Of a stretch of 64,000 nt of DNA, positions 1 through 64,000 are shown one piece after another. Each line of letters starts with the position of its first letter. The first letter of the stretch is position 1. The notes beneath the pieces were generated by a model. It was given only the letters and a program-made list of their open reading frames with translations, was not told the origin of the DNA and made no database searches. A program made the position numbers and the translations under genes. This stretch comes from an uncultured Nitrospiraceae bacterium (GTDB taxonomy: Bacteria > Nitrospirota > Nitrospiria > Nitrospirales > Nitrospiraceae). The stretch spans positions 416,001 to 480,000 of the forward strand of contig CAVPLT010000001.1 of NCBI GenBank assembly GCA_963706325.1, read 5' to 3'.

Positions 1-288
1 CTCCTACGCAGTGATACCCGATACTCAGCAAAAGCTGCGCCAGTGGCTACGCAGTTGATAAGGTGTCATTTTAAAAACCTAAAACGATCCTCTTCCCCCC
101 ATGACCATCCATGCTGTATCTGATGAGATACCGATTCGTATCTAATCATGTACGCGCATTTCTCGCCCTGACTGTTTGCTAGAAAGGCCCGGTGATCGCG
201 CCTCTCCCCAGTGCTCACCACAATTGACCGTTTCGAATTTCCCATGGTAGGTTGGCGCCCCCACTCACTGGCTTGATGAAAGAGGTCC

Positions 289-1572
289 ATGAATACACAA
301 CGATCGGAACAACTTTTCGCAGAGGCGCAACAGATCATTCCCGGTGGGGTGAATAGCCCGGTTCGAGCCTTTCGCTCGGTGGGGGGAAAACCTCGCTTCA
401 TCGCCCGCGCCAAGGGCTCACATCTCTATGACGTGGACGGCAACAGCTACATCGACTACGTGCTCTCATGGGGACCGATGATTCTTGGCCATGCGCCCGC
501 GACGGTGACTAAGGCCATTCAACAGGCTGCCGAGAACGGGACCAGTTATGGCGCGCCGACCGAGTTGGAAATTCAGCTGGCCACAATGATTCGCGAGGCC
601 CTGCCCTCCATGGAACAGGTGCGGCTGGTCAGTTCAGGCACGGAAGCCGTCATGAGCGCCGTCCGTGTGGCCCGTGCCTATACGAAACGCGACGGCATTC
701 TCAAGTTTGAAGGCTGTTACCACGGTCACAGCGACTACCTGCTGGCTAAAGCCGGGTCCGGCCTTGCCACCCTAGGGATTCCCGACTGCCCCGGTGTACC
801 CGAAGATTTCACAAAGCACACGTTAACAGCGCCCTATAATAATGTTCAGGTGCTTGAGCAACTCATCCGGAAACATGACCGGCAGCTGGCCTGTGTCATC
901 GTCGAGCCGATCGCCGGAAATATGGGGGTCGTCCCCCCTACCCCGGAATTTCTGATGGCCCTGCGCAAACTGACCGATGCCCACGGCATGGTGCTGATTT
1001 TCGATGAAGTCATTTCGGGATTCCGCGTGCAATACGGCGGGGCGCAAACGCTTTATGGCATCACGCCCGACCTCACGATTCTGGGGAAAATTATCGGCGG
1101 AGGCCTTCCCGTGGGGGCCTACGGGGGCGCGAAGGAGATCATGAAGATGATCGCTCCATCCGGACCGGTCTATCAAGCGGGCACATTGTCAGGCAATCCC
1201 CTGGCCGTCACGGCAGGCATTGAAACGTTGAAACGCTTGAAGAAACCTGGTGTCTACGAGCAGCTGGAACAGCGGTCGGCCATGCTGGCCGAGGGGCTCG
1301 GCAAGGCCGCGAAGAAAGCCGGAGTACCGCTCGCGCAAACTCGCGTCGGCTCGATGATGGGTGCCTTCTTTGCGCCGGGACCGGTCGTGGATTGGGGATC
1401 AGCCAAGAAATCAGATACGAAGGTCTATGCGAAGTTCTTTCACCAGATGCTGGATGCGGGCTTTTATTTTGCCCCGTCACAGTTTGAGGCCACGTTCATG
1501 TCTCTTGCCCATACGCCGCGCGACATCGAACGCACCATCAAGGCTGCCGAGGCCGCGCTCAAAAAATTGTAG
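289..1572 (+). CDS. hemL: Glutamate-1-semialdehyde 2,1-aminomutase
   Basis: IPGGVNSPVRAF, GCYHGH, FDEVISGFR, GKIIGGGLPVGAYGG and YQAGTLSGNP motifs; AAGAGG RBS. Confidence 0.97.
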   Translation: MNTQRSEQLFAEAQQIIPGGVNSPVRAFRSVGGKPRFIARAKGSHLYDVDGNSYIDYVLSWGPMILGHAPATVTKAIQQAAENGTSYGAPTELEIQLATMIREALPSMEQVRLVSSGTEAVMSAVRVARAYTKRDGILKFEGCYHGHSDYLLAKAGSGLATLGIPDCPGVPEDFTKHTLTAPYNNVQVLEQLIRKHDRQLACVIVEPIAGNMGVVPPTPEFLMALRKLTDAHGMVLIFDEVISGFRVQYGGAQTLYGITPDLTILGKIIGGGLPVGAYGGAKEIMKMIAPSGPVYQAGTLSGNPLAVTAGIETLKRLKKPGVYEQLEQRSAMLAEGLGKAAKKAGVPLAQTRVGSMMGAFFAPGPVVDWGSAKKSDTKVYAKFFHQMLDAGFYFAPSQFEATFMSLAHTPRDIERTIKAAEAALKKL

Positions 1573-1662
1573 GGCGTCTCTCGGGAAGCGTCGTTCGTGA
1601 GGGTTTGCCGTATCTAAACCGATACTGAACCGCTTGTATTTGGATACAGGCCGGAGCGCTGG

Positions 1663-1736
1663 AGGATGCTCAAAACGGTTCCCCAGCAAGGCCACAGCGA
1701 TGCGAGACCGATGCTGGGGACCGTTTTCAGCAACCT
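1663..1736. repeat. Short palindromic REP/MITE-like element
   Basis: Arms AGGATGCTCAAAACGGTTCCCCAGC (1663-1687) and GCTGGGGACCGTTTTCAGCAACCT (1713-1736) are near-perfect inverted repeats; internal CCAGCAAGGCCACAG resembles the element at 20323. Confidence 0.75.
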
Positions 1737-1739
1737 GCT

Positions 1740-1973
1740 CTATTCGTCATCGTCCTCGTCCTCCGCATCCAACACTTCCTGCCGCTTCTGTTCTTCCATC
1801 GCGTTGTGCAGGAGCATACGGACAAACATTGAATAGAGCGAGCCTTTCTCCAAGGTCCCGCCAGGAGGGATCGCGATCTTGCCTTCCTTAATCATGCGAT
1901 CCATCCAGGCCTTCTGATCCGGGGCGATCAAGATCGGAACCTCGACCAACCCCACTTTTCCAAACATATCCAT
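1740..1973 (-). CDS. Small hypothetical protein with acidic tail (77 aa)
   Basis: ATG at 1973 with GGAGGT RBS; 3' part of ORF 1740..2312. Confidence 0.7.
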   Translation of the reverse strand: MDMFGKVGLVEVPILIAPDQKAWMDRMIKEGKIAIPPGGTLEKGSLYSMFVRMLLHNAMEEQKRQEVLDAEDEDDDE

Positions 1974-2138
1974 GAGCTGAACCTCCGTGAATCGTCGTTC
2001 GTCGCCCGTATCTCGTGGGGAACGGCCGGCAGGAGAATCTTCCGGACAGCTACCCTTCCCGAGATACGCGACGCATTTGGCATTTGAGCACGCGGTTTTT
2101 CGGCTTGTCAACCGCGGGACCACTTGCGTCGTGTTTGT

Positions 2139-2154
2139 TGGCATGGAGCGTGCT
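2139..2154 (+). promoter_or_regulatory. Putative sigma-54 (-24/-12) promoter
   Basis: TGGCATGGAGCGTGCT = GG-N10-GC, about 35 nt upstream of ATG 2191. Confidence 0.55.
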
Positions 2155-2190
2155 TCATTCCCGCAGCAGAAACACGGAGGACCAGATCCT

Positions 2191-2820
2191 ATGCTGCCGA
2201 TGGCCATATATCGCTCCCGCCTCCTGCGCCGGTTAACCCTGCTCCTCCTGGTCGCCTCTCCTGCCGGCCAAGCCATCAGCGCAGTGGAAGAGAGCCGTTC
2301 CACGCTACACACCTATACTCCTACAGTCCCGAGCGATCCGGGTCCATTCAACTGCAACGATTGTTGGGGATTGAAGCCCGACGAACGGCAGCCGCTGCCC
2401 CAACATCAGGCCCCACGTTATCGGCGCGGACAGCATGAGCGAGGCCCGCGACCACACAAGAATCCATTCGCTAAAAAATCGCATTCAGGTGGCAATCACT
2501 TCCGCCTGCTCCCCCACTACCAACTGGAGCAGGAGCAGCCGGGACACAGCGTCGAACGGCAATTGGTTCGCGCAATCGATGGAGACACGCTTCGCTACGG
2601 TCCCGACCGCATTCGCATCCGTGGCTACAACGCCCCGGAACGATCGGAACCGGGCGGCCTCGAAGCAACCCTCAGGCTCCAAGAGCTTTTGCACGAGGGC
2701 GAGATCAGCATCATTCCGCACGGTCACGATGTCTATGGGCGGACGCTCGCCGATGTCTTCGTAGATGGGCAGAATGTGGCGGGGGTCATGACGGGGGAAG
2801 GGTTTGGACGGCGAGGGTAA
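2191..2820 (+). CDS. Exported thermonuclease (SNase-like) family protein
   Basis: IDGDTL, RIRIRGYNAPE and DVYGRTLADV motifs; N-terminal signal peptide; GGAGG RBS. Confidence 0.85.
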   Translation: MLPMAIYRSRLLRRLTLLLLVASPAGQAISAVEESRSTLHTYTPTVPSDPGPFNCNDCWGLKPDERQPLPQHQAPRYRRGQHERGPRPHKNPFAKKSHSGGNHFRLLPHYQLEQEQPGHSVERQLVRAIDGDTLRYGPDRIRIRGYNAPERSEPGGLEATLRLQELLHEGEISIIPHGHDVYGRTLADVFVDGQNVAGVMTGEGFGRRG

Positions 2821-3007
2821 TTTAAGCCGAACAAGCTCCTCGGTATTCTCCACGAACGGTAAGCGCAATCTTCGACTCTTGGCCGGCCACTATAAAATCC
2901 GCACCTTCGCGGATCGGTTGAGACTTGATTACGGCAGCTGCCAGCGCGATAGTGGTGGTCGCCTAGAAGAAACAGTCCGTTCCTTGCAGTCATAGAGACG
3001 TCATGCC

Positions 3008-3475
3008 ATGTCTCGTCCAATTCGCCAGCTGTTGTTCATCGCCGGCGCCTGTGCATTCGGTTTTACAGCACATACAATGGCAGCCGCCTCAGCTGAAAAT
3101 TCGCTAGAGATCGTCGTCGGCAACGGGCCCCATGCTGGAACGTACAAGCCACCCGCGGACACCGTGATCTGCCTACACGTCAAGAAGCAAAAACGCTCTT
3201 CGGCAGCCTGGAAGGACTTCAACGTGCACGACGCGAAGGCTATCGCCGAGGCGGGGATTAATGTGTCGAATCTCGATGACGCGGGAGCGAAGCAGGGCGA
3301 AGTGCGCATCGCGTTCGGAGATCCGGACAAGAAGCCAATCATCTACAGCGTCGATCAGTCGCCCCTCACCCTGACGAGGACGGCCAAAGGCGCCGAGATC
3401 ACGTTCCAAGGGAAAACAAAGGAAGGCATCCAGCTTCGGGTGATTGCGAAATGCATGGACGTGGAGGAAATGTAA
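3008..3475 (+). CDS. Exported hypothetical protein
   Basis: Signal peptide and coding-like codon usage. Confidence 0.75.
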   Translation: MSRPIRQLLFIAGACAFGFTAHTMAAASAENSLEIVVGNGPHAGTYKPPADTVICLHVKKQKRSSAAWKDFNVHDAKAIAEAGINVSNLDDAGAKQGEVRIAFGDPDKKPIIYSVDQSPLTLTRTAKGAEITFQGKTKEGIQLRVIAKCMDVEEM

Positions 3476-3710
3476 GCGACCATTGGCCACACCTTCAGAC
3501 ATTCCTTTGCCACCCGATTTCCACGACATCCAGACGATTCATGAGCCACTCGGACAAAGACTTCTGGGTTGCTGCGGTTGAAAGACTGCCTTCGGCATCG
3601 CTCAAAAAGCTCCTCCATGCCCGGCCCCGCGGCCGAGATGACCGAGCTCTCAGAGCGGTCCTTCACCGCAGAACTCTACCGTCGGACAGCAGCCGCAAGA
3701 GAGGGGGAAC

Positions 3711-4532
3711 ATGATGAAGAGTCACATGATTACCGGTGGGGGAGGTATTCGGCTTCACCTCATTGAAACAGGCAATTCACGAGGACGGCCAATCGTATTT
3801 ATCCATGGCTTTTCGCAGTGTTCTCTAACATGGACTCGACAGATGAACTCCGGCTTGGCCGATACCTTTCGACTGATAGCGTTGGATCTCCGAGGGCACG
3901 GGCTCTCAGATAAACCTCGCGAGGGCTACAGTGACTCGAGACTGTGGGCCGACGACATCCATGCCACAATTCACGCGCTCAATCTGGATCAGCCGATTCT
4001 CTGCGGTTGGTCCTATGGACCGCTCGTCATTCTCGACTATATCCGGCACTACGGTGAGGACGGCATCCGCGCTGTCAACTTTATCGGTGGCGTCACTAAA
4101 CTGGGCAGCGACGAGGCCGCGTCGGTTTTGACTACTGAATTTCTCAACCTCCTCCCGCGATTCTCCTCGACGGATGCGCAGGAGAGCCTGTGCGCTCTCG
4201 ACTCGCTGGTGCACCTGTGCTTTGCTCGTGAGCTTGCAGTCGAAGAACGCTACCTGATGTTGGGATATAACGCTTCGGTTCCGCCCTATGTCCGTCAAGC
4301 GCTGTTCTCACGCTCGCTCGACAATGACGATCTTCTGCCGAACATTCGCAAACCTGTGTTGGTTACACATGGCGCCGATGATGCGGTTGTCAGGCCAGCG
4401 GTCATCGAGCAACAGATGGCCCGCATCGGCCATGCCCAAGTTCGAATGATGGCGAGTGCCGGACACGCCTGTTTCTGGGGCGAGGCGGCCATCTACAACC
4501 AGTGCCTGCAGAAGTTTGTCGATGCCCTATAG
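3711..4532 (+). CDS. Alpha/beta hydrolase (non-heme haloperoxidase-like)
   Basis: FIHGF, DLRGHGLS, GWSYG nucleophile elbow, HGADD and AGH motifs. Confidence 0.92.
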   Translation: MMKSHMITGGGGIRLHLIETGNSRGRPIVFIHGFSQCSLTWTRQMNSGLADTFRLIALDLRGHGLSDKPREGYSDSRLWADDIHATIHALNLDQPILCGWSYGPLVILDYIRHYGEDGIRAVNFIGGVTKLGSDEAASVLTTEFLNLLPRFSSTDAQESLCALDSLVHLCFARELAVEERYLMLGYNASVPPYVRQALFSRSLDNDDLLPNIRKPVLVTHGADDAVVRPAVIEQQMARIGHAQVRMMASAGHACFWGEAAIYNQCLQKFVDAL

Positions 4533-4777
4533 CGCCATGACATCCGGCGCCCACGGATTTAAGAGGTCAGACCCATTGTGCTTTCTGGCATCAGGAGTAA
4601 CATATCAAGAGCAACTTGGTCTCAATGAATGAACGGGGGCATTCTGGTTGTTAGCTTGGGGGCAACGCAGACCCCCCATTGCTTTCGATCCCTCTTGCAG
4701 CGCCGAACACCGAACGGCCTTCATACATTTCCCGGCAAGATCATCATCCAGGGATTGCCGACAGGAGGGACCGATCT

Positions 4778-5221
4778 ATGCGAACGACCTTGCTTCCTCT
4801 TTGCCTCGCGATGTATGCCGCGTTAATGCTGGCATCCTGCGTCACCTCTCCTTCGCCGGAGGAAATGCAGCAGCGCGCCGAAAAGAATCGATGGGAACTG
4901 GCTCATTGGGGCGATCGCCGGTTGCCGCACGGCGATCACGGTGAAGCCGTCGTCCTTTCATTCAAAGGCGGGAAAGTCTCGGGCCATGCAGGGTGTAATC
5001 AATACTCTGCCGAAATCACTTTCGGCCCCGACAGGGGAAGCTTGAAAGTATCTCGGGGAATCACAACGCGCATGGCCTGTGACGCCTCGCGCATGGAGTT
5101 TGAGTCAGCGTTCATCCAGGCGTTTGAAACGTCTACACGATATCGACTTGAGGGTGAGAGTTTGTTCTTCCAGGGCGCCAATGGTCCCACCTTGGAGTTT
5201 TATCGCCGTCCCCTGGATTGA
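4778..5221 (+). CDS. META domain lipoprotein (HslJ-like)
   Basis: Lipobox LASC; SGHAGCNQY and TTRMAC motifs; AGGAGG RBS. Confidence 0.88.
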   Translation: MRTTLLPLCLAMYAALMLASCVTSPSPEEMQQRAEKNRWELAHWGDRRLPHGDHGEAVVLSFKGGKVSGHAGCNQYSAEITFGPDRGSLKVSRGITTRMACDASRMEFESAFIQAFETSTRYRLEGESLFFQGANGPTLEFYRRPLD

Positions 5222-5401
5222 TAAGCAATTCTCGAACGTCTTATGTCATTACGGACCTCCACCTGATTCACGCTCACGTTTGGTCTATCTGACACGGTAT
5301 CGCTTGTGCTATTTGCTCTGGCCCCCCTGCATTTCTACAAGCTACTTCCGCGTAATCTCCCAGACTAGCCTTCTGATTGCTCCATCCCCTCCGCACCCCC
5401 C

Positions 5402-5416
5402 GGCATCGGTCTTGCT
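5402..5416 (+). promoter_or_regulatory. Putative sigma-54 promoter
   Basis: GGCATCGGTCTTGCT (GG-N10-GC with TTGCT); identical copy at 6379. Confidence 0.55.
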
Positions 5417-5926
5417 CAATACATGGGGCGAGAACTGGAATTCACATCTGGCCAGCATGGCCCTCAACACATGCATGACTCTCGGATTCCCCGTCGAGGT
5501 ACGGCTGGGTGACGGCCAGACCCTGCCGCATCCTAGCAGTCTCACCTCCGCCTTAACCCCGCCGATCTCCGGAAAGCAAAGTGAGGCGGAGTTACTCAAG
5601 CTGCATCGGTTCGGCCCGGGAGCGGAAGCCGCGAAGAGATTCTGGTCTTGGCTCAATAGTGCGGAGCGACAGACAAGAGAGAAATTCCTGACCATGGGCT
5701 TACTTTCTCAGTCGTCTATGGAGGGGCGATCGCAGGCAACCTGTGGTGGGTCTGGATGAAAGTCGGCTACTCCTTCCATCCAGCATGGATCGTCGCGCCG
5801 CTCGCGATGATCGTGACGGCCGATTGGACCGAACACCTCATTCAGCTGGCGCAGCTCCGTCACTACGTACCATCTCATGGGGGCCGCATGCACAACTTCT
5901 GGGTCCAGATGGGGGGCTGCGCGACG

Positions 5927-6037
5927 ATGATCAAGCTCTGGCTCACTTTGGGCCTCTATGTGAGCCTGGTCGGACTCGTCGTCAGAATATTTCTCACGCT
6001 CTCAGAGCGACGCCTAACAGCTGCCGCCGCGGAATGA
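5927..6037 (+). CDS. Putative 36-aa single-TM small protein
   Basis: MIKLWLTLGLYVSLVGLVVRIFLTLSERRLTAAAAE; G-run upstream; 3' part of ORF 5756..6037. Confidence 0.35.
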   Translation: MIKLWLTLGLYVSLVGLVVRIFLTLSERRLTAAAAE

Positions 6038-6378
6038 TCGGGCAACGACAATAGATCAAACCATTTCGATTCCTCCTGTGCCATGAGGCTAAGCCACCCA
6101 CAGAAAAAATGAGCCTTGTCGCCAGCCGGCGTCCCACTGATTCCGTCCGACAAGTACGTTGCCGGATAGAGTGTTAGTGGTCCGATGCCCAGCCCACATC
6201 AGCCAAGGTGGGATTCTCGCGAACTGACGCCCGAATACTCCGAAGTATCCGTTTCGATACGACGGGGTATCTCTTCTGATACGTGGACTGAATATTCTCC
6301 CTGTGCATGCATCCACGCCCTCCTCAGCCTCTTCCGTAGCACGCATCCATCACGCATTCCATCTCCTCTACGTAATCA

Positions 6379-6393
6379 GGCATCGGTCTTGCT
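6379..6393 (+). promoter_or_regulatory. Putative sigma-54 promoter
   Basis: GGCATCGGTCTTGCT, identical to 5402-5416. Confidence 0.55.
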
Positions 6394-6650
6394 GAAGCGT
6401 CTCAGGCAACGCGATTGGATTCGACGTACCCGCCACAGGTCTGAACCGAGGCCACAGTCGAACAACTTACGGCGCATCTGCTTCCAGATTCTTGATGACC
6501 GGACAGGTCTGCGCGGCCTCCCACGCGACGACGTTGCTGGAGCAGATGACGGTCAAGGACCATGATCCGCTGACCAAGATAGGCATGAAGGCGCTTTTGA
6601 AAGCGCTGAATGGCATGAGCCAATCCGGCATCGTCGGAATCTATTGAGGA

Positions 6651-7208
6651 ATGATGGCCATCGATCCGAATTTACTCGCCCAGGTGCTGGCCACGCCCGA
6701 CTCGCGCGATGTCACGGGATCGCCGATTGTCCGGACTGTGATCCTCAGCGATCCCGCCAACGCCGCGGATCTGGTGCCTGCGCTGGATGACGGTCAGACC
6801 CTGGCGGCCTCGAACGCCCGTAAAATTCTGTGGCTTTTCGAAAGCAATGCCGTCCCGCCGCTGCTGAGTGCCTTGCGGATCGCAGGGCCACGCGCCCGCC
6901 AGGAAGGCTTGGAAGTGTTGTGGGCATTACTCGTCGCGGAAGAGGCCTGGACGGTGCGGCAATCATTGGAGGCCGTGAAGCCGGATCTCCATATCCTGCT
7001 TGATGACACCAGTCCGTTGCGTGATGACATGCCAGCATACGTCGAGCGCGACTTTCACGGCCGCATCTGTGACCTCGCCTTCGGCATCGTGCAGCAACTG
7101 CTGGACAGGGAGTACGATCATTCACTCTTCCGGTCGCTCGATGGCACGAGTCGGAATGAGGAGATTAGGCGTTTGAAGATCAGAGGATTTGGCCTCCATA
7201 TCGCCTGA
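6651..7208 (+). CDS. Hypothetical protein, probably alpha-helical (HEAT-like)
   Basis: 185-aa ORF with GAGGA RBS and amphipathic helices. Confidence 0.7.
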   Translation: MMAIDPNLLAQVLATPDSRDVTGSPIVRTVILSDPANAADLVPALDDGQTLAASNARKILWLFESNAVPPLLSALRIAGPRARQEGLEVLWALLVAEEAWTVRQSLEAVKPDLHILLDDTSPLRDDMPAYVERDFHGRICDLAFGIVQQLLDREYDHSLFRSLDGTSRNEEIRRLKIRGFGLHIA

Positions 7209-7717
7209 TTGTCCACACCGCGATGGGCACGGCAGCAAGATGGACCCACACATTGCCTCGTAATTCGCTTCATCGATTGCAAAGGGGAGACACTGGTTCT
7301 GGAGACACTCGTCGTGTCGGGTTCCCCGACCCTCGAAGGAAGACGAACCATTGACCTTTCCGTGAAGACGGCCGATGGTCAGAGGCCACTCGCTCCAGTT
7401 CTGATACGGCAGGGCAACGCGAAACAGCGCGTCATGTTTGACGGCGACACTCCCTCACGCTTCACCCAGAAACGCTGTAATTAGATCGGTTGTACAGCGA
7501 AAAGAGCCAGGGCGGCAGCAGGCGGCCAGGTCCCTCCTCCCAGACACGGCGACGCATCGGTGCCGCTGAGTGATGACCACGCTGTCGCCAAGTTGATCAC
7601 GACGGCGGGAAAGATGCCTCCAAGTCAAGAGAAAGACCATTCATGAGGCCGCCGCATTTGCGGACAAGGCTCCTCTCCGAGTAATCTAACTCATCTCACT
7701 TCACTCGGGAGAGAACC

Positions 7718-8359
7718 ATTACGCCCCTGTATCTCATAGCTGGCCGGACCATCGCCTTGTTCCTCTTGCTCTCCGGCTGCGCCATCGAGCAAGAAATTTC
7801 CCGCACGCCGCGCACGGCCGTCGAGCAACTCTTGTTGACGGGAGCCGTCGATCAGGCCCTGACGAATTTGACGCTCACGCTTCCAGCCCAGGCCAGTCTG
7901 CATCTCGAAGTCAGCGGGTTTTATATCGATCGGGCGCGGCTGAACATGCGAGATCAAACCTCCGGATCCGTACAGGATCCCACCGTGGATTTCCTCTTTG
8001 TTCGGGATACTGTCGCCGTCGCACTCGGTCGGATGGGCTATCGCATCCGCAAACGCGAAGATCACCCCGCCTATCTCGTTCGCGTAGCTATTGAAGCACT
8101 CGGCACCATGCAAGGCCTGACTTTCGTCGGTATGCCGCCTATTCAGAGTGTAGTCATTCCCTTTGCCCTCCCTGAGCTGACGCTGTATAAACTCCAGGCT
8201 CAGAGCGGCTATGCCCGATTTCACCTCGATGTCTTCGACAATCTCACCGGCGACTACAAAGGCTCGTCCGCCACGATCATCGGACGCACGCATTACGATC
8301 AATACACGGCCATGTTTTACATCACCTGGGTGACCACGGACCTGACCGCGCCACCCTGA
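7718..8359 (+). CDS. Hypothetical lipoprotein (start uncertain: ATT 7718, CTG 7727 or TTG 7757)
   Basis: Lipobox LLSGC followed by RTAVEQLL; GGGAG upstream of 7718. Confidence 0.75.
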   Translation: MTPLYLIAGRTIALFLLLSGCAIEQEISRTPRTAVEQLLLTGAVDQALTNLTLTLPAQASLHLEVSGFYIDRARLNMRDQTSGSVQDPTVDFLFVRDTVAVALGRMGYRIRKREDHPAYLVRVAIEALGTMQGLTFVGMPPIQSVVIPFALPELTLYKLQAQSGYARFHLDVFDNLTGDYKGSSATIIGRTHYDQYTAMFYITWVTTDLTAPP

Positions 8360-8617
8360 ACGGACACGGCGAACCACCCCTCTCTCCTGCCCGCCCCTGA
8401 GGAGAGTCCCCTTCTCACATCGCGGACCAGCCACCCGTCTCGAACCGCCCCTGCAAAACTTTACACTTTTCTTGGCAAGTCAGACCTCTTCCTCGATACT
8501 CAGTGACATCACAGGTCGGTCACCGGTCGCAGCATCACATGTTATCTTCCGCGTCCCCCCTGTCACCTCGCGTCGCGATAGGGATCGAGGCGAAACCGTA
8601 ACGATCGGAGCCTGTTC

Positions 8618-9856
8618 ATGCCATACCGTCTGAGCGCGCCCTTGATCGGCTTGGCCCTCACGCTGGCGCTGTTGCTCGCTCTCGAAGGGTTATCACGAGC
8701 ACTGCTCACCGTAGAAGCCGACCTGGCATCGGCGCCGCCTGACTGGTACCAGTACACCCCGGACTTGGGATGGGAGCATCGTCCGCACTTCAAGGGGATG
8801 GTCGCCGGAGAACTACAACGGCATGACCCAACTCAATACCTGCGCGAATTCGACGCACAGGGCTTCTTCACCGTCGATACAGCCCAAATCCACGATACGA
8901 CCCATAAGCGCATCCTCGCGGTGGGCGACTCCAATACGTTCGGTTGGGGCGTTCCGACAGGAAGTGCCTTCCCCGAAGTCCTGGACAATCTGCGCCCGGA
9001 CGCCGATGTCATCAATCTGGGCGTGAGCGGGTACACCTCCTTTCAAGGTTATACAGCGTTGCTCAAACACTTCGACCAGGTCCGGCCGGATGTCGTGATC
9101 GCATCGTTCAGTTTCAACGATCGGCGAGTCGTGCCATCGGAGGCAGCGACCGACAGCCACGACAAATTTGAGCGGGAAGCGCTTTTACACCGGCTGGACT
9201 TCAGAGAGAAAATCTATCTGTACCGAGGGCTGCAACGCCTGCTGACTAAGCTGCGCCTCATAAAAAGCAGCGGCGACGGGAGCATGACCGTTGACGCGAG
9301 GACGGCCCCGACTCGCGTCTCGCCCGACCAATACCGGACAAATCTGGAGCGCATTGCGAGATTCTGTCAGGAGCGGCAGGTGCCACTGGTCTTTATCGCC
9401 CTCCAAGACAATCCGGCCCACTCTGAACATCTGCGGACCGGCATCACCCATCTGAACAACAGGCGCTATGAACAGGCCGAGACGGAACTGCGCGTTGCCA
9501 TGAATTTGGACAACTGGTTCTCGGACCTCGCCCGGAAATACCTGGCCGTCGTCCTAGAACATCGAGGGGCGACGGCGGAAGCGACATTAACCGCGAGCCT
9601 GACCCTGCCCTCTTGGAAACTGACCCACGGCGGCCGGCCGCTCCGCCTCGATAGTGAATACAATGACATCATGCGTGCGGTCGCCCGGGAGTATGGCGCC
9701 GTCGTCGTGGAGGCAGGACAGATCCTGGCCAAGGATGCCAGTCTCTATCTCGACCTCTGCCATCCGGATGAAAGGGGTCACCACATCGTGGCAACAATGG
9801 TGAACGATATTCTCGATGGCCTGCTGCACCCTCCTCAGGTTGCGGCTCATTCCTGA
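8618..9856 (+). CDS. Membrane-anchored SGNH/GDSL hydrolase
   Basis: GDSNTFG (block I), NLGVSGY, FND and DLCHP (block V); N-terminal TM helix. Confidence 0.88.
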   Translation: MPYRLSAPLIGLALTLALLLALEGLSRALLTVEADLASAPPDWYQYTPDLGWEHRPHFKGMVAGELQRHDPTQYLREFDAQGFFTVDTAQIHDTTHKRILAVGDSNTFGWGVPTGSAFPEVLDNLRPDADVINLGVSGYTSFQGYTALLKHFDQVRPDVVIASFSFNDRRVVPSEAATDSHDKFEREALLHRLDFREKIYLYRGLQRLLTKLRLIKSSGDGSMTVDARTAPTRVSPDQYRTNLERIARFCQERQVPLVFIALQDNPAHSEHLRTGITHLNNRRYEQAETELRVAMNLDNWFSDLARKYLAVVLEHRGATAEATLTASLTLPSWKLTHGGRPLRLDSEYNDIMRAVAREYGAVVVEAGQILAKDASLYLDLCHPDERGHHIVATMVNDILDGLLHPPQVAAHS

Positions 9857-9879
9857 TCCACCCGAAAGGACTCTCGACC

Positions 9880-11631
9880 ATGCCTGTCTCCCTCCAATCC
9901 GCCGGGCCTTCGCTGGCCGCTACCCTGTCCGGACCGCGTCGCGCGCTGTTCTGGATGGTTGTGGCACTGCTCGTGATCTCTCCCGTCGTAGCGTGTGAAC
10001 TGCTGCTGCGCGTCAGCGGTGTCCGGATCGCCGATGACCCATACCTGAATTTCGGCCAGGTTGATTCGTACTTTGTCCAGAAAGACATCGACGGGCAGCC
10101 CCATCATCAGGTGGCCAGCCGGGAAGTGTATCGCGAACGCAATACCGTGTTTCCGATCCGGAAGCCCACGAACACGTTTCGCGTGTTTTGCCTAGGCGGA
10201 TCCGCCAGCGCCGGATGGCCCCATCCGCCGGAAGAAATTTATAGCCGCTACTTGCAGCGCGCCTTGGAAGAGGCCTATCCGCAACAGACGATCGAAGTCC
10301 TCAACGTCAGCGCCCATGCCTATGCGGCCTACCGTGTCCGCCTGATCTTTCAGGAAGTCATCGAATTCGAACCGGATCTGATTGTCATCTATAGCGGTAA
10401 CAACGAATTTCTTGAAAAACGGGTCTATCGCGAAGAGCCCGCCTGGTTTGAGCCGGTCACGACGGCCCTGAATCGACTGCACCTGGTCCGGCGGGTCAAG
10501 GGAAGCTCGCTGGGACGCAGGCTGTGGCCGGAGAACACCCTCCTGGCGGACGAACGCCAGCATGTCGCCTACGAACAGTGGTCGAAGATCGAACAGCTCG
10601 CGCTGGATCTTCGTCAGAAGCCCGCGCAATACCAACAGGTGAAGAACCATTACACATTCAGTATTCAGTCGATGGTGGAAACCGCCCAGCAGCGGAAGGT
10701 GCCGGTCATCCTCGTCTCGGTTCCGGTCAACCTGCGCGAGTGGCATCCCAATGTGTCCCATCAACCCCTCCAAGGGCCGACACTTCAGTCGTGGGAGCGT
10801 CTCTATCGGAGCGGCAAGGGACTTCTGTTGCAAGGTGATGCCTCAGGCGCAGCCCGCCGGTTACAGGAGGCCGCCGTACTCGCTCCATTCCATGCAGAAA
10901 CGCACTTTGCCCTCGGACAGGCCCTGGAGCGCTCCGGCGCCTATGAGTCTGCGCTTCAGTCATACAGTCGCGCGTGCGATCTGGATTACAACCCGTTTCG
11001 TGCCCCGTCGGATCTGAATCAGATTCTCAGGCAGATCGCGGGGCGATACGACAACGTCTCGCTCGCCGACGCCGAGCAGGCATTTCTTGCGGCCAGCGCA
11101 CCGCTCACTCCCGGGTTCGACCTGTTTCTGGATTATGTGCATCCGACAACGCGCGGCAATCTGCTCCTTGCGAAAACCGTCTACGAGCAAATCATCTCCC
11201 GCGGCCTCCTCGGCCCCCCTGCCGTCGGCGTCCCCTCCTTGTTAGCCGGGAGATCAGCCGCTTCCGTCGGGGAACAAGGCTACGACGAACGACGAGACTT
11301 TTCGATGCAGGGCGTGATGGTCCGGCTGTTCGTGATGATGCACCAGCATGAAAGCGCGGTAGCAAAGGCTCGGGCCCTGTGGAATGAGCCTGGCGCACTA
11401 GAGGCACTCCGCCGCAAGGAGGACGGCAAGTTGATCGAAGATGTCCTGCGCGTGCTTCCCGGCGTCATCGAGCACGAACGCAACCTGGCGCTTGGCCTGG
11501 CGGTCGACGAGAGTCAACGGCAGCAACTGGCTGCTCGCCTGAAAACGTTTTACCGCGATAACTTCGGGGGGTATGAGGAATTCCGAACGACGGTCAAAAC
11601 AGACGCGGAATCAATTTCTCCAGCGACGTGA
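9880..11631 (+). CDS. SGNH/GDSL hydrolase with TPR insertion
   Basis: LGGSASAG, YSGNNE and DYVHP motifs; TPR-like AETHFALGQALE segment; N-terminal TM helix. Confidence 0.85.
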   Translation: MPVSLQSAGPSLAATLSGPRRALFWMVVALLVISPVVACELLLRVSGVRIADDPYLNFGQVDSYFVQKDIDGQPHHQVASREVYRERNTVFPIRKPTNTFRVFCLGGSASAGWPHPPEEIYSRYLQRALEEAYPQQTIEVLNVSAHAYAAYRVRLIFQEVIEFEPDLIVIYSGNNEFLEKRVYREEPAWFEPVTTALNRLHLVRRVKGSSLGRRLWPENTLLADERQHVAYEQWSKIEQLALDLRQKPAQYQQVKNHYTFSIQSMVETAQQRKVPVILVSVPVNLREWHPNVSHQPLQGPTLQSWERLYRSGKGLLLQGDASGAARRLQEAAVLAPFHAETHFALGQALERSGAYESALQSYSRACDLDYNPFRAPSDLNQILRQIAGRYDNVSLADAEQAFLAASAPLTPGFDLFLDYVHPTTRGNLLLAKTVYEQIISRGLLGPPAVGVPSLLAGRSAASVGEQGYDERRDFSMQGVMVRLFVMMHQHESAVAKARALWNEPGALEALRRKEDGKLIEDVLRVLPGVIEHERNLALGLAVDESQRQQLAARLKTFYRDNFGGYEEFRTTVKTDAESISPAT

Positions 11632-11760
11632 CGACACATTGCCGGTCCCGATCGGGATCCGCGATTTCGAGCTTGAAGCAGCCATGGTTTCGGAGCACAC
11701 TTATCCGACGATCACATGTTGCTTCATCGCATCAGGCCAACGCGGAGCGGACCGATCGAG

Positions 11761-12627
11761 ATGTTCTTCGCGCAATGGCTTTGGGTTCTCAGCGCTTTTG
11801 TAACCCTGTGTTCCCCTCTCGTACCCGCCGCGGCGCAGCAATCTCGCCCAACCGATGAGATCACCAAGCTTGCGGAAGACGTTTATCTCTTCCGGCATCA
11901 AGCTCACCAATCTATCTTTGTGGTGACCCCAGACGGGGTAGCCGTGACCGATCCGATCAGTCTTGAGGCCGCTACATGGTTGAAATCGGAAATCGCGAAG
12001 ATGACCGATCAGCCGGTGCGGTATGTGATCTATAGTCATCACCATAACGACCACATTACCGGAGGCCGGGTCTTTGCTGACCAAGCCATCTTTGTCAGCC
12101 ATCAGGCCGCACAGCCTAAAATCCTCGCAGCGGCCGATTCCACGACGCCGGTTCCACAGCTGACCTTCACCGATCGTATGACGATTCACCTGGGTGGCAA
12201 GTCTATTGACCTGATCTACACCGGCAGGAACCATTCGGATAACAGCCTCGTGGTCCTCCTGCCGCAGAACAAACTACTCTTCGCCGTCGACTTCATCCCA
12301 GTCGAGAGCGTCGCGTACCGTGCTTTGCCGGATGGCTATCCTGATGAATGGGTCGAGTCGCTGAAGCAGATCGAACGATTAGACTTCGATACGCTGGTGC
12401 CTGGGCATGGCAAGGTCGGCAAGAAAGATCATGCGCGGCTGTTTCGGGAATACCTCGAAGCGCTCCGCGCAGCCGTGAGCGAGCAGATTCAAGCAGGCGC
12501 GAGCCTGGAGGTCGCCAAGAAAAGCGTCCGGCTTCCCACATACGAACGGTGGTCCGGTTACTCCGACTGGTTCACCGAGAATGTCGAAGGCATGTATCGG
12601 CATCTGTCGCCGCAGTCGAAACAATAG
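11761..12627 (+). CDS. Exported MBL-fold metallo-hydrolase
   Basis: SHHHNDH, NHS and VPGHG motifs; signal peptide (alternative start 11716). Confidence 0.9.
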   Translation: MFFAQWLWVLSAFVTLCSPLVPAAAQQSRPTDEITKLAEDVYLFRHQAHQSIFVVTPDGVAVTDPISLEAATWLKSEIAKMTDQPVRYVIYSHHHNDHITGGRVFADQAIFVSHQAAQPKILAAADSTTPVPQLTFTDRMTIHLGGKSIDLIYTGRNHSDNSLVVLLPQNKLLFAVDFIPVESVAYRALPDGYPDEWVESLKQIERLDFDTLVPGHGKVGKKDHARLFREYLEALRAAVSEQIQAGASLEVAKKSVRLPTYERWSGYSDWFTENVEGMYRHLSPQSKQ

Positions 12628-12867
12628 CCGCATCGTTCCCGCCACTCGGCCTTCATCACACCCACTTCTGCGGCCGCTCGTGATCATCCCTACTGGGTCG
12701 GTAAAGAAGAGTAATCGGCCCTGGTAAACCGCGGAACGACCAGTTTTGCAGGCGCTGTCTTCAGAGGGTGGGAGGACTGCGAGGGCGGGAAATGTCTGGT
12801 CACTGCATGACCCTCAGACCAGAGCGCCAGGCAAAGACCAGAAACTGCATGGCCGGCGATGCGGCTG

Positions 12868-12981
12868 CTAAGGCTTCTTCTTTTTCTTGTCGTTCGAGTT
12901 GTCGGAGAAGAGCAACCATGCGAGGACAACGAAGCCGATCGCGACGCCCGTAACTGCCAGCCATGTGCCGAGTTTATCCAT
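12868..12981 (-). CDS. 37-aa single-TM small protein with poly-Lys tail
   Basis: MDKLGTWLAVTGVAIGFVVLAWLLFSDNSNDKKKKKP; ATG overlaps the thioesterase stop (TAATG); GAGGG RBS. Confidence 0.75.
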   Translation of the reverse strand: MDKLGTWLAVTGVAIGFVVLAWLLFSDNSNDKKKKKP

Positions 12982-13382
12982 TAAGCCCTCGTCTGTGGAG
13001 GTCCTTGTAACGAAGCCAGGGTGAATGTATCGAGACGTGTCACTTTCAACTGATCGTCCACGGTCACCAGCTTGGCCGACCCTTCGACTACCAAGCGCCC
13101 GCTGGTCCGTTCCCGCAAGACATGGGCAAACGTGATGGACGCTTGGCCGACCGCCGCCAGTTTCGTCTCGACGACTAATGTGTCACCATACCGGGCAGGC
13201 GACCGATAGTCCAGCTCCGCATGCACGACCACAAACTGCGTGCCCTGATCTCGTAGCTTCACCACCGAGACACCCCGTGCATCGAGATACTCGGTCCTCG
13301 CCCGTTCAAAATACTTCAAATAATTTGCGTAATACACCACACCGCCGCAATCAGTATCTTCATAGTAGATTCTAATTTCCAT
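12981..13382 (-). CDS. ybgC: YbgC/FadM-family acyl-CoA thioesterase
   Basis: RIYYEDTDCGGVVYYANYLKYFERART motif. Confidence 0.9.
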   Translation of the reverse strand: MEIRIYYEDTDCGGVVYYANYLKYFERARTEYLDARGVSVVKLRDQGTQFVVVHAELDYRSPARYGDTLVVETKLAAVGQASITFAHVLRERTSGRLVVEGSAKLVTVDDQLKVTRLDTFTLASLQGPPQTRA

Positions 13383-13427
13383 GGGAGCGGATGGCTGATG
13401 ACGGACAGGCGTTGCGCGACGGTCTCG

Positions 13428-14681
13428 TTACAAATTCAGAATCGGGAATTTGGGCAGTGATGACTCGCTCATGCCGGTGAGCTTCATCACGACGTCGGAC
13501 AGCTGCTGCACCCGCTCGGCTTTGATGACCTCGAAACCGTGGCCGAGAATGGCATGGTGGGCCGCATCGAGCAGTGGCTTCATTTTGGGCCAGTCTCGCA
13601 AAAAGGCCTGCCCCATCTGGTCGCCCAGACCGGCCAGGACCCGGAACTGTCCCTGCAACGGCAACTTGTACTTGCCGTCCACATCGTCCAGATAACAGGT
13701 GCGACAGGTCTCCCGCAGGGCTTCGGGTAGCTGCTCCGGTTGCACATCCCAGGTCTTGATCTGGTACTGCTTGAATAACTGCCGCTGGGCGCAGGCTTCC
13801 AATGCCCGAAGAAGAGCCATCATGGCCCGTTCAGGATCGTGATCATGGGCTCGACGGTGCGCATGGGCCAGCAGATCGAGCGAGACACCTTCCTTCACCT
13901 CGGCCGGGTCGAGAACGAGTCTCTCCAGAAATCCGCTGTTGGCTTTGAGAAAAGGCAATAGGGATTTCAGCCCCGGCGGCCCGCCCCAGAGCGACGCCAT
14001 ATCGAGCGCCTTCAGCGAGGCCTTGAGCTTCTCCCAGGCTTGTCGATAGTGAAATTGTTCCCACAACGCATACCCCAGCGCGAGATCACCCAAGGCGCGG
14101 TAGAGCGGTTTCTGTCCGCCGCTCACGCGAGCCTCCAACGTATGAAACAACGTGGCCGCCGCTCTAAACGACCCATGATTGAACGCCGCACAGGCCTCCC
14201 GGCGCACGCCGACCGCTGCATCGTCCCAGGGATTTCCTTGGAGCCAGCGCTTGGTATGGCCGTCGATGACAATTCCCTCGCCGCCTTCCTGGTCTTTTGC
14301 ATCAACCAGGCTAATGACGCGTGAGGTCCAGGGTTGACAGGCTGAGGCCAGGGCCGCGGCCATGGCCGAGGTGGCCCCGGTCAAATCAACTACCACATCC
14401 CCCACTTGCACATCCCAGGCTTGAAAGAGATCCTGGATCGTCCGTGACAGGGCCTGATGACAGGCGATGACGTCTGCGGGATCCGGTGTGGCGACCCAGT
14501 CCCATCGCTTCGGCATCTGCTGCACCAGCGGCTGCACGGCCTCTTCAACTTGTGCTTTCGCCGACTCCGGCACAAAGAAACAGAGCAATTCCGGCTGCAA
14601 CCGGTTGATCACATAGGCAGCGAGCGACGGCGCATCGGTGAAGGCAAGGATCAGCGCTTTGACTGGGATATCCGGTGGCAT
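13428..14681 (-). CDS. CARF + HEPN-like protein (TIGR02710/Cas02710-like) with degenerate motifs
   Basis: VVVDLTGATSAM, NPW, WEQF, DLLAHAHRRA, RALEACAQ and AILGHGF follow the family pattern as recalled; no HMM run. Confidence 0.8.
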   Translation of the reverse strand: MPPDIPVKALILAFTDAPSLAAYVINRLQPELLCFFVPESAKAQVEEAVQPLVQQMPKRWDWVATPDPADVIACHQALSRTIQDLFQAWDVQVGDVVVDLTGATSAMAAALASACQPWTSRVISLVDAKDQEGGEGIVIDGHTKRWLQGNPWDDAAVGVRREACAAFNHGSFRAAATLFHTLEARVSGGQKPLYRALGDLALGYALWEQFHYRQAWEKLKASLKALDMASLWGGPPGLKSLLPFLKANSGFLERLVLDPAEVKEGVSLDLLAHAHRRAHDHDPERAMMALLRALEACAQRQLFKQYQIKTWDVQPEQLPEALRETCRTCYLDDVDGKYKLPLQGQFRVLAGLGDQMGQAFLRDWPKMKPLLDAAHHAILGHGFEVIKAERVQQLSDVVMKLTGMSESSLPKFPILNL

Positions 14682-14814
14682 ATCGTCGAACTATATCACC
14701 GCACTCCGCACCGGTTCAACGAACGATCTTGGCTGACTATCCTTGACCCTCTCGACAAAGACGCCTAGACTTCGCCCAATATTGATTTCGCCTCCTCTTC
14801 TGCGCGAGTACGAT

Positions 14815-15249
14815 GTGACTTGGTGGATCTGGGCATTTCTTGGATTGATCCTGCTGGGCGTGGAGATTTCCACGCCGGGCGGTTTCTACATTCTCTTTTT
14901 CGGACTCTCCGCACTCGTGGTGGCCGCCCTCGTGGGCTTTGGATTGGCTGATGCGGAATGGTTCCAGTGGCTGCTCTTTTCGGCCCTGTCCGTGGCCTCG
15001 CTGCTCATCTTCCGCGGCCCTATGCTCAAAATGATCAGGTCGCACGACGTCGCCGGACCAGCCATCGATACGATGGTCGGTGAGATCGCCATGCCGTTGG
15101 AGGATTTGGCCTCGGGCAGCACAGGCAAGGCCGAATGCCGGGGAACGGCTTGGACCGCGCATAATCCAGGCCCAGTCGAGCTGGTGAAGGGTCAACGCAC
15201 GGTGGTCGAACGGGTCGAGGGATTGGCCCTCTGGCTGAAACCGGAATAG
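14815..15249 (+). CDS. NfeD-like membrane protein (short form)
   Basis: Three TM helices plus OB-fold GTAWTA segment; directly upstream of an SPFH gene. Confidence 0.88.
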   Translation: MTWWIWAFLGLILLGVEISTPGGFYILFFGLSALVVAALVGFGLADAEWFQWLLFSALSVASLLIFRGPMLKMIRSHDVAGPAIDTMVGEIAMPLEDLASGSTGKAECRGTAWTAHNPGPVELVKGQRTVVERVEGLALWLKPE

Positions 15250-15282
15250 AAGGACTGGGTATTTGCGATGGAGGAATCGAAT

Positions 15283-16221
15283 ATGTCCGGTGGATTGATG
15301 GTCATGGTCTTCCTCGCGTTCCTGGTGGTGCTGGTCATCGCCAAGACCGCCCGCATCGTGCCCCAACAAAGCGCCTACGTGGTCGAGCGATTGGGCCGCT
15401 ACTCACGAACGTTAGGCGCCGGATTCCACATTCTGATTCCATTCATCGATGTGGTCCAATATAAGCACTCCCTCAAAGAAACCGCCGTCGACATCCCCGA
15501 ACAGATCTGCATCACGCGAGACAACGTGCAGGTCGGGGTCGACGGCGTCCTCTACCTCAAGGTTCTCGACGCCCAACGCGCCTCTTACGGGATCAGCGAT
15601 CACCGCTTCGCCATTTCCCAGTTGGCCCAGACGACCTTGCGCAGCGAAATCGGCAAAATCGATCTCGACCGGACATTCGAGGAACGCACCAACATCAACA
15701 CGCAGGTCGTCAACGAGCTCGACAAGGCGTCGGAACCCTGGGGCATCAAAGTGCTCCGATATGAAATCAAGAACATCACCCCTCCCAAGGACATCCTGAA
15801 CGCCATGGAAAAACAGATGCGGGCGGAACGGGAAAAACGCGCCGTCATCCTGGCGTCAGAAGGAGAGCGGGATGCCGCCATCAATCAGGCGGAAGGCACG
15901 AAGCAACAAGTGATCAAGGCCTCAGAGGCCAGAAAGCAACAGCAGATCAATGAAGCGGAAGGCGCCGCGTCGGCCATTACGGCCATCGCCACGGCCACGG
16001 CTGAAGGCCTTAGAAAAGTCGCCGAATCGACGCAGATTCCCGGCGGCTATGAAGCGATCCAACTGCGGGTCGCAGAACAGTACATCGGCAAGTTCGGCGA
16101 GTTGGCAAAATCCAGCAACACCCTGGTCTTGCCGGCGAATGTCGCCGACGTGGGTTCGATGCTGGCGTTGGCTATGAACATGATCACCAAGAGAACCTCG
16201 CCAACCCCGCCCACGAGGTAA
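15283..16221 (+). CDS. SPFH/stomatin-like (paraslipin, QmcA-like) protein
   Basis: VVERLGRY, ITRDNV, QTTLRSEIG and QMRAEREKRA motifs. Confidence 0.95.
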   Translation: MSGGLMVMVFLAFLVVLVIAKTARIVPQQSAYVVERLGRYSRTLGAGFHILIPFIDVVQYKHSLKETAVDIPEQICITRDNVQVGVDGVLYLKVLDAQRASYGISDHRFAISQLAQTTLRSEIGKIDLDRTFEERTNINTQVVNELDKASEPWGIKVLRYEIKNITPPKDILNAMEKQMRAEREKRAVILASEGERDAAINQAEGTKQQVIKASEARKQQQINEAEGAASAITAIATATAEGLRKVAESTQIPGGYEAIQLRVAEQYIGKFGELAKSSNTLVLPANVADVGSMLALAMNMITKRTSPTPPTR

Positions 16222-16239
16222 ACGGCAGCGCGGTCTCGT

Positions 16240-16268
16240 TTGACAGTGAGTCGAGGCTTCCCTACAAT
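16240..16268 (+). promoter_or_regulatory. Sigma-70 promoter of gmhA (probably leaderless)
   Basis: TTGACA-N17-TACAAT, then 7 nt to ATG 16276, with no SD. Confidence 0.75.
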
Positions 16269-16275
16269 TCCGCTC

Positions 16276-16854
16276 ATGAAAGATTTCGTCATCAAGGCTT
16301 TCGACGAGAGCGCCGACGTCAAGCGACGATTTGCCCGAGACCATGCCGAAAAGATCGCACAGGTCGCGCAGCTCATGGGACAGGCCTTCAGGGAGGGACA
16401 CAAAGTGCTGCTGTTCGGCAACGGGGGCAGCGCCACCGATGCCGCGCACATGGCCGCCGAATTCGTCGGCCGTTATAAGCGGGAACGCGCTCCCTTGCCG
16501 GCTATTGCCCTCGCTACCGATATCGCCGCCATCACCTGCATCGCCAACGACTACGGCTTTGAGGCGCTGTTCGCCCGTCAAGTGCTGGCCCACGGCCGTA
16601 AGGGAGATATCGCAATCGCCATCAGCACCAGCGGCAATTCGCCGAACGTCCTCAAAGGCATCGAAGCCGCCAGATCCTTGAACATGACCACGATCGCTTG
16701 GACCGGCGGATCCGGCGGCAAGCTGGCCGGCCTCGCGGACTATGCGTTCGTCGTTCCATCGACCATCACCGCCCGCATCCAGGAAAGCCACATCACGCTG
16801 GCCCACGTGCTGTGCGAACTCATCGAGGATCAGGTTCTTGCCAATCCGGCGTAA
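16276..16854 (+). CDS. gmhA: D-sedoheptulose 7-phosphate isomerase
   Basis: GNGGSATDAAH, ISTSGNSPN and RIQESH motifs. Confidence 0.96.
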   Translation: MKDFVIKAFDESADVKRRFARDHAEKIAQVAQLMGQAFREGHKVLLFGNGGSATDAAHMAAEFVGRYKRERAPLPAIALATDIAAITCIANDYGFEALFARQVLAHGRKGDIAIAISTSGNSPNVLKGIEAARSLNMTTIAWTGGSGGKLAGLADYAFVVPSTITARIQESHITLAHVLCELIEDQVLANPA

Positions 16855-16885
16855 GCGCCCCAAAGCACCCTCCGTTCCTCGTGCG

Positions 16886-17836
16886 ATGATCCCGCCGATC
16901 GATACGTCGCGACTCAAGACCTACCCTCTCCAGCGTCGCCACAGCAAGGTCCAAGTGTCGAATTTTGCCAAGGCTTGGACCAAAGGCCGATCGTTCGCGC
17001 GCTTCCTCGACTCGCTTCCGGATATTCTGGCAGTCAAAACATTGCGCGAGGTGGCGAAGGCCATTGCGACGGCCCATCGACGGGGCAGGCCGGTCATTGT
17101 GGGCATGGGTGCCCATGTGGTGAAGGTCGGGTTAGGCCCGCTCCTGGTGGATCTCATGGAGCGCGGCATCGTCACCGCGCTCGCCATGAACGGCGCCGTC
17201 ATCATCCATGACTTCGAATTGGCGTTCATGGGACACACGTCCGAGGAGGTCGATGCCGAGATCGACTCCGGTCGATTCGGCATGGCGGAAGAAACTGGTC
17301 GCATGTTGAACGAGGCCATCACGTGGGGGATGAAAGAAGGTCAGGGTCTTGGCGAATCGCTCGGCCTGTACATCAATCGGCATAAACAACAGTTTCCGCA
17401 TCGCGCCACGAGCTTGCTCGCAACCGGAGCGAGACTGGGCCTCCCCGTCACGGTACATGTGGCCATTGGCACCGACATCATCCACATGCATCCATCTGCC
17501 GACGGCGCTGCGATCGGAGCAGGATCGTTGCTGGATTTTCGCCGCCTGACAGCCGTCGTCTCCGGGATGGAAGGCGGGGTGTACCTCAATCTGGGTTCCG
17601 CCGTAATCTTGCCGGAAGTGTTCCTGAAAGCCGTGTCCCTTGGCAGAAACCTTGGCCATCCGCTGACGAACATCACGACGGTGAATATGGATTTCCTGAC
17701 GCACTATCGTCCCATGACCAACGTCGTCCGCCGCCCCACCCAGAAAGGCGGCAAGGGGTACGCCCTGACCGGCCATCACGAGATCATGGTGCCGCTATTG
17801 GCCGCCGCTGTGCTTGAGGAACTGGCCGGTCGCTGA
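16886..17836 (+). CDS. Deoxyhypusine-synthase-like conserved protein
   Basis: GMGAHVVKVG, NGAVIIHD, GSAVILPEVFLKA and GHHEIMVPLL motifs resemble the DHS-like fold. Confidence 0.65.
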   Translation: MIPPIDTSRLKTYPLQRRHSKVQVSNFAKAWTKGRSFARFLDSLPDILAVKTLREVAKAIATAHRRGRPVIVGMGAHVVKVGLGPLLVDLMERGIVTALAMNGAVIIHDFELAFMGHTSEEVDAEIDSGRFGMAEETGRMLNEAITWGMKEGQGLGESLGLYINRHKQQFPHRATSLLATGARLGLPVTVHVAIGTDIIHMHPSADGAAIGAGSLLDFRRLTAVVSGMEGGVYLNLGSAVILPEVFLKAVSLGRNLGHPLTNITTVNMDFLTHYRPMTNVVRRPTQKGGKGYALTGHHEIMVPLLAAAVLEELAGR

Positions 17837-17884
17837 ACCAGATCGTCCGGCGTCATCTACGATCGCGCGAAACGAGAGCACGCT

Positions 17885-18518
17885 GTGAGCACCAAGTTGC
17901 CCTCACCTGAGCCGCTGCTGACCCTCTGGGCCGATCTCAACTCCCGCTATTTCCGTGAGGCCTTGCCGCCCATTCGCATCGAATGGAGTCGGCGACTCAC
18001 CTCCTCGGCCGGTATGTTCTGTGTGCCGAATCGGCCCGAGGCATCCCTTCGCGCGTGTAGCCGACGAACACAACCGCCGACGTTGCATCAAACTTTCGGC
18101 CGTCCTGCTGCGGGGACAGGAATTCCGTCAAGACCACGAAACCTTGACGACGCTGGCGCATGAAATGATCCATCAGTGGCAATACGATATTTTGAAACGT
18201 CGCCCGAATCATGGACTGGACTTTCGACGCATGATGGCACGGATGAATGAAGATGGGCTCGGCATCACGATCTACCATTCCCTCGGCAAAGAAGTGGCGG
18301 CTCTGGCCAAATATGCTTGGCGCTGCCAGCACTGCGGCTCCATCTACCGGCGGCAGCGCCGAAGCATTCAACCTCGACGGCATTCCTGCGGCGCCTGCCG
18401 GGGACCGTTGCGCGAGTTGGCGATTGTGCAAGACGAAATGAAGCTGGAATTGGAACCGGCGCCGACAGCGACCGTTACCGCTGGTCCACAACTGATCCTT
18501 CCTTTCCGCAGAACGTAG
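17885..18518 (+). pseudogene. SprT-like zinc metalloprotease with a 1-nt frameshift near 18020 (possibly sequencing error)
   Basis: LNSRYF...WSRRLTSSAGMF in one frame; HEMIH, NHGLDF and CQHC...CGAC in the next. Confidence 0.85.
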
Positions 18519-18525
18519 GACACAC

Positions 18526-19719
18526 ATGTCCGCACGATGGCTACGCCAGGTCCTCTTCGGTGATATCGACGCGATGTTTGCTTCTGCCGCCGTCCTGGCT
18601 GACCCATCACTCGCAGGAAAGCCGGTCGCGGTCGGTGGTCCGCCACCTCGTGGCATCATCGCCGCCGCCAGCTACGAAGTCCGCCGGTTCGGAGTTCACT
18701 CCGCCATGCCGACCATCCAGGCCATGCGGCTCTGCCCTCAGCTCCTCCTCGTGCCGCCCGATCGACCGTTGTATAACCGCTTGCACCATGAGCTGCAGGC
18801 CGTGACGGATAGGTTCTTCCCTGAAACCGAGTGGACCAGTGTCGATGAGTTTTATACGGATACGACCAGGCTGCAAACTCGCCATCCCGATCCCAGACAG
18901 TTGGGGCTGGCGCTCAAGTCAGAGATCACCCGCGCGACGGGATTGACCTGTACGGTCGCCCTGGCCTCCGGGAAAGCTGTCGCGAAGATCGCGGCCGACG
19001 CGCACAAGCCCGATGGGCTGGCAGTGATTGAGCCGGGCGCCGAAGCGGCATTTCTCGCCCCGCTACCGATCCAGTCTTTGCCGGGCATGGGCCCCAAATC
19101 CACCGAGGCTGTCCAGCGCCTGGGAGTGCACGTCATCGGCGATTTGCTTGTGCCTCGCTTCGAATCGATACTTTTCCGCCTATTCGGCACTAGGCTGGCA
19201 GCGCTGCAATCGCTCGCCCGCGGGGTGGACACCGATGCGGTCGTGGCAGATCGTGAGACAAAAAGCATGAGCCATGAGACGACGTTCGATGAAGACACCG
19301 ACGATCTGGCGATGCTGGAACCGATTGTCCACGGCTTTCTCGAACAGCTGACCCACGATCTTCGCATGGAGGGACTGGCAGCCCGTTCCTTCACGGTCAA
19401 GTTGAAAGACACTCGATTTCGCATCACCACCCGGCAGAGAACATTCCCGACGCCGTTGAATTACGACCCGGATATGTGGCCGGACATCCGCCGTGCGCTC
19501 GCAGAGTTATTACAACCGGGATCACGGTACCGGCTGGTGGGGCTGGGACTCTCGGATCTGCTCCCGGCCCCGGAACCGCTCTTCGACCGGCGGCAACGCG
19601 ACGCCGTCGCTATTCTGGACCGGCTGATTGAACGACATGGCATCGGCGTGGTTCGTCTCGGAGGGCTTCCGCAAACTGCCGAAGGCATGACGAAGCGGGG
19701 GCATCGCCGGGAAGACTGA
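18526..19719 (+). CDS. dinB: DNA polymerase IV
   Basis: [26 protein letters not shown] and [12 protein letters not shown] motifs. Confidence 0.93.
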
Positions 19720-19798
19720 GGTCTATCGCACAATGAGTCAGGCATTGCTTCGCGGGCGGCCTCCCCCTAAGATGGGATTCGGATCGACACCAACTTGT

Positions 19799-20281
19799 AT
19801 GCAGTCAAAAATCTTCACAAGAGATAAGCTTACGGAACTACTCGCAGACCATCGCCTGCGGAAACAGGCCATCGTGTTCACGAACGGCTGTTTCGATCTC
19901 ATGCATATCGGCCATACGCGATACCTGCAGGCCGCGCGCGCCCTCGGTGATGTATTAGTCGTCGGCGTCAACTCCGACGTCTCCGTGCGCGCCCTGTGCA
20001 AAGGTACCGATCGCCCCATCGTGCCGGAAGCCCAGCGGGCCGAAATTCTCGCCGCGCTGGCTTGCGTGGACTATGTGGTGATTTTTCAAGAACCTGATCC
20101 AGGATCGCTCATCGCAGCCCTCCAGCCGGATACTCTGGTGAAGGGCGGCGACTGGCCTGTCGATCGGATCGTGGGACGGGACACGGTCGAAGCCCGCGGC
20201 GGACGTGTGCAAACCATTCCGCTCGTTCCCGGCGTCTCGACGACGACGCTCGTGCAACGTATTCGCTCGACTACAGCGTAA
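19799..20281 (+). CDS. rfaE2: D-glycero-beta-D-manno-heptose 1-phosphate adenylyltransferase
   Basis: [18 protein letters not shown] and VKGGDW motifs. Confidence 0.94.
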
Positions 20282-20322
20282 AGACGCCGATGAACTTCAA
20301 GTCTTCTAGACAATCACAACAT

Positions 20323-20514
20323 GCAGGGTGGTCGGAAAGTTCGTCCAGCGAGGCCGCAGTGAGGTCCACGGCGCGAAGAATAATGAGCGCTACGTGTGTG
20401 GACGCCGGCGAGACGGTGAGACGGCCGTGTCTTGAAGCGAAGCGTACTTTTAAATGTACGTTGAGCCTCTGCTCGAAGCGAGAACAACGCTGGCGGACTT
20501 TTTCACCAATCTGC
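20323..20514. repeat. Long palindromic REP/MITE-like element (Nitrospira-type)
   Basis: Imperfect terminal inverted repeats GCAGGGTGGTCGGAAAGTTCGTCCAGCG / CGCTGGCGGACTTTTTCACCAATCTGC; internal CCAGCGAGGCCGCAG and GTACGTTGAGCCTCTG. Confidence 0.75.
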
Positions 20515-20524
20515 TAAGGATCTC

Positions 20525-23500
20525 GTGCCTCCTATCCCGCCATCGCATCTCACCAACTGGCTCGCGCCTGCGAGGGAGGCCCTTCACACGGGAACAGGCA
20601 AGCCTTGCCTCATGGGCCTCCATGGTTCAACCGCTGGATTCGGTCTCGCGCTCCTCACGCAGAGCGCGCCGGGCCACCCCCTCGCCGAACGGTCCTGGCT
20701 GGTTGTCGCCAAAACCGATGACGAGGCGGAACGTCTCTATCGCGACACGCTCTTTTTTAGAACGCTCTGCGGACTGACCGGCGATGATCTGGCGCTCTTT
20801 CCGAAATGGGAAACGCTGCCCTATGAATCGACGGTCCCCCACATCGATCTGGTGGCCCGCCGCATGCAGACGCTGCATCGCCTCTGCACGACGGCGCGCA
20901 CCGCGCTGTTCACGTCCATTCCAGCACTGATGCAGCGGGTGCTCCCGGCCATGGTCTTCAGCGACGCCATTCTCCAGTTTCAGCCGAACGGCGATCTGGA
21001 GCGAGAGGTGCTCGTCTCCAGCCTGCTGCGCTTGGGCTACCGAAAAGGTTCCGTGGTGGAGATTCCGGGCGAGTTCAGCATTCGAGGCGGGATCGTCGAT
21101 ATCTATTCGACGGCCTACCCGGACCCGCTACGGGTGGAATTTCTCGGCGACACGATCGAATCACTTCGGTTCTTCGATCCCGCTACCCAAAAGTCGACCG
21201 ACAAGGTCAAACAGGCCTGGGTGCTGCCGGCCCGCGAATTGATCCGCGCTGATGACGCTCCAGACGCGCTCGCGCCTCTCGCGCCAGATGCCGAATGGCA
21301 TGCCCCATCCGTCTATGGAACAATGGACAGCCTCCTGGACTATTTCCCTCAGCCGCCGGTGCTCGTGTTGGATCAGCCGAATGTTCTCAAGGCGCATACG
21401 GCGGAATGCTGGCAAGCCATCGAAGAAGGCTACCTCCGTCACGAAGATCGCAGTGACCCAAATCCCTACCCGACGCCGGACCAACTGTATGTCACATGGG
21501 ATCAAATCCTCGCCGCCACGCACAACTATGCCACCCTCGCGCTTGAGCCGGTGACGGCGCCGAATGCGAGTTGGGAGCCTGTGGTCATCTGTCCGGCTCA
21601 AACACCAGCCAGCGTGGGGCTTGGCCAACGCGGCACTGCGTTCAGCCATACACTGGAGGTCCTGGACCGGCTACGAGAAGGCGGCCCGGTTGTGCTGGTC
21701 GCCCGCAGCCAGGGCCAGGTCGGTCGTCTGCTCGCGCTCTTCGGCGAACATGATCGTCCGGCCGTGGAATGGAAGCCCTCGGCCCTCTCGTCGGGCGGCG
21801 CGCAGAAAGCCCCCTTCTCGGTCCTGAACGGCGAGGTCTCGGCCGGGTTCCTATCTACCGATTTGCGGCTGGTGGTGCTGACCGAAGAAGAACTGTTCGC
21901 AAAGGGCGCCCGCCATAAACCGCAAACTAAGAGCAAAGCGGCCACGTTCCTCTCCTCGCTGGAAGATTTGAATGCCGGCGACTATGTCGTCCATATGCAG
22001 TATGGCATTGCGAAATATCAGGGACTGCGCCGCCTCTCGGTGCAGGATTTCGACAGCGACTTCCTGGTGCTCGAATTTGCCGGGACAGACAAACTGTACG
22101 TCCCCCTCGATCGGCTAAATCAGGTCCAGCGTTATGCGGGAGCCGATGCCCACGTCCCGCGTCTGGACCGTCTCGGCGGCACTAGCTGGGCTAAGACCAC
22201 GGCGCGGGTCAAAAAAGACATCGAGGAAATGGCGCATGAGCTCGTCGATCTCTATGCCAATCGGGAACTGGTCCACCGGACGTCCTATGGCAAAGACAGC
22301 ATGCTCTACCACGAGTTTGAGGCAGCCTTCGAGTATGAGGAAACGCCAGACCAGCGAAAGGCGATCGAAGACATTGCCAATGACATGGCTTCCACCAAAC
22401 CGATGGATCGCCTCGTCTGCGGGGATGTGGGGTACGGCAAAACTGAAGTGGCCATGCGAGCGGCCTTTAAGGCCGTAGAGGAAAACCGGCAAGTGGCAGT
22501 CCTGGTACCGACCACGTTGCTGGCCCATCAGCATTATGACAATTTCGCCGAACGATTTGCCCCTTTTCCCACCCGCGTCGCACTCCTCTCGCGATTTCAA
22601 TCTCCTAAGGATACGAAAGCGATCATCAAGGACACAGCGGCCGGTGTCGTTGATGTACTTATCGGTACCCACCGCCTGCTGCAGAAGGACGTGCAGTTCC
22701 GCAACTTGGGCCTCGTCATCATCGACGAGGAGCAATGGTTCGGCGTGAAACATAAGGAACGCTTGAAACAGTTACGGACGCAGGTCGATGTGTTGACGCT
22801 GACGGCGACCCCGATCCCGCGCACGCTACAGATGACCATGGCGAGCGTGCGCGATCTTTCGATCATCGATACGCCCCCGTCGGGCCGCCTGGCCATCCGC
22901 ACGCAAGTTCTTCGCTTCAGCGAGAAAGCCATTCGAGAGGCCATTCTTCGCGAGCTCGGCCGCGGCGGGCAAACCTACTTTGTCCACAATCGCGTGGAAA
23001 CCATGGAGCGGATGGGCGCCTGGCTCCATGAACTGGTGCCGGAGGCCCGCATCGTGATGGCGCATGGTCAGATGGATTCGAAACCGCTGGAAGCCGTGAT
23101 GCTGAAATTCTTCCACCAGGAAGCCGATATTCTGATCGCCTCCGCCATCATTCAATCCGGCCTGGACGTGCCGACCGCCAACACGATCATCGTCAATCGT
23201 GCCGACGCCTTCGGACTCGCCCAGCTGTACCAGTTGCGCGGGCGCGTGGGGCGAGGCGGTGAGCAAGCCTACGCCTATTTTCTTGTGCCGGACGAAGGTG
23301 CGCTGTCTGACGACGCCCAGAAGCGGCTGACCGCCATCCAGCAGTTCACCGAATTGGGATCGGGTTTCCGCATCGCCGCCGCCGATCTTGAAATTCGTGG
23401 GGCAGGCAATTTGCTCGGCAAGCAGCAATCGGGGCATATCGCCGCCGTCGGGCTGGATCTCTACCTGCAAATGGTCGAGCAGGCTGTGCAGCGGCTGAAG

Positions 23501-23998
23501 GGCCAGGTGGTAGAAGAGGAACCGGACCCTACATTGCGCCTCAGTGTCTCCGCGTTCATCCCGGAAGACTATGTCGCGGACAGCCATCAACGCCTCTCGC
23601 TCTACAAGCGACTATCGTCCTGCGGGCAGCTCGGTGATTTGGCTTTGATGCATGGAGAGATTGAAGATCGCTATGGGCCTCCGCCCGATCCAGTGGAACG
23701 TCTCTTTGAACTGATGCAAATCCGGTTGCTGGCCAAACAACTCCGGTTGAGCTCCGTCGTGGAACAGCCCCATGCCATCGTGATCACGTTTGATCCGAAA
23801 GCCACGATTCCTGAAGCCGCTGTGCAGGCGTTGATGGATCGCTACAAGAAACGATTAAGATTTCTCTCGCCGTTGTCCTTCGAGCTCCAGATGCCGCATG
23901 AGGACTGGAGTTTGGTCTTTCCAGAACTCAACACGACCTTGCAAACCCTGTACGTCTGTGGTACCAACAACCAAGGGCCACGTACCGTCTCGACCTGA
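20525..23998 (+). CDS. mfd: Transcription-repair coupling factor
   Basis: UvrB-like N-terminus, CarD-like RID, GDVGYGKT, TATPIPRTL, QLRGRVGR, DLEIRGAGNLLG and TRCF C-terminal domain. Confidence 0.97.
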   Translation: MPPIPPSHLTNWLAPAREALHTGTGKPCLMGLHGSTAGFGLALLTQSAPGHPLAERSWLVVAKTDDEAERLYRDTLFFRTLCGLTGDDLALFPKWETLPYESTVPHIDLVARRMQTLHRLCTTARTALFTSIPALMQRVLPAMVFSDAILQFQPNGDLEREVLVSSLLRLGYRKGSVVEIPGEFSIRGGIVDIYSTAYPDPLRVEFLGDTIESLRFFDPATQKSTDKVKQAWVLPARELIRADDAPDALAPLAPDAEWHAPSVYGTMDSLLDYFPQPPVLVLDQPNVLKAHTAECWQAIEEGYLRHEDRSDPNPYPTPDQLYVTWDQILAATHNYATLALEPVTAPNASWEPVVICPAQTPASVGLGQRGTAFSHTLEVLDRLREGGPVVLVARSQGQVGRLLALFGEHDRPAVEWKPSALSSGGAQKAPFSVLNGEVSAGFLSTDLRLVVLTEEELFAKGARHKPQTKSKAATFLSSLEDLNAGDYVVHMQYGIAKYQGLRRLSVQDFDSDFLVLEFAGTDKLYVPLDRLNQVQRYAGADAHVPRLDRLGGTSWAKTTARVKKDIEEMAHELVDLYANRELVHRTSYGKDSMLYHEFEAAFEYEETPDQRKAIEDIANDMASTKPMDRLVCGDVGYGKTEVAMRAAFKAVEENRQVAVLVPTTLLAHQHYDNFAERFAPFPTRVALLSRFQSPKDTKAIIKDTAAGVVDVLIGTHRLLQKDVQFRNLGLVIIDEEQWFGVKHKERLKQLRTQVDVLTLTATPIPRTLQMTMASVRDLSIIDTPPSGRLAIRTQVLRFSEKAIREAILRELGRGGQTYFVHNRVETMERMGAWLHELVPEARIVMAHGQMDSKPLEAVMLKFFHQEADILIASAIIQSGLDVPTANTIIVNRADAFGLAQLYQLRGRVGRGGEQAYAYFLVPDEGALSDDAQKRLTAIQQFTELGSGFRIAAADLEIRGAGNLLGKQQSGHIAAVGLDLYLQMVEQAVQRLKGQVVEEEPDPTLRLSVSAFIPEDYVADSHQRLSLYKRLSSCGQLGDLALMHGEIEDRYGPPPDPVERLFELMQIRLLAKQLRLSSVVEQPHAIVITFDPKATIPEAAVQALMDRYKKRLRFLSPLSFELQMPHEDWSLVFPELNTTLQTLYVCGTNNQGPRTVST

Positions 23999-24030
23999 TC
24001 TTCGCAGAGGACGCACCTTCCGCCGACCGC

Positions 24031-24927
24031 ATGACGCCACCGCTCACACGACAAAGTTCTGACCGGCGAGGACGATTGACCTGCCTCGCACTGGCGCTCT
24101 TGGCCTTCAGTCCGTTGGCCGCCTGCACGGAATCTCCTCACGAAGAGCCGGTGGTGGCCATGATCAATGGGCGATCCATTACGCAATCCGAGTTCGCTAT
24201 GCGTTGGGAGGAACTGTCGCAAGCGACCCGGGCCCGATACGAAAAAGAAGGCGGGAAACGTCGCTTTCTGGATGAATTGATCATGCGCGAGTTACTCATG
24301 CAGGAGGCGCGCAAACAGGGGTTGGATCAAGCCGATGACATCCGCGAAAAGACGCGGCAGTACAAGGAACAATTGATTTTGGATGAGTTGCTCAAAGATC
24401 GAATCAAGACCAAGGTCGAGGTCTCGAAAGAAGAACTGGACACGTACCTCGGGAACCACGCGAATCAACTCCTGGCCAATCCGAAGGTGCAGGTCTCGGT
24501 CATGCTGCTCCCGAACGTCTACGCGGCGAAGGACCTTAAACGGCAGGTGGAAGGCGGTGGCAACTTCACCCGCTTTGCCATTCGGTATTCGATCGATGAG
24601 CGAAGCCGCGCCAAGGGCGGTGACCTGGGCCCCTACCGCAAAGGCCTGTTGGAGCCGGAACTCGAGGCGTTGATTCCCTCCCTTCACCCAGGGGCCGTCA
24701 GTGATCCAATCAAGACAGACAAGGGCTATTACCTCATGAAGGTCAGTCCCCTGGAACCGGAAATCCTTCAGGCCGACCAAGCCATTCGCGAACGACTCAG
24801 ACAAGAATTGCTGGCGGAAAAACGTCGCAAGCGGCTGGACGATATTTTTGCCGAACTCCGCTCCGGCGCGACGATTCGTTTGGCCGACGCCGCTCGGTAC
24901 GTGATCGATGAACCCGCTCGTCCCTAG
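24031..24927 (+). CDS. PpiC-type peptidyl-prolyl isomerase lipoprotein (PrsA-like)
   Basis: Lipobox LAAC; YSID, KGGDLG and PIKTDKGY motifs. Confidence 0.88.
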   Translation: MTPPLTRQSSDRRGRLTCLALALLAFSPLAACTESPHEEPVVAMINGRSITQSEFAMRWEELSQATRARYEKEGGKRRFLDELIMRELLMQEARKQGLDQADDIREKTRQYKEQLILDELLKDRIKTKVEVSKEELDTYLGNHANQLLANPKVQVSVMLLPNVYAAKDLKRQVEGGGNFTRFAIRYSIDERSRAKGGDLGPYRKGLLEPELEALIPSLHPGAVSDPIKTDKGYYLMKVSPLEPEILQADQAIRERLRQELLAEKRRKRLDDIFAELRSGATIRLADAARYVIDEPARP

Positions 24928-25139
24928 TGCCCACCCGATCCGTCCGCTCAGTATCCTCGACTTGAATCCTTCCAGGAAGCTCATCTCTAGAACGCTGCCC
25001 TTCTGAAGTCCCGATTGTGTACAATCCCATGAACTCCATGAAGGACCGATTCATCTTTTCCGCCATGCGCCAACTCATCGGCAAACTCATCCTTATCCTG
25101 AGGCCACTACCGGATATGCGGATCCATGGTGTGACCGGC

Positions 25140-26069
25140 ATGTCCGGTTTTAGTTGCCTGTTGTTCGGGTTCTGTCTCGTCCTTGCCTGTGTCAGTCCCA
25201 CGGCAGCCGCGAAACTGGAAGATCGCATTCTCGCAGTGGTCAATAAAGACCTGATTATGTTGTCGGAGCTGAAACGCGATTTACTTCCGGAGCAAGACCG
25301 CCTTCGCAAGCTGTATAAAGGAGAGGAACTGGAACGTCGCCTCAGGACGGCTGAGGCCATGGCTCTGACGAAGATGATTGAGCGCAAACTGCAACTTCAA
25401 GCCGCGCAAAACAAAGGGGTGGACGTATCCGACCAAGAGGTCGTGCAAGCGGTGGAAGAAATGAAGAAGCAGGGTGAGCAACTCAATACTGCCGATCCCA
25501 ACACCGCCAGAAGTGTTCGCGAACAATTGACGCTCATGCGCGTCGTCGACCGGGAAGTCCGAGGCCTGATTATGGTGGCGGACTCGGAAATGAAACGCTA
25601 CTACCGGGAACACCAGGATCGCTTCGCCTACCCTGAGGAGTATCAGCTGAGCCAGATCTTGATCAAGCCGCGCACCCCGGACGATCTCGCGGTTGCACAG
25701 GGCCGAGCCGAGGCCCTTTTGGCAACCCTGAAACAAGGTGAGCCGTTCGAAGATCTGGCGTTGCGCTTTTCCGATAGCGCGGATGCGTCGCGGGGCGGCC
25801 GGCTAGGGCTGGTGCGGCAGGGCGAGCTGATTCCCGCATTGGAACAGGCGTTGACGTCTCTGCAGGTGGGACAACTGACGGGGATTGTCGAGACGGCGGA
25901 AGGGTTGCATATCGTGCGTGTCGACGACAAGAAACCGCGCCAGTTTCGGCCCTTCGAGCAGGTGAAGGCAGAAATCCAGTCACTGGTGTTTCAACAAAAA
26001 ACCGAAGACCAGTATCAGATCTGGATGGCCGACCTGAAGAACAAAGCCTACATCGAGATCAAGTTTTAA
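25140..26069 (+). CDS. SurA/PpiC-type chaperone-isomerase (start uncertain)
   Basis: DRILAVVN N-terminus; SQILIK, RGGRLG and GLHIVRV motifs. Confidence 0.88.
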   Translation: MSGFSCLLFGFCLVLACVSPTAAAKLEDRILAVVNKDLIMLSELKRDLLPEQDRLRKLYKGEELERRLRTAEAMALTKMIERKLQLQAAQNKGVDVSDQEVVQAVEEMKKQGEQLNTADPNTARSVREQLTLMRVVDREVRGLIMVADSEMKRYYREHQDRFAYPEEYQLSQILIKPRTPDDLAVAQGRAEALLATLKQGEPFEDLALRFSDSADASRGGRLGLVRQGELIPALEQALTSLQVGQLTGIVETAEGLHIVRVDDKKPRQFRPFEQVKAEIQSLVFQQKTEDQYQIWMADLKNKAYIEIKF

Positions 26070-26661
26070 ACTGCGAACGAATCTCCCCCCAGAGGGAGTC
26101 CCGTCCCTCATGCGTTTCGGCCGAATACAAGAGAACCGGCACCTCCGGGCTCAATCCGAAGGCGGCCCGCACGGCGTCCAGGCTGGGGGCGCGCTCGCTT
26201 TGTCGCAGCTTATCCGCTTTCGTGAGGACGAGGATGAGACCGCATCCCAGGGATTGAACCCATTGAACCGTCAACACATCCTGCGGCATCCACACGCGCG
26301 CTTCGATCAACAGGATGACGGCCCCGAGCGATTCTCGCCTTTCAAGATATTGCTCTATCATCGGTCCCCATTGGGCCCGCATAGCTTTTGAGACCTTGGC
26401 ATATCCGTACCCCGGCAGATCCACCAGCGATAACAGCGAGAGGTGCGGGTCCGAGGTGCGAACCGTAAAGAAATTCACCGCGCGAGTTTTTCCAGGGGTC
26501 TTGCTGACTTTGGCCAGTTTCTTCCGGTGGAGCAATGAATTGATCAGCGACGACTTCCCGACGTTCGACCGTCCCACGAAGGCGATCTCCGGCAAGCGGT
26601 CGGGAGGAAACTGTTCTGGAGTGACGGAACTTTTGATAAACTCGGCGCTCAGTAATTTCAT
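26059..26661 (-). CDS. engB: Ribosome biogenesis GTP-binding protein YihA/YsxC
   Basis: GRSNVGKSS, SKTPGKT, DLPGYGY and TKAD motifs. Confidence 0.95.
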   Translation of the reverse strand: MKLLSAEFIKSSVTPEQFPPDRLPEIAFVGRSNVGKSSLINSLLHRKKLAKVSKTPGKTRAVNFFTVRTSDPHLSLLSLVDLPGYGYAKVSKAMRAQWGPMIEQYLERRESLGAVILLIEARVWMPQDVLTVQWVQSLGCGLILVLTKADKLRQSERAPSLDAVRAAFGLSPEVPVLLYSAETHEGRDSLWGEIRSQFKT

Positions 26662-26761
26662 GGTAGTGACTCACGGTCCGTTTGGCGGGATGCACATTCA
26701 CCTTCGGTGATCACGACCGAACGGTGGCACATCTCGTGCGTCCATAGATAGAGTGTTGGGA

Positions 26762-27550
26762 ATGAGCAAGTCAACTGGCAGTCGATTCGGCCGGATCCTG
26801 TTTTGGCTGACCGTGCTCGTCGGTCTGCCACTCGCCGCATTGGGACTATACTGGTTGACGACCTTGCCGGATGTGGCCGCTCTCGCCAAACACCGTCCGA
26901 CGGATACCGCGCTGATGGAAGCGCGACGAGCCCAGGCCAAAGAACAGGGCCGCAGTCAGCACCAGCAATTCATCTGGGTCCCGCTGACGCGAATTGCGCC
27001 CGCACTCCAGCGGGCGGTGGTCGCGGCTGAGGATGCCTTGTTCTTCGCGCACGAAGGCTTCGATTGGGAGGGCATCAAGGATGCCGCGCTGTACAATCTG
27101 GAGGTCGGCGAATTCAAACGCGGGGGGAGTACCATCACCCAGCAACTGGCAAAAAACCTGTACCTCTCTTCGGAACGCTCCCTCTTTCGAAAAGCCAGGG
27201 AAGCGTTGATCACCCGCTCCCTGGAACATCATTTGACTAAGGAACGGATTCTGGAGTTGTATCTGAACGTCGCCGAATGGGGCCAAGGGGTGTTCGGAGC
27301 GGAAGCGGCTGCGCGTCACCACTTTGGCAAAACGGCGAAGGAGTTGACGCTCGATGAAGCGGCTCTCCTGGCGGCGATTCTCCCATCCCCACGCCGATAT
27401 GATCCCATCCGCCACACCGCCTACTTGAACCGACGGCAGCACCACATCATCCGATGGTTGGAACGAGGCGGCGGCCGAAAGCCGGTCTCACTCTCGCGGG
27501 CCCGCAACCAATCGGACAGGGGAGAGTTTCCCTGGTGGAGCACTGAATAA
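26762..27550 (+). CDS. mtgA: Monofunctional biosynthetic peptidoglycan transglycosylase
   Basis: AEDALF, RGGSTITQQLAKNL, RKARE and KERILELYLN motifs. Confidence 0.93.
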   Translation: MSKSTGSRFGRILFWLTVLVGLPLAALGLYWLTTLPDVAALAKHRPTDTALMEARRAQAKEQGRSQHQQFIWVPLTRIAPALQRAVVAAEDALFFAHEGFDWEGIKDAALYNLEVGEFKRGGSTITQQLAKNLYLSSERSLFRKAREALITRSLEHHLTKERILELYLNVAEWGQGVFGAEAAARHHFGKTAKELTLDEAALLAAILPSPRRYDPIRHTAYLNRRQHHIIRWLERGGGRKPVSLSRARNQSDRGEFPWWSTE

Positions 27551-27585
27551 CGCCTGCTGCGAGCTGCCGATCCACGCGACTGCGC

Positions 27586-28014
27586 TTACTCAGCATCCCC
27601 GACTGACGTAAAATTCCGTTCCCCGAAAATTGCCGATTCATACAGGTAGTGTTTGAATTCAAGGAGATTCTGGGAGGGATCTTCTAAAAAGAAGGTGAGA
27701 TGTTCGATGCGTGTGCCGGCAAACCTTCGTCGAGGCTGTTGATAGAATTTCAATCCGTTGTGCTTGGCTCGGTCGGCCAAGGCTTGCCATTCTGCTTCCA
27801 AAGTCAGAACCAGGCCGAAGTGCCGAGGATAGACCCCCTTCTGCGGGACAATCCCATCGGTGGCAAGATGCGCAATTAATTGATGTCCGGCAAGTCCGAA
27901 TGTCACGGCGGTAGATGATTCTCGCCCCAGCACACAGCCAAGGCCGTCCACGTAGAAATGTTTCGCGGCCGAAAGGTCTCGAACAGGGAATGCGAGGTGA
28001 AACAATGCTGGCAT
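27586..28014 (-). CDS. VOC/glyoxalase family protein
   Basis: FHLAFPV, PRHFG and DPSQNLLEFK motifs. Confidence 0.9.
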   Translation of the reverse strand: MPALFHLAFPVRDLSAAKHFYVDGLGCVLGRESSTAVTFGLAGHQLIAHLATDGIVPQKGVYPRHFGLVLTLEAEWQALADRAKHNGLKFYQQPRRRFAGTRIEHLTFFLEDPSQNLLEFKHYLYESAIFGERNFTSVGDAE

Positions 28015-28053
28015 AATGTGGCGCCTCGCGTCACTCTATCAAGCCCTCGCGGG

Positions 28054-28992
28054 CTACGCAAACCGCCCTTGAACACGTGGGCGCCCGTCACTCCCGATAT
28101 GGCCGGCTACCATATGCGGGGTGCTGTGCCTGATCGCAAACCGCCCATCAGGCGATAACACCAGCACACCGGCGGCCCCACGAATACGCTCCACGACCTT
28201 CCGCAACACTCGATTGGCGGATACGACCGGACTCCAGCCGCATGCCAGCAGATCGCTGATTTCCTTGGCCACTGCCACGCGGATGATACCTTCTCCCAAT
28301 CCCGTCATTGAAACGGCTCCCGACTCATTGTCGGCATAGACGCCGCAGCCGATCAAGGGCGTATCGCCCACTCGGCCGGGCAACATGACATCCACGCCGC
28401 CCGTCGACGCCCCTGCTGCGACGGTGCCCGCGAGATCCAATGCCACCGCGCCCACCGTTTCTTTGCCCATGGCGCGTGCGCGGACATGTCCGGTTCGCAT
28501 GAGTTCCTGATGCAGTCGCAGGGTTCGGCCTAACCCGGCGCGCGGAGTCAATTCATAGGCCCGCAGTGCAGGCGCGCGCTTGGCGCGGGAAAGGCGCTCT
28601 AAACCAAAATGCCGCGCAAAGCGGGACGCGGCGGATCCGACAATCAATACATGCCCAGTTTTCTCCATAACCAACCGTGCCGCGGCTATCGGATAGACAA
28701 TGCCTTCGATCGAGGCCACGGCCCCCGCCCGCAGCCTATGCCCATCCATGATGGAGGCATCCATGCGCCGCACGCCGTCGAGTTGGTGGTTCGCGCCTCG
28801 TCCCGCGTTAAACAGTCCTGAATCTTCCAACAGGCGAATAGCTGCTTCGACCACCGACACTGCTCCCTGGCCGGCCATGAGCAATCGATGGCCCTCAGCT
28901 AACGCCGATTCAATACAGGCCGCCTGCGCGGCGGTCATGGCGCGGCGTCCCGCGCCACCGTGAATTAAAAGAAGCGGCCGAGATCGTTTCAA
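28054..28992 (-). CDS. iaaA: Isoaspartyl peptidase / L-asparaginase (Ntn hydrolase)
   Basis: IHGGAG, FNAGRG, ETVGAVA, STGG and GRVGDTP motifs. Confidence 0.93.
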   Translation of the reverse strand: MKRSRPLLLIHGGAGRRAMTAAQAACIESALAEGHRLLMAGQGAVSVVEAAIRLLEDSGLFNAGRGANHQLDGVRRMDASIMDGHRLRAGAVASIEGIVYPIAAARLVMEKTGHVLIVGSAASRFARHFGLERLSRAKRAPALRAYELTPRAGLGRTLRLHQELMRTGHVRARAMGKETVGAVALDLAGTVAAGASTGGVDVMLPGRVGDTPLIGCGVYADNESGAVSMTGLGEGIIRVAVAKEISDLLACGWSPVVSANRVLRKVVERIRGAAGVLVLSPDGRFAIRHSTPHMVAGHIGSDGRPRVQGRFA

Positions 28993-29546
28993 TTGAGCAG
29001 CAGATCTTTGAGGGGACGGTAGGCAGGATCCTGCATGCGATCCAGGTCTGACCGGACGAATCCGAGGCCGGTCACACAGAGTTCGAAATTTTCCGATAAC
29101 TTCCTGAACAGCGGGGAGTCCTGTTCAGGGTCATAGTCTGCCACTAATCCATAAGAGCGTTTTCCCGTCTTCATATAATCCACCAGAAAATCTTGATGGT
29201 AGATGAGGCCCGCGGTTTTGAGGCGGCGAAGATATTCGGGGAACAGGCCGGTCATAAATAACGTGAAGTCACCGATGTGCCGATGGACCTCGCGCTCACG
29301 GTCGAACGACTGGGCCTCCATCAACACCTCGGACTCGAAAAGCATCTCGACGACCGAGTCGAGGGCGCGACCTTGTTTGTTTTGAATTTTAAAGAGTTGA
29401 TCGGTATGGGCAAATTCGACGAGCAGGTTGGAGACATATTCGGTGACGTTGAGATCCGGCCACCCGAGGTGTTCGGTAAAACTTTTTTCCGTCAACGCGC
29501 CAAACAGTTGACGGAGTGGATGGCTGCGAGAAACGGTACTTCCCAT
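28989..29546 (-). CDS. Conserved hypothetical protein
   Basis: 185-aa ORF with GGAGGT RBS; HIGDFTLFMTGLFPE motif; stop overlaps the iaaA start. Confidence 0.85.
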   Translation of the reverse strand: MGSTVSRSHPLRQLFGALTEKSFTEHLGWPDLNVTEYVSNLLVEFAHTDQLFKIQNKQGRALDSVVEMLFESEVLMEAQSFDREREVHRHIGDFTLFMTGLFPEYLRRLKTAGLIYHQDFLVDYMKTGKRSYGLVADYDPEQDSPLFRKLSENFELCVTGLGFVRSDLDRMQDPAYRPLKDLLLN

Positions 29547-29664
29547 CTCGACCTCCCGGGCGATCCATGCCCTTTGAACACAGTATAACAGGCCATACGT
29601 GACTCGATCGATCCTTCTCCCTGCATCCTTATCGGCGCCCCATTACGAAACTTAAGCGTGGAGA

Positions 29665-30114
29665 TCATGATCCGCGTCGACTATCCAAAATGAAGGTCAC
29701 CGGTCCATCGTTCACCAGTTCTACCTGCATCTGCGCCCCGAATCTACCGGTCTCTACACTGATGCCGGCGGCCTGTAGCCGGCCCACCGCGTCATCATAC
29801 AATGCACGGGCTTCAGCCGGCAGGGCAGCTAGGTCGAACCCTGGTCGACGGCCTTTGGTGGTATCGCCAAGCAGCGTAAATTGAGAGACGACCAATAGGG
29901 CTCCGCCGACATCGCTCAGCGACAGATTCATCTTTCCCTCATGATCGGCAAAAATCCGGAGTGTCCGAATTTTTTCGACGATATAGAGCAAATCGTGCTG
30001 TCCGTCGTCCTTGGCAATCCCCAACAGGACCAGAAGACCGGCCCCGATCCGGCCAGCCACTTGGCCGTCCACCTCTACGGTGGCTCGCGTGACCCGTTGA
30101 AGGACAGCTTTCAT
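29665..30114 (-). CDS. dtd: D-aminoacyl-tRNA deacylase
   Basis: [13 protein letters not shown] and NDGPVT motifs. Confidence 0.96.
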
Positions 30115-30155
30115 AAGTTATTCGTACGGGTCATTGCGGGATGGCCCGCCGCTAC

Positions 30156-30665
30156 TCACTCAGCGTTTCGCAATTGCGCCAAGGTTCCTTCCAACCTTAG
30201 GAGCCGCCTCTTTACCGGCAACCCGCAGGAGAATCCGCCCAGCGAGCCGTCGTGCGCAATAATCCGATGACAAGGCACCACAATAGGCACTGGATTGGCG
30301 CCAAGCGCCATGCCCACCGCCCGGGCATAGTGTTTCCCGCCCACGCGACTTGCAACCCATTGGTAGGATCGGACACGGCCATAGGGGATCCGTGCAATTG
30401 CTTTCCAGACTTTCCGTTGAAATGATGTCCCGGCAGACAAATCTACCGGGAGAGAGAAGTCCCGCCGAGTACCCTGAATGTATGCCAGCAGCTGTGACCG
30501 CGCCTCCTCGATGAGGGCGGTAGCCGCCTCATGCGCGCCTCGCTCCTCCTGCCGGGGGGATGCTTGGCGCTTCGCAGGGGATAAATGAATGGAGGTGATT
30601 CCCTTCTCAGAGGCCGCAATCCCCACCCACCCCCACGCGGTTTTGAACGTCATTTCCCTTGTCAT
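30156..30665 (-). CDS. ogt: Methylated-DNA-protein-cysteine methyltransferase
   Basis: FQRKVW, RAVG and VPCHRII motifs. Confidence 0.93.
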   Translation of the reverse strand: MTREMTFKTAWGWVGIAASEKGITSIHLSPAKRQASPRQEERGAHEAATALIEEARSQLLAYIQGTRRDFSLPVDLSAGTSFQRKVWKAIARIPYGRVRSYQWVASRVGGKHYARAVGMALGANPVPIVVPCHRIIAHDGSLGGFSCGLPVKRRLLRLEGTLAQLRNAE

Positions 30666-30666
30666 G

Positions 30667-32295
30667 TCAGGCCGCTCCAAACTTTCCCGCCATCCGACCC
30701 AATTTTCGTTTTACCATCCTCAGTACGACGTCCAGTTCGTCCGATCCCAGCATGATATGCACGCCGAGATAGCCGACGACGCTGAATCCGATCCCACCGA
30801 TTAGGACCACCGATTTCATCATCCATTCGCCCGCCTGGGTCCAAATCACCGCGCCCGCCACCCACAGACAGATCAGGACAACAGGAATGCAAGCCACCAG
30901 GACACGGAGAGCGGACCATCCGATCGAACCCCAATCGACACGCCCTAACCGTCGATGCAGCACCGCCACGAGAATACTTGCGTTGAGCATCGACGCAAGT
31001 GCGGTGGCCAATGCCAGTCCCGCTGCCTCCAACAGTGTCATCAACCACAGCGATAACAGGATATTGGCACCGACGGCAATCCCAGCCGTGATCGCCGGCG
31101 TCCTGGTGTCCTGTAGGGAATAAAAGGCGGACACAATGATACGTACTCCCGCGAAAGCCCACAACCCGACCGCATAACCTAGCACCGCAGCCGCCGTAGC
31201 GGCGGTATCTTCTCTGGCAAATGACCCATGCTCAAAAAAAAGATGCACGATCGGCTGGCGCAAAAGTATCAATCCCAGCATGGCCGGCAAAATAATAAAA
31301 AAAATCATCCGCAGGCCGAAGCCCAGCGTCGTCCGCAGTTCATCGAGCGCCCCACGGGCCGCCTGCGCAGAAAGCGTCGGCAGAATCGCCGTGGCGAGCG
31401 CGACCCCGAAGATGCCGAGCGGAAACTGGATCAGCCGCATGCCGTAAAACAAATAGGTCGGTCCGCCGGAGAAAAACGACGCCAAAATAGTGCTCACGGT
31501 AATGTTGATCTGCGTCACCGACAGCCCAAGAAGCGAGGGAATCATGAGCCGTCCGATGCGCTTCACCCCCGGATGCCGAGGCTGGAATCTCAGCCCGAAT
31601 AACATGCCGCGTCCATTCAACCCGGGCAGCTGCATCGCAAACTGTGCCATGCCGCCCACCACAATCCCAACCGCTACCCCGATAATGGGTTCCGGCAATA
31701 GGGGTGACAGGAACATCGCACAAGCGATCGTACAAATATTAAAAAAGACCGGAGAGAAGGCCGGCGCCGCGAAGGCGCGCAGGGAATTCAGAATTCCCAT
31801 TGCCAAGGCAGCCAGACTGATGAACAACAGATAGGGGAACATCACGCGAGTCAGCAGCGTCGTCAGTTCTAACTTGTCCGGATGGCCATGAAATCCCGGC
31901 GCAAGCAACCAGACGATCCCCGGCGCTGCCACGATCCCCAACAATGTCACGACCGTGACGATGGTGAGCAGCGTCGTGAAAGTGGCGCTGGCCAATTCCC
32001 AGGCATCGCGTTTCGTTTTAAGAGTGTGATACTCGGTGAAGACCGGGATGAACGCCGCGGACATGGAGCCTTCGGCGAATAACTCCCGCAACAGGTTGGG
32101 AATTCGGTACGCGACAAAAAACGCGTCGGCTGCCGGGGTGGCTCCAAAGAGCCTGGCGAGGACCATGTCGCGGACAAACCCGAGAATGCGGCTCGAAAAC
32201 GTGGCCACGCCGATAAGGCCGGCCGCCTTGACGACCGAACGGGTTTCGTCCGAAGCATTTGGAGATGGATCAAGGGCAGCGGCGGGATCTGGCAT
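30667..32295 (-). CDS. murJ: Lipid II flippase
   Basis: SRILGFVRD, PNLLRELFAEG and FYSLQDTRTP motifs; multiple TM helices. Confidence 0.96.
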   Translation of the reverse strand: MPDPAAALDPSPNASDETRSVVKAAGLIGVATFSSRILGFVRDMVLARLFGATPAADAFFVAYRIPNLLRELFAEGSMSAAFIPVFTEYHTLKTKRDAWELASATFTTLLTIVTVVTLLGIVAAPGIVWLLAPGFHGHPDKLELTTLLTRVMFPYLLFISLAALAMGILNSLRAFAAPAFSPVFFNICTIACAMFLSPLLPEPIIGVAVGIVVGGMAQFAMQLPGLNGRGMLFGLRFQPRHPGVKRIGRLMIPSLLGLSVTQINITVSTILASFFSGGPTYLFYGMRLIQFPLGIFGVALATAILPTLSAQAARGALDELRTTLGFGLRMIFFIILPAMLGLILLRQPIVHLFFEHGSFAREDTAATAAAVLGYAVGLWAFAGVRIIVSAFYSLQDTRTPAITAGIAVGANILLSLWLMTLLEAAGLALATALASMLNASILVAVLHRRLGRVDWGSIGWSALRVLVACIPVVLICLWVAGAVIWTQAGEWMMKSVVLIGGIGFSVVGYLGVHIMLGSDELDVVLRMVKRKLGRMAGKFGAA

Positions 32296-32303
32296 TAAGC
32301 GCG

Positions 32304-32332
32304 ATTGTAGCGAAACCGAGAGAGGCAGTCCA
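32304..32332 (-). promoter_or_regulatory. Sigma-70 promoter of murJ (probably leaderless)
   Basis: Minus strand TGGACT-N17-TACAAT-N8-ATG with no SD. Confidence 0.55.
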
Positions 32333-32353
32333 TTGTCTGGCGAGAACAAACCA

Positions 32354-33016
32354 CTAAGCGTCCTGAATCACTTCATTCGGCAGCTCATTCGGATTGTCGC
32401 CCTTGCCTGGAGGATAAGCGCGAGCGAGAAGAACTCCACTGGCTTCGATTCCACGACAGAGCCCGCCCACTAGATCATTGGCCTTTAAACGCTCGACAAT
32501 CACCGCAACTACCGTATTCCATTCGTCGGGTGAGACCGCTTGGCGCAACGACTGATCAGCCAGCACATAGACTTGTCGCTCGAGCAGTGACACCATCAGC
32601 AGCAAGCCGGTCCGTTCGCGGGTGAGAGCAATCCCATGCTGGGTGAACGCTCGTTCGGCTCGCAGCTGCACTTTCTGATGCATTCTTTCGCGAGAAGTGA
32701 GAGATCGAATGACGACTGGCCACGTTCCGGCCAAGACTCCGATGCCATAGGCCAGCATGGTCGCGGTAACCAGCCAGACGGCATTCGCCGCATGCCATCC
32801 CCACGGAAGCCAAGCGGTCTCAATCGTCAGTAGCGTCGTAAGAACGAGGAGCGCGAGCGCGAGGCCCGCCCGATGCCGCGCCTCGCGGTAGAGACCCGAC
32901 TGTTTGACGAGCATGGGCACGATCTCCGCACTTGTGTGTTGTTCCGCCGCCTGCACCGCTACCTCGATCTGCGCCCGTTCCCCCTGGGTGAGGGTTGACC
33001 GGTTACCAGTCTCCAC
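32354..33016 (-). CDS. TPM-domain membrane protein
   Basis: AEQHTSAEIV, TRERTGLL and DNPNELPN motifs; GTG start overlaps the upstream gene. Confidence 0.88.
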   Translation of the reverse strand: METGNRSTLTQGERAQIEVAVQAAEQHTSAEIVPMLVKQSGLYREARHRAGLALALLVLTTLLTIETAWLPWGWHAANAVWLVTATMLAYGIGVLAGTWPVVIRSLTSRERMHQKVQLRAERAFTQHGIALTRERTGLLLMVSLLERQVYVLADQSLRQAVSPDEWNTVVAVIVERLKANDLVGGLCRGIEASGVLLARAYPPGKGDNPNELPNEVIQDA

Positions 33017-33908
33017 TTGCCCCCCCTCCCCCAAAATCGCCTCCACCGCCGGAGAAGCCACCGGATCCTCCGAAGGATCCTCCGATCCCCCCGGAGCCCC
33101 ATCCTCCATTCTGAGTGCTAAACCAAGTGCCATCAAACGGGTTTCCACCTCTCCTTCGTCCCGAGCCGCTGCCTTCCCCTACTGCACTGAGTAGACTGAC
33201 CAAAGCCACGCTCACGGCTCCGGCAATCAGAGCAGGGATCGCCCAGGGTGCAGCGAAAAACGAGAGACCGCCTGCGGCGACCGGCCCCAGCACACGATGC
33301 GCGCGCGAGAGCAAAAGACCGATGACGACTCCCAGGATCACCGCGAAGGCGGCGTTATTGAACGTTTCACTGGATGGCGAGGATGTCGCTGAGCGCTCCT
33401 CAGCATTGTAGGTTCCTTCGATGGTTTTTAGAATGGCCTGGACACCAGCCGTAATGCCCCCGGAGAAATCACCCGTTCGAAACCTTGGCACGATCTCGTT
33501 GCGGATAATTTGCGCGGATCGCGCATCGGTCAACACCCCCTCGAGCCCGTAACCAACCTCCACACGAACTTTTCGATCCTTGATGGCGATGAGAAGCAGG
33601 GCTCCATTATCCGTGCCCTTGCGGCCCAAATTCCACGTGGTCGCTACACGATGGGAGAGATCAAACAGCGGCTCTCCCTCCAGCGACGGGACAATCAGCA
33701 CCGCCACCTGATTGGTGGTTTTCGCTTCATGCGCCTGGAGCTTAGCGGACAGTTCCTCGGCCACTGCAGGGGGCAGAACGCCCGCCAGATCAACGATGCG
33801 GCCGCTGAGCGGCGGGACCTCGAGCGCCTCAGCTAGAAGGACACCCGTAAGCGCGAGCCACACCCCAGCAGCGAGGACCGCAGGCCCTACCCGGCTCATC
33901 AGCCGCAT
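33003..33908 (-). CDS. TPM-domain protein (YgcG-like)
   Basis: VRVEVGYGLEGVLTD motif; Gly-rich tail ending GGGGASGDW. Confidence 0.93.
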   Translation of the reverse strand: MRLMSRVGPAVLAAGVWLALTGVLLAEALEVPPLSGRIVDLAGVLPPAVAEELSAKLQAHEAKTTNQVAVLIVPSLEGEPLFDLSHRVATTWNLGRKGTDNGALLLIAIKDRKVRVEVGYGLEGVLTDARSAQIIRNEIVPRFRTGDFSGGITAGVQAILKTIEGTYNAEERSATSSPSSETFNNAAFAVILGVVIGLLLSRAHRVLGPVAAGGLSFFAAPWAIPALIAGAVSVALVSLLSAVGEGSGSGRRRGGNPFDGTWFSTQNGGWGSGGIGGSFGGSGGFSGGGGDFGGGGASGDW

Positions 33909-33939
33909 CCCGAACCCTCCGCCTCCAATGACCTGGACG

Positions 33940-34542
33940 TCAGAATTTCACTTCCGGCGGCTTCGCCACCGCCTTTTCGTCGGCCACCGTGAAATTGGGT
34001 TTCTCTTCCATATGCAACAGGAACTTGGCGGTCAGATTCGTGGGGAAGTAGCGGACCATTTTGTTGAACTCTGCCACCTTATCGATGTACCGCTTCCGTG
34101 CCACGGTGATACGATTTTCTGTGCCTTCGAGCTGACTTTGGAGGTCACGAAAGTTTTGGTCGGCCTTCAAGTTGGGATAGTTTTCCGCGATGGCCAACAA
34201 TCTCCCTAATGCATTGGACAGTCCCTGTTGAGCTTCCTGAAATTTCTTGAACGCCGCCTCATCTCGTAGCAACTCCGGAGTCACTTGGATGCTCGTGGCT
34301 TTCGCGCGCGCCTGTACGACGTTTTCCAGCGTGTCCTTCTCATGCGCAGCGTACCCCTTCACCGTATTCACAAGGTTCGGGATCAGATCGGCGCGCCGCT
34401 GATACTGGTTGATTACCTCGCTCCAGGTGGCCTTCGTATCCTCATCAAGACCCTGCAAGTCGTTGTAACCGCATCCCGACAGGGTCAAGATCGCCATGAG
34501 CAGCAATATTGCCCCTCTTAACCGCGTGACTGACGTGATCAT
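33940..34542 (-). CDS. lemA: LemA family protein
   Basis: YQRRADLIPNLV and QLEGTENRI motifs; AAGGAGG RBS. Confidence 0.95.
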   Translation of the reverse strand: MITSVTRLRGAILLLMAILTLSGCGYNDLQGLDEDTKATWSEVINQYQRRADLIPNLVNTVKGYAAHEKDTLENVVQARAKATSIQVTPELLRDEAAFKKFQEAQQGLSNALGRLLAIAENYPNLKADQNFRDLQSQLEGTENRITVARKRYIDKVAEFNKMVRYFPTNLTAKFLLHMEEKPNFTVADEKAVAKPPEVKF

Positions 34543-34711
34543 GCGTTCCTCCTTCGCGCCCGTCATACAGACGAGCATATCAAGACTCAAGACGTTCACA
34601 GACGAAGTCAACGACCGGCGCGACCTCGCGACGCGCAAGAGGTATCGATCATCCCTTCAACCTTGTTATACTCGACCTTACGGTTGCGATTATCCTGCAA
34701 ACGGAGCACCC

Positions 34712-35017
34712 ATGGCACTCGATCGGTCCACCGATTCCCCCGGAGGATTTCAGGTCCGACACCGCATCTTAGGGATTTTCCAGGGGAGTTCGATCGGACT
34801 GGCGTTTTGGCACCCCTCTTCCCACATGCCCGAATATGGACTCTGCCGGTTTGCCACGGAAGCAAAAGCACAGAGCTATGTGGACTATCTTTCTTCGCCC
34901 ACTTGTCCGGAGCGGTTCAAAACTACGGACCTGACCGTGGAGGCGTTCGACCATGCCGAACACGAACGGCTTACGACAGAGTACCCACAGACTTCGGCAT
35001 GGGAAACACCACTGTAG
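34712..35017 (+). CDS. Small hypothetical protein (101 aa)
   Basis: GGAG RBS; extended -10 TGTTATACT at 34664-34672. Confidence 0.7.
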   Translation: MALDRSTDSPGGFQVRHRILGIFQGSSIGLAFWHPSSHMPEYGLCRFATEAKAQSYVDYLSSPTCPERFKTTDLTVEAFDHAEHERLTTEYPQTSAWETPL

Positions 35018-35142
35018 CAGAATGCTGAGATGATCGCTGCCTACTCGCGCAGCGGCACGGTCGTAGCCGGGTTGCATCCTTCACGTGGTCTGATTAATAG
35101 GAGTGAGCCGGCTCTGTGATAATGGCGCAGAGCCCAAGCGGG

Positions 35143-35643
35143 CTAGATAGAGGAACGGGGCCCGAAGGATTCGGTATGGGCATGCACAAACGCGAGGAGG
35201 CGCTTGTTCTCCTGTGCTGCCCGTAAAAATTTGAAGGCGATTCCACGAGAACTCACGGATCGGACCATCGCGGCAACCTCGAGCGGAGCTTGTTCATCGT
35301 CCAGCGCGATTTGCAGATAAAAGATGTCGTCCACGTGCACAGGGGAGTGGCTTTCGATAATGCACCCGCCCATCGATATATCCAAAACCGTTCCCTCTCC
35401 GCGCACCTTCCCACCTGAAAACGATAGGAATAAACGCACTGGAATCCGCAGATGCTCGCGCCGATCGACCGTGTGATTCGGATAACTGCGCCCCAGACGA
35501 GAGGCTGGGAAACGAAAGCTGCAGTCTTGGCAATGAAATGGGGAAATGTATGCGAGTGACTGCAGGCGTTCCATGAAAGTGTGACATGGAGAACGGAATA
35601 CCTTGTCTTGGCCACATTGCGGGCAGATCAACGGTTGTGCCAT
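35143..35643 (-). CDS. PilZ-domain protein with N-terminal zinc ribbon
   Basis: CPQC...CQDC; RREHLR and DISMGG PilZ motifs. Confidence 0.9.
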   Translation of the reverse strand: MAQPLICPQCGQDKVFRSPCHTFMERLQSLAYISPFHCQDCSFRFPASRLGRSYPNHTVDRREHLRIPVRLFLSFSGGKVRGEGTVLDISMGGCIIESHSPVHVDDIFYLQIALDDEQAPLEVAAMVRSVSSRGIAFKFLRAAQENKRLLAFVHAHTESFGPRSSI

Positions 35644-36101
35644 GCTTGATGTTCGACGGATATCATCGCCGCTCTCCCGAACGCGCAGTCGTCCGAGATC
35701 TGCCCGGTTTTGGTTCTTCCTGCCCATTCCACGTAGAGGAGTCTGCTAGCTTCACCATTCGTTCACACAAAATTCGTCGACCCCTGCACGAATAGACCCC
35801 TAGCCTGCGATCGCACGTTCCGAAGACCCCTCAGCGCTATTAAACCGATAAAGGATGATGAAAGTTCTGTCAAGAAACTCGGCGGATCTTCGCCGACTAG
35901 GCCACCAGTGCCATACATGAATGCTGCCTTTTCTGGAAACTTGATAGGTTTAAACTAACCCAGCAACTACTTTATAAATTGAAACTGTATTAACGTGTTT
36001 TAACGTTTCACTAATATCCCTCTAATCTCGCTTTGTTATGGTCTTCCTCACATGGGCACGCCCCTTACAAGATGGGGCACAATCCTAAGGAGGTAGAAGC
36101 C

Positions 36102-36281
36102 ATGACATGCGGACGATGCCAAGGACTAATGGTCGATGAGTGGCGTCCGGATTTCTCTCCGGAAACGTTTGTATGGCGGTGCATTAATTGTGGATCGGTC
36201 CTCGATCCTTTGATCGAACGGAATCGGCGACCAGGTCTCGCCGAGCAACTAATCTTAGAGCCAGTTGGAGTTCCGCAGTAG
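36102..36281 (+). CDS. Small zinc-ribbon protein (59 aa)
   Basis: MTCGRCQGLM...WRCINCG; AAGGAGGT RBS. Confidence 0.85.
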   Translation: MTCGRCQGLMVDEWRPDFSPETFVWRCINCGSVLDPLIERNRRPGLAEQLILEPVGVPQ

Positions 36282-36332
36282 CGATGTGACAGCCGCAGGC
36301 CAGAGCTTCTTCCTGGTCTGCGGCAAACCTTG

Positions 36333-37106
36333 CTACAAGGCGAAGTTAGCCCAAAGGACGGTATGATCCGAAGGATCTGCGGCGCGTCTGGGCTCAAGAT
36401 CAACTTCGACTTGCTGACACTTTTGCGCGAGTGAGGCCGTGGCCAAAATATGGTCGATCCGCCACCCTTTATTAGCGGCAAGCGCACTAGGCGCACGGTA
36501 GTCGAAAAAGGTAAATTGCTGGCGGTCTGGATACAGTTTGCAGAACACATCTTCGAAGCCCCACGCAATCGTCTCCCCATAGGCCTTGCGGGCGTCTTCG
36601 TGGTAGCAGACATGTTTTAGATGTTTCTCCGGACTGTGGACATCAATGGGTCTTGGGGCCACATTCATGTCTCCACACCAGATCGCCGGCTCCTTCGGCG
36701 AAAGATGAACCTCAAAATGCCTTTTCAAGCGTTCGTACCAGGCAAGCTTGTATTGGTACTTGGGTGAATCGATCTCGAACCCTTGCGGGACGTAGGTATT
36801 GATGACGGAAATGCCCTGAATCACAACCCGCAAGAGACGAGCATCCTCCACATCACCTCCATCATCGAACCCATAGCATACCTGATCCGGCTTGATCCGA
36901 CTGAGCACGGCGACGCCATTGTACGACTTCATACCTCGAAAGGTGATTTCGTACCCAGAGGTCGCAAGCCCTGCCAAAGGGAACTCACTGTCCTGAACTT
37001 TGGTTTCCTGCAGACAGAGCACATCCGGCTCGTGGCGCTCAAGCCACTGCAACACAATGGGGAGACGCTTGCGGAGTGAATTGACATTGAAAGTCGCGAT
37101 TTTCAT
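36333..37106 (-). CDS. xth: Exodeoxyribonuclease III
   Basis: ATFNVNS, LQETK, GDMNVA, RIDHIL and SDH motifs. Confidence 0.95.
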   Translation of the reverse strand: MKIATFNVNSLRKRLPIVLQWLERHEPDVLCLQETKVQDSEFPLAGLATSGYEITFRGMKSYNGVAVLSRIKPDQVCYGFDDGGDVEDARLLRVVIQGISVINTYVPQGFEIDSPKYQYKLAWYERLKRHFEVHLSPKEPAIWCGDMNVAPRPIDVHSPEKHLKHVCYHEDARKAYGETIAWGFEDVFCKLYPDRQQFTFFDYRAPSALAANKGWRIDHILATASLAQKCQQVEVDLEPRRAADPSDHTVLWANFAL

Positions 37107-37164
37107 GGGCTGAGCCGATTTTAGCAGAGCTTAGTCGATGCAACAACTAACGCCAGGAAACACC

Positions 37165-37200
37165 ACGGCCTGTGATGGGATAGTTCCGATCACAGGCCGT
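37165..37200. terminator. Hairpin, possible terminator of the 37245-37649 gene
   Basis: ACGGCCTGTGAT / ATCACAGGCCGT 12-bp perfect stem; U-tract weak. Confidence 0.5.
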
Positions 37201-37244
37201 AGTTGAACGTTACGAGGATTGCCTCGCAATCGCACTGCTATGGA

Positions 37245-37649
37245 TTAGTTCCTTATGGCGTCTTTTAAGTCGTGGCTCATCCCGTCGGCCTGATGCAAGG
37301 TTCCATCAGCTGCGCCTTTTAGTTCTGCCGCTTTTGCGTGTACAGCCTCTATCTTCGCATTTGCCTTGGCTTTCACATGCTTCTTCTTCGCCCTTACGTC
37401 AGCCTTGGCTTGCTTTTTCTTCGCTTTGGCCTCCCCCCGCTTCGCCTTCGCCTCGCTTTTCGCTGACTCTTTCTTTGCCTTGAGATCGTTCGTGAGGTCT
37501 GTCTTTTGGGCGTTCAGATCGTATGACAGGCCGCTCATATCCTGCTTTATGTCCTCCGCGAACTTCTCTGCGCCCAGCTCGTCGGCAAACACGAACGTAC
37601 TCATGCTCACACAGACAACGGCGACCATGGCAGCGATAGACCTTTTCAT
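37245..37649 (-). CDS. Exported Lys/Ala-rich low-complexity protein
   Basis: Signal peptide, AKAKK repeats and GGAGGT RBS. Confidence 0.8.
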   Translation of the reverse strand: MKRSIAAMVAVVCVSMSTFVFADELGAEKFAEDIKQDMSGLSYDLNAQKTDLTNDLKAKKESAKSEAKAKRGEAKAKKKQAKADVRAKKKHVKAKANAKIEAVHAKAAELKGAADGTLHQADGMSHDLKDAIRN

Positions 37650-37834
37650 CAACAGACCTCCATTGGGGGTTGAATATGGCAGTTGAATCCTCGTCGAACC
37701 AACAGGCATGCAGCACCCATCAATACCCTGAGATGGCTCACTTGCCAAACATTTTGCTAGTTTTTACCGACACGATCTAATCGGTTGTGCCGAAGTTAGG
37801 ACTGTTCCCTATTCAAGGGAAACTATTCGCGACA

Positions 37835-38659
37835 TTATTCGCGCACGGCGGCAAGATAGCGTCGAAGAATCGCCTGCTCCACTCGTGAACGGCCACGGTC
37901 GGGGGCGGGAAACCGGAGTACCAGATGTATGCGGCCCGCCTCGGGGAATTGGATTGTGATTCGCGGGTCAGGTGAAGGGGCTTCCAATAGGTTCCGCTGC
38001 TCTAGAAGCTTCATCTGTCGGCCCATTTGATCCATGAAGGGAGCACACTCCACCTTGGCAGCCGCAAGAAGTGCCTGTTCGGCCGCCTGCCAATTTTCCG
38101 AGCTTAGAAGGGGGACTGACAACACGTAGAGACCGTATTCCTGCGAAGGGCTTTCTTTGATTAGCGGATTCGTGAATAACAAGCTGTTTGGAAAGACCAC
38201 AATCCGTCCGGTATAGAGGTGTGATGTCAGACCTGGCCCGATCTCCAACAGTTTGGTTGCAAACACATCATGATCGAGCACGACCCCTCGATACATGCCC
38301 AGTTGAATGCGGTCCCCGACCCCATACACGCTTCCTCCGACACGCAACGCAGCGCCACTCCAACAGAGAATCAATTCTTTTGTCGCCAACACCACGGTTG
38401 CCGCCAATGCGACGAGAGACACCGCAAAGGCTTCCAGCTCATGGGCCCAGATCACGATCAGACCCACGAATAGGCCGAGCACCATACTGTTGCGACTGGT
38501 AACGATCCATCGGCGCTTCGCGTCGATAGTCAGCGTGTGGTATCGTCGGATTGCGCGAACCACGACCGTTCGCACGATGAGCAAGATCAAGAGAAGTAGG
38601 ACGGATTTCAGGAGATCAAAAAACACACTGGAGCCGATGACCGGCAGCATTTCTCGCAT
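37835..38659 (-). CDS. Small-conductance mechanosensitive channel family protein
   Basis: TM N-terminus; VGDRIQLG and VVFPNSLL motifs. Confidence 0.88.
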   Translation of the reverse strand: MREMLPVIGSSVFFDLLKSVLLLLILLIVRTVVVRAIRRYHTLTIDAKRRWIVTSRNSMVLGLFVGLIVIWAHELEAFAVSLVALAATVVLATKELILCWSGAALRVGGSVYGVGDRIQLGMYRGVVLDHDVFATKLLEIGPGLTSHLYTGRIVVFPNSLLFTNPLIKESPSQEYGLYVLSVPLLSSENWQAAEQALLAAAKVECAPFMDQMGRQMKLLEQRNLLEAPSPDPRITIQFPEAGRIHLVLRFPAPDRGRSRVEQAILRRYLAAVRE

Positions 38660-38677
38660 ATGATATTTGAGGCCGCC

Positions 38678-39127
38678 TTACTGCGGTGCGGTCTCATCCT
38701 CACTGGCGCGGGGGACGCATTCTTCTCGTTTCCAATCCTTCAGCCGTTTGTCGTCATCAAATGAAAGCGTGTAGCGGTAACAGTAGAGCGGCTCGCGGTA
38801 GGGCTCCTCAGCGCCGGCCAAACTTTTGCCGAAGGGAGAGGGCGAGGGAGGAGCCTTCGTTTTTCTACCGGCGGTCAATGAACTGGGATCCCAGGGATGA
38901 ACCTCCCGATCTCCCATCGGCACTCGGTAGGTCCACACCGTATCTCCACCGAGCACCGGCGTCTTTGTGGTGCTGGGCGGACCGAGCTTTTCCGCAATAT
39001 CGTCTTGCGTGAGCGTCTTTACCCCTTTAGCAAGATAATGATCGCGCCAGGGCCCTCCGCAGCCCGACAAGAGCACAAGACAAAGTAGAGGAAAGCACCC
39101 GCTCCATCGAACCAGGCAGGCCCCCAC
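38678..39127 (-). CDS. Hypothetical lipoprotein (start uncertain)
   Basis: Lipobox LSGC; KLGPP...VWTY segment is BamE/SmpA-like. Confidence 0.75.
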   Translation of the reverse strand: MGACLVRWSGCFPLLCLVLLSGCGGPWRDHYLAKGVKTLTQDDIAEKLGPPSTTKTPVLGGDTVWTYRVPMGDREVHPWDPSSLTAGRKTKAPPSPSPFGKSLAGAEEPYREPLYCYRYTLSFDDDKRLKDWKREECVPRASEDETAPQ

Positions 39128-39152
39128 ACTCTTCTCATCGCACCTAGCCCCG

Positions 39153-39368
39153 TTACTGTTCCGAATCACGATGTTCCCGAATCCATCGTATGGAACAATA
39201 CATCGCATAGCCCTGGGCCATCATCCCCGTCACGAGAAGCCCCAATGCCGTATGCAGCCATGCCGTATCAGGATATTCCAATCCATAGATGCCCAGCATA
39301 AATCCCACGGCAATGAATACGATGCCCATCCCCCGCGCGATCAATGCATTGGTCCGTAAATCAGGCAT
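39153..39368 (-). CDS. Small two-TM membrane protein
   Basis: Two hydrophobic helices; GAGG RBS. Confidence 0.7.
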   Translation of the reverse strand: MPDLRTNALIARGMGIVFIAVGFMLGIYGLEYPDTAWLHTALGLLVTGMMAQGYAMYCSIRWIREHRDSEQ

Positions 39369-39445
39369 GGATTTTCCTCTCGCCTCACACATCCATTACG
39401 CTACACCCAGGCGGCCCATCGGTTCAACTCTCCGCTCTTTGAATT

Positions 39446-40126
39446 TCACGACCTCGCCTTCTCACGAATCGCATCGGCTCTCCCTTCCAACACGGCTGCC
39501 TCAGCACTTCGATTGAGCCTGCGAAGCGCGCCGGCGTAGTCGTCGAGATTCTTCAGCAGGTCCGGATGGTCGGGGCTCAAGCGTTTATCTCGCACTGCTA
39601 ACGCGCGCGCCAACAATGTCGCGGCCGGGTCCCAGTCGCCTTGAGCCAGATGCATCGCGGCCAAGTTGCTCAGCGCCAACGCGACCTCCAGGTGATCAGG
39701 CCCCAGAAGTTTTTCTTTGATGGCGAGCGCTCGGGTCAGGAGCCGCTGCGCGTCGGCATATTGTCCGTGTTTGCGATGCAATACTCCCAGGTTGTTCAAC
39801 ATCGCGGCAACATCCAGATGGTTCTCTCCATACACGTCCTGATAGATCTTGAGCGCCTCAAGATAAACGGGTTCGGCCTCGACAAATTTCGCCTGTGCGC
39901 TATAGGTCTGAGCCAGACGGGCCAGCGTCACCGCGACCCGCCGGTCGTGACGACCAAACTCTTCCGCTTTATGCACAGCCGCGGAAAAAATATGTTCGGC
40001 TTCCTGGTACTGCCCCCGTTGCAACGCCGCCTCACCAGCCTGCATAGCCGCGTCCCATGTCTGTTGCCCGCAGGACAGGGTAATCACCAGCAGTACGCAC
40101 ACGCAGATCAGGCATGTCGCCCTCAT
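39446..40126 (-). CDS. TPR-repeat lipoprotein
   Basis: Kinesin-light-chain-type TPRs (LNNLG, LSNLA); ATGA overlap with the upstream gene. Confidence 0.88.
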   Translation of the reverse strand: MRATCLICVCVLLVITLSCGQQTWDAAMQAGEAALQRGQYQEAEHIFSAAVHKAEEFGRHDRRVAVTLARLAQTYSAQAKFVEAEPVYLEALKIYQDVYGENHLDVAAMLNNLGVLHRKHGQYADAQRLLTRALAIKEKLLGPDHLEVALALSNLAAMHLAQGDWDPAATLLARALAVRDKRLSPDHPDLLKNLDDYAGALRRLNRSAEAAVLEGRADAIREKARS

Positions 40127-41532
40127 GGACGGCTCATCTGCTCGACAATGGCTTCGGCCGGATAGGTCACAATTTCCGCCAACGTCGGATGATAGTGCGG
40201 AATGCGCAGCAGGTCCTGTGCCGTTCCATGAAAGTACATCACGGCAATGAGTTCGTGGATCAACTCTCCCGCATGCGGGCCCACGATCTGCGCGCCCAAC
40301 AGCTCTCCGTTTTCCGGGCGACACAACAGCTTAATAAATCCATGCGCCGCCCCCATGCACATCGCTCTCCCATGATCTGCGAATGAATAAGAAGCCGTCA
40401 AATATGGAATGGCTCGTTCTCTGCATTGCCGCTCATTCACCCCTGCTACCCCGATCTGAGGTTCGGTGAATACCGCTTCAGCATCAAGCCGGTGATCGAT
40501 CGTCCGCACGAGACCATTCGGCTGCGTCGCATTCCACGCAGCTGTTTCGCCTTGCTGAATCGCGAGATGCACAATAGGCGTCAGATCGTTCACGTCGCCG
40601 ACGGCAAAGATGTGCGGTTGTGAGGTGCGCATGTCTTGACCAACCGTCAGACGACCGCCAATGGCCTGCACGCCCGCCGCCTCAAGGCCTAACCCCTGTA
40701 TATTTGGGCGACGGCCTAATGCATGAAGAATCGTCTCTGCGGAACGCGTCTGGACTACGCCTCCCTGCATAAAGTGCGCGGTTTTCTCCGATGGCGTGTG
40801 GGTTATCCGTTGCAGCGAGACATCGGTTACCACCTCGATACCTTCCTCACGAAAGGACACCTCCAGCGCACGACCGACATCCGCATCCATATGGGACAAG
40901 AGCGTGGCCTTCCGCTGCAGAATGGTCACTTTGGTCCCAATTCGAGCGAAAAATTGTCCAAGTTCTACGGCGACCGGTCCGCCGCCCAGCACGAGGAGCG
41001 AGACAGGAGGCCGACGAAGGTCAAGTATCGTGTCGCTGGTCTGATAGCCGGCCTCATCCAACCCCGGGATACAGACCTCATGGGGCGTCGAGCCGGTGGC
41101 AATCACGAACGCCTGCCCGTGAATCCGCATATTTCCTGCGAGAATGTCATGGGGAGAGATAAATTCGGCGTGCGATTCATACAACGTAAACCTTGGATCG
41201 CGCAGGGCGGCTATGCGATAGTCCGCAAACTCCTGCACCAGTCGATTCTTGCGATCCACGATAGCCGATAGATCCGCGCGTGGGGTGACCGGGGCAAGAC
41301 CGAATTCACGCGCCCGGTTCATCATCGCCATCATTTCCGAGGACTGCAGAAACGCTTTGGTCGGCATGCAGCCTCGCAGGATGCAAAGACCGCCGAGCGG
41401 CCCTTGATCGACAATAGCGACATCGGCGCCGGCATCGCGGGCGGTCCGCGCGGCGGCATAGCCTGCTGAACCTCCGCCGATGATCACCACATCGTGGCGA
41501 CGCTTAGGCATGTGCGGCAGTTGTGGCGACAT
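40123..41532 (-). CDS. Pyridine nucleotide-disulfide oxidoreductase (Lpd/MerA family)
   Basis: GGGSAG, CILRGCMPTK, GGGPVAVE and HPTLAE motifs; no MerA C-terminal CC pair. Confidence 0.9.
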   Translation of the reverse strand: MSPQLPHMPKRRHDVVIIGGGSAGYAAARTARDAGADVAIVDQGPLGGLCILRGCMPTKAFLQSSEMMAMMNRAREFGLAPVTPRADLSAIVDRKNRLVQEFADYRIAALRDPRFTLYESHAEFISPHDILAGNMRIHGQAFVIATGSTPHEVCIPGLDEAGYQTSDTILDLRRPPVSLLVLGGGPVAVELGQFFARIGTKVTILQRKATLLSHMDADVGRALEVSFREEGIEVVTDVSLQRITHTPSEKTAHFMQGGVVQTRSAETILHALGRRPNIQGLGLEAAGVQAIGGRLTVGQDMRTSQPHIFAVGDVNDLTPIVHLAIQQGETAAWNATQPNGLVRTIDHRLDAEAVFTEPQIGVAGVNERQCRERAIPYLTASYSFADHGRAMCMGAAHGFIKLLCRPENGELLGAQIVGPHAGELIHELIAVMYFHGTAQDLLRIPHYHPTLAEIVTYPAEAIVEQMSRP

Positions 41533-41581
41533 CCCAGATCCGGTAGACTCATGCGCAGCAAATGACCCGCAAGGATACACT

Positions 41582-41800
41582 ATGATCAAACCTGGCCGCT
41601 ATCGTCACTACAAGGGAAAGGACTATGACGTGATCGGGGTAGCCCGGCACTCCGAAAGCGAGGAAGAATACGTCGTCTACCGCCAACTCTACGGAACAGG
41701 CGAACTCTGGATCAGACCGATGGGTATGTTTCTCGAATCGGTATCGGTGGAAGGGGCCACTGTGCCCAGGTTTCGTCGGCTAGAGGAAGGTCCAGCGTGA
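41582..41800 (+). CDS. DUF1653 domain protein
   Basis: YRHYKG, HSE, VVYRQLY and LWIRP motifs. Confidence 0.9.
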   Translation: MIKPGRYRHYKGKDYDVIGVARHSESEEEYVVYRQLYGTGELWIRPMGMFLESVSVEGATVPRFRRLEEGPA

Positions 41801-42253
41801 AAAGGTTGCGGCTTGTCCTAGCCGATGTCCAGCCTTGTTGATGACGCTCCACACAATTGCATTCTCGATCAGAAACCGGCGCCCGCTGTTGGAGATTCTG
41901 ACGCCCCGGTAGTTCTCTATGTAGCCCCGCGTTCGGGCGCGCTCGAGCATCCATTCTCGCTCGGCACGGTTGACGACTTCCGCCGTCAGCCGAGACGGCG
42001 TCTGCAGCAGCGCGTCCCATGTCGTCTCCCACAGGGAGAGAGCGAGATGCGATCCATAATTGAGAAGCGGATCCTCTTCAGTTCCATGGGAGACAACCAC
42101 GAACGGAGCCAAAAAGAGCGCGTGGGCCTCCGCCTCTTGTTCCCCTGTCCGCTCAAGCAAGTCCCGCCCCACCCAGTGACGGTAACTATTCAGCAGCAAC
42201 TGGGACCATTCAACGACCGTCGGCTGTCGCCACACCTGATTCGGATCGTCCAT
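41780..42253 (-). CDS. MEKHLA domain protein
   Basis: VVVSHG, PSRLTAE, YRGVRIS and GQAATF motifs. Confidence 0.9.
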   Translation of the reverse strand: MDDPNQVWRQPTVVEWSQLLLNSYRHWVGRDLLERTGEQEAEAHALFLAPFVVVSHGTEEDPLLNYGSHLALSLWETTWDALLQTPSRLTAEVVNRAEREWMLERARTRGYIENYRGVRISNSGRRFLIENAIVWSVINKAGHRLGQAATFSRWTFL

Positions 42254-42367
42254 GGCGTCCCCGATGGGATACACTCAGTACACAGCACAGACTCACAGAC
42301 TCGGCACCAATAGCCTCCAGAGGCTCGCTGCGTGATAGCATGACTGCTCGCCCGATTCAACGCGCGG

Positions 42368-42919
42368 CTACGCGGCGCTTTTTCGCAGATGACGGACAAA
42401 CAATGGCTGCCCGCCTGTTCCCATCAAGGTCATGATCAGGTCGCCGCGTCGCAGGTCGCTTCCGAATCCAATGGCTTCGCGGTCTTGTAACACAACTTCA
42501 CAGGACCATCTCTCGACGGGCTGATCCTGGCCCTTGGCCTTGTGAAGCAACCGACCTCTCTGGTCGACCTGATAGGTCATTTCCACCGGCACCGCTTCAA
42601 AGATTGTGTCTGGTTTGTCCAGAATGGGCCGGAGCGAGTGGGCTGATTTGACGGCGCCACGAGTTGAATATTGAAAGACTTGGTGAGGGAATAGATAAGG
42701 AGCCTGGGGATTTCTGAATCGATAGGGTGAATTGAATGCGACTAATTCCCAATTGCCAAGAACATCCCGGCGCGTGCAGGATCGGACATACCCTGCCTGA
42801 ATAGCCGATCCTGTTCTGATCAATGATTTCGCCATGGAGTGATCCTTCGCCTCCACTGGGCCATCACAAATCACGCCCACACACCCTGCCACGGCAAGCA
42901 AGCCTATCCAGCATTTCAT
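42368..42919 (-). CDS. Exported hypothetical protein
   Basis: Signal peptide, GGAGG RBS and lipocalin-like LGNWEL segment. Confidence 0.7.
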   Translation of the reverse strand: MKCWIGLLAVAGCVGVICDGPVEAKDHSMAKSLIRTGSAIQAGYVRSCTRRDVLGNWELVAFNSPYRFRNPQAPYLFPHQVFQYSTRGAVKSAHSLRPILDKPDTIFEAVPVEMTYQVDQRGRLLHKAKGQDQPVERWSCEVVLQDREAIGFGSDLRRGDLIMTLMGTGGQPLFVRHLRKSAA

Positions 42920-43010
42920 ACGATCCTCCGTCTCGTAGACGATCCCTCCCTGCTCGCGCTGTTACCTCAAGCCTAGCAGAGGACCGGACATCGTCAGAAA
43001 CTCAGCGATA

Positions 43011-43244
43011 TTAAGGGTCTTTCCGTATGTCTGCGGCAGGGGAAGGGGCCGGCAAAGATTTGGGGGCTCGCGGGAGCACACGGTATTCGATCAGCCGACA
43101 GGTGCAAAAGGAGACCTGTCGCCATTCTGCCGTAATTTTCACAATCGCCGATCCACAGATGGAGCAGCCGAGTGCTCGAGGATCGCGTTTAATAGTCCAG
43201 CGGGGAATGGTGATGCGTTCGCTGTGGCTCGGTTCCTGTTCCAT
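43011..43244 (-). CDS. Small Cys-containing hypothetical protein
   Basis: 77 aa with CSIC...CTC. Confidence 0.5.
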   Translation of the reverse strand: MEQEPSHSERITIPRWTIKRDPRALGCSICGSAIVKITAEWRQVSFCTCRLIEYRVLPRAPKSLPAPSPAADIRKDP

Positions 43245-43404
43245 GGGGACGTTATCGGTCCCCGGTTTTAAAATCTAAAGCGGCACATTCTGCCTCAGCC
43301 CTTTACCCTTGATGCGGCAGGGCCGCTCGCATATATAATAGCCCCGCATCGGTCCCTGCGCGGCTCGCTTGTTGCCTCAGCGCAGACCTATAAGGAGTAC
43401 GGCC

Positions 43405-44808
43405 ATGGCTGCACAGACATTGTTCGATAAAATTTGGGATACGCACGTCGTTCGGGCAGAACCTGATGGCACCACGTTACTGTATATCGACCGCCAGCTT
43501 GTGCATGAAGTCACATCTCCGCAAGCGTTTGAGGGGTTGACGCTCGCCGCAAGGACGCCCCGTAGACCGGGCGCTGTTCTGGCTGTTCCAGACCATAATG
43601 TCCCCACTACAGACCGTGGCTTGGCGATTGCCGACCCGATCAGTGCCAAACAAATTCAAACGCTCCAAGATAACTGCGCGACTTTCGGCATTACATTTTT
43701 CGGGATGAACGATATTCGGCAGGGCGTAGTGCATATCATCGGCCCCGAACAGGGGTTCACCCTGCCAGGCATGACCATCGTCTGTGGCGATTCACATACC
43801 TCGACCCATGGAGCGTTTGGAGCGCTGGCGTTCGGCATCGGGACGAGCGAGGTTGAACATGTCTTAGCCACCCAGTGTTTGGTTCAGAAACGTCCCAAAA
43901 CCATGGAGATCCGAGTTGAGGGACAGCTCTCTTCTCGTTGCTCAGCCAAGGACGTGATCCTGGCGATTATCGGCAAAATCGGCACGGCCGGTGGAACGGG
44001 CTACGTGATTGAATACACCGGCTCTACGATCCGCGCACTCAGCATGGAAGGGCGCATGACCCTGTGCAATATGTCCATCGAAGGCGGGGCTCGCGCCGGC
44101 ATGGTGGCCCCGGATGACACCACCGTCGCCTACATTAAAGGTCGGCCGATGGCGCCGAAGGGAGCGCTCTGGGGCCAAGCCGTGGCAGCCTGGCGGCAAC
44201 TTACGACCGATCCCGGCGCTCGATACGATGCCGTGGTGGAATTGCGAGCCGAAACGATCGCACCCCAGGTCACCTGGGGTACCAGCCCGGGAATGGTCAC
44301 CGGTGTGGATGGGAACGTGCCGGACCCTCGAAGCATGAAGGACGAGAAACTCCGCCAGTCTACCGAACAAGCCCTCGAGTACATGGCGTTGTCGCCCGGA
44401 ATGCCGATCCGCGATATCAAGATCGACACCGTATTTATCGGATCCTGCACCAATGCGCGGATCGAAGACCTTCGCCTCGCCGCATCGTTCGCCAAGGGCA
44501 AGAAAGTTGCCGATAGCGTGCACGCGATGGTGGTGCCTGGTTCCGGCCTCGTGAAACAGCAGGCGGAACAAGAGGGACTTGATCGCATTTTCAAAGAATC
44601 GGGATTCGAATGGCGGGATGCGGGATGCAGTATGTGCCTCGCCATGAATGCCGACGTGCTGAAGCCGGGGGAACGCTGCGCGTCCACCAGCAACCGGAAT
44701 TTTGAAGGACGCCAGGGAGCCGGCGGACGGACCCACTTGGTGTCTCCTGCGATGGCCGTGGCCGCCGCTATCGAGGGACATTTCGTGGATATTCGTCACT
44801 GGGCATAA
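43405..44808 (+). CDS. leuC: 3-isopropylmalate dehydratase large subunit
   Basis: [28 protein letters not shown] and [11 protein letters not shown] motifs. Confidence 0.98.
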
Positions 44809-44879
44809 TCTACGTACGCCCTTGTTCACGGTAGGCATCGCAACGCATGAAGCTCGAGAAGAGAGACTGAGGACACATT

Positions 44880-45518
44880 ATGGACGCATTCACCACACTC
44901 ACAGGCTGGGTTGCTCCGCTAGACCGACTGAATGTCGATACCGATCAGATTATCCCAAAACAGTTTTTGAAGACGATAAAACGGACCGGTCTGCGAGAAG
45001 GCCTGTTTTATGATTGGCGGCGGCGCAAGGATGGTTCGCAGGATCCCACCTTCTTCTTGAACCAACCCCGTTACCAACAAGCCAGCATTCTCTTGGCGCG
45101 GGACAACTTCGGCTGCGGATCCTCGCGTGAACATGCGCCATGGGCATTACTTGATCAAGGTTTTCGGTGCGTGCTCGCCCCGAGCTTCGCGGACATTTTC
45201 TACAATAACTGCTTCCAAAACGGCATGTTGCCGGTGGTATTGAAGGGACATGAAATCCAAGCGCTATTCGAGGGCGTCATGGCCCGAGAAGGATATCGAC
45301 TCACGGTGGACCTCGCGGCTCAACGTGTGACGACGCCGGAAGGCGCCGCCTATCATTTCGACATCGATCCGTTTCGAAAGGATTGCCTGTACCGCGGCTT
45401 GGATGCGATTGGTCTCACCCTCCAGCATGTTGATCAGATCGCGCAGTATGAGCAACGCCGTCGCACGCAAGCCCCCTGGCTCTTCCAGGATGTGGCCTCC
45501 ACGACGGGAACGGCATGA
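44880..45518 (+). CDS. leuD: 3-isopropylmalate dehydratase small subunit
   Basis: [13 protein letters not shown] and [11 protein letters not shown] motifs. Confidence 0.97.
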
Positions 45519-45862
45519 CCGCGAAAATATTCTTTACCTTGTCGGTGTTCTTGGGAGCCGCCTACCTCTTAGTCATCTTCAATTGGAGTTATTCCGATGG
45601 AGATCGCGTGGGTTATCTTCAGAAACTGTCGCGGAAAGGGTGGGTCTGCAAGACTCAGGAAGGCGAACTGGCCATGACGACGGTGCCCGGCGTCGCGCCG
45701 CTCCTATGGAATTTCAGCGTGTGGGATGATACCGTCGCGAAAAAACTCGATGGGCAAATGGGGAAGCGAGTAGTCCTTCATTATAGGGAATTCCGCTACA
45801 TCCCGACCACCTGCTTTGGAGAAACCACCTACTTCGTGGATCGCGTGGAGATCTTGGACTAA
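45515..45862 (+). CDS. Small membrane-anchored hypothetical protein
   Basis: ATGA overlap with leuD; YSDGDRVG...[12 protein letters not shown]. Confidence 0.85.
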
Positions 45863-45869
45863 GTCTGCG

Positions 45870-46929
45870 TCACAGCCATTTCTTCTGCTTGAAGAAGTAC
45901 AGCATGGCCGTCCCCGTCATGGCCATCACTCCAAGCACGACCGGATATCCCCAGGTTGATTTCAGTTCAGGCATGTGCTCAAAGTTCATTCCATAGATAC
46001 TGGCGATAAAACTGAGCGGCATGAAAATCGTCGTGATGATCGTCAGCACCTTCATCACACCATTCAACCGATAACTCACGCTCGACAGATACACTTCCAT
46101 CATGGATGATACCATTTCCCGCAACGTTTCAATGGTATCGCCGATTTGAATGATGTGATCATACACGTCTCGAAAGAAGACTTTTGTCGAGCCCTGTAAG
46201 AATTGACCATCCGAACGCGAGAGATTGTTCATGACATCGCGAAGCGGCCAGACGGAGCGACGCAAGAACAGAAGCTGCCGTTTGAGCGCATGAATATCAC
46301 GCAGCGTTTCCGGTCCAGGATTCGTAATACAGAGATCCTGTAATGCTTCAATCCTCTCTCCCAAGGTTTCGAGAATGATGAAGTATCGATCCACAATCGA
46401 GTCCATCAGGGCATACAAAAGATAATCGGCTCCCGCATGCCTGAGGCGGCCTTTGCCGTTTCTCAGGCGTTCCTTCACGCCTTCAAAGACATCGCCACCG
46501 TTCTCCTGGAACGACAAGAGAAAATTTTCCCCAAAGACAAGGCTTACCTGTTCGACATTGATATCGCCGTGCCGCTGCCCCTCATACAGCATCTTCAGCA
46601 CAACATAGCCGTAGGCCCCATAATCATCGAGCTTCGGACGCTGGTCGGTATTGGCGATGTCCTCGAGCAACAACGGATGGAGGCCGAACATTTTCCCGAA
46701 GGCCTCCAAGCACGTCCATCTTATGGATGCCCCCGATATCCACCCACCGGACAATCGGCTCACCGGCCATGGCTATGTCGGCCGGCTTTGCAACAGTCCG
46801 TTCTTGGAACCGGCCTTCGCCGTATTCGTAGACAGCGATAGTGACCGTATCTGACTTTTTCTCACCGATGTGGACCAGCGTGCCAGGCGGCAAGCCGGAC
46901 TTGCGGGAACGTTTGTGCATCAGCTTCAT
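45870..46929 (-). pseudogene. corA: Magnesium/cobalt transporter CorA with a 1-nt frameshift near 46710 (possibly sequencing error)
   Basis: GLPPGTL N-terminus in one frame; HPLLLEDI and YGMNFEHMPEL in the next. Confidence 0.9.
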
Positions 46930-47075
46930 GGTGGATCCAGCTTGTACGCGGATCCTCAGAGAGCGTCAAGCGTCTCTCCACGCCAATCCACTCTACGCTT
47001 TGTTCTCGCCCCGAGACCTGATACGCTGAAGCGACGTGCATGGACATTCTTCGCGATCCTGGAGCCAGCCTGCCG

Positions 47076-47882
47076 ATGCAACATGAACTCGCCACCCTAT
47101 CAGGCGCCATGCTACGCGCTGGTCACCAAGCTATTCGCTTGGCCGCCGAGGGGTTTGAGACCTTTACCAAGCAGGACCACTCTCCTGTGACGTCAGCTGA
47201 TCTGGCCGTGAATGAGATCCTTCGGGAGAGCTTGTCGAATGCTTTCCCCGAAGACGGTTGGTTGTCTGAGGAAACACCAGATAACTCGGAGCGGCTGGAT
47301 AAGAAGCGCGTGTGGATCGTCGATCCAATCGACGGAACGCGGTCATTCGTGCGAGGCCTCCCGGAATTCTGCCTGTCCGTGGCGCTCATCGAAAATGGCG
47401 TCCCGATGGTCGCGGCTATTTTTAATCCCTCCACCGGCGAGTTTTTTTCGGCCATTCGTGGCCAGGGCATGCGCCTCGATCATCACCCGGATGCCGGCCA
47501 GCCTCCGTTCGGCCCACTCGAACGACCTCTCGCACTCGTGAATCCAGGGGAGCTGCGAATCGGCCGTTTTCAGGCTCTGGAGCCTCACATGCGGTGCCGA
47601 CCGATTGGATCGATCGCCTACGCCCTCGCCTTGGTCGCGGCAGGACAAGCCGACGCGGCAGTGACTTTGGAGGGAGGAAACGAATGGGACGTCGCCGCCG
47701 GCATTCTGTTGATCGAAGAAAGTGGAGGACGCGCCACCACGGCATCAGGCCATCCATTTTTATTCAACCGCCCCGATCCTCGACTGCAAGGAACGTTGGC
47801 TCTAGGCGCTGACGTAGCCGGGGCCGTGCGTGCTCAGATTCTGCAGCTCGGCATGTCAGGATCCCGCTCTCGGCCCCGCTGA
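47076..47882 (+). CDS. cysQ: 3'(2'),5'-bisphosphate nucleotidase / inositol monophosphatase family
   Basis: SPVTSAD, LSEE, VDPIDGT and WDVAAG motifs. Confidence 0.85.
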   Translation: MQHELATLSGAMLRAGHQAIRLAAEGFETFTKQDHSPVTSADLAVNEILRESLSNAFPEDGWLSEETPDNSERLDKKRVWIVDPIDGTRSFVRGLPEFCLSVALIENGVPMVAAIFNPSTGEFFSAIRGQGMRLDHHPDAGQPPFGPLERPLALVNPGELRIGRFQALEPHMRCRPIGSIAYALALVAAGQADAAVTLEGGNEWDVAAGILLIEESGGRATTASGHPFLFNRPDPRLQGTLALGADVAGAVRAQILQLGMSGSRSRPR

Positions 47883-48085
47883 GCTTTCAAGTGGACGCTC
47901 TTCTCTGTACGATACCCCTATCGAAGATTTTTTATGAGTGCCGTCGCATGGCGTCTGAAGTTGACGGCCTGCGGAAACTCGTCTGCAATCCCGAAAGGGC
48001 CGGGCACCAGGTCCCTCGGATGGAAGGCAGACGACGATGCAGGCAGCCACGATCGGCCGCTTCGCCTAGACCAGGGAGGTTTCCC

Positions 48086-48961
48086 ATGAATGTGGCGTTA
48101 TTGGGCACAGGATTATTGGGGCAGGCGGTCGCCGACCGATTGCAGTCCACCGGCCACAAGCTGACTGCCTACAACCGTTCTCATGAAAAAACGCGATCGC
48201 TACAGCAACGAGGTGTCCGAATCGCCGCCACGGCCGAGGAGGCCATGTCCGGTTCGAAGGTGGTTTTGCTTCTGCTTGCAGACGCGGCGGCCATTCGCTC
48301 CGTCCTATTCAATCCCGCCACCACCGCGGCCATTCAAGGGCGCACCATTATCCAAATGGGCACGATCGGTCCGGCGGAGAGCCGAGTGCTCCAGGAGGAG
48401 ATTGAGCGGCTCGGCGGTCATTACCTGGAGGCACCGGTGCTTGGAAGCATCGCAGAGGCACAGGCGGGCACCCTCTTGATCATGGTCGGTGGAACCCCGG
48501 AGCAATATGCGGAATTTGTCCCGCTTCTGCATTCTTTGGGGTCTGAGATACAGCTTATCGGTCCGGCTGGAAAAGCCGCGGGATTGAAATTAGCGTTGAA
48601 TCAGCTTATTGCCGCAGAGATGGCGGCTTTTTCCTTGAGCTTGGGCTTGGTGCGGCGAGAGGGCGTTGCCGTGGAGAGCTTTATGGGAATTTTGCGAAAA
48701 AGCGCACTGTATGCGCCCATGTTCGATAAGAAACTCGCTCGTCTGACAGGGCGGAATTACGAAAACCCAAATTTTTCCACAGGTCACATGCTGAAGGATG
48801 TGGAGTTATTCATCAATGCCGCAGAATCCGCGCACCTGGCGACCGGAAGTCTTCAGGGAATACGGTCCTTGCTCTTAGAAGCTATTGCCCAAGGATTGGG
48901 ATCCGTTGATTATTCAGCTCTTTATGAGGCGATTGATCCGGCAGAAGACCGTCAGCCATAG
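48086..48961 (+). CDS. NAD(P)-dependent oxidoreductase (3-hydroxyisobutyrate dehydrogenase family)
   Basis: LGTGLLG, EAPVLGS and KLALN motifs; GGAGG RBS. Confidence 0.92.
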   Translation: MNVALLGTGLLGQAVADRLQSTGHKLTAYNRSHEKTRSLQQRGVRIAATAEEAMSGSKVVLLLLADAAAIRSVLFNPATTAAIQGRTIIQMGTIGPAESRVLQEEIERLGGHYLEAPVLGSIAEAQAGTLLIMVGGTPEQYAEFVPLLHSLGSEIQLIGPAGKAAGLKLALNQLIAAEMAAFSLSLGLVRREGVAVESFMGILRKSALYAPMFDKKLARLTGRNYENPNFSTGHMLKDVELFINAAESAHLATGSLQGIRSLLLEAIAQGLGSVDYSALYEAIDPAEDRQP

Positions 48962-48964
48962 CAG

Positions 48965-49450
48965 TTACTGCGGCGACCGATCCTTGAGAAGGCTCTGGTT
49001 ATCGACTGCTGAGTGAACCTTCAAGAGGTGAAACCGGCCACCAGACTTCTTCGGAGCCGCATCACGCTCGATGCGCGTATACCACCATCGGCCGTCGCCT
49101 TCCGAAAAGTTCTCGGACAGCGTGATTTCGAATCCACCTTCACGGTCGTTCTCATGCTGAGCCCAGGCCCCCGCCCAGCGATGATCGGAAAGCAGGTCAG
49201 TTCGAAAGTGACCGCCTTTAAAATCATACGTACCGTTGCCGAATCGATCCAGCCTCAGCGGCACCACCACCCCGCCCTCCTCATATTCCCATTCGCCTGC
49301 CAGGACAGCATCCTTCTCCGCCTGGGCGGCATCTTCCAACGGGACAGACTCGCTCGGTGAAGCAGAACTTAATATGGGCACATGACCGCAGGCTTGAAAA
49401 GCCATTGCGCTGAAACAAATTGCCATCAACGTCAACACGGAGTGTTTCAT
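48965..49450 (-). CDS. Hypothetical lipoprotein
   Basis: Lipobox FQAC; beta-rich Gly/Trp segment. Confidence 0.75.
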   Translation of the reverse strand: MKHSVLTLMAICFSAMAFQACGHVPILSSASPSESVPLEDAAQAEKDAVLAGEWEYEEGGVVVPLRLDRFGNGTYDFKGGHFRTDLLSDHRWAGAWAQHENDREGGFEITLSENFSEGDGRWWYTRIERDAAPKKSGGRFHLLKVHSAVDNQSLLKDRSPQ

Positions 49451-49518
49451 ATGTGGTTCCTATGATTTCCTAGATCGATACGAGCCCCCTCGGTGCCTCG
49501 CCCTACATTCTTCATAAC

Positions 49519-49956
49519 ATGCGTTCGAGCCTTGCTCAAGCCTCCATTCTTTTTTTGCTCATATGCACCAAGAGGTCTTGCTGCACGAAGGGACTCCAGA
49601 GTGTGCATCTGAATCACTCAAATAATCGAGTCCATGCCAAAGCGCTGATTGCGACAATGGAGCCCCCAAACGTCGTCCTGCTGGATATCGCGTTGCCCGA
49701 TACGAACGGTCTAGACCTTCTCGCTTACCTGCGGACACAGACGCACTGGCAGAAGACGGCCGTCGCCCTGCTCACGACCGGCGCCGATAACCTCGATATG
49801 CGCCAAGCGGCTCTCCTCGGCGTCGACGACTATATTCTCAAACCTGTCGGCCCTACCAAACTGGCCATAAGGCTCAATCGCCTGTTGAGGGATTCGCAAA
49901 AGAAACAGACCCGGGTGGCCTGGAGCACCGGCTCCTTGGCCATCCGGCAATTGTAG
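49519..49956 (+). pseudogene. Response-regulator receiver domain, apparently truncated or degenerate at the N-terminus
   Basis: VLLDIALPDTNGLD and YILKP present; first beta-strand with the acidic pair not recognisable. Confidence 0.6.
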
Positions 49957-50133
49957 TGCATGTACGCAATTCAATGCACATTTATGCTTCACAAGTGCAG
50001 ATATAGCCAACTGAACGCCGTATGGAAGCTGATCGAGCTATACCGCGGATATCAGGGAAGAAAGCTAAGTGGGCCGCGATGCTAAGAGCCGCTTCCGAGC
50101 AGGCACCGTGAGGCATGCAGATGTGTACCTAGG

Positions 50134-53100
50134 TCATGCGGTCAGTTGCTCGATGCGGCGTAGCATCGTCTGGATGTAGCTGTCTTGGTCCTCCTCTTGG
50201 AACAGGATGTGCCGCTTATTCATCGCCTTCTTGTCCACCCCCCAGAGCATCTTCATGGTATGCGACGGCGTGTTTGAAATGATGAATGAGTCCAGCACCA
50301 CCTTCGGATCTCCGAGCCGCTGCTCGATCTTCTTAATTGTCCTCGTAAAACTGGATCTTCAGATCGTCCGCGCCGATGTTTCGGATGCCCTTCGGATCGA
50401 CGAAGATCACATGCTGACTATCACCCAACAGCAGCCACAGGATGAAGTCGGGGTGGAAGTTACCGGCCTCAAAGAAGCCGACGCCGCGCCCCTTGCTCAG
50501 ATTGCGAAGCAGGTAGAGCTCCCTGCTCTTGAAGAAGTCGACGTTGTCCATCATGGAATGCCTTGAGATCCTCGACGAACTGGCGCTCGCCCTTGTTGAG
50601 CGGGGCGGGGCTGATCTCGACAATGTTCGTGTCCAGATAGAGCAGTGGCTGATACAGGTGTCTGCCGAACCAGATGGCCTTCATGCCCTGGAACTCCCAA
50701 GGCTTGAGGTCACCCTTCTCGATCGCGGCCTTGAGCTCCTCGAGCTTGGCGACGATCTCTTCCTGCGATTTGTCGATCAGGATGCGGTAGTAGCCCTTGT
50801 CCGGTGATTCCTTCACGCACAGGAAGTTCGGATCGTCTCCCTCCAGATCGCGATACTCCAGGTGCGGCAGCTCCCACTCACGCTTGCGGAAGGTGTAGTA
50901 GCGCTCGGTGTACTTCTTGAGCAGCGACAAGGCGATCTCTTCCCACAGCCGCACCTTCTCGAATGAATCGAAGGCCAGCTCCTCGGCGGGAATCAGCAGC
51001 CGGTACCAGCTCTGATCGGCGAGCAGCGCCTCGATTCCCTGCCGCGTCAGGTTCAGGTTGTACCAGCCTCGCTCCGCCTTGAACCGCTCCAGCTCGAAGT
51101 AGAGGCGGTCGAGATCGAGGAAGGCCACATGCCGGGCGCGTCAGAGTGAGTCTCATTCGGCACGGCATCCGCGTCACCGCCCACCAGGCCGCCCGACTTC
51201 ATCGCCTGGATCTTCGGGTACCAGTTGAGTACGACCTGGTTCTTCTGCAGGTACTCCGTCGCTCCGATCGTCCGGCGGGGTCCGGCTTGGCCAGTGTCGG
51301 CACCGGCGCAAGCTTGCGAAACGCGTCGCCGAACTCGGTGCTCACGCCGTTGATCGTCTTCTTGAGGCGGATCGTCTTGAGCTTCTGCGTGCCGAGGTTC
51401 TTGATGACCGGCAGCAGGAACTCGATGCGGTCGTCGTTGGTGGGCAGCCCCTCCTCTTCGAGGAAGTCGCGGAACTGCGCCATGTAGTCGGCGTGGATGC
51501 CGAAGATGCCGAGCGTCTCCAGCACGCTGATGTGCTTGGGTCGCTCGACGCCTTCCGGCAGCTGGGCCTTGCCGCTGCGCTTGAGGCTCATGTCGTAGCC
51601 CTTGAGGCGCACGCCGCGACCGAAGAGCTGGATGATCTGCGCGCCTTCTCCCTTGCCGACGTTCATCAGGCCCATGGTGCGAGACGCGCCAACTGCTCCA
51701 GCCCTCGGTGAACTTCTTCGAGCCGATCAGCAGGTTCACCGTCGAGTGCGGCTGTATTGATCTCGTGGAAGAGCGATCCCGAGAACTCGCGATCGCCGGT
51801 GGCGAGGCCGTTCTCCTCGCACAGCTTCACCAGCTTGGCATCGTCGCCCACGTTGATGACGCCGAAGGCCTCGTTCTCGGCGCCCAGCCGCAGCGCCACT
51901 TCGCCGGTCGCGCCCTTCAGGTTCTCGACGTAGAGCTGGCCGCCGCCCGGCGCGTTGAAGAGCGTCGCGAGCGTCTCGTCGAAGACCTGCGCCGGCGAGA
52001 GGCCACACGTGTTGAGATACGTGAAGCGCCCGGCAAACAGGTTCTTGCCCGTCGCGGTGACGAGCCCCTGGTTCAGCACGCGCTCGATGCGCTGGATGCT
52101 GCCCGTCCGGTCTGCCACGTAGCGGGCCAGGAACTGCAGGATCTCGACGATGTCCGAAGCATCCCGCGTCGCCAGCGTCGCTGTCACACTGCCGCCGACG
52201 AAGATCCACAAGCGGCTTCTCGATGTTGAATGGCCGGAACGACGCCTCCTGTTCGCGGTACAGCCGCTGCTGCTGAAAGAACGACAGCAGGCAGGCCACC
52301 AGATACAGCTCCAGGTGGTTCTGCTGCGTTCCCTCGTCGAGGTTCAGGATCTGGTAGTCCTTGCCGAAGCCGTCGCCGTAGAAGTAGCGGTAGGAGTAGT
52401 CGAAGAGCGTGCTCTTGGCGTAGAGCTCGGTGAGCTTGGGCTTGCCCTTGACCGCCTGTCCGAACGTGGCCGAGTACTCGAACGAGAAGCCCTTCTCGCA
52501 GAGCGCGTTGCGGAAGCGCATCCACGCGCCTTCTTCGCCGCCGCTGGCGCCACGATGGCCCTCGTCCACCAGCACCAGGTTGTTGCCCTCGAAGGCGTCG
52601 ATGGCGATCGTCTTGTCGCCCATGTCCTCGCGCAGCCTGGTGACTTCGAGGATCTCGACCGCGCGCCCGGCGAAGAGTCCGCGCCCGTCCTTGTTGAACA
52701 GCTCCGCGTCGATGCCTGCCGTCTCGAACTCGCGCAGGTGCTGCTGCGACAGCCCCTCGTTGGGCGTGAGCAGGAGGATGCGGTTCAGCTCGCGGCCGCC
52801 GGCCATGCTTCTCCAAGCTAGTGCTGATACTGGAGGATGTTGGCGTGCATCAGCAGCGTCTTGCCGCTGCCGGTGGCGCTCCAGTAGGCCAGCTTGTTGA
52901 GCTGCGGCCAGGCTTCGGCGGCCTCGTCGAAGGGCGCAATCTGGTCTGCCTCAGGCTTGTCCGCATTGTAGGCGGCCACCTGCGCGTTCAGCACCGCGAG
53001 CAGCGCCTTGGGATCGCGGAAGTAGCGGTCGAGGTAGATCTCGGTGAACAGCAGCGTCAGGTACTGGAAGTACTTCCAGACGATCGGCTCCTCGCCGCGC

Positions 53101-53442
53101 GTAATGCGTTGCTCGTTCAGTCGCTGCGTGTGCCGTGACGATGTTCTGGTCGTATTCCAGCAGCAGATCGGTGGGCAGGTGCGTCAGGTTGAAGAGTTGC
53201 GCTGTGAGCGCGTGATGGAAGTGATGAATGTTGTTCTCGTCCAGACCTTCGAGTGCCTCGTTCCGCAGGTGCTCGGCCAGCTCCTCGAAGCGCTTCACGT
53301 TGAACAGCGAGAGCAGCCACTGGTTGAGCACCAGCTTGTAGGCGAACGGTATCTGTGGCCGGTTGTTGGCGCGACCGCGCGGCGCGGTGGGTGCGGCGGC
53401 GGTCGCTCCAGTGGCGTTCCTGCGTGGACGTCCGCGCGGCAT
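50134..53442 (-). pseudogene. res: Type III restriction enzyme Res subunit with about 9-10 frameshifts
   Basis: [29 protein letters not shown] and FHPDF...VDPKG motifs distributed across successive frames. Confidence 0.88.
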
Positions 53443-54596
53443 CAGCGTCTCTCCTCGTCGGCCTGGCGCGCATCGATCAGCCGCCGTTCGCGTTCGATCT
53501 CGCGCGTGAGCTCCCGTTCAGTCGGCAAGACTTTGACATACTTGGCGGCGAAGATCTGGCTCCCCTCGTTCAGCACCGAGTACTTCGCGATGGCCTCGTT
53601 CTTCTTCGAGCACAGGATCAAGCCAATGGTCGGGTTGTCACCCTTGGGCCGCGCATGGGCGTCGAACATGCGCACGTAGGAATCCATTTGGCCGATGTCC
53701 TGGTGGGTGAGCTTGCCGACCTTGAGGTCGATCAGCACGAAGCATCGGAGCAGGTAGTTGTAGAACACCAGATCGACGTAAAAGTCCTCGTCCTCAAATC
53801 GCATCCGTCTCTGCCTCGCCACGAACGAGAAGCCCTTGCCCAACTCCAGCAGGAAGGCTTGCAGATTGTCGATAATGGCCTGTTCCACCGTCGATTCGCG
53901 CAGCGCCGGATAGTCCTTCAGGTCAAGGAACTCGAGCACGTACGGGTCGCGGATGAACTGTTCCGGCGTAACGGCAGCGAGCTTCTCCCGGGCTTCCTTG
54001 CGGACCGGCACTTTCCTGCGACTGGCCAGCAGCCGCTCGTAATAGAGCACCGCGATCTGGCGCTCGAGCTGGCGGGTGGACCAGTGTTGGTCTGCGGCTT
54101 TGTTCATGTACCACTCCCGGGCCGCCGGGTTCTCCACCTGCATCAGCAGCCGATAGTGGCTCCAGCTCAATTCATCACAGGCCCTGTGGCGAATGGGCTC
54201 GACGCCGGAAGCGAGACGCGCCGCGTCTCGTTTCCTCTGGCCTGATTCGAGACCCACTGCGTCTCGAATCTCGAACATCCGGTAGAACTGCCGCATCTTG
54301 CGCAGGTTGGTAATATCGAACCCGCGGCCGAACTCCGCCATGAGCCGCCGCGAGAGGTTGTCCAGCACTGCCTCACCGTACGCGGCGCGTTTCGCCCCGC
54401 CTTGCTCGTCCTCCACGATGAGGCGTCCGATGTGCCAATAGGCCTGCACCATCGCCGCATTGACGGCGCGGTAGACCCCGGCGCGAGCCGATTCGAGGAC
54501 AGCCCGGATCTCCCGATACAGCGGGTCGGCGGAGCGAGAGACGGCAGGACGGGGAGAACGGGAGACGGGGTGACGGGGAGACTTGAAGCGAGCCAT
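53442..54596 (-). CDS. YhcG/DUF1016 PD-(D/E)XK nuclease-like protein
   Basis: [38 protein letters not shown] and PTIGLILC motifs. Confidence 0.93.
54533..54582. repeat. Tandem ~8-mer array (GGGGAGAC-type), one arm of an inverted pair
   Basis: GCGAGAGAC GGCAGGAC GGGGAGAAC GGGAGAC GGGGTGAC GGGGAGAC. Confidence 0.8.
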
Positions 54597-55025
54597 TAAT
54601 CCTTGCTTCCCTTTGTTTCCACTGTCCAGCGATCGGCTTGATTGATCACGGTCACCAGTTGGGAAAGGATGTGTTCGTACTGGGTATCCAGCTCCTTTGC
54701 CCGATCCGATTCCATGTAACCACAGCGCAGCGCGAACTCGATCCAAGTCTGAGTTTCACACGCTTCGCTTTCGGCATCACTCAGCTTCGCGATGAAGGCA
54801 GCCTCGTAACGACGCTTTCTCCACGCCTCGGCGATGTTGGCCGCGACGGAACGCGAGACCGTCGGATCTGGTCGGTCATGCTATACCGCTCTTCCATTGG
54901 AAAGCGCTTGGTCACTTCAAAGACTGCCATCCCGGCATCCATCGCGTTCTGCCAAACCCGCAAATCGTGATAGCCCTTGATCTGCCCTCTCTCCCCGTCG
55001 CCCCGTCCCCCTGTCGCCCCGTCTT

Positions 55026-55029
<4 letters not shown>
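54596..55029 (-). CDS. Four-helix-bundle protein (23S rRNA IVP / TIGR02436 family) with a 1-nt deletion near 54858
   Basis: [22 protein letters not shown], then in the next frame [11 protein letters not shown]...[13 protein letters not shown]. Confidence 0.9.
54984..55023. repeat. Tandem 8-mer array (NCCCCGTC-type), complementary arm
   Basis: GCCCTCTC TCCCCGTC GCCCCGTC CCCCTGTC GCCCCGTC. Confidence 0.8.
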
Positions 55030-58453
<3,424 letters not shown>

Positions 58454-58490
58454 CGGCTTTCCCATTGTTGGCCGCGTCGTGCCGGCTGGT

Positions 58491-59738
58491 TCATATCGTC
58501 TCCCACAGGGCGCGGATGGGGACGGCATACAGTCCATCGCCAAATCCCGCGCTCGTCTCTCCGTCGTACAGCACAATGCCTGCGGCGAATCGCTTGCCTG
58601 CGGCATCCTTCAGCTTGCGCATGCCGCGAAAGTCCGCCGCGGTCACCGTGGCCGATGCTTTCACCTCCACTCCGGCCACTTGGCCGGCGCCGCGTTCCAG
58701 AACGAGGTCTACTTCGGCGCCGTCCTTGTCGCGATAGTGGTAGAACCGGATCTCCTCCTTGTGCCAGCTTGCCTGTCGGCGAAGCTCCTGGAACACGAAG
58801 GTCTCCAGCAGCTGGCCAAGCGTGCCACGGTCCTGTATGAGTGCGGAAGCGTCGAGACCCAGCAACGCACAGGCGAGTCCGGTGTCGCCCACATGCAGCT
58901 TCGGCGTTTTGATCAGGCGACTCAAACGGTTGCTGTGCCATGGCCGGAGCTCTTCCAGAAGAAATACCCTCTCGAGGAGTGTCACGTAATCGCGGATGGT
59001 CGGGCGGCTCAGGTGGAAGGGGCTCGCCAGATCGCTGATGTTGATCAGCCGGGCTGTCTGGCCGGCAGCAAGCGCCAACAATCGAGGGAGTGCGTCAAGT
59101 GAGGCGATGCGCGCCAGGTCACGGACATCTCGCTGGACGAGCGTCTCGATGTAGTCGCGATACCAGGCGGCCCGGCGGTGAGGAATGGATCTGGCGAGCG
59201 CCGCCGGATAGCCGCCGGCGGCGATGCGTTCGGCCAATGTCTTGCCCAGACGTTCAGCCTTGCCGGCCTTGAAGGCCCCGGCGAACAGTGTATCGAGAAA
59301 GCGCGGGAGGCGCTCGGTCAACTCACACTGCGCCAGCGGGTGCAGCCGCAGGAGGCCCATGCGCCCGGCCAGCGAGTCGGCAAGGGCCGGCAACAGCAGC
59401 ACATTGGCCGAGCCTGTGAGCAAGAAGCGGCCGGCGACACGCCGCCGGTCCACCGCCGACTTGAGCGTACTGAAAATGCCAGGGGCCCGCTGTACCTCAT
59501 CGAGAATCACCCGTTCCGGGAGATCGGCGACAAACCCTACCGGGTCGGCCATCGCCGCCGCGAGTGTCACGGCGTCATCGAAGCTGAAGTAAGCACGATC
59601 CCGCTCACGGCCGGCGGCCTGCGCCAGCGTGGTCTTGCCGCACTGGCGCGGGCCGTGGATCAAGACTACGGGCGTATCGGCCAACGCCTCGACCAGGCTA
59701 GGCTCGGCAAAACGGGGGTAGATGCGGTCAGCGGGCAT
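58491..59738 (-). CDS. AAA+ ATPase (AAA_14) with DUF4143 domain
   Basis: GPRQCGKTT, ILDEVQ, DSLAGR, KTPKLH and YRDKDGAEVDLVLE...VEVK motifs. Confidence 0.93.
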   Translation of the reverse strand: MPADRIYPRFAEPSLVEALADTPVVLIHGPRQCGKTTLAQAAGRERDRAYFSFDDAVTLAAAMADPVGFVADLPERVILDEVQRAPGIFSTLKSAVDRRRVAGRFLLTGSANVLLLPALADSLAGRMGLLRLHPLAQCELTERLPRFLDTLFAGAFKAGKAERLGKTLAERIAAGGYPAALARSIPHRRAAWYRDYIETLVQRDVRDLARIASLDALPRLLALAAGQTARLINISDLASPFHLSRPTIRDYVTLLERVFLLEELRPWHSNRLSRLIKTPKLHVGDTGLACALLGLDASALIQDRGTLGQLLETFVFQELRRQASWHKEEIRFYHYRDKDGAEVDLVLERGAGQVAGVEVKASATVTAADFRGMRKLKDAAGKRFAAGIVLYDGETSAGFGDGLYAVPIRALWETI

Positions 59739-59747
59739 ACCAGCCAG

Positions 59748-59822
59748 TTGTAATCTTGCATGGCGGCTGATTGCAATAATATAGCTCGTCCGATTGCAAG
59801 GTTATATCACGGCCCATTGCAA
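59748..59822. promoter_or_regulatory. 23-bp-period TTGCAA array upstream of the AAA-DUF4143 gene
   Basis: TTGTAA/TTGCAA at 59748, 59771, 59794 and 59817. Confidence 0.7.
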
Positions 59823-59834
59823 CCTGGTGGGTCA

Positions 59835-62729
59835 TTACGTCACGGCCCAGCGAATGGTAAAGAGCGCCTGAGTTGCAGTGTGCTGGGCAAGCCGCCGTTC
59901 CAACGATTCGATCAGGGAGTCGCGTTTCTCCATGATCTCGTCCTCGGCCTTGAAAATGTCCTGCCGCTGGCGGCGCTGCTGCTTTTCGAGTTTTTGTGAT
60001 TGCTTCTGAATCTCGTGCTGTTCTTCGAGCGTGACCGCCTGGCGCGCTTGCCGCCGTAACGCCTTGATCTGCTCTTTGGTATCCGCGAGGGCTTTCTCGG
60101 CCGACAGCACCATGTCATCGGCCCACTTCTCCAGTTTCTCGCGCGCCTGGTTGAAGTGGACGCTGTTCTGTTCGAGCGAGCGGCTCACGGTGGCCTTGGC
60201 GTGCCGCTCCGCCTCGGCGTTCAGGCGTTGCTGCTCGGCGGCTGGGATCGCCGCATCGCCATTCACGCGGCCTGAACAGCCGAAGAGCTTCTCCATCGTC
60301 TCCTGGTCGAGCGAGGCGCCGGACTCGTCGAACCCGGAGAAGAGCAGGTATTCCTCGCGCTCGTAGGACTCAACCAGGAGGTGTGTGAGCGTGAGGAAAC
60401 CGCGCTTACCGCGGAGTGCTTCGACCGCATGGATGTGGGTTGGATGACGCGATACGTCGAGGACGATCTGCGCCGCGGGAGTCGCGAGAGCCTTTGCGCT
60501 CTCCACGACATGCTCGCCCAGCGGGTGCGAGAGGCGGTAGAGGAACTGGCTGCGCTCCTCGCCGCCAACCTCATCACCGCCTGAAGTCGACTTAGGGTGC
60601 AACTTCGAGATCAAGTGGTAACGGCCGGTCGCGATCTCTGTGCGAGGCGGACGTTCGAGGTCGAAGGCCAGCGCGTCGTCGTCGAAGCGGGCGCGATCGT
60701 CCAGCATGAAGCGGGTCAGCAACCAGAAGCGCCGGCCGAAGCGATCGAGCTGAGCCTTCGCGTCGTCGAGCCGCAGTCGCAGGCGTTGATGCACGTCCTC
60801 GTCGAAGTGCTCGAACAGCGACCGACGAGTGTCATCCATGCGCGTGCGGATCTGCTCGTCCATTTCCGCCTGCAGGGTGCGGAAGGCGGCGTCGATTTCC
60901 TCAGGCGTGCGGCACTCCTGGTAGATGGCGAGGATGCGTTGCTCGAAGTCCACGCCGGACTCGATGGTCCCAAGCACCTCATCGGAGGCGCCGAAGACGC
61001 CGTTGAAGAGGCTGAACTTCTCGCTCAGCAGCTCGAGCACACGGCGGTCGGCCTTGTTGCGTTCGTTCAGGAAATTGATCACCACCACGTCGTGCCGTTG
61101 CCCATAGCGGTGGCAGCGGCCGATGCGTTGTTCGATGCGCTGCGGGTTCCAGGGTAGGTCATAATTGATGACCAGCGAGCAGAACTGCAAGTTGATACCC
61201 TCTGCTGCTGCCTCCGTGGCCAGCATGATCGAGGCCGTATCGCGGAAGTGTTCAATGAGCGCGGTGCGTAGATCCACTGCCCGCGAGCCGGATGCGCGCC
61301 CCGTATCCTTGTGCTTCTCGGCCCATCGCTCGTAGATCGTCGTCGCCTCCGGCCCACCATTCGTTCCGTTGAAGAGCACCACCTGCCCCTGATAGCCGTG
61401 GGATTCGAGAAACCCCTTCAGGTACTCCTGAGTGCGTCGTGATTCTGTGAAGATGAGCGCCTTGCTCGCCGCGCCGGTCGCAGCGATCTGTTTGAAGCCG
61501 ATGTCTAGGGCGATGAGCAGGCTTTTTGTCTTTGTGTCGGTACCGATACTTCGCGCCCAGGCGGCGAGCCGTTGCAGCATGTCGATCTCTTCACGCAGCT
61601 TCTGCCGATCGATGGTGCGCGGCGCGCTTACGGCCTGGGTTTCGTCAGGCTCCGCGAGGATCTCGTCGAGCAGGTCGTCCTCGATTTCCTCGGCTTCGAT
61701 GAGCCCCTCGGTGAACTCCGGGTCGTCCTGTACCTTCTCGTCACGCAACGTTTCGAGGCGTGTGCGCAGCTTGTCCAGCGTGGCCGCGATGGCCTGCGAC
61801 GACGACGCCAATAGTTTGCGCAGGATGAGCGCGGTCAGATGACGCTGGCGCTGGGGGAGCGCATAACTGTCTTCGCGTTGCAGGAACCCGGACACCGCCT
61901 CGTAGAGCGCGTGCTCATCGTCGCTTGGCGTGAACGGCTGCGTGATCGGCCGCCGCTCGGTGTAGCGGATATACTCAGTGACCTGATTGCGCAGCGTGCG
62001 TTTGCAGAAGTCTGAGAGACGCTGACGCAGCTCGCCGATGCTGGTGCCGGCGCTGGCGTATTGGCTGCGGAAGGAGTTGAGATCCCCGAACAGGTGCTCG
62101 TCGATCAGGGTCGAGAGGCCGTACAGTTCGAGCAGTGAGTTCTGCAGCGGCGTGGCTGTGAGCAAGAGCTTGCGGCAGTCTTCCGTCCCCCATCGGATGC
62201 CTTGACCGACCTTGTTACTCGGCCGGTACGCGTTGCGCAGCTTGTGGGCCTCATCGATCACGACGAGATTCCAAGCGATGTTTTTCAGTTCCTCGCGCAT
62301 CGCGTTCGCATAGTTCAAGGACATGATGATCACGGCCTTCTCGTTCAAAGGCGCGCGCCCACTCCGCTGCGCCTCGCGGTAGGCCTTGGCGTCGAGCACC
62401 CGTGTGGGCAGGTTGAACTTCTCCTGCAGCTCCATCGCCCACTGCTTGCGCAGCGATGCCGGGCAGATCACCAGCAACCGGCGCTTGCGTTCCGCCCAGA
62501 ACTGGCAGAGCACGATGCCCGCTTCGATTGTCTTACCAAGGCCGACTTCGTCGGCCAGTATTACGCCATTGGAGAGCGGTGACTGCAGAGCGAAAAGCGC
62601 AGCTTCAATCTGGTGCGGGTTGAGATCGACCGCCGCGTCGAATAAGGACATCGACAGCCGATCCATGCCGCTCACAGCCCGGCGGGTCAAATCATGAGCA
62701 AAGTATTTGGCATGGTAAGGGGTGAGCAT
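59835..62729 (-). CDS. SNF2-family helicase (RapA/DrmD-like) with coiled-coil C-terminus
   Basis: ADEVGLGKT, IDEAHK, LTATPLQN, EGINLQ and DLPWNPQRIEQRIGRCHRYGQ motifs. Confidence 0.93.
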   Translation of the reverse strand: MLTPYHAKYFAHDLTRRAVSGMDRLSMSLFDAAVDLNPHQIEAALFALQSPLSNGVILADEVGLGKTIEAGIVLCQFWAERKRRLLVICPASLRKQWAMELQEKFNLPTRVLDAKAYREAQRSGRAPLNEKAVIIMSLNYANAMREELKNIAWNLVVIDEAHKLRNAYRPSNKVGQGIRWGTEDCRKLLLTATPLQNSLLELYGLSTLIDEHLFGDLNSFRSQYASAGTSIGELRQRLSDFCKRTLRNQVTEYIRYTERRPITQPFTPSDDEHALYEAVSGFLQREDSYALPQRQRHLTALILRKLLASSSQAIAATLDKLRTRLETLRDEKVQDDPEFTEGLIEAEEIEDDLLDEILAEPDETQAVSAPRTIDRQKLREEIDMLQRLAAWARSIGTDTKTKSLLIALDIGFKQIAATGAASKALIFTESRRTQEYLKGFLESHGYQGQVVLFNGTNGGPEATTIYERWAEKHKDTGRASGSRAVDLRTALIEHFRDTASIMLATEAAAEGINLQFCSLVINYDLPWNPQRIEQRIGRCHRYGQRHDVVVINFLNERNKADRRVLELLSEKFSLFNGVFGASDEVLGTIESGVDFEQRILAIYQECRTPEEIDAAFRTLQAEMDEQIRTRMDDTRRSLFEHFDEDVHQRLRLRLDDAKAQLDRFGRRFWLLTRFMLDDRARFDDDALAFDLERPPRTEIATGRYHLISKLHPKSTSGGDEVGGEERSQFLYRLSHPLGEHVVESAKALATPAAQIVLDVSRHPTHIHAVEALRGKRGFLTLTHLLVESYEREEYLLFSGFDESGASLDQETMEKLFGCSGRVNGDAAIPAAEQQRLNAEAERHAKATVSRSLEQNSVHFNQAREKLEKWADDMVLSAEKALADTKEQIKALRRQARQAVTLEEQHEIQKQSQKLEKQQRRQRQDIFKAEDEIMEKRDSLIESLERRLAQHTATQALFTIRWAVT

Positions 62730-62920
62730 TTGACGCCGCAGAATACCCGTTTGCCCTTTGGAAATCACCCCAAGAAGAAGGAGGGGAAGTCTGAAAACCA
62801 GACTGCTCTAGTTGATTAGCAATGAGCTCAATCGAAATCAGCTCTGAATTACTTACTTTGAAGGGTGATCACGGCAGGTGGCGTGGGCGAGCGAGAGTCC
62901 AACGATTTTCAGCAATTTGA

Positions 62921-64000
62921 CTAGACGAGTTGCTCGATGCGGTGACTGGCCTGCTCAAGATCCTCGTGGGTCTTTGCAAAACAGAACCGCATGAAGCGAT
63001 TCCCCTCTGGACCCGCAAAGAAGGCTTCGCCCGGTACGCCCGCGACACCGGTTTTGTCCAGGAGATACATCGCACGGTCACGACCCGTGTGGCCCGGCAG
63101 CCGGGACACATCTGCCAACACATAGTAGGCGCCTTGCGGAATGGACGGAGGCAGTCCTGCCTTGGACAACGCCCGACAGAACCGATCTCGTTTCTGTTGA
63201 TACTCTGTCGCAAGTCCGGCATAAAATGACTTCGGCAGCGCTTGAATCCCCGCAGCGACACCATGCTGGAGCGGAGTAGGAGCGCACACATACAGCACAT
63301 CGCTCATGGCGCCAATGGCCTTGGCCCAGGTGGCCTCTGCCACACTATATCCAATGCGCCATCCCGTAATGCTGAAGGTTTTGGAGTAACCTCCGATGGT
63401 AATGGTCCGCTGAGCCATGTTCGGAAGCGAGGCCATGCTGATATGCTCGCGCCCATCAAACACAAAATATTCGTAGATCTCATCGGTGAGCACCATCAGG
63501 TCGCGGCGACAGACGATTTCCGCAATCTGCTCCATTTCGCTTCGTGAAAAGATCTTCCCCGAGGGATTGCCGGGCGTATTCACAACAATTGCTTTCGTCC
63601 GCGCTGTAATCGCCTGCTCCAATTCCTGCGCATTCCAACTCCATTCAGGTGCTCGCATCGACACGTAGCGCGGGATCGCCTCAACCGCGAGAATGGCTTG
63701 GATGTGATAGGCGTAGAACGGCTCAAAAAGAATGATTTCGTCCCCGGGATTGAGCAGGGCCATGCAGGTGGCCTGGAAGGAGCCCGTCGCTCCGGCGCTC
63801 ACGGTCACATTCGTTTCCGGGTCCGCCGTGATTCGATTGTAGGCCGCCAACTTGAGAGCGATCGCTTGCCGCAATTCCGGGATGCCGTCATATCGGGAGT
63901 AAATATTACGCCCCTGTTCCATGGCGTCTTTGGCAGCCTGCACCACGACCTCCGGAACGGGAGTATCACAGACGCCCTGCGACATATTGATTCCATTGAC
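62921..64000 (-). CDS. PLP-dependent aminotransferase class I/II (5' end beyond the window)
   Basis: NTPGNPSG, DEIYE and SKTFSITGWRIG motifs; ORF open to the window edge. Confidence 0.93.
   Translation of the reverse strand, partial: VNGINMSQGVCDTPVPEVVVQAAKDAMEQGRNIYSRYDGIPELRQAIALKLAAYNRITADPETNVTVSAGATGSFQATCMALLNPGDEIILFEPFYAYHIQAILAVEAIPRYVSMRAPEWSWNAQELEQAITARTKAIVVNTPGNPSGKIFSRSEMEQIAEIVCRRDLMVLTDEIYEYFVFDGREHISMASLPNMAQRTITIGGYSKTFSITGWRIGYSVAEATWAKAIGAMSDVLYVCAPTPLQHGVAAGIQALPKSFYAGLATEYQQKRDRFCRALSKAGLPPSIPQGAYYVLADVSRLPGHTGRDRAMYLLDKTGVAGVPGEAFFAGPEGNRFMRFCFAKTHEDLEQASHRIEQLV

What the first reader, a model, noticed from the sequence alone, without database searches (positions are those of the whole stretch)
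54533..55029. Four-helix-bundle gene enclosed by inverted arrays of 8-mer repeats, like an intervening sequence inside an mRNA
Seen: on the mRNA strand, five GACGGGGN-type units open the four-helix gene (55023-54984), and about six complementary TCTCCCCG-type units follow it inside the start of yhcG (54582-54533). They can pair into a roughly 40-bp register-shiftable stem that loops out the ORF. Both arrays are translated as low-complexity N-terminal tails. Known: this family was first found in excised 23S rRNA intervening sequences and is structurally related to the DGR accessory protein Avd. Inference: a small cassette (repeat arm - gene - repeat arm) that inserts into defence operons while preserving translational coupling, with the stem acting as a processing, recombination or protein-binding signal. 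This is my best candidate for an undescribed system here.
Basis: partly seen in the sequence, partly recalled or inferred. Interest (0 to 1): 0.82.

Follow-up and report, generated by a model that had tools for sequence, protein, structure and literature searches.

The report
Repeat-armed four-helix gene cassette
A small gene of unknown function sits inside a restriction-enzyme operon between two mirror-image runs of an 8-base repeat; most relatives of this gene that were sampled carry the same kind of bracket, its sequence follows the protein's lineage, and it shows no sign of being selected as an RNA stem.

Summary
Five GACGGGGN-type units (55023-54984) and about six complementary units (54581-54535) enclose a TIGR02436/PF05635 four-helix gene. 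It is the only such strict pair in the 4.2-Mb genome.

It is one member of a general cassette. Of 175 relatives, 150 have inverted arms of 7-9-base units. Arm sequence follows the protein, not the host site. The cassette is absent from 80 of 80 close mod operons. Named neighbours are mostly housekeeping genes, so it is not defence-specific.

The mRNA-stem reading is weakened. The arms show no G·U excess (151 versus 161; tRNA control 24 versus 3) and no sense-strand preference.

Best reading: a gene-plus-arms unit exchanged at operon junctions, whose arms are inverted arrays of DNA sites for its own pentameric protein. Binding is inferred, not shown. A gene-less 7-mer hairpin sits in frame in mod, in a loop that takes four different palindromes in different alleles.

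Ten literature searches found no description. This scan noted the class earlier on other DNA (64 findings).

The parts
54984..55023 (-). 5' arm: five GACGGGGN-type 8-mer units, translated as codons 3-15 of the four-helix gene
54596..55029 (-). four-helix-bundle gene (TIGR02436/PF05635); ATG overlaps the mod stop; one base missing near 54855 (frameshift in this assembly)
   Evidence: intact in L113/L114; the model of the L113 protein matches 2GSC (Z 19.4, rmsd 1.4, 113 aligned) and Avd (Z 14.5, rmsd 1.7, 106 aligned)
54535..54581 (-). 3' arm: about six TCTCCCCG-type units, translated as the N-terminus of YhcG
   Evidence: the same register pattern encodes the Res N-terminus in L115 and L116
53442..54596 (-). 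yhcG (DUF1016_N + YhcG_C PD-(D/E)XK; PADLOC PDC-S02), the downstream host gene
55299..55385 (-). second element: gene-less in-frame hairpin of inverted 7-mer (TTCAGTG-type) arrays replacing a 7-codon loop of Mod
   Evidence: z -3.5; exact contig of run X1 over 55065-55412
55026..58438 (-). type III methyltransferase gene (mod), upstream host gene; one frame break near 57365-57650; start approximate
50176..53442 (-). type III restriction gene (res) with about ten single-base indels against relatives; end approximate

Best explanation
The element is a compact genetic unit of about 0.5 kb: repeat arm, PF05635 gene, inverted repeat arm. SHOWN: it lodges at gene junctions inside operons. Here it uses the host's coupled start codon and supplies a new coupled start with the 3' arm in frame, so the downstream gene stays translatable. 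It is gained, lost and exchanged as a whole, and its arm unit is specific to the protein's lineage. INFERRED: the arms are inverted arrays of sites read by the cassette's own protein, a basic pentameric barrel like Xcc0516 and Avd, with about one unit per protomer crevice. INFERRED: reading happens on DNA (duplex, or hairpins on both strands alike), so that both ends present the same word facing inward, like iterated sub-terminal sites. This binding keeps the unit conserved and probably autoregulates the gene and marks the ends. INFERRED: with no enzyme in the cassette, movement between alleles relies on host recombination through the flanking genes. Gene-less hairpins, such as the one in mod, are derivatives that persist where a junction or protein loop tolerates them. 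The copy in this window is frameshifted, by decay of the island or by local assembly error.
For: 150 of 175 non-redundant homologous loci score above the 99th percentile of 600 control genes for inverted flanks, against 16 of 175 in direct orientation. Among the 149 armed homologues, cross-locus arm complementarity rises with protein identity, from 2% of pairs below 30% identity to 94% above 80%. Arms follow the protein, not the site: same junction with protein under 45% identical, 0 of 24 pairs match; different junction with protein at least 55% identical, 23 of 55; different junction and distant protein, 6 of 741. 2 of 12 host junctions hold cassettes of two unrelated clades with different units. 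0 of 80 close mod loci carry the gene; by my reading 51 join mod to res directly, 11 have yhcG first and 18 other genes. Window and L116 mod alleles, both cassette carriers, are rejected as one clade (AU p 0.005), as are the three 7-mer-hairpin carriers (p 0.0005). Strand symmetry: G·U 151 versus A·C 161, tRNA control 24 versus 3; sense duplex more stable in 79 loci, antisense in 70, of 150. Fold: 2GSC, 2RLD, Avd. In Avd, flipped-out bases sit in crevices between protomers (10.1101/2023.10.23.563531, section 8).
Against: No binding is shown. The only relative with a known ligand (Avd) binds RNA in its solved complex. A residue-to-unit code could not be separated from ancestry: only 4 independent pairs were available. 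Co-inheritance of gene and arms alone predicts much of the covariation. Own arms pair somewhat better than those of the nearest relative (47 versus 28 of 78 disjoint pairs, p 0.04), which fits selection on pairing or copying between arms. 32 of 40 Pfam-named neighbours are co-oriented, as an mRNA-level role would predict. Cassettes persist at the same junction over 55-70% protein identity, so they do not hop often. 25 of 175 loci have no detectable arms. The loci are best hits of three searches, not a random sample.
Confidence: 0.48

Rival explanations
1. mRNA intervening sequence: the arms pair in the transcript, RNase III or a similar enzyme cuts the stem, the ORF is released, and the operon mRNA is split or its stability changed. 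The protein binds the stem.
For: The stem folds at z -3.24. The Coxiella IVS has terminal inverted repeats forming a 28-bp stem cut by RNase III around an ORF of this family (PMC4990558, passages). 32 of 40 named neighbours are co-oriented. Own arms pair better than cross arms, 47 versus 28. Avd binds an RNA stem-loop.
Against: No G·U over A·C excess (151 versus 161) where a tRNA control gives 24 versus 3. No sense-strand energy preference. Cassettes antisense to both neighbours exist (L171, L183). Here both arms are translated, so ribosomes would unwind the stem. Arms match relatives' arms almost as well as their own (medians 35.5 versus 31.3), so the unit matters more than the partner.
Confidence: 0.2
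2. Ring-on-repeat RNA regulator: the pentamer wraps the single-stranded G-rich units of its own mRNA, one per protomer, and represses its own translation or switches pairing with the complementary 3' arm, tuning the downstream gene. This is analogous to TRAP attenuation, recalled and not checked here.
For: About five units per arm here and a five-chain protein in 2GSC and 2RLD. Avd reads single flipped-out RNA bases in equivalent crevices. The arms lie at the start of the cassette gene and at the start of the next gene. The 5' arm is G-rich in 138 of 150 loci.
Against: It needs the 3' arm as an anti-site, which again predicts a G·U excess that is absent. It does not explain gene-less in-frame hairpins deep in mod or antisense cassettes.
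Confidence: 0.17
3. Passive by-product: the arms arose once per lineage by slippage and template switching, are homogenised by copying between inverted repeats, and ride with a gene kept for some unrelated function. The protein does not read them.
For: Kin share labels, and the residue-code test was inconclusive. Strand symmetry is what mutation alone gives. Cassettes are long-lived at fixed junctions.
Against: Units stay recognisable at different loci and at 55-70% protein identity while array lengths and neighbouring DNA turn over. At least eight clades each have their own unit in the same layout. Such arrays are otherwise nearly absent from this genome.
Confidence: 0.15

Closest known systems
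ORF-bearing intervening sequences of 23S rRNA (Coxiella burnetii, Leptospira; PMC4990558, passages read)
   Same: About 0.45 kb, terminal inverted repeats around an ORF of the same protein family, sporadic distribution, reuse of tolerant sites.
   Different: Sits in a protein-coding operon, not rRNA. The arms are tandem arrays of a clade-specific 7-9-mer and are partly translated. No RNA-stem signature in the mismatches.
Avd of diversity-generating retroelements (PDB 4DWL, 8UB7; bioRxiv 2023.10.23.563531, passages and section 8 read)
   Same: Same fold (Z 14.5-14.9); pentameric basic barrel that reads nucleic acid at protomer crevices.
   Different: Only 12% identity; no reverse transcriptase or template/variable repeat seen among the neighbours scanned; flanking arrays are not a DGR feature in what I read.
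MITEs, REP elements and in-frame palindromic repeats (review PMC3184786, passages read; RAYT transposase and Rickettsia elements largely recalled)
   Same: Inverted ends, hairpin-forming, intergenic or fused in frame to proteins; gene-less derivatives occur.
   Different: Carries its own conserved non-transposase gene; ends are iterated short units; no target duplication seen; single copy in this genome.
PF05635 genes inside cas loci (PMC3936711, one passage read)
   Same: The same gene wedged tightly between operon genes; conserved GxxRxxxSxxxNxxE-type motif.
   Different: That passage does not mention flanking arrays; my sample shows the habit is not specific to defence loci.
STRR heptamer repeats of cyanobacteria (recalled; one search gave no usable paper)
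   Same: Short tandem 7-mer arrays, often in inverted pairs.
   Different: Link to a protein family not known to me; not tested here.

Membership tests
TIGR02436 / PF05635 four-helix-bundle protein family | HMM score above the curated cut-off | tested here: met
   Both halves pass TIGR02436 (29.5 and 63.5 bits, cut-off 24) and PF05635 (37.8 and 55.1, cut-off 33.8)
TIGR02436 / PF05635 four-helix-bundle protein family | Four-helix fold like Xcc0516 | tested here: met
   Model of the intact relative L113, pLDDT 94.8; 2GSC Z 19.4, rmsd 1.4, 113 aligned
rRNA intervening sequence (IVS) | Located in an rRNA gene | tested here: not met
   Lies between mod and yhcG; no Rfam match in 52000-60000
rRNA intervening sequence (IVS) | Complementary termini able to form a stem around an S23p-type ORF | tested here: met
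rRNA intervening sequence (IVS) | Stem selected as RNA on the transcribed strand | tested here: not met
   G·U 151 versus A·C 161 over 150 loci; tRNA control 24 versus 3. tRNA is a stricter structure than a processing stem, so this lowers rather than excludes.
rRNA intervening sequence (IVS) | Excision by RNase III without religation | not testable with these tools
   Only assembled contigs were available
Diversity-generating retroelement (Avd) | Adjacent reverse transcriptase with template and variable repeats | tested here: not met
   Neighbours in the window are mod, yhcG, res, an AAA protein and a SNF2 helicase; no RT family among 40 named neighbours of homologues
MITE / insertion sequence | Terminal inverted repeats | tested here: met
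MITE / insertion sequence | Target-site duplication | tested here: inconclusive
   None visible in filled versus empty junctions, but alleles are only 70-90% identical; the mod hairpin replaces about 19 bases rather than duplicating any
MITE / insertion sequence | Transposase in the element, or many near-identical copies in the genome | tested here: not met
   One PF05635 gene in G000; one strict array pair; the protein matches no PADLOC model and its fold matches are not transposases
Type III restriction-modification operon (host) | Mod and Res homologues in one operon | tested here: met
   PADLOC MTase_III and REase_III; both carry frame breaks

The most novel reading that the evidence does not exclude
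PF05635 proteins are a very widespread family of sequence-specific pentameric readers of short tandem DNA words, each clade with its own 7-9-base word. Gene and inverted arrays form a transposase-free element that the protein itself helps to spread into operon junctions and tolerant protein loops in a homing-like way. The invariant Q, E, R and E residues might form a nicking or strand-holding site. Avd of DGRs and the rRNA IVSs would then be domesticated offshoots.
Probability: 0.22. Interest if true: 0.88.

Novelty: new variant of a known kind. Interest (0 to 1): 0.62.

Why it matters
PF05635 genes were found in 98 of 121 genomes of the window's family and have no known function outside DGRs. 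Clade-specific flanking words give each protein a predicted ligand, so a long-open question (what these proteins do, and what maintains short 7-9-mer arrays in bacteria) becomes a simple binding experiment with built-in cross-clade controls. If a small pentamer reads a changeable repeat word, it is a new type of nucleic-acid recognition module. The elements also rewrite protein N-termini and loops in frame, here in a restriction system. This particular copy is frameshifted and adds little by itself beyond the comparative handle.

Tried and rejected
Literature: ten full-text searches gave no paper describing repeat arrays around this gene family. The library lacks most subscription journals. 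I opened no supplements, and bioRxiv supplements are closed, so a mention there would be missed. PMC5524665, PMC10053308 and bioRxiv 2024.02.27.582315 (passages only) list the gene without arrays.

Residue-to-unit code: the period changes 6 times on a tree of 139 proteins, but only 4 independent pairs exist, so no column can reach significance.

GxxExxY (PF13366) partner in this genome: none found. Rfam: nothing.

Reads: X1, X3, X6 and X15 are contigs only. No shown piece bridges the frameshift near 54855. The X15 contig that joins mod to res without the cassette is about 85% identical, so it is a relative's empty allele and not splicing.

The full 79-row tree did not finish its clade tests; they were rerun on 28 of those rows with LG+G4, groups named before the tree was seen. 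A DNA search of 60 relatives found no whole copy of the cassette, only short 68-87% matches to the gene in 3. Defence specificity was rejected. No complex prediction was run, since solved homologues already show five chains.

Full report
Observation. On the minus strand the operon runs SNF2 helicase, AAA protein, type III mod, four-helix gene, yhcG, type III res. The four-helix ATG (55029) overlaps the mod stop and is followed after one codon by five 8-mer units (55023-54984). Its stop overlaps the yhcG ATG (54596), and about six complementary units follow four codons later (54581-54535). The arms pair over 34 nt at 85% and the RNA folds at z -3.24. Among 30 strict 7/8-mer arrays in the 4.2-Mb genome this is the only inverted pair. 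The gene passes TIGR02436 and PF05635 in two pieces because one base is missing near 54855 relative to L113 and L114, which are 94-95% identical in protein, intact, and followed by the same 3' arm, yhcG and res. res has about ten more single-base indels, while 20 housekeeping loci (14.8 kb) show none. A contig of run X6 that is 98% identical differs by three gaps within res. I cannot decide between local assembly error and decay of the island; no shown read piece covers the four-helix break.

The class. PF05635 occurs in 98 of 121 genomes of the window's family. I fetched 90 of those 328 matches, 80 metagenome relatives of the window's protein and 25 from the phylum. With the window that makes 196 loci; 187 had enough flank and 175 remained after removing near-copies. 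150 of 175 exceed the 99th percentile of 600 control genes for inverted flank similarity, against 16 of 175 in direct orientation. Units are 8-mers in 77, 7-mers in 67, and called 6 or 9 in 6 of the 150. Each protein clade has its own unit; the window's clade (motif AEAWRKRRY) mostly has purine-rich 8-mers. Cross-locus complementarity climbs with protein identity. Using the window's genome as the empty reference, 49 of 89 family loci map to 12 junctions. Two junctions hold cassettes of unrelated clades with different arms, and arms match across junctions when proteins are close (23 of 55 pairs) but never at one junction when proteins are distant (0 of 24). So gene and arms move as a unit. I submitted 69 of 153 candidate neighbours of close homologues to Pfam and 40 were named. 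About 4 are defence-like; the rest are replication, translation, chemotaxis, transport and metabolic genes; 32 are co-oriented and 8 opposite.

This site. None of the 80 best of 543 mod relatives has the gene nearby. By my reading 51 join mod to res directly, 11 have a yhcG-type gene first and 18 have other genes. The junction is thus a general slot for accessory genes. In L115, L116 and L117 a related cassette stands directly before res, and the 3' arm encodes the Res N-terminus. In L115 and L116 it has the same register irregularities as in the window, where it encodes the YhcG N-terminus. Cassette-free yhcG genes have other, mostly shorter N-termini. The window's mod is closest to cassette-free alleles (89% to L033), and a clade of window plus L116 is rejected (p 0.005; 28 of 79 rows). 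The cassette therefore moved between alleles or was lost repeatedly; the tree cannot tell which.

A second element. At 55299-55385 an inverted pair of 7-mer arrays with no gene replaces seven codons of Mod in frame (z -3.5; matched exactly by an X1 contig). The same loop holds a 7-mer hairpin in L046 and L070/L072, an 8-mer hairpin of the window's cassette type in L116, and two other palindrome types in L091 and L117; it is plain in the other 76 of 80. The three 7-mer carriers tested are not a clade (p 0.0005). L046 and L097 have further 7-mer hairpins elsewhere upstream in the mod region.

RNA or DNA. If the arms were selected as an mRNA stem, G·U mismatches should outnumber A·C. They do not (151 versus 161; loci 50 versus 50, 50 ties), while tRNA stems of this genome give 24 versus 3. 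Sense and antisense duplexes are equally stable (79 versus 70 of 150). Against my reading: own arms pair a little better than a relative's (47 versus 28 of 78, p 0.04), most neighbours are co-oriented, and Avd's known ligand is RNA.

Protein. The model of the intact relative (pLDDT 94.8) matches Xcc0516, BT_0352 and Avd above unrelated bundles; the first two have five chains per entry. Invariant polar residues in 31 sequences are Q42, E56, R61 and E80. In the DGR complex all five Avd protomers contact one RNA element and use the same residues of different protomers for flipped-out bases (bioRxiv 2023.10.23.563531, section 8). That suggests one repeat unit per crevice, which is inference. A residue-to-unit code could not be tested with power.

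Mechanism. Shown: the unit, its exchange, the clade-specific word and the strand symmetry. Inferred: self-recognition on DNA, autoregulation or end-marking, and spread through host recombination (0.48). Rivals: mRNA IVS (0.20), single-strand RNA ring regulator (0.17), passive by-product (0.15).

Comparison. It is built like an ORF-bearing 23S IVS (PMC4990558, passages) but is not one, as it is not in rRNA and lacks the RNA signature. It is not a DGR or a classical MITE. PMC3936711 (one passage) notes the gene inside cas operons without arrays. Ten searches found no description. The scan's notes hold 64 earlier findings of this class on other genomes; I used them as leads and tested the main claims here. 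Gene labels trxB and thiI, the TRAP analogy, STRR, and my guess that the host is Nitrospira-like are recalled and come from no call.

Verdict. A real feature and a frameshifted member of a widespread, apparently unpublished cassette class; interest 0.62.

Noticed in passing
window 55299-55385; L046, L070/L072, L091, L116, L117: One loop of type III Mod is replaced in frame by four different kinds of palindromic element in different alleles; carriers of the 7-mer type are not a clade.
   Followed up: yes
window 50176-53442, 54855 and near 57645: About a dozen single-base indels cluster in res, mod and the four-helix gene, while 20 housekeeping loci have none: decay of the island or a poorly polished stretch.
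   Followed up: partly
window 54204-54266: yhcG carries an internal 36-base duplication of a palindromic unit; L114 lacks one copy in frame.
   Followed up: no
G000 C1:949859-949947, C1:314000-314157, C1:429382-429444: Junctions where relatives hold a cassette appear by eye to keep short degenerate repeat remnants without a gene in this genome, sometimes of another unit type.
   Followed up: no
G000 C5:198838-199161: At the junction I take (from recall) for trxB-thiI, where six relatives hold a cassette, this genome has two diverged copies of a roughly 130-base element with an internal palindrome instead.
   Followed up: no
window 59764-59822: 2.6 copies of a 23-base tandem repeat between the SNF2 helicase and the AAA/DUF4143 gene.
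   Followed up: no
L117:2230-2340 (approximate): Upstream of the four-helix gene the 8-mer arrays also form a local hairpin, and about 0.7 kb of unrelated DNA separates it from mod.
   Followed up: no
G000 C4:670173, C1:1033308, C2:162340: A few other short 7/8-mer arrays, one with an inverted partner, with no PF05635 gene.
   Followed up: no
L203-L208 versus L209-L217: Sister clades differing in EGW versus EAW after the conserved N-x-x-E use 7-mer and 8-mer arms respectively: a natural pair for a specificity-swap test.
   Followed up: partly
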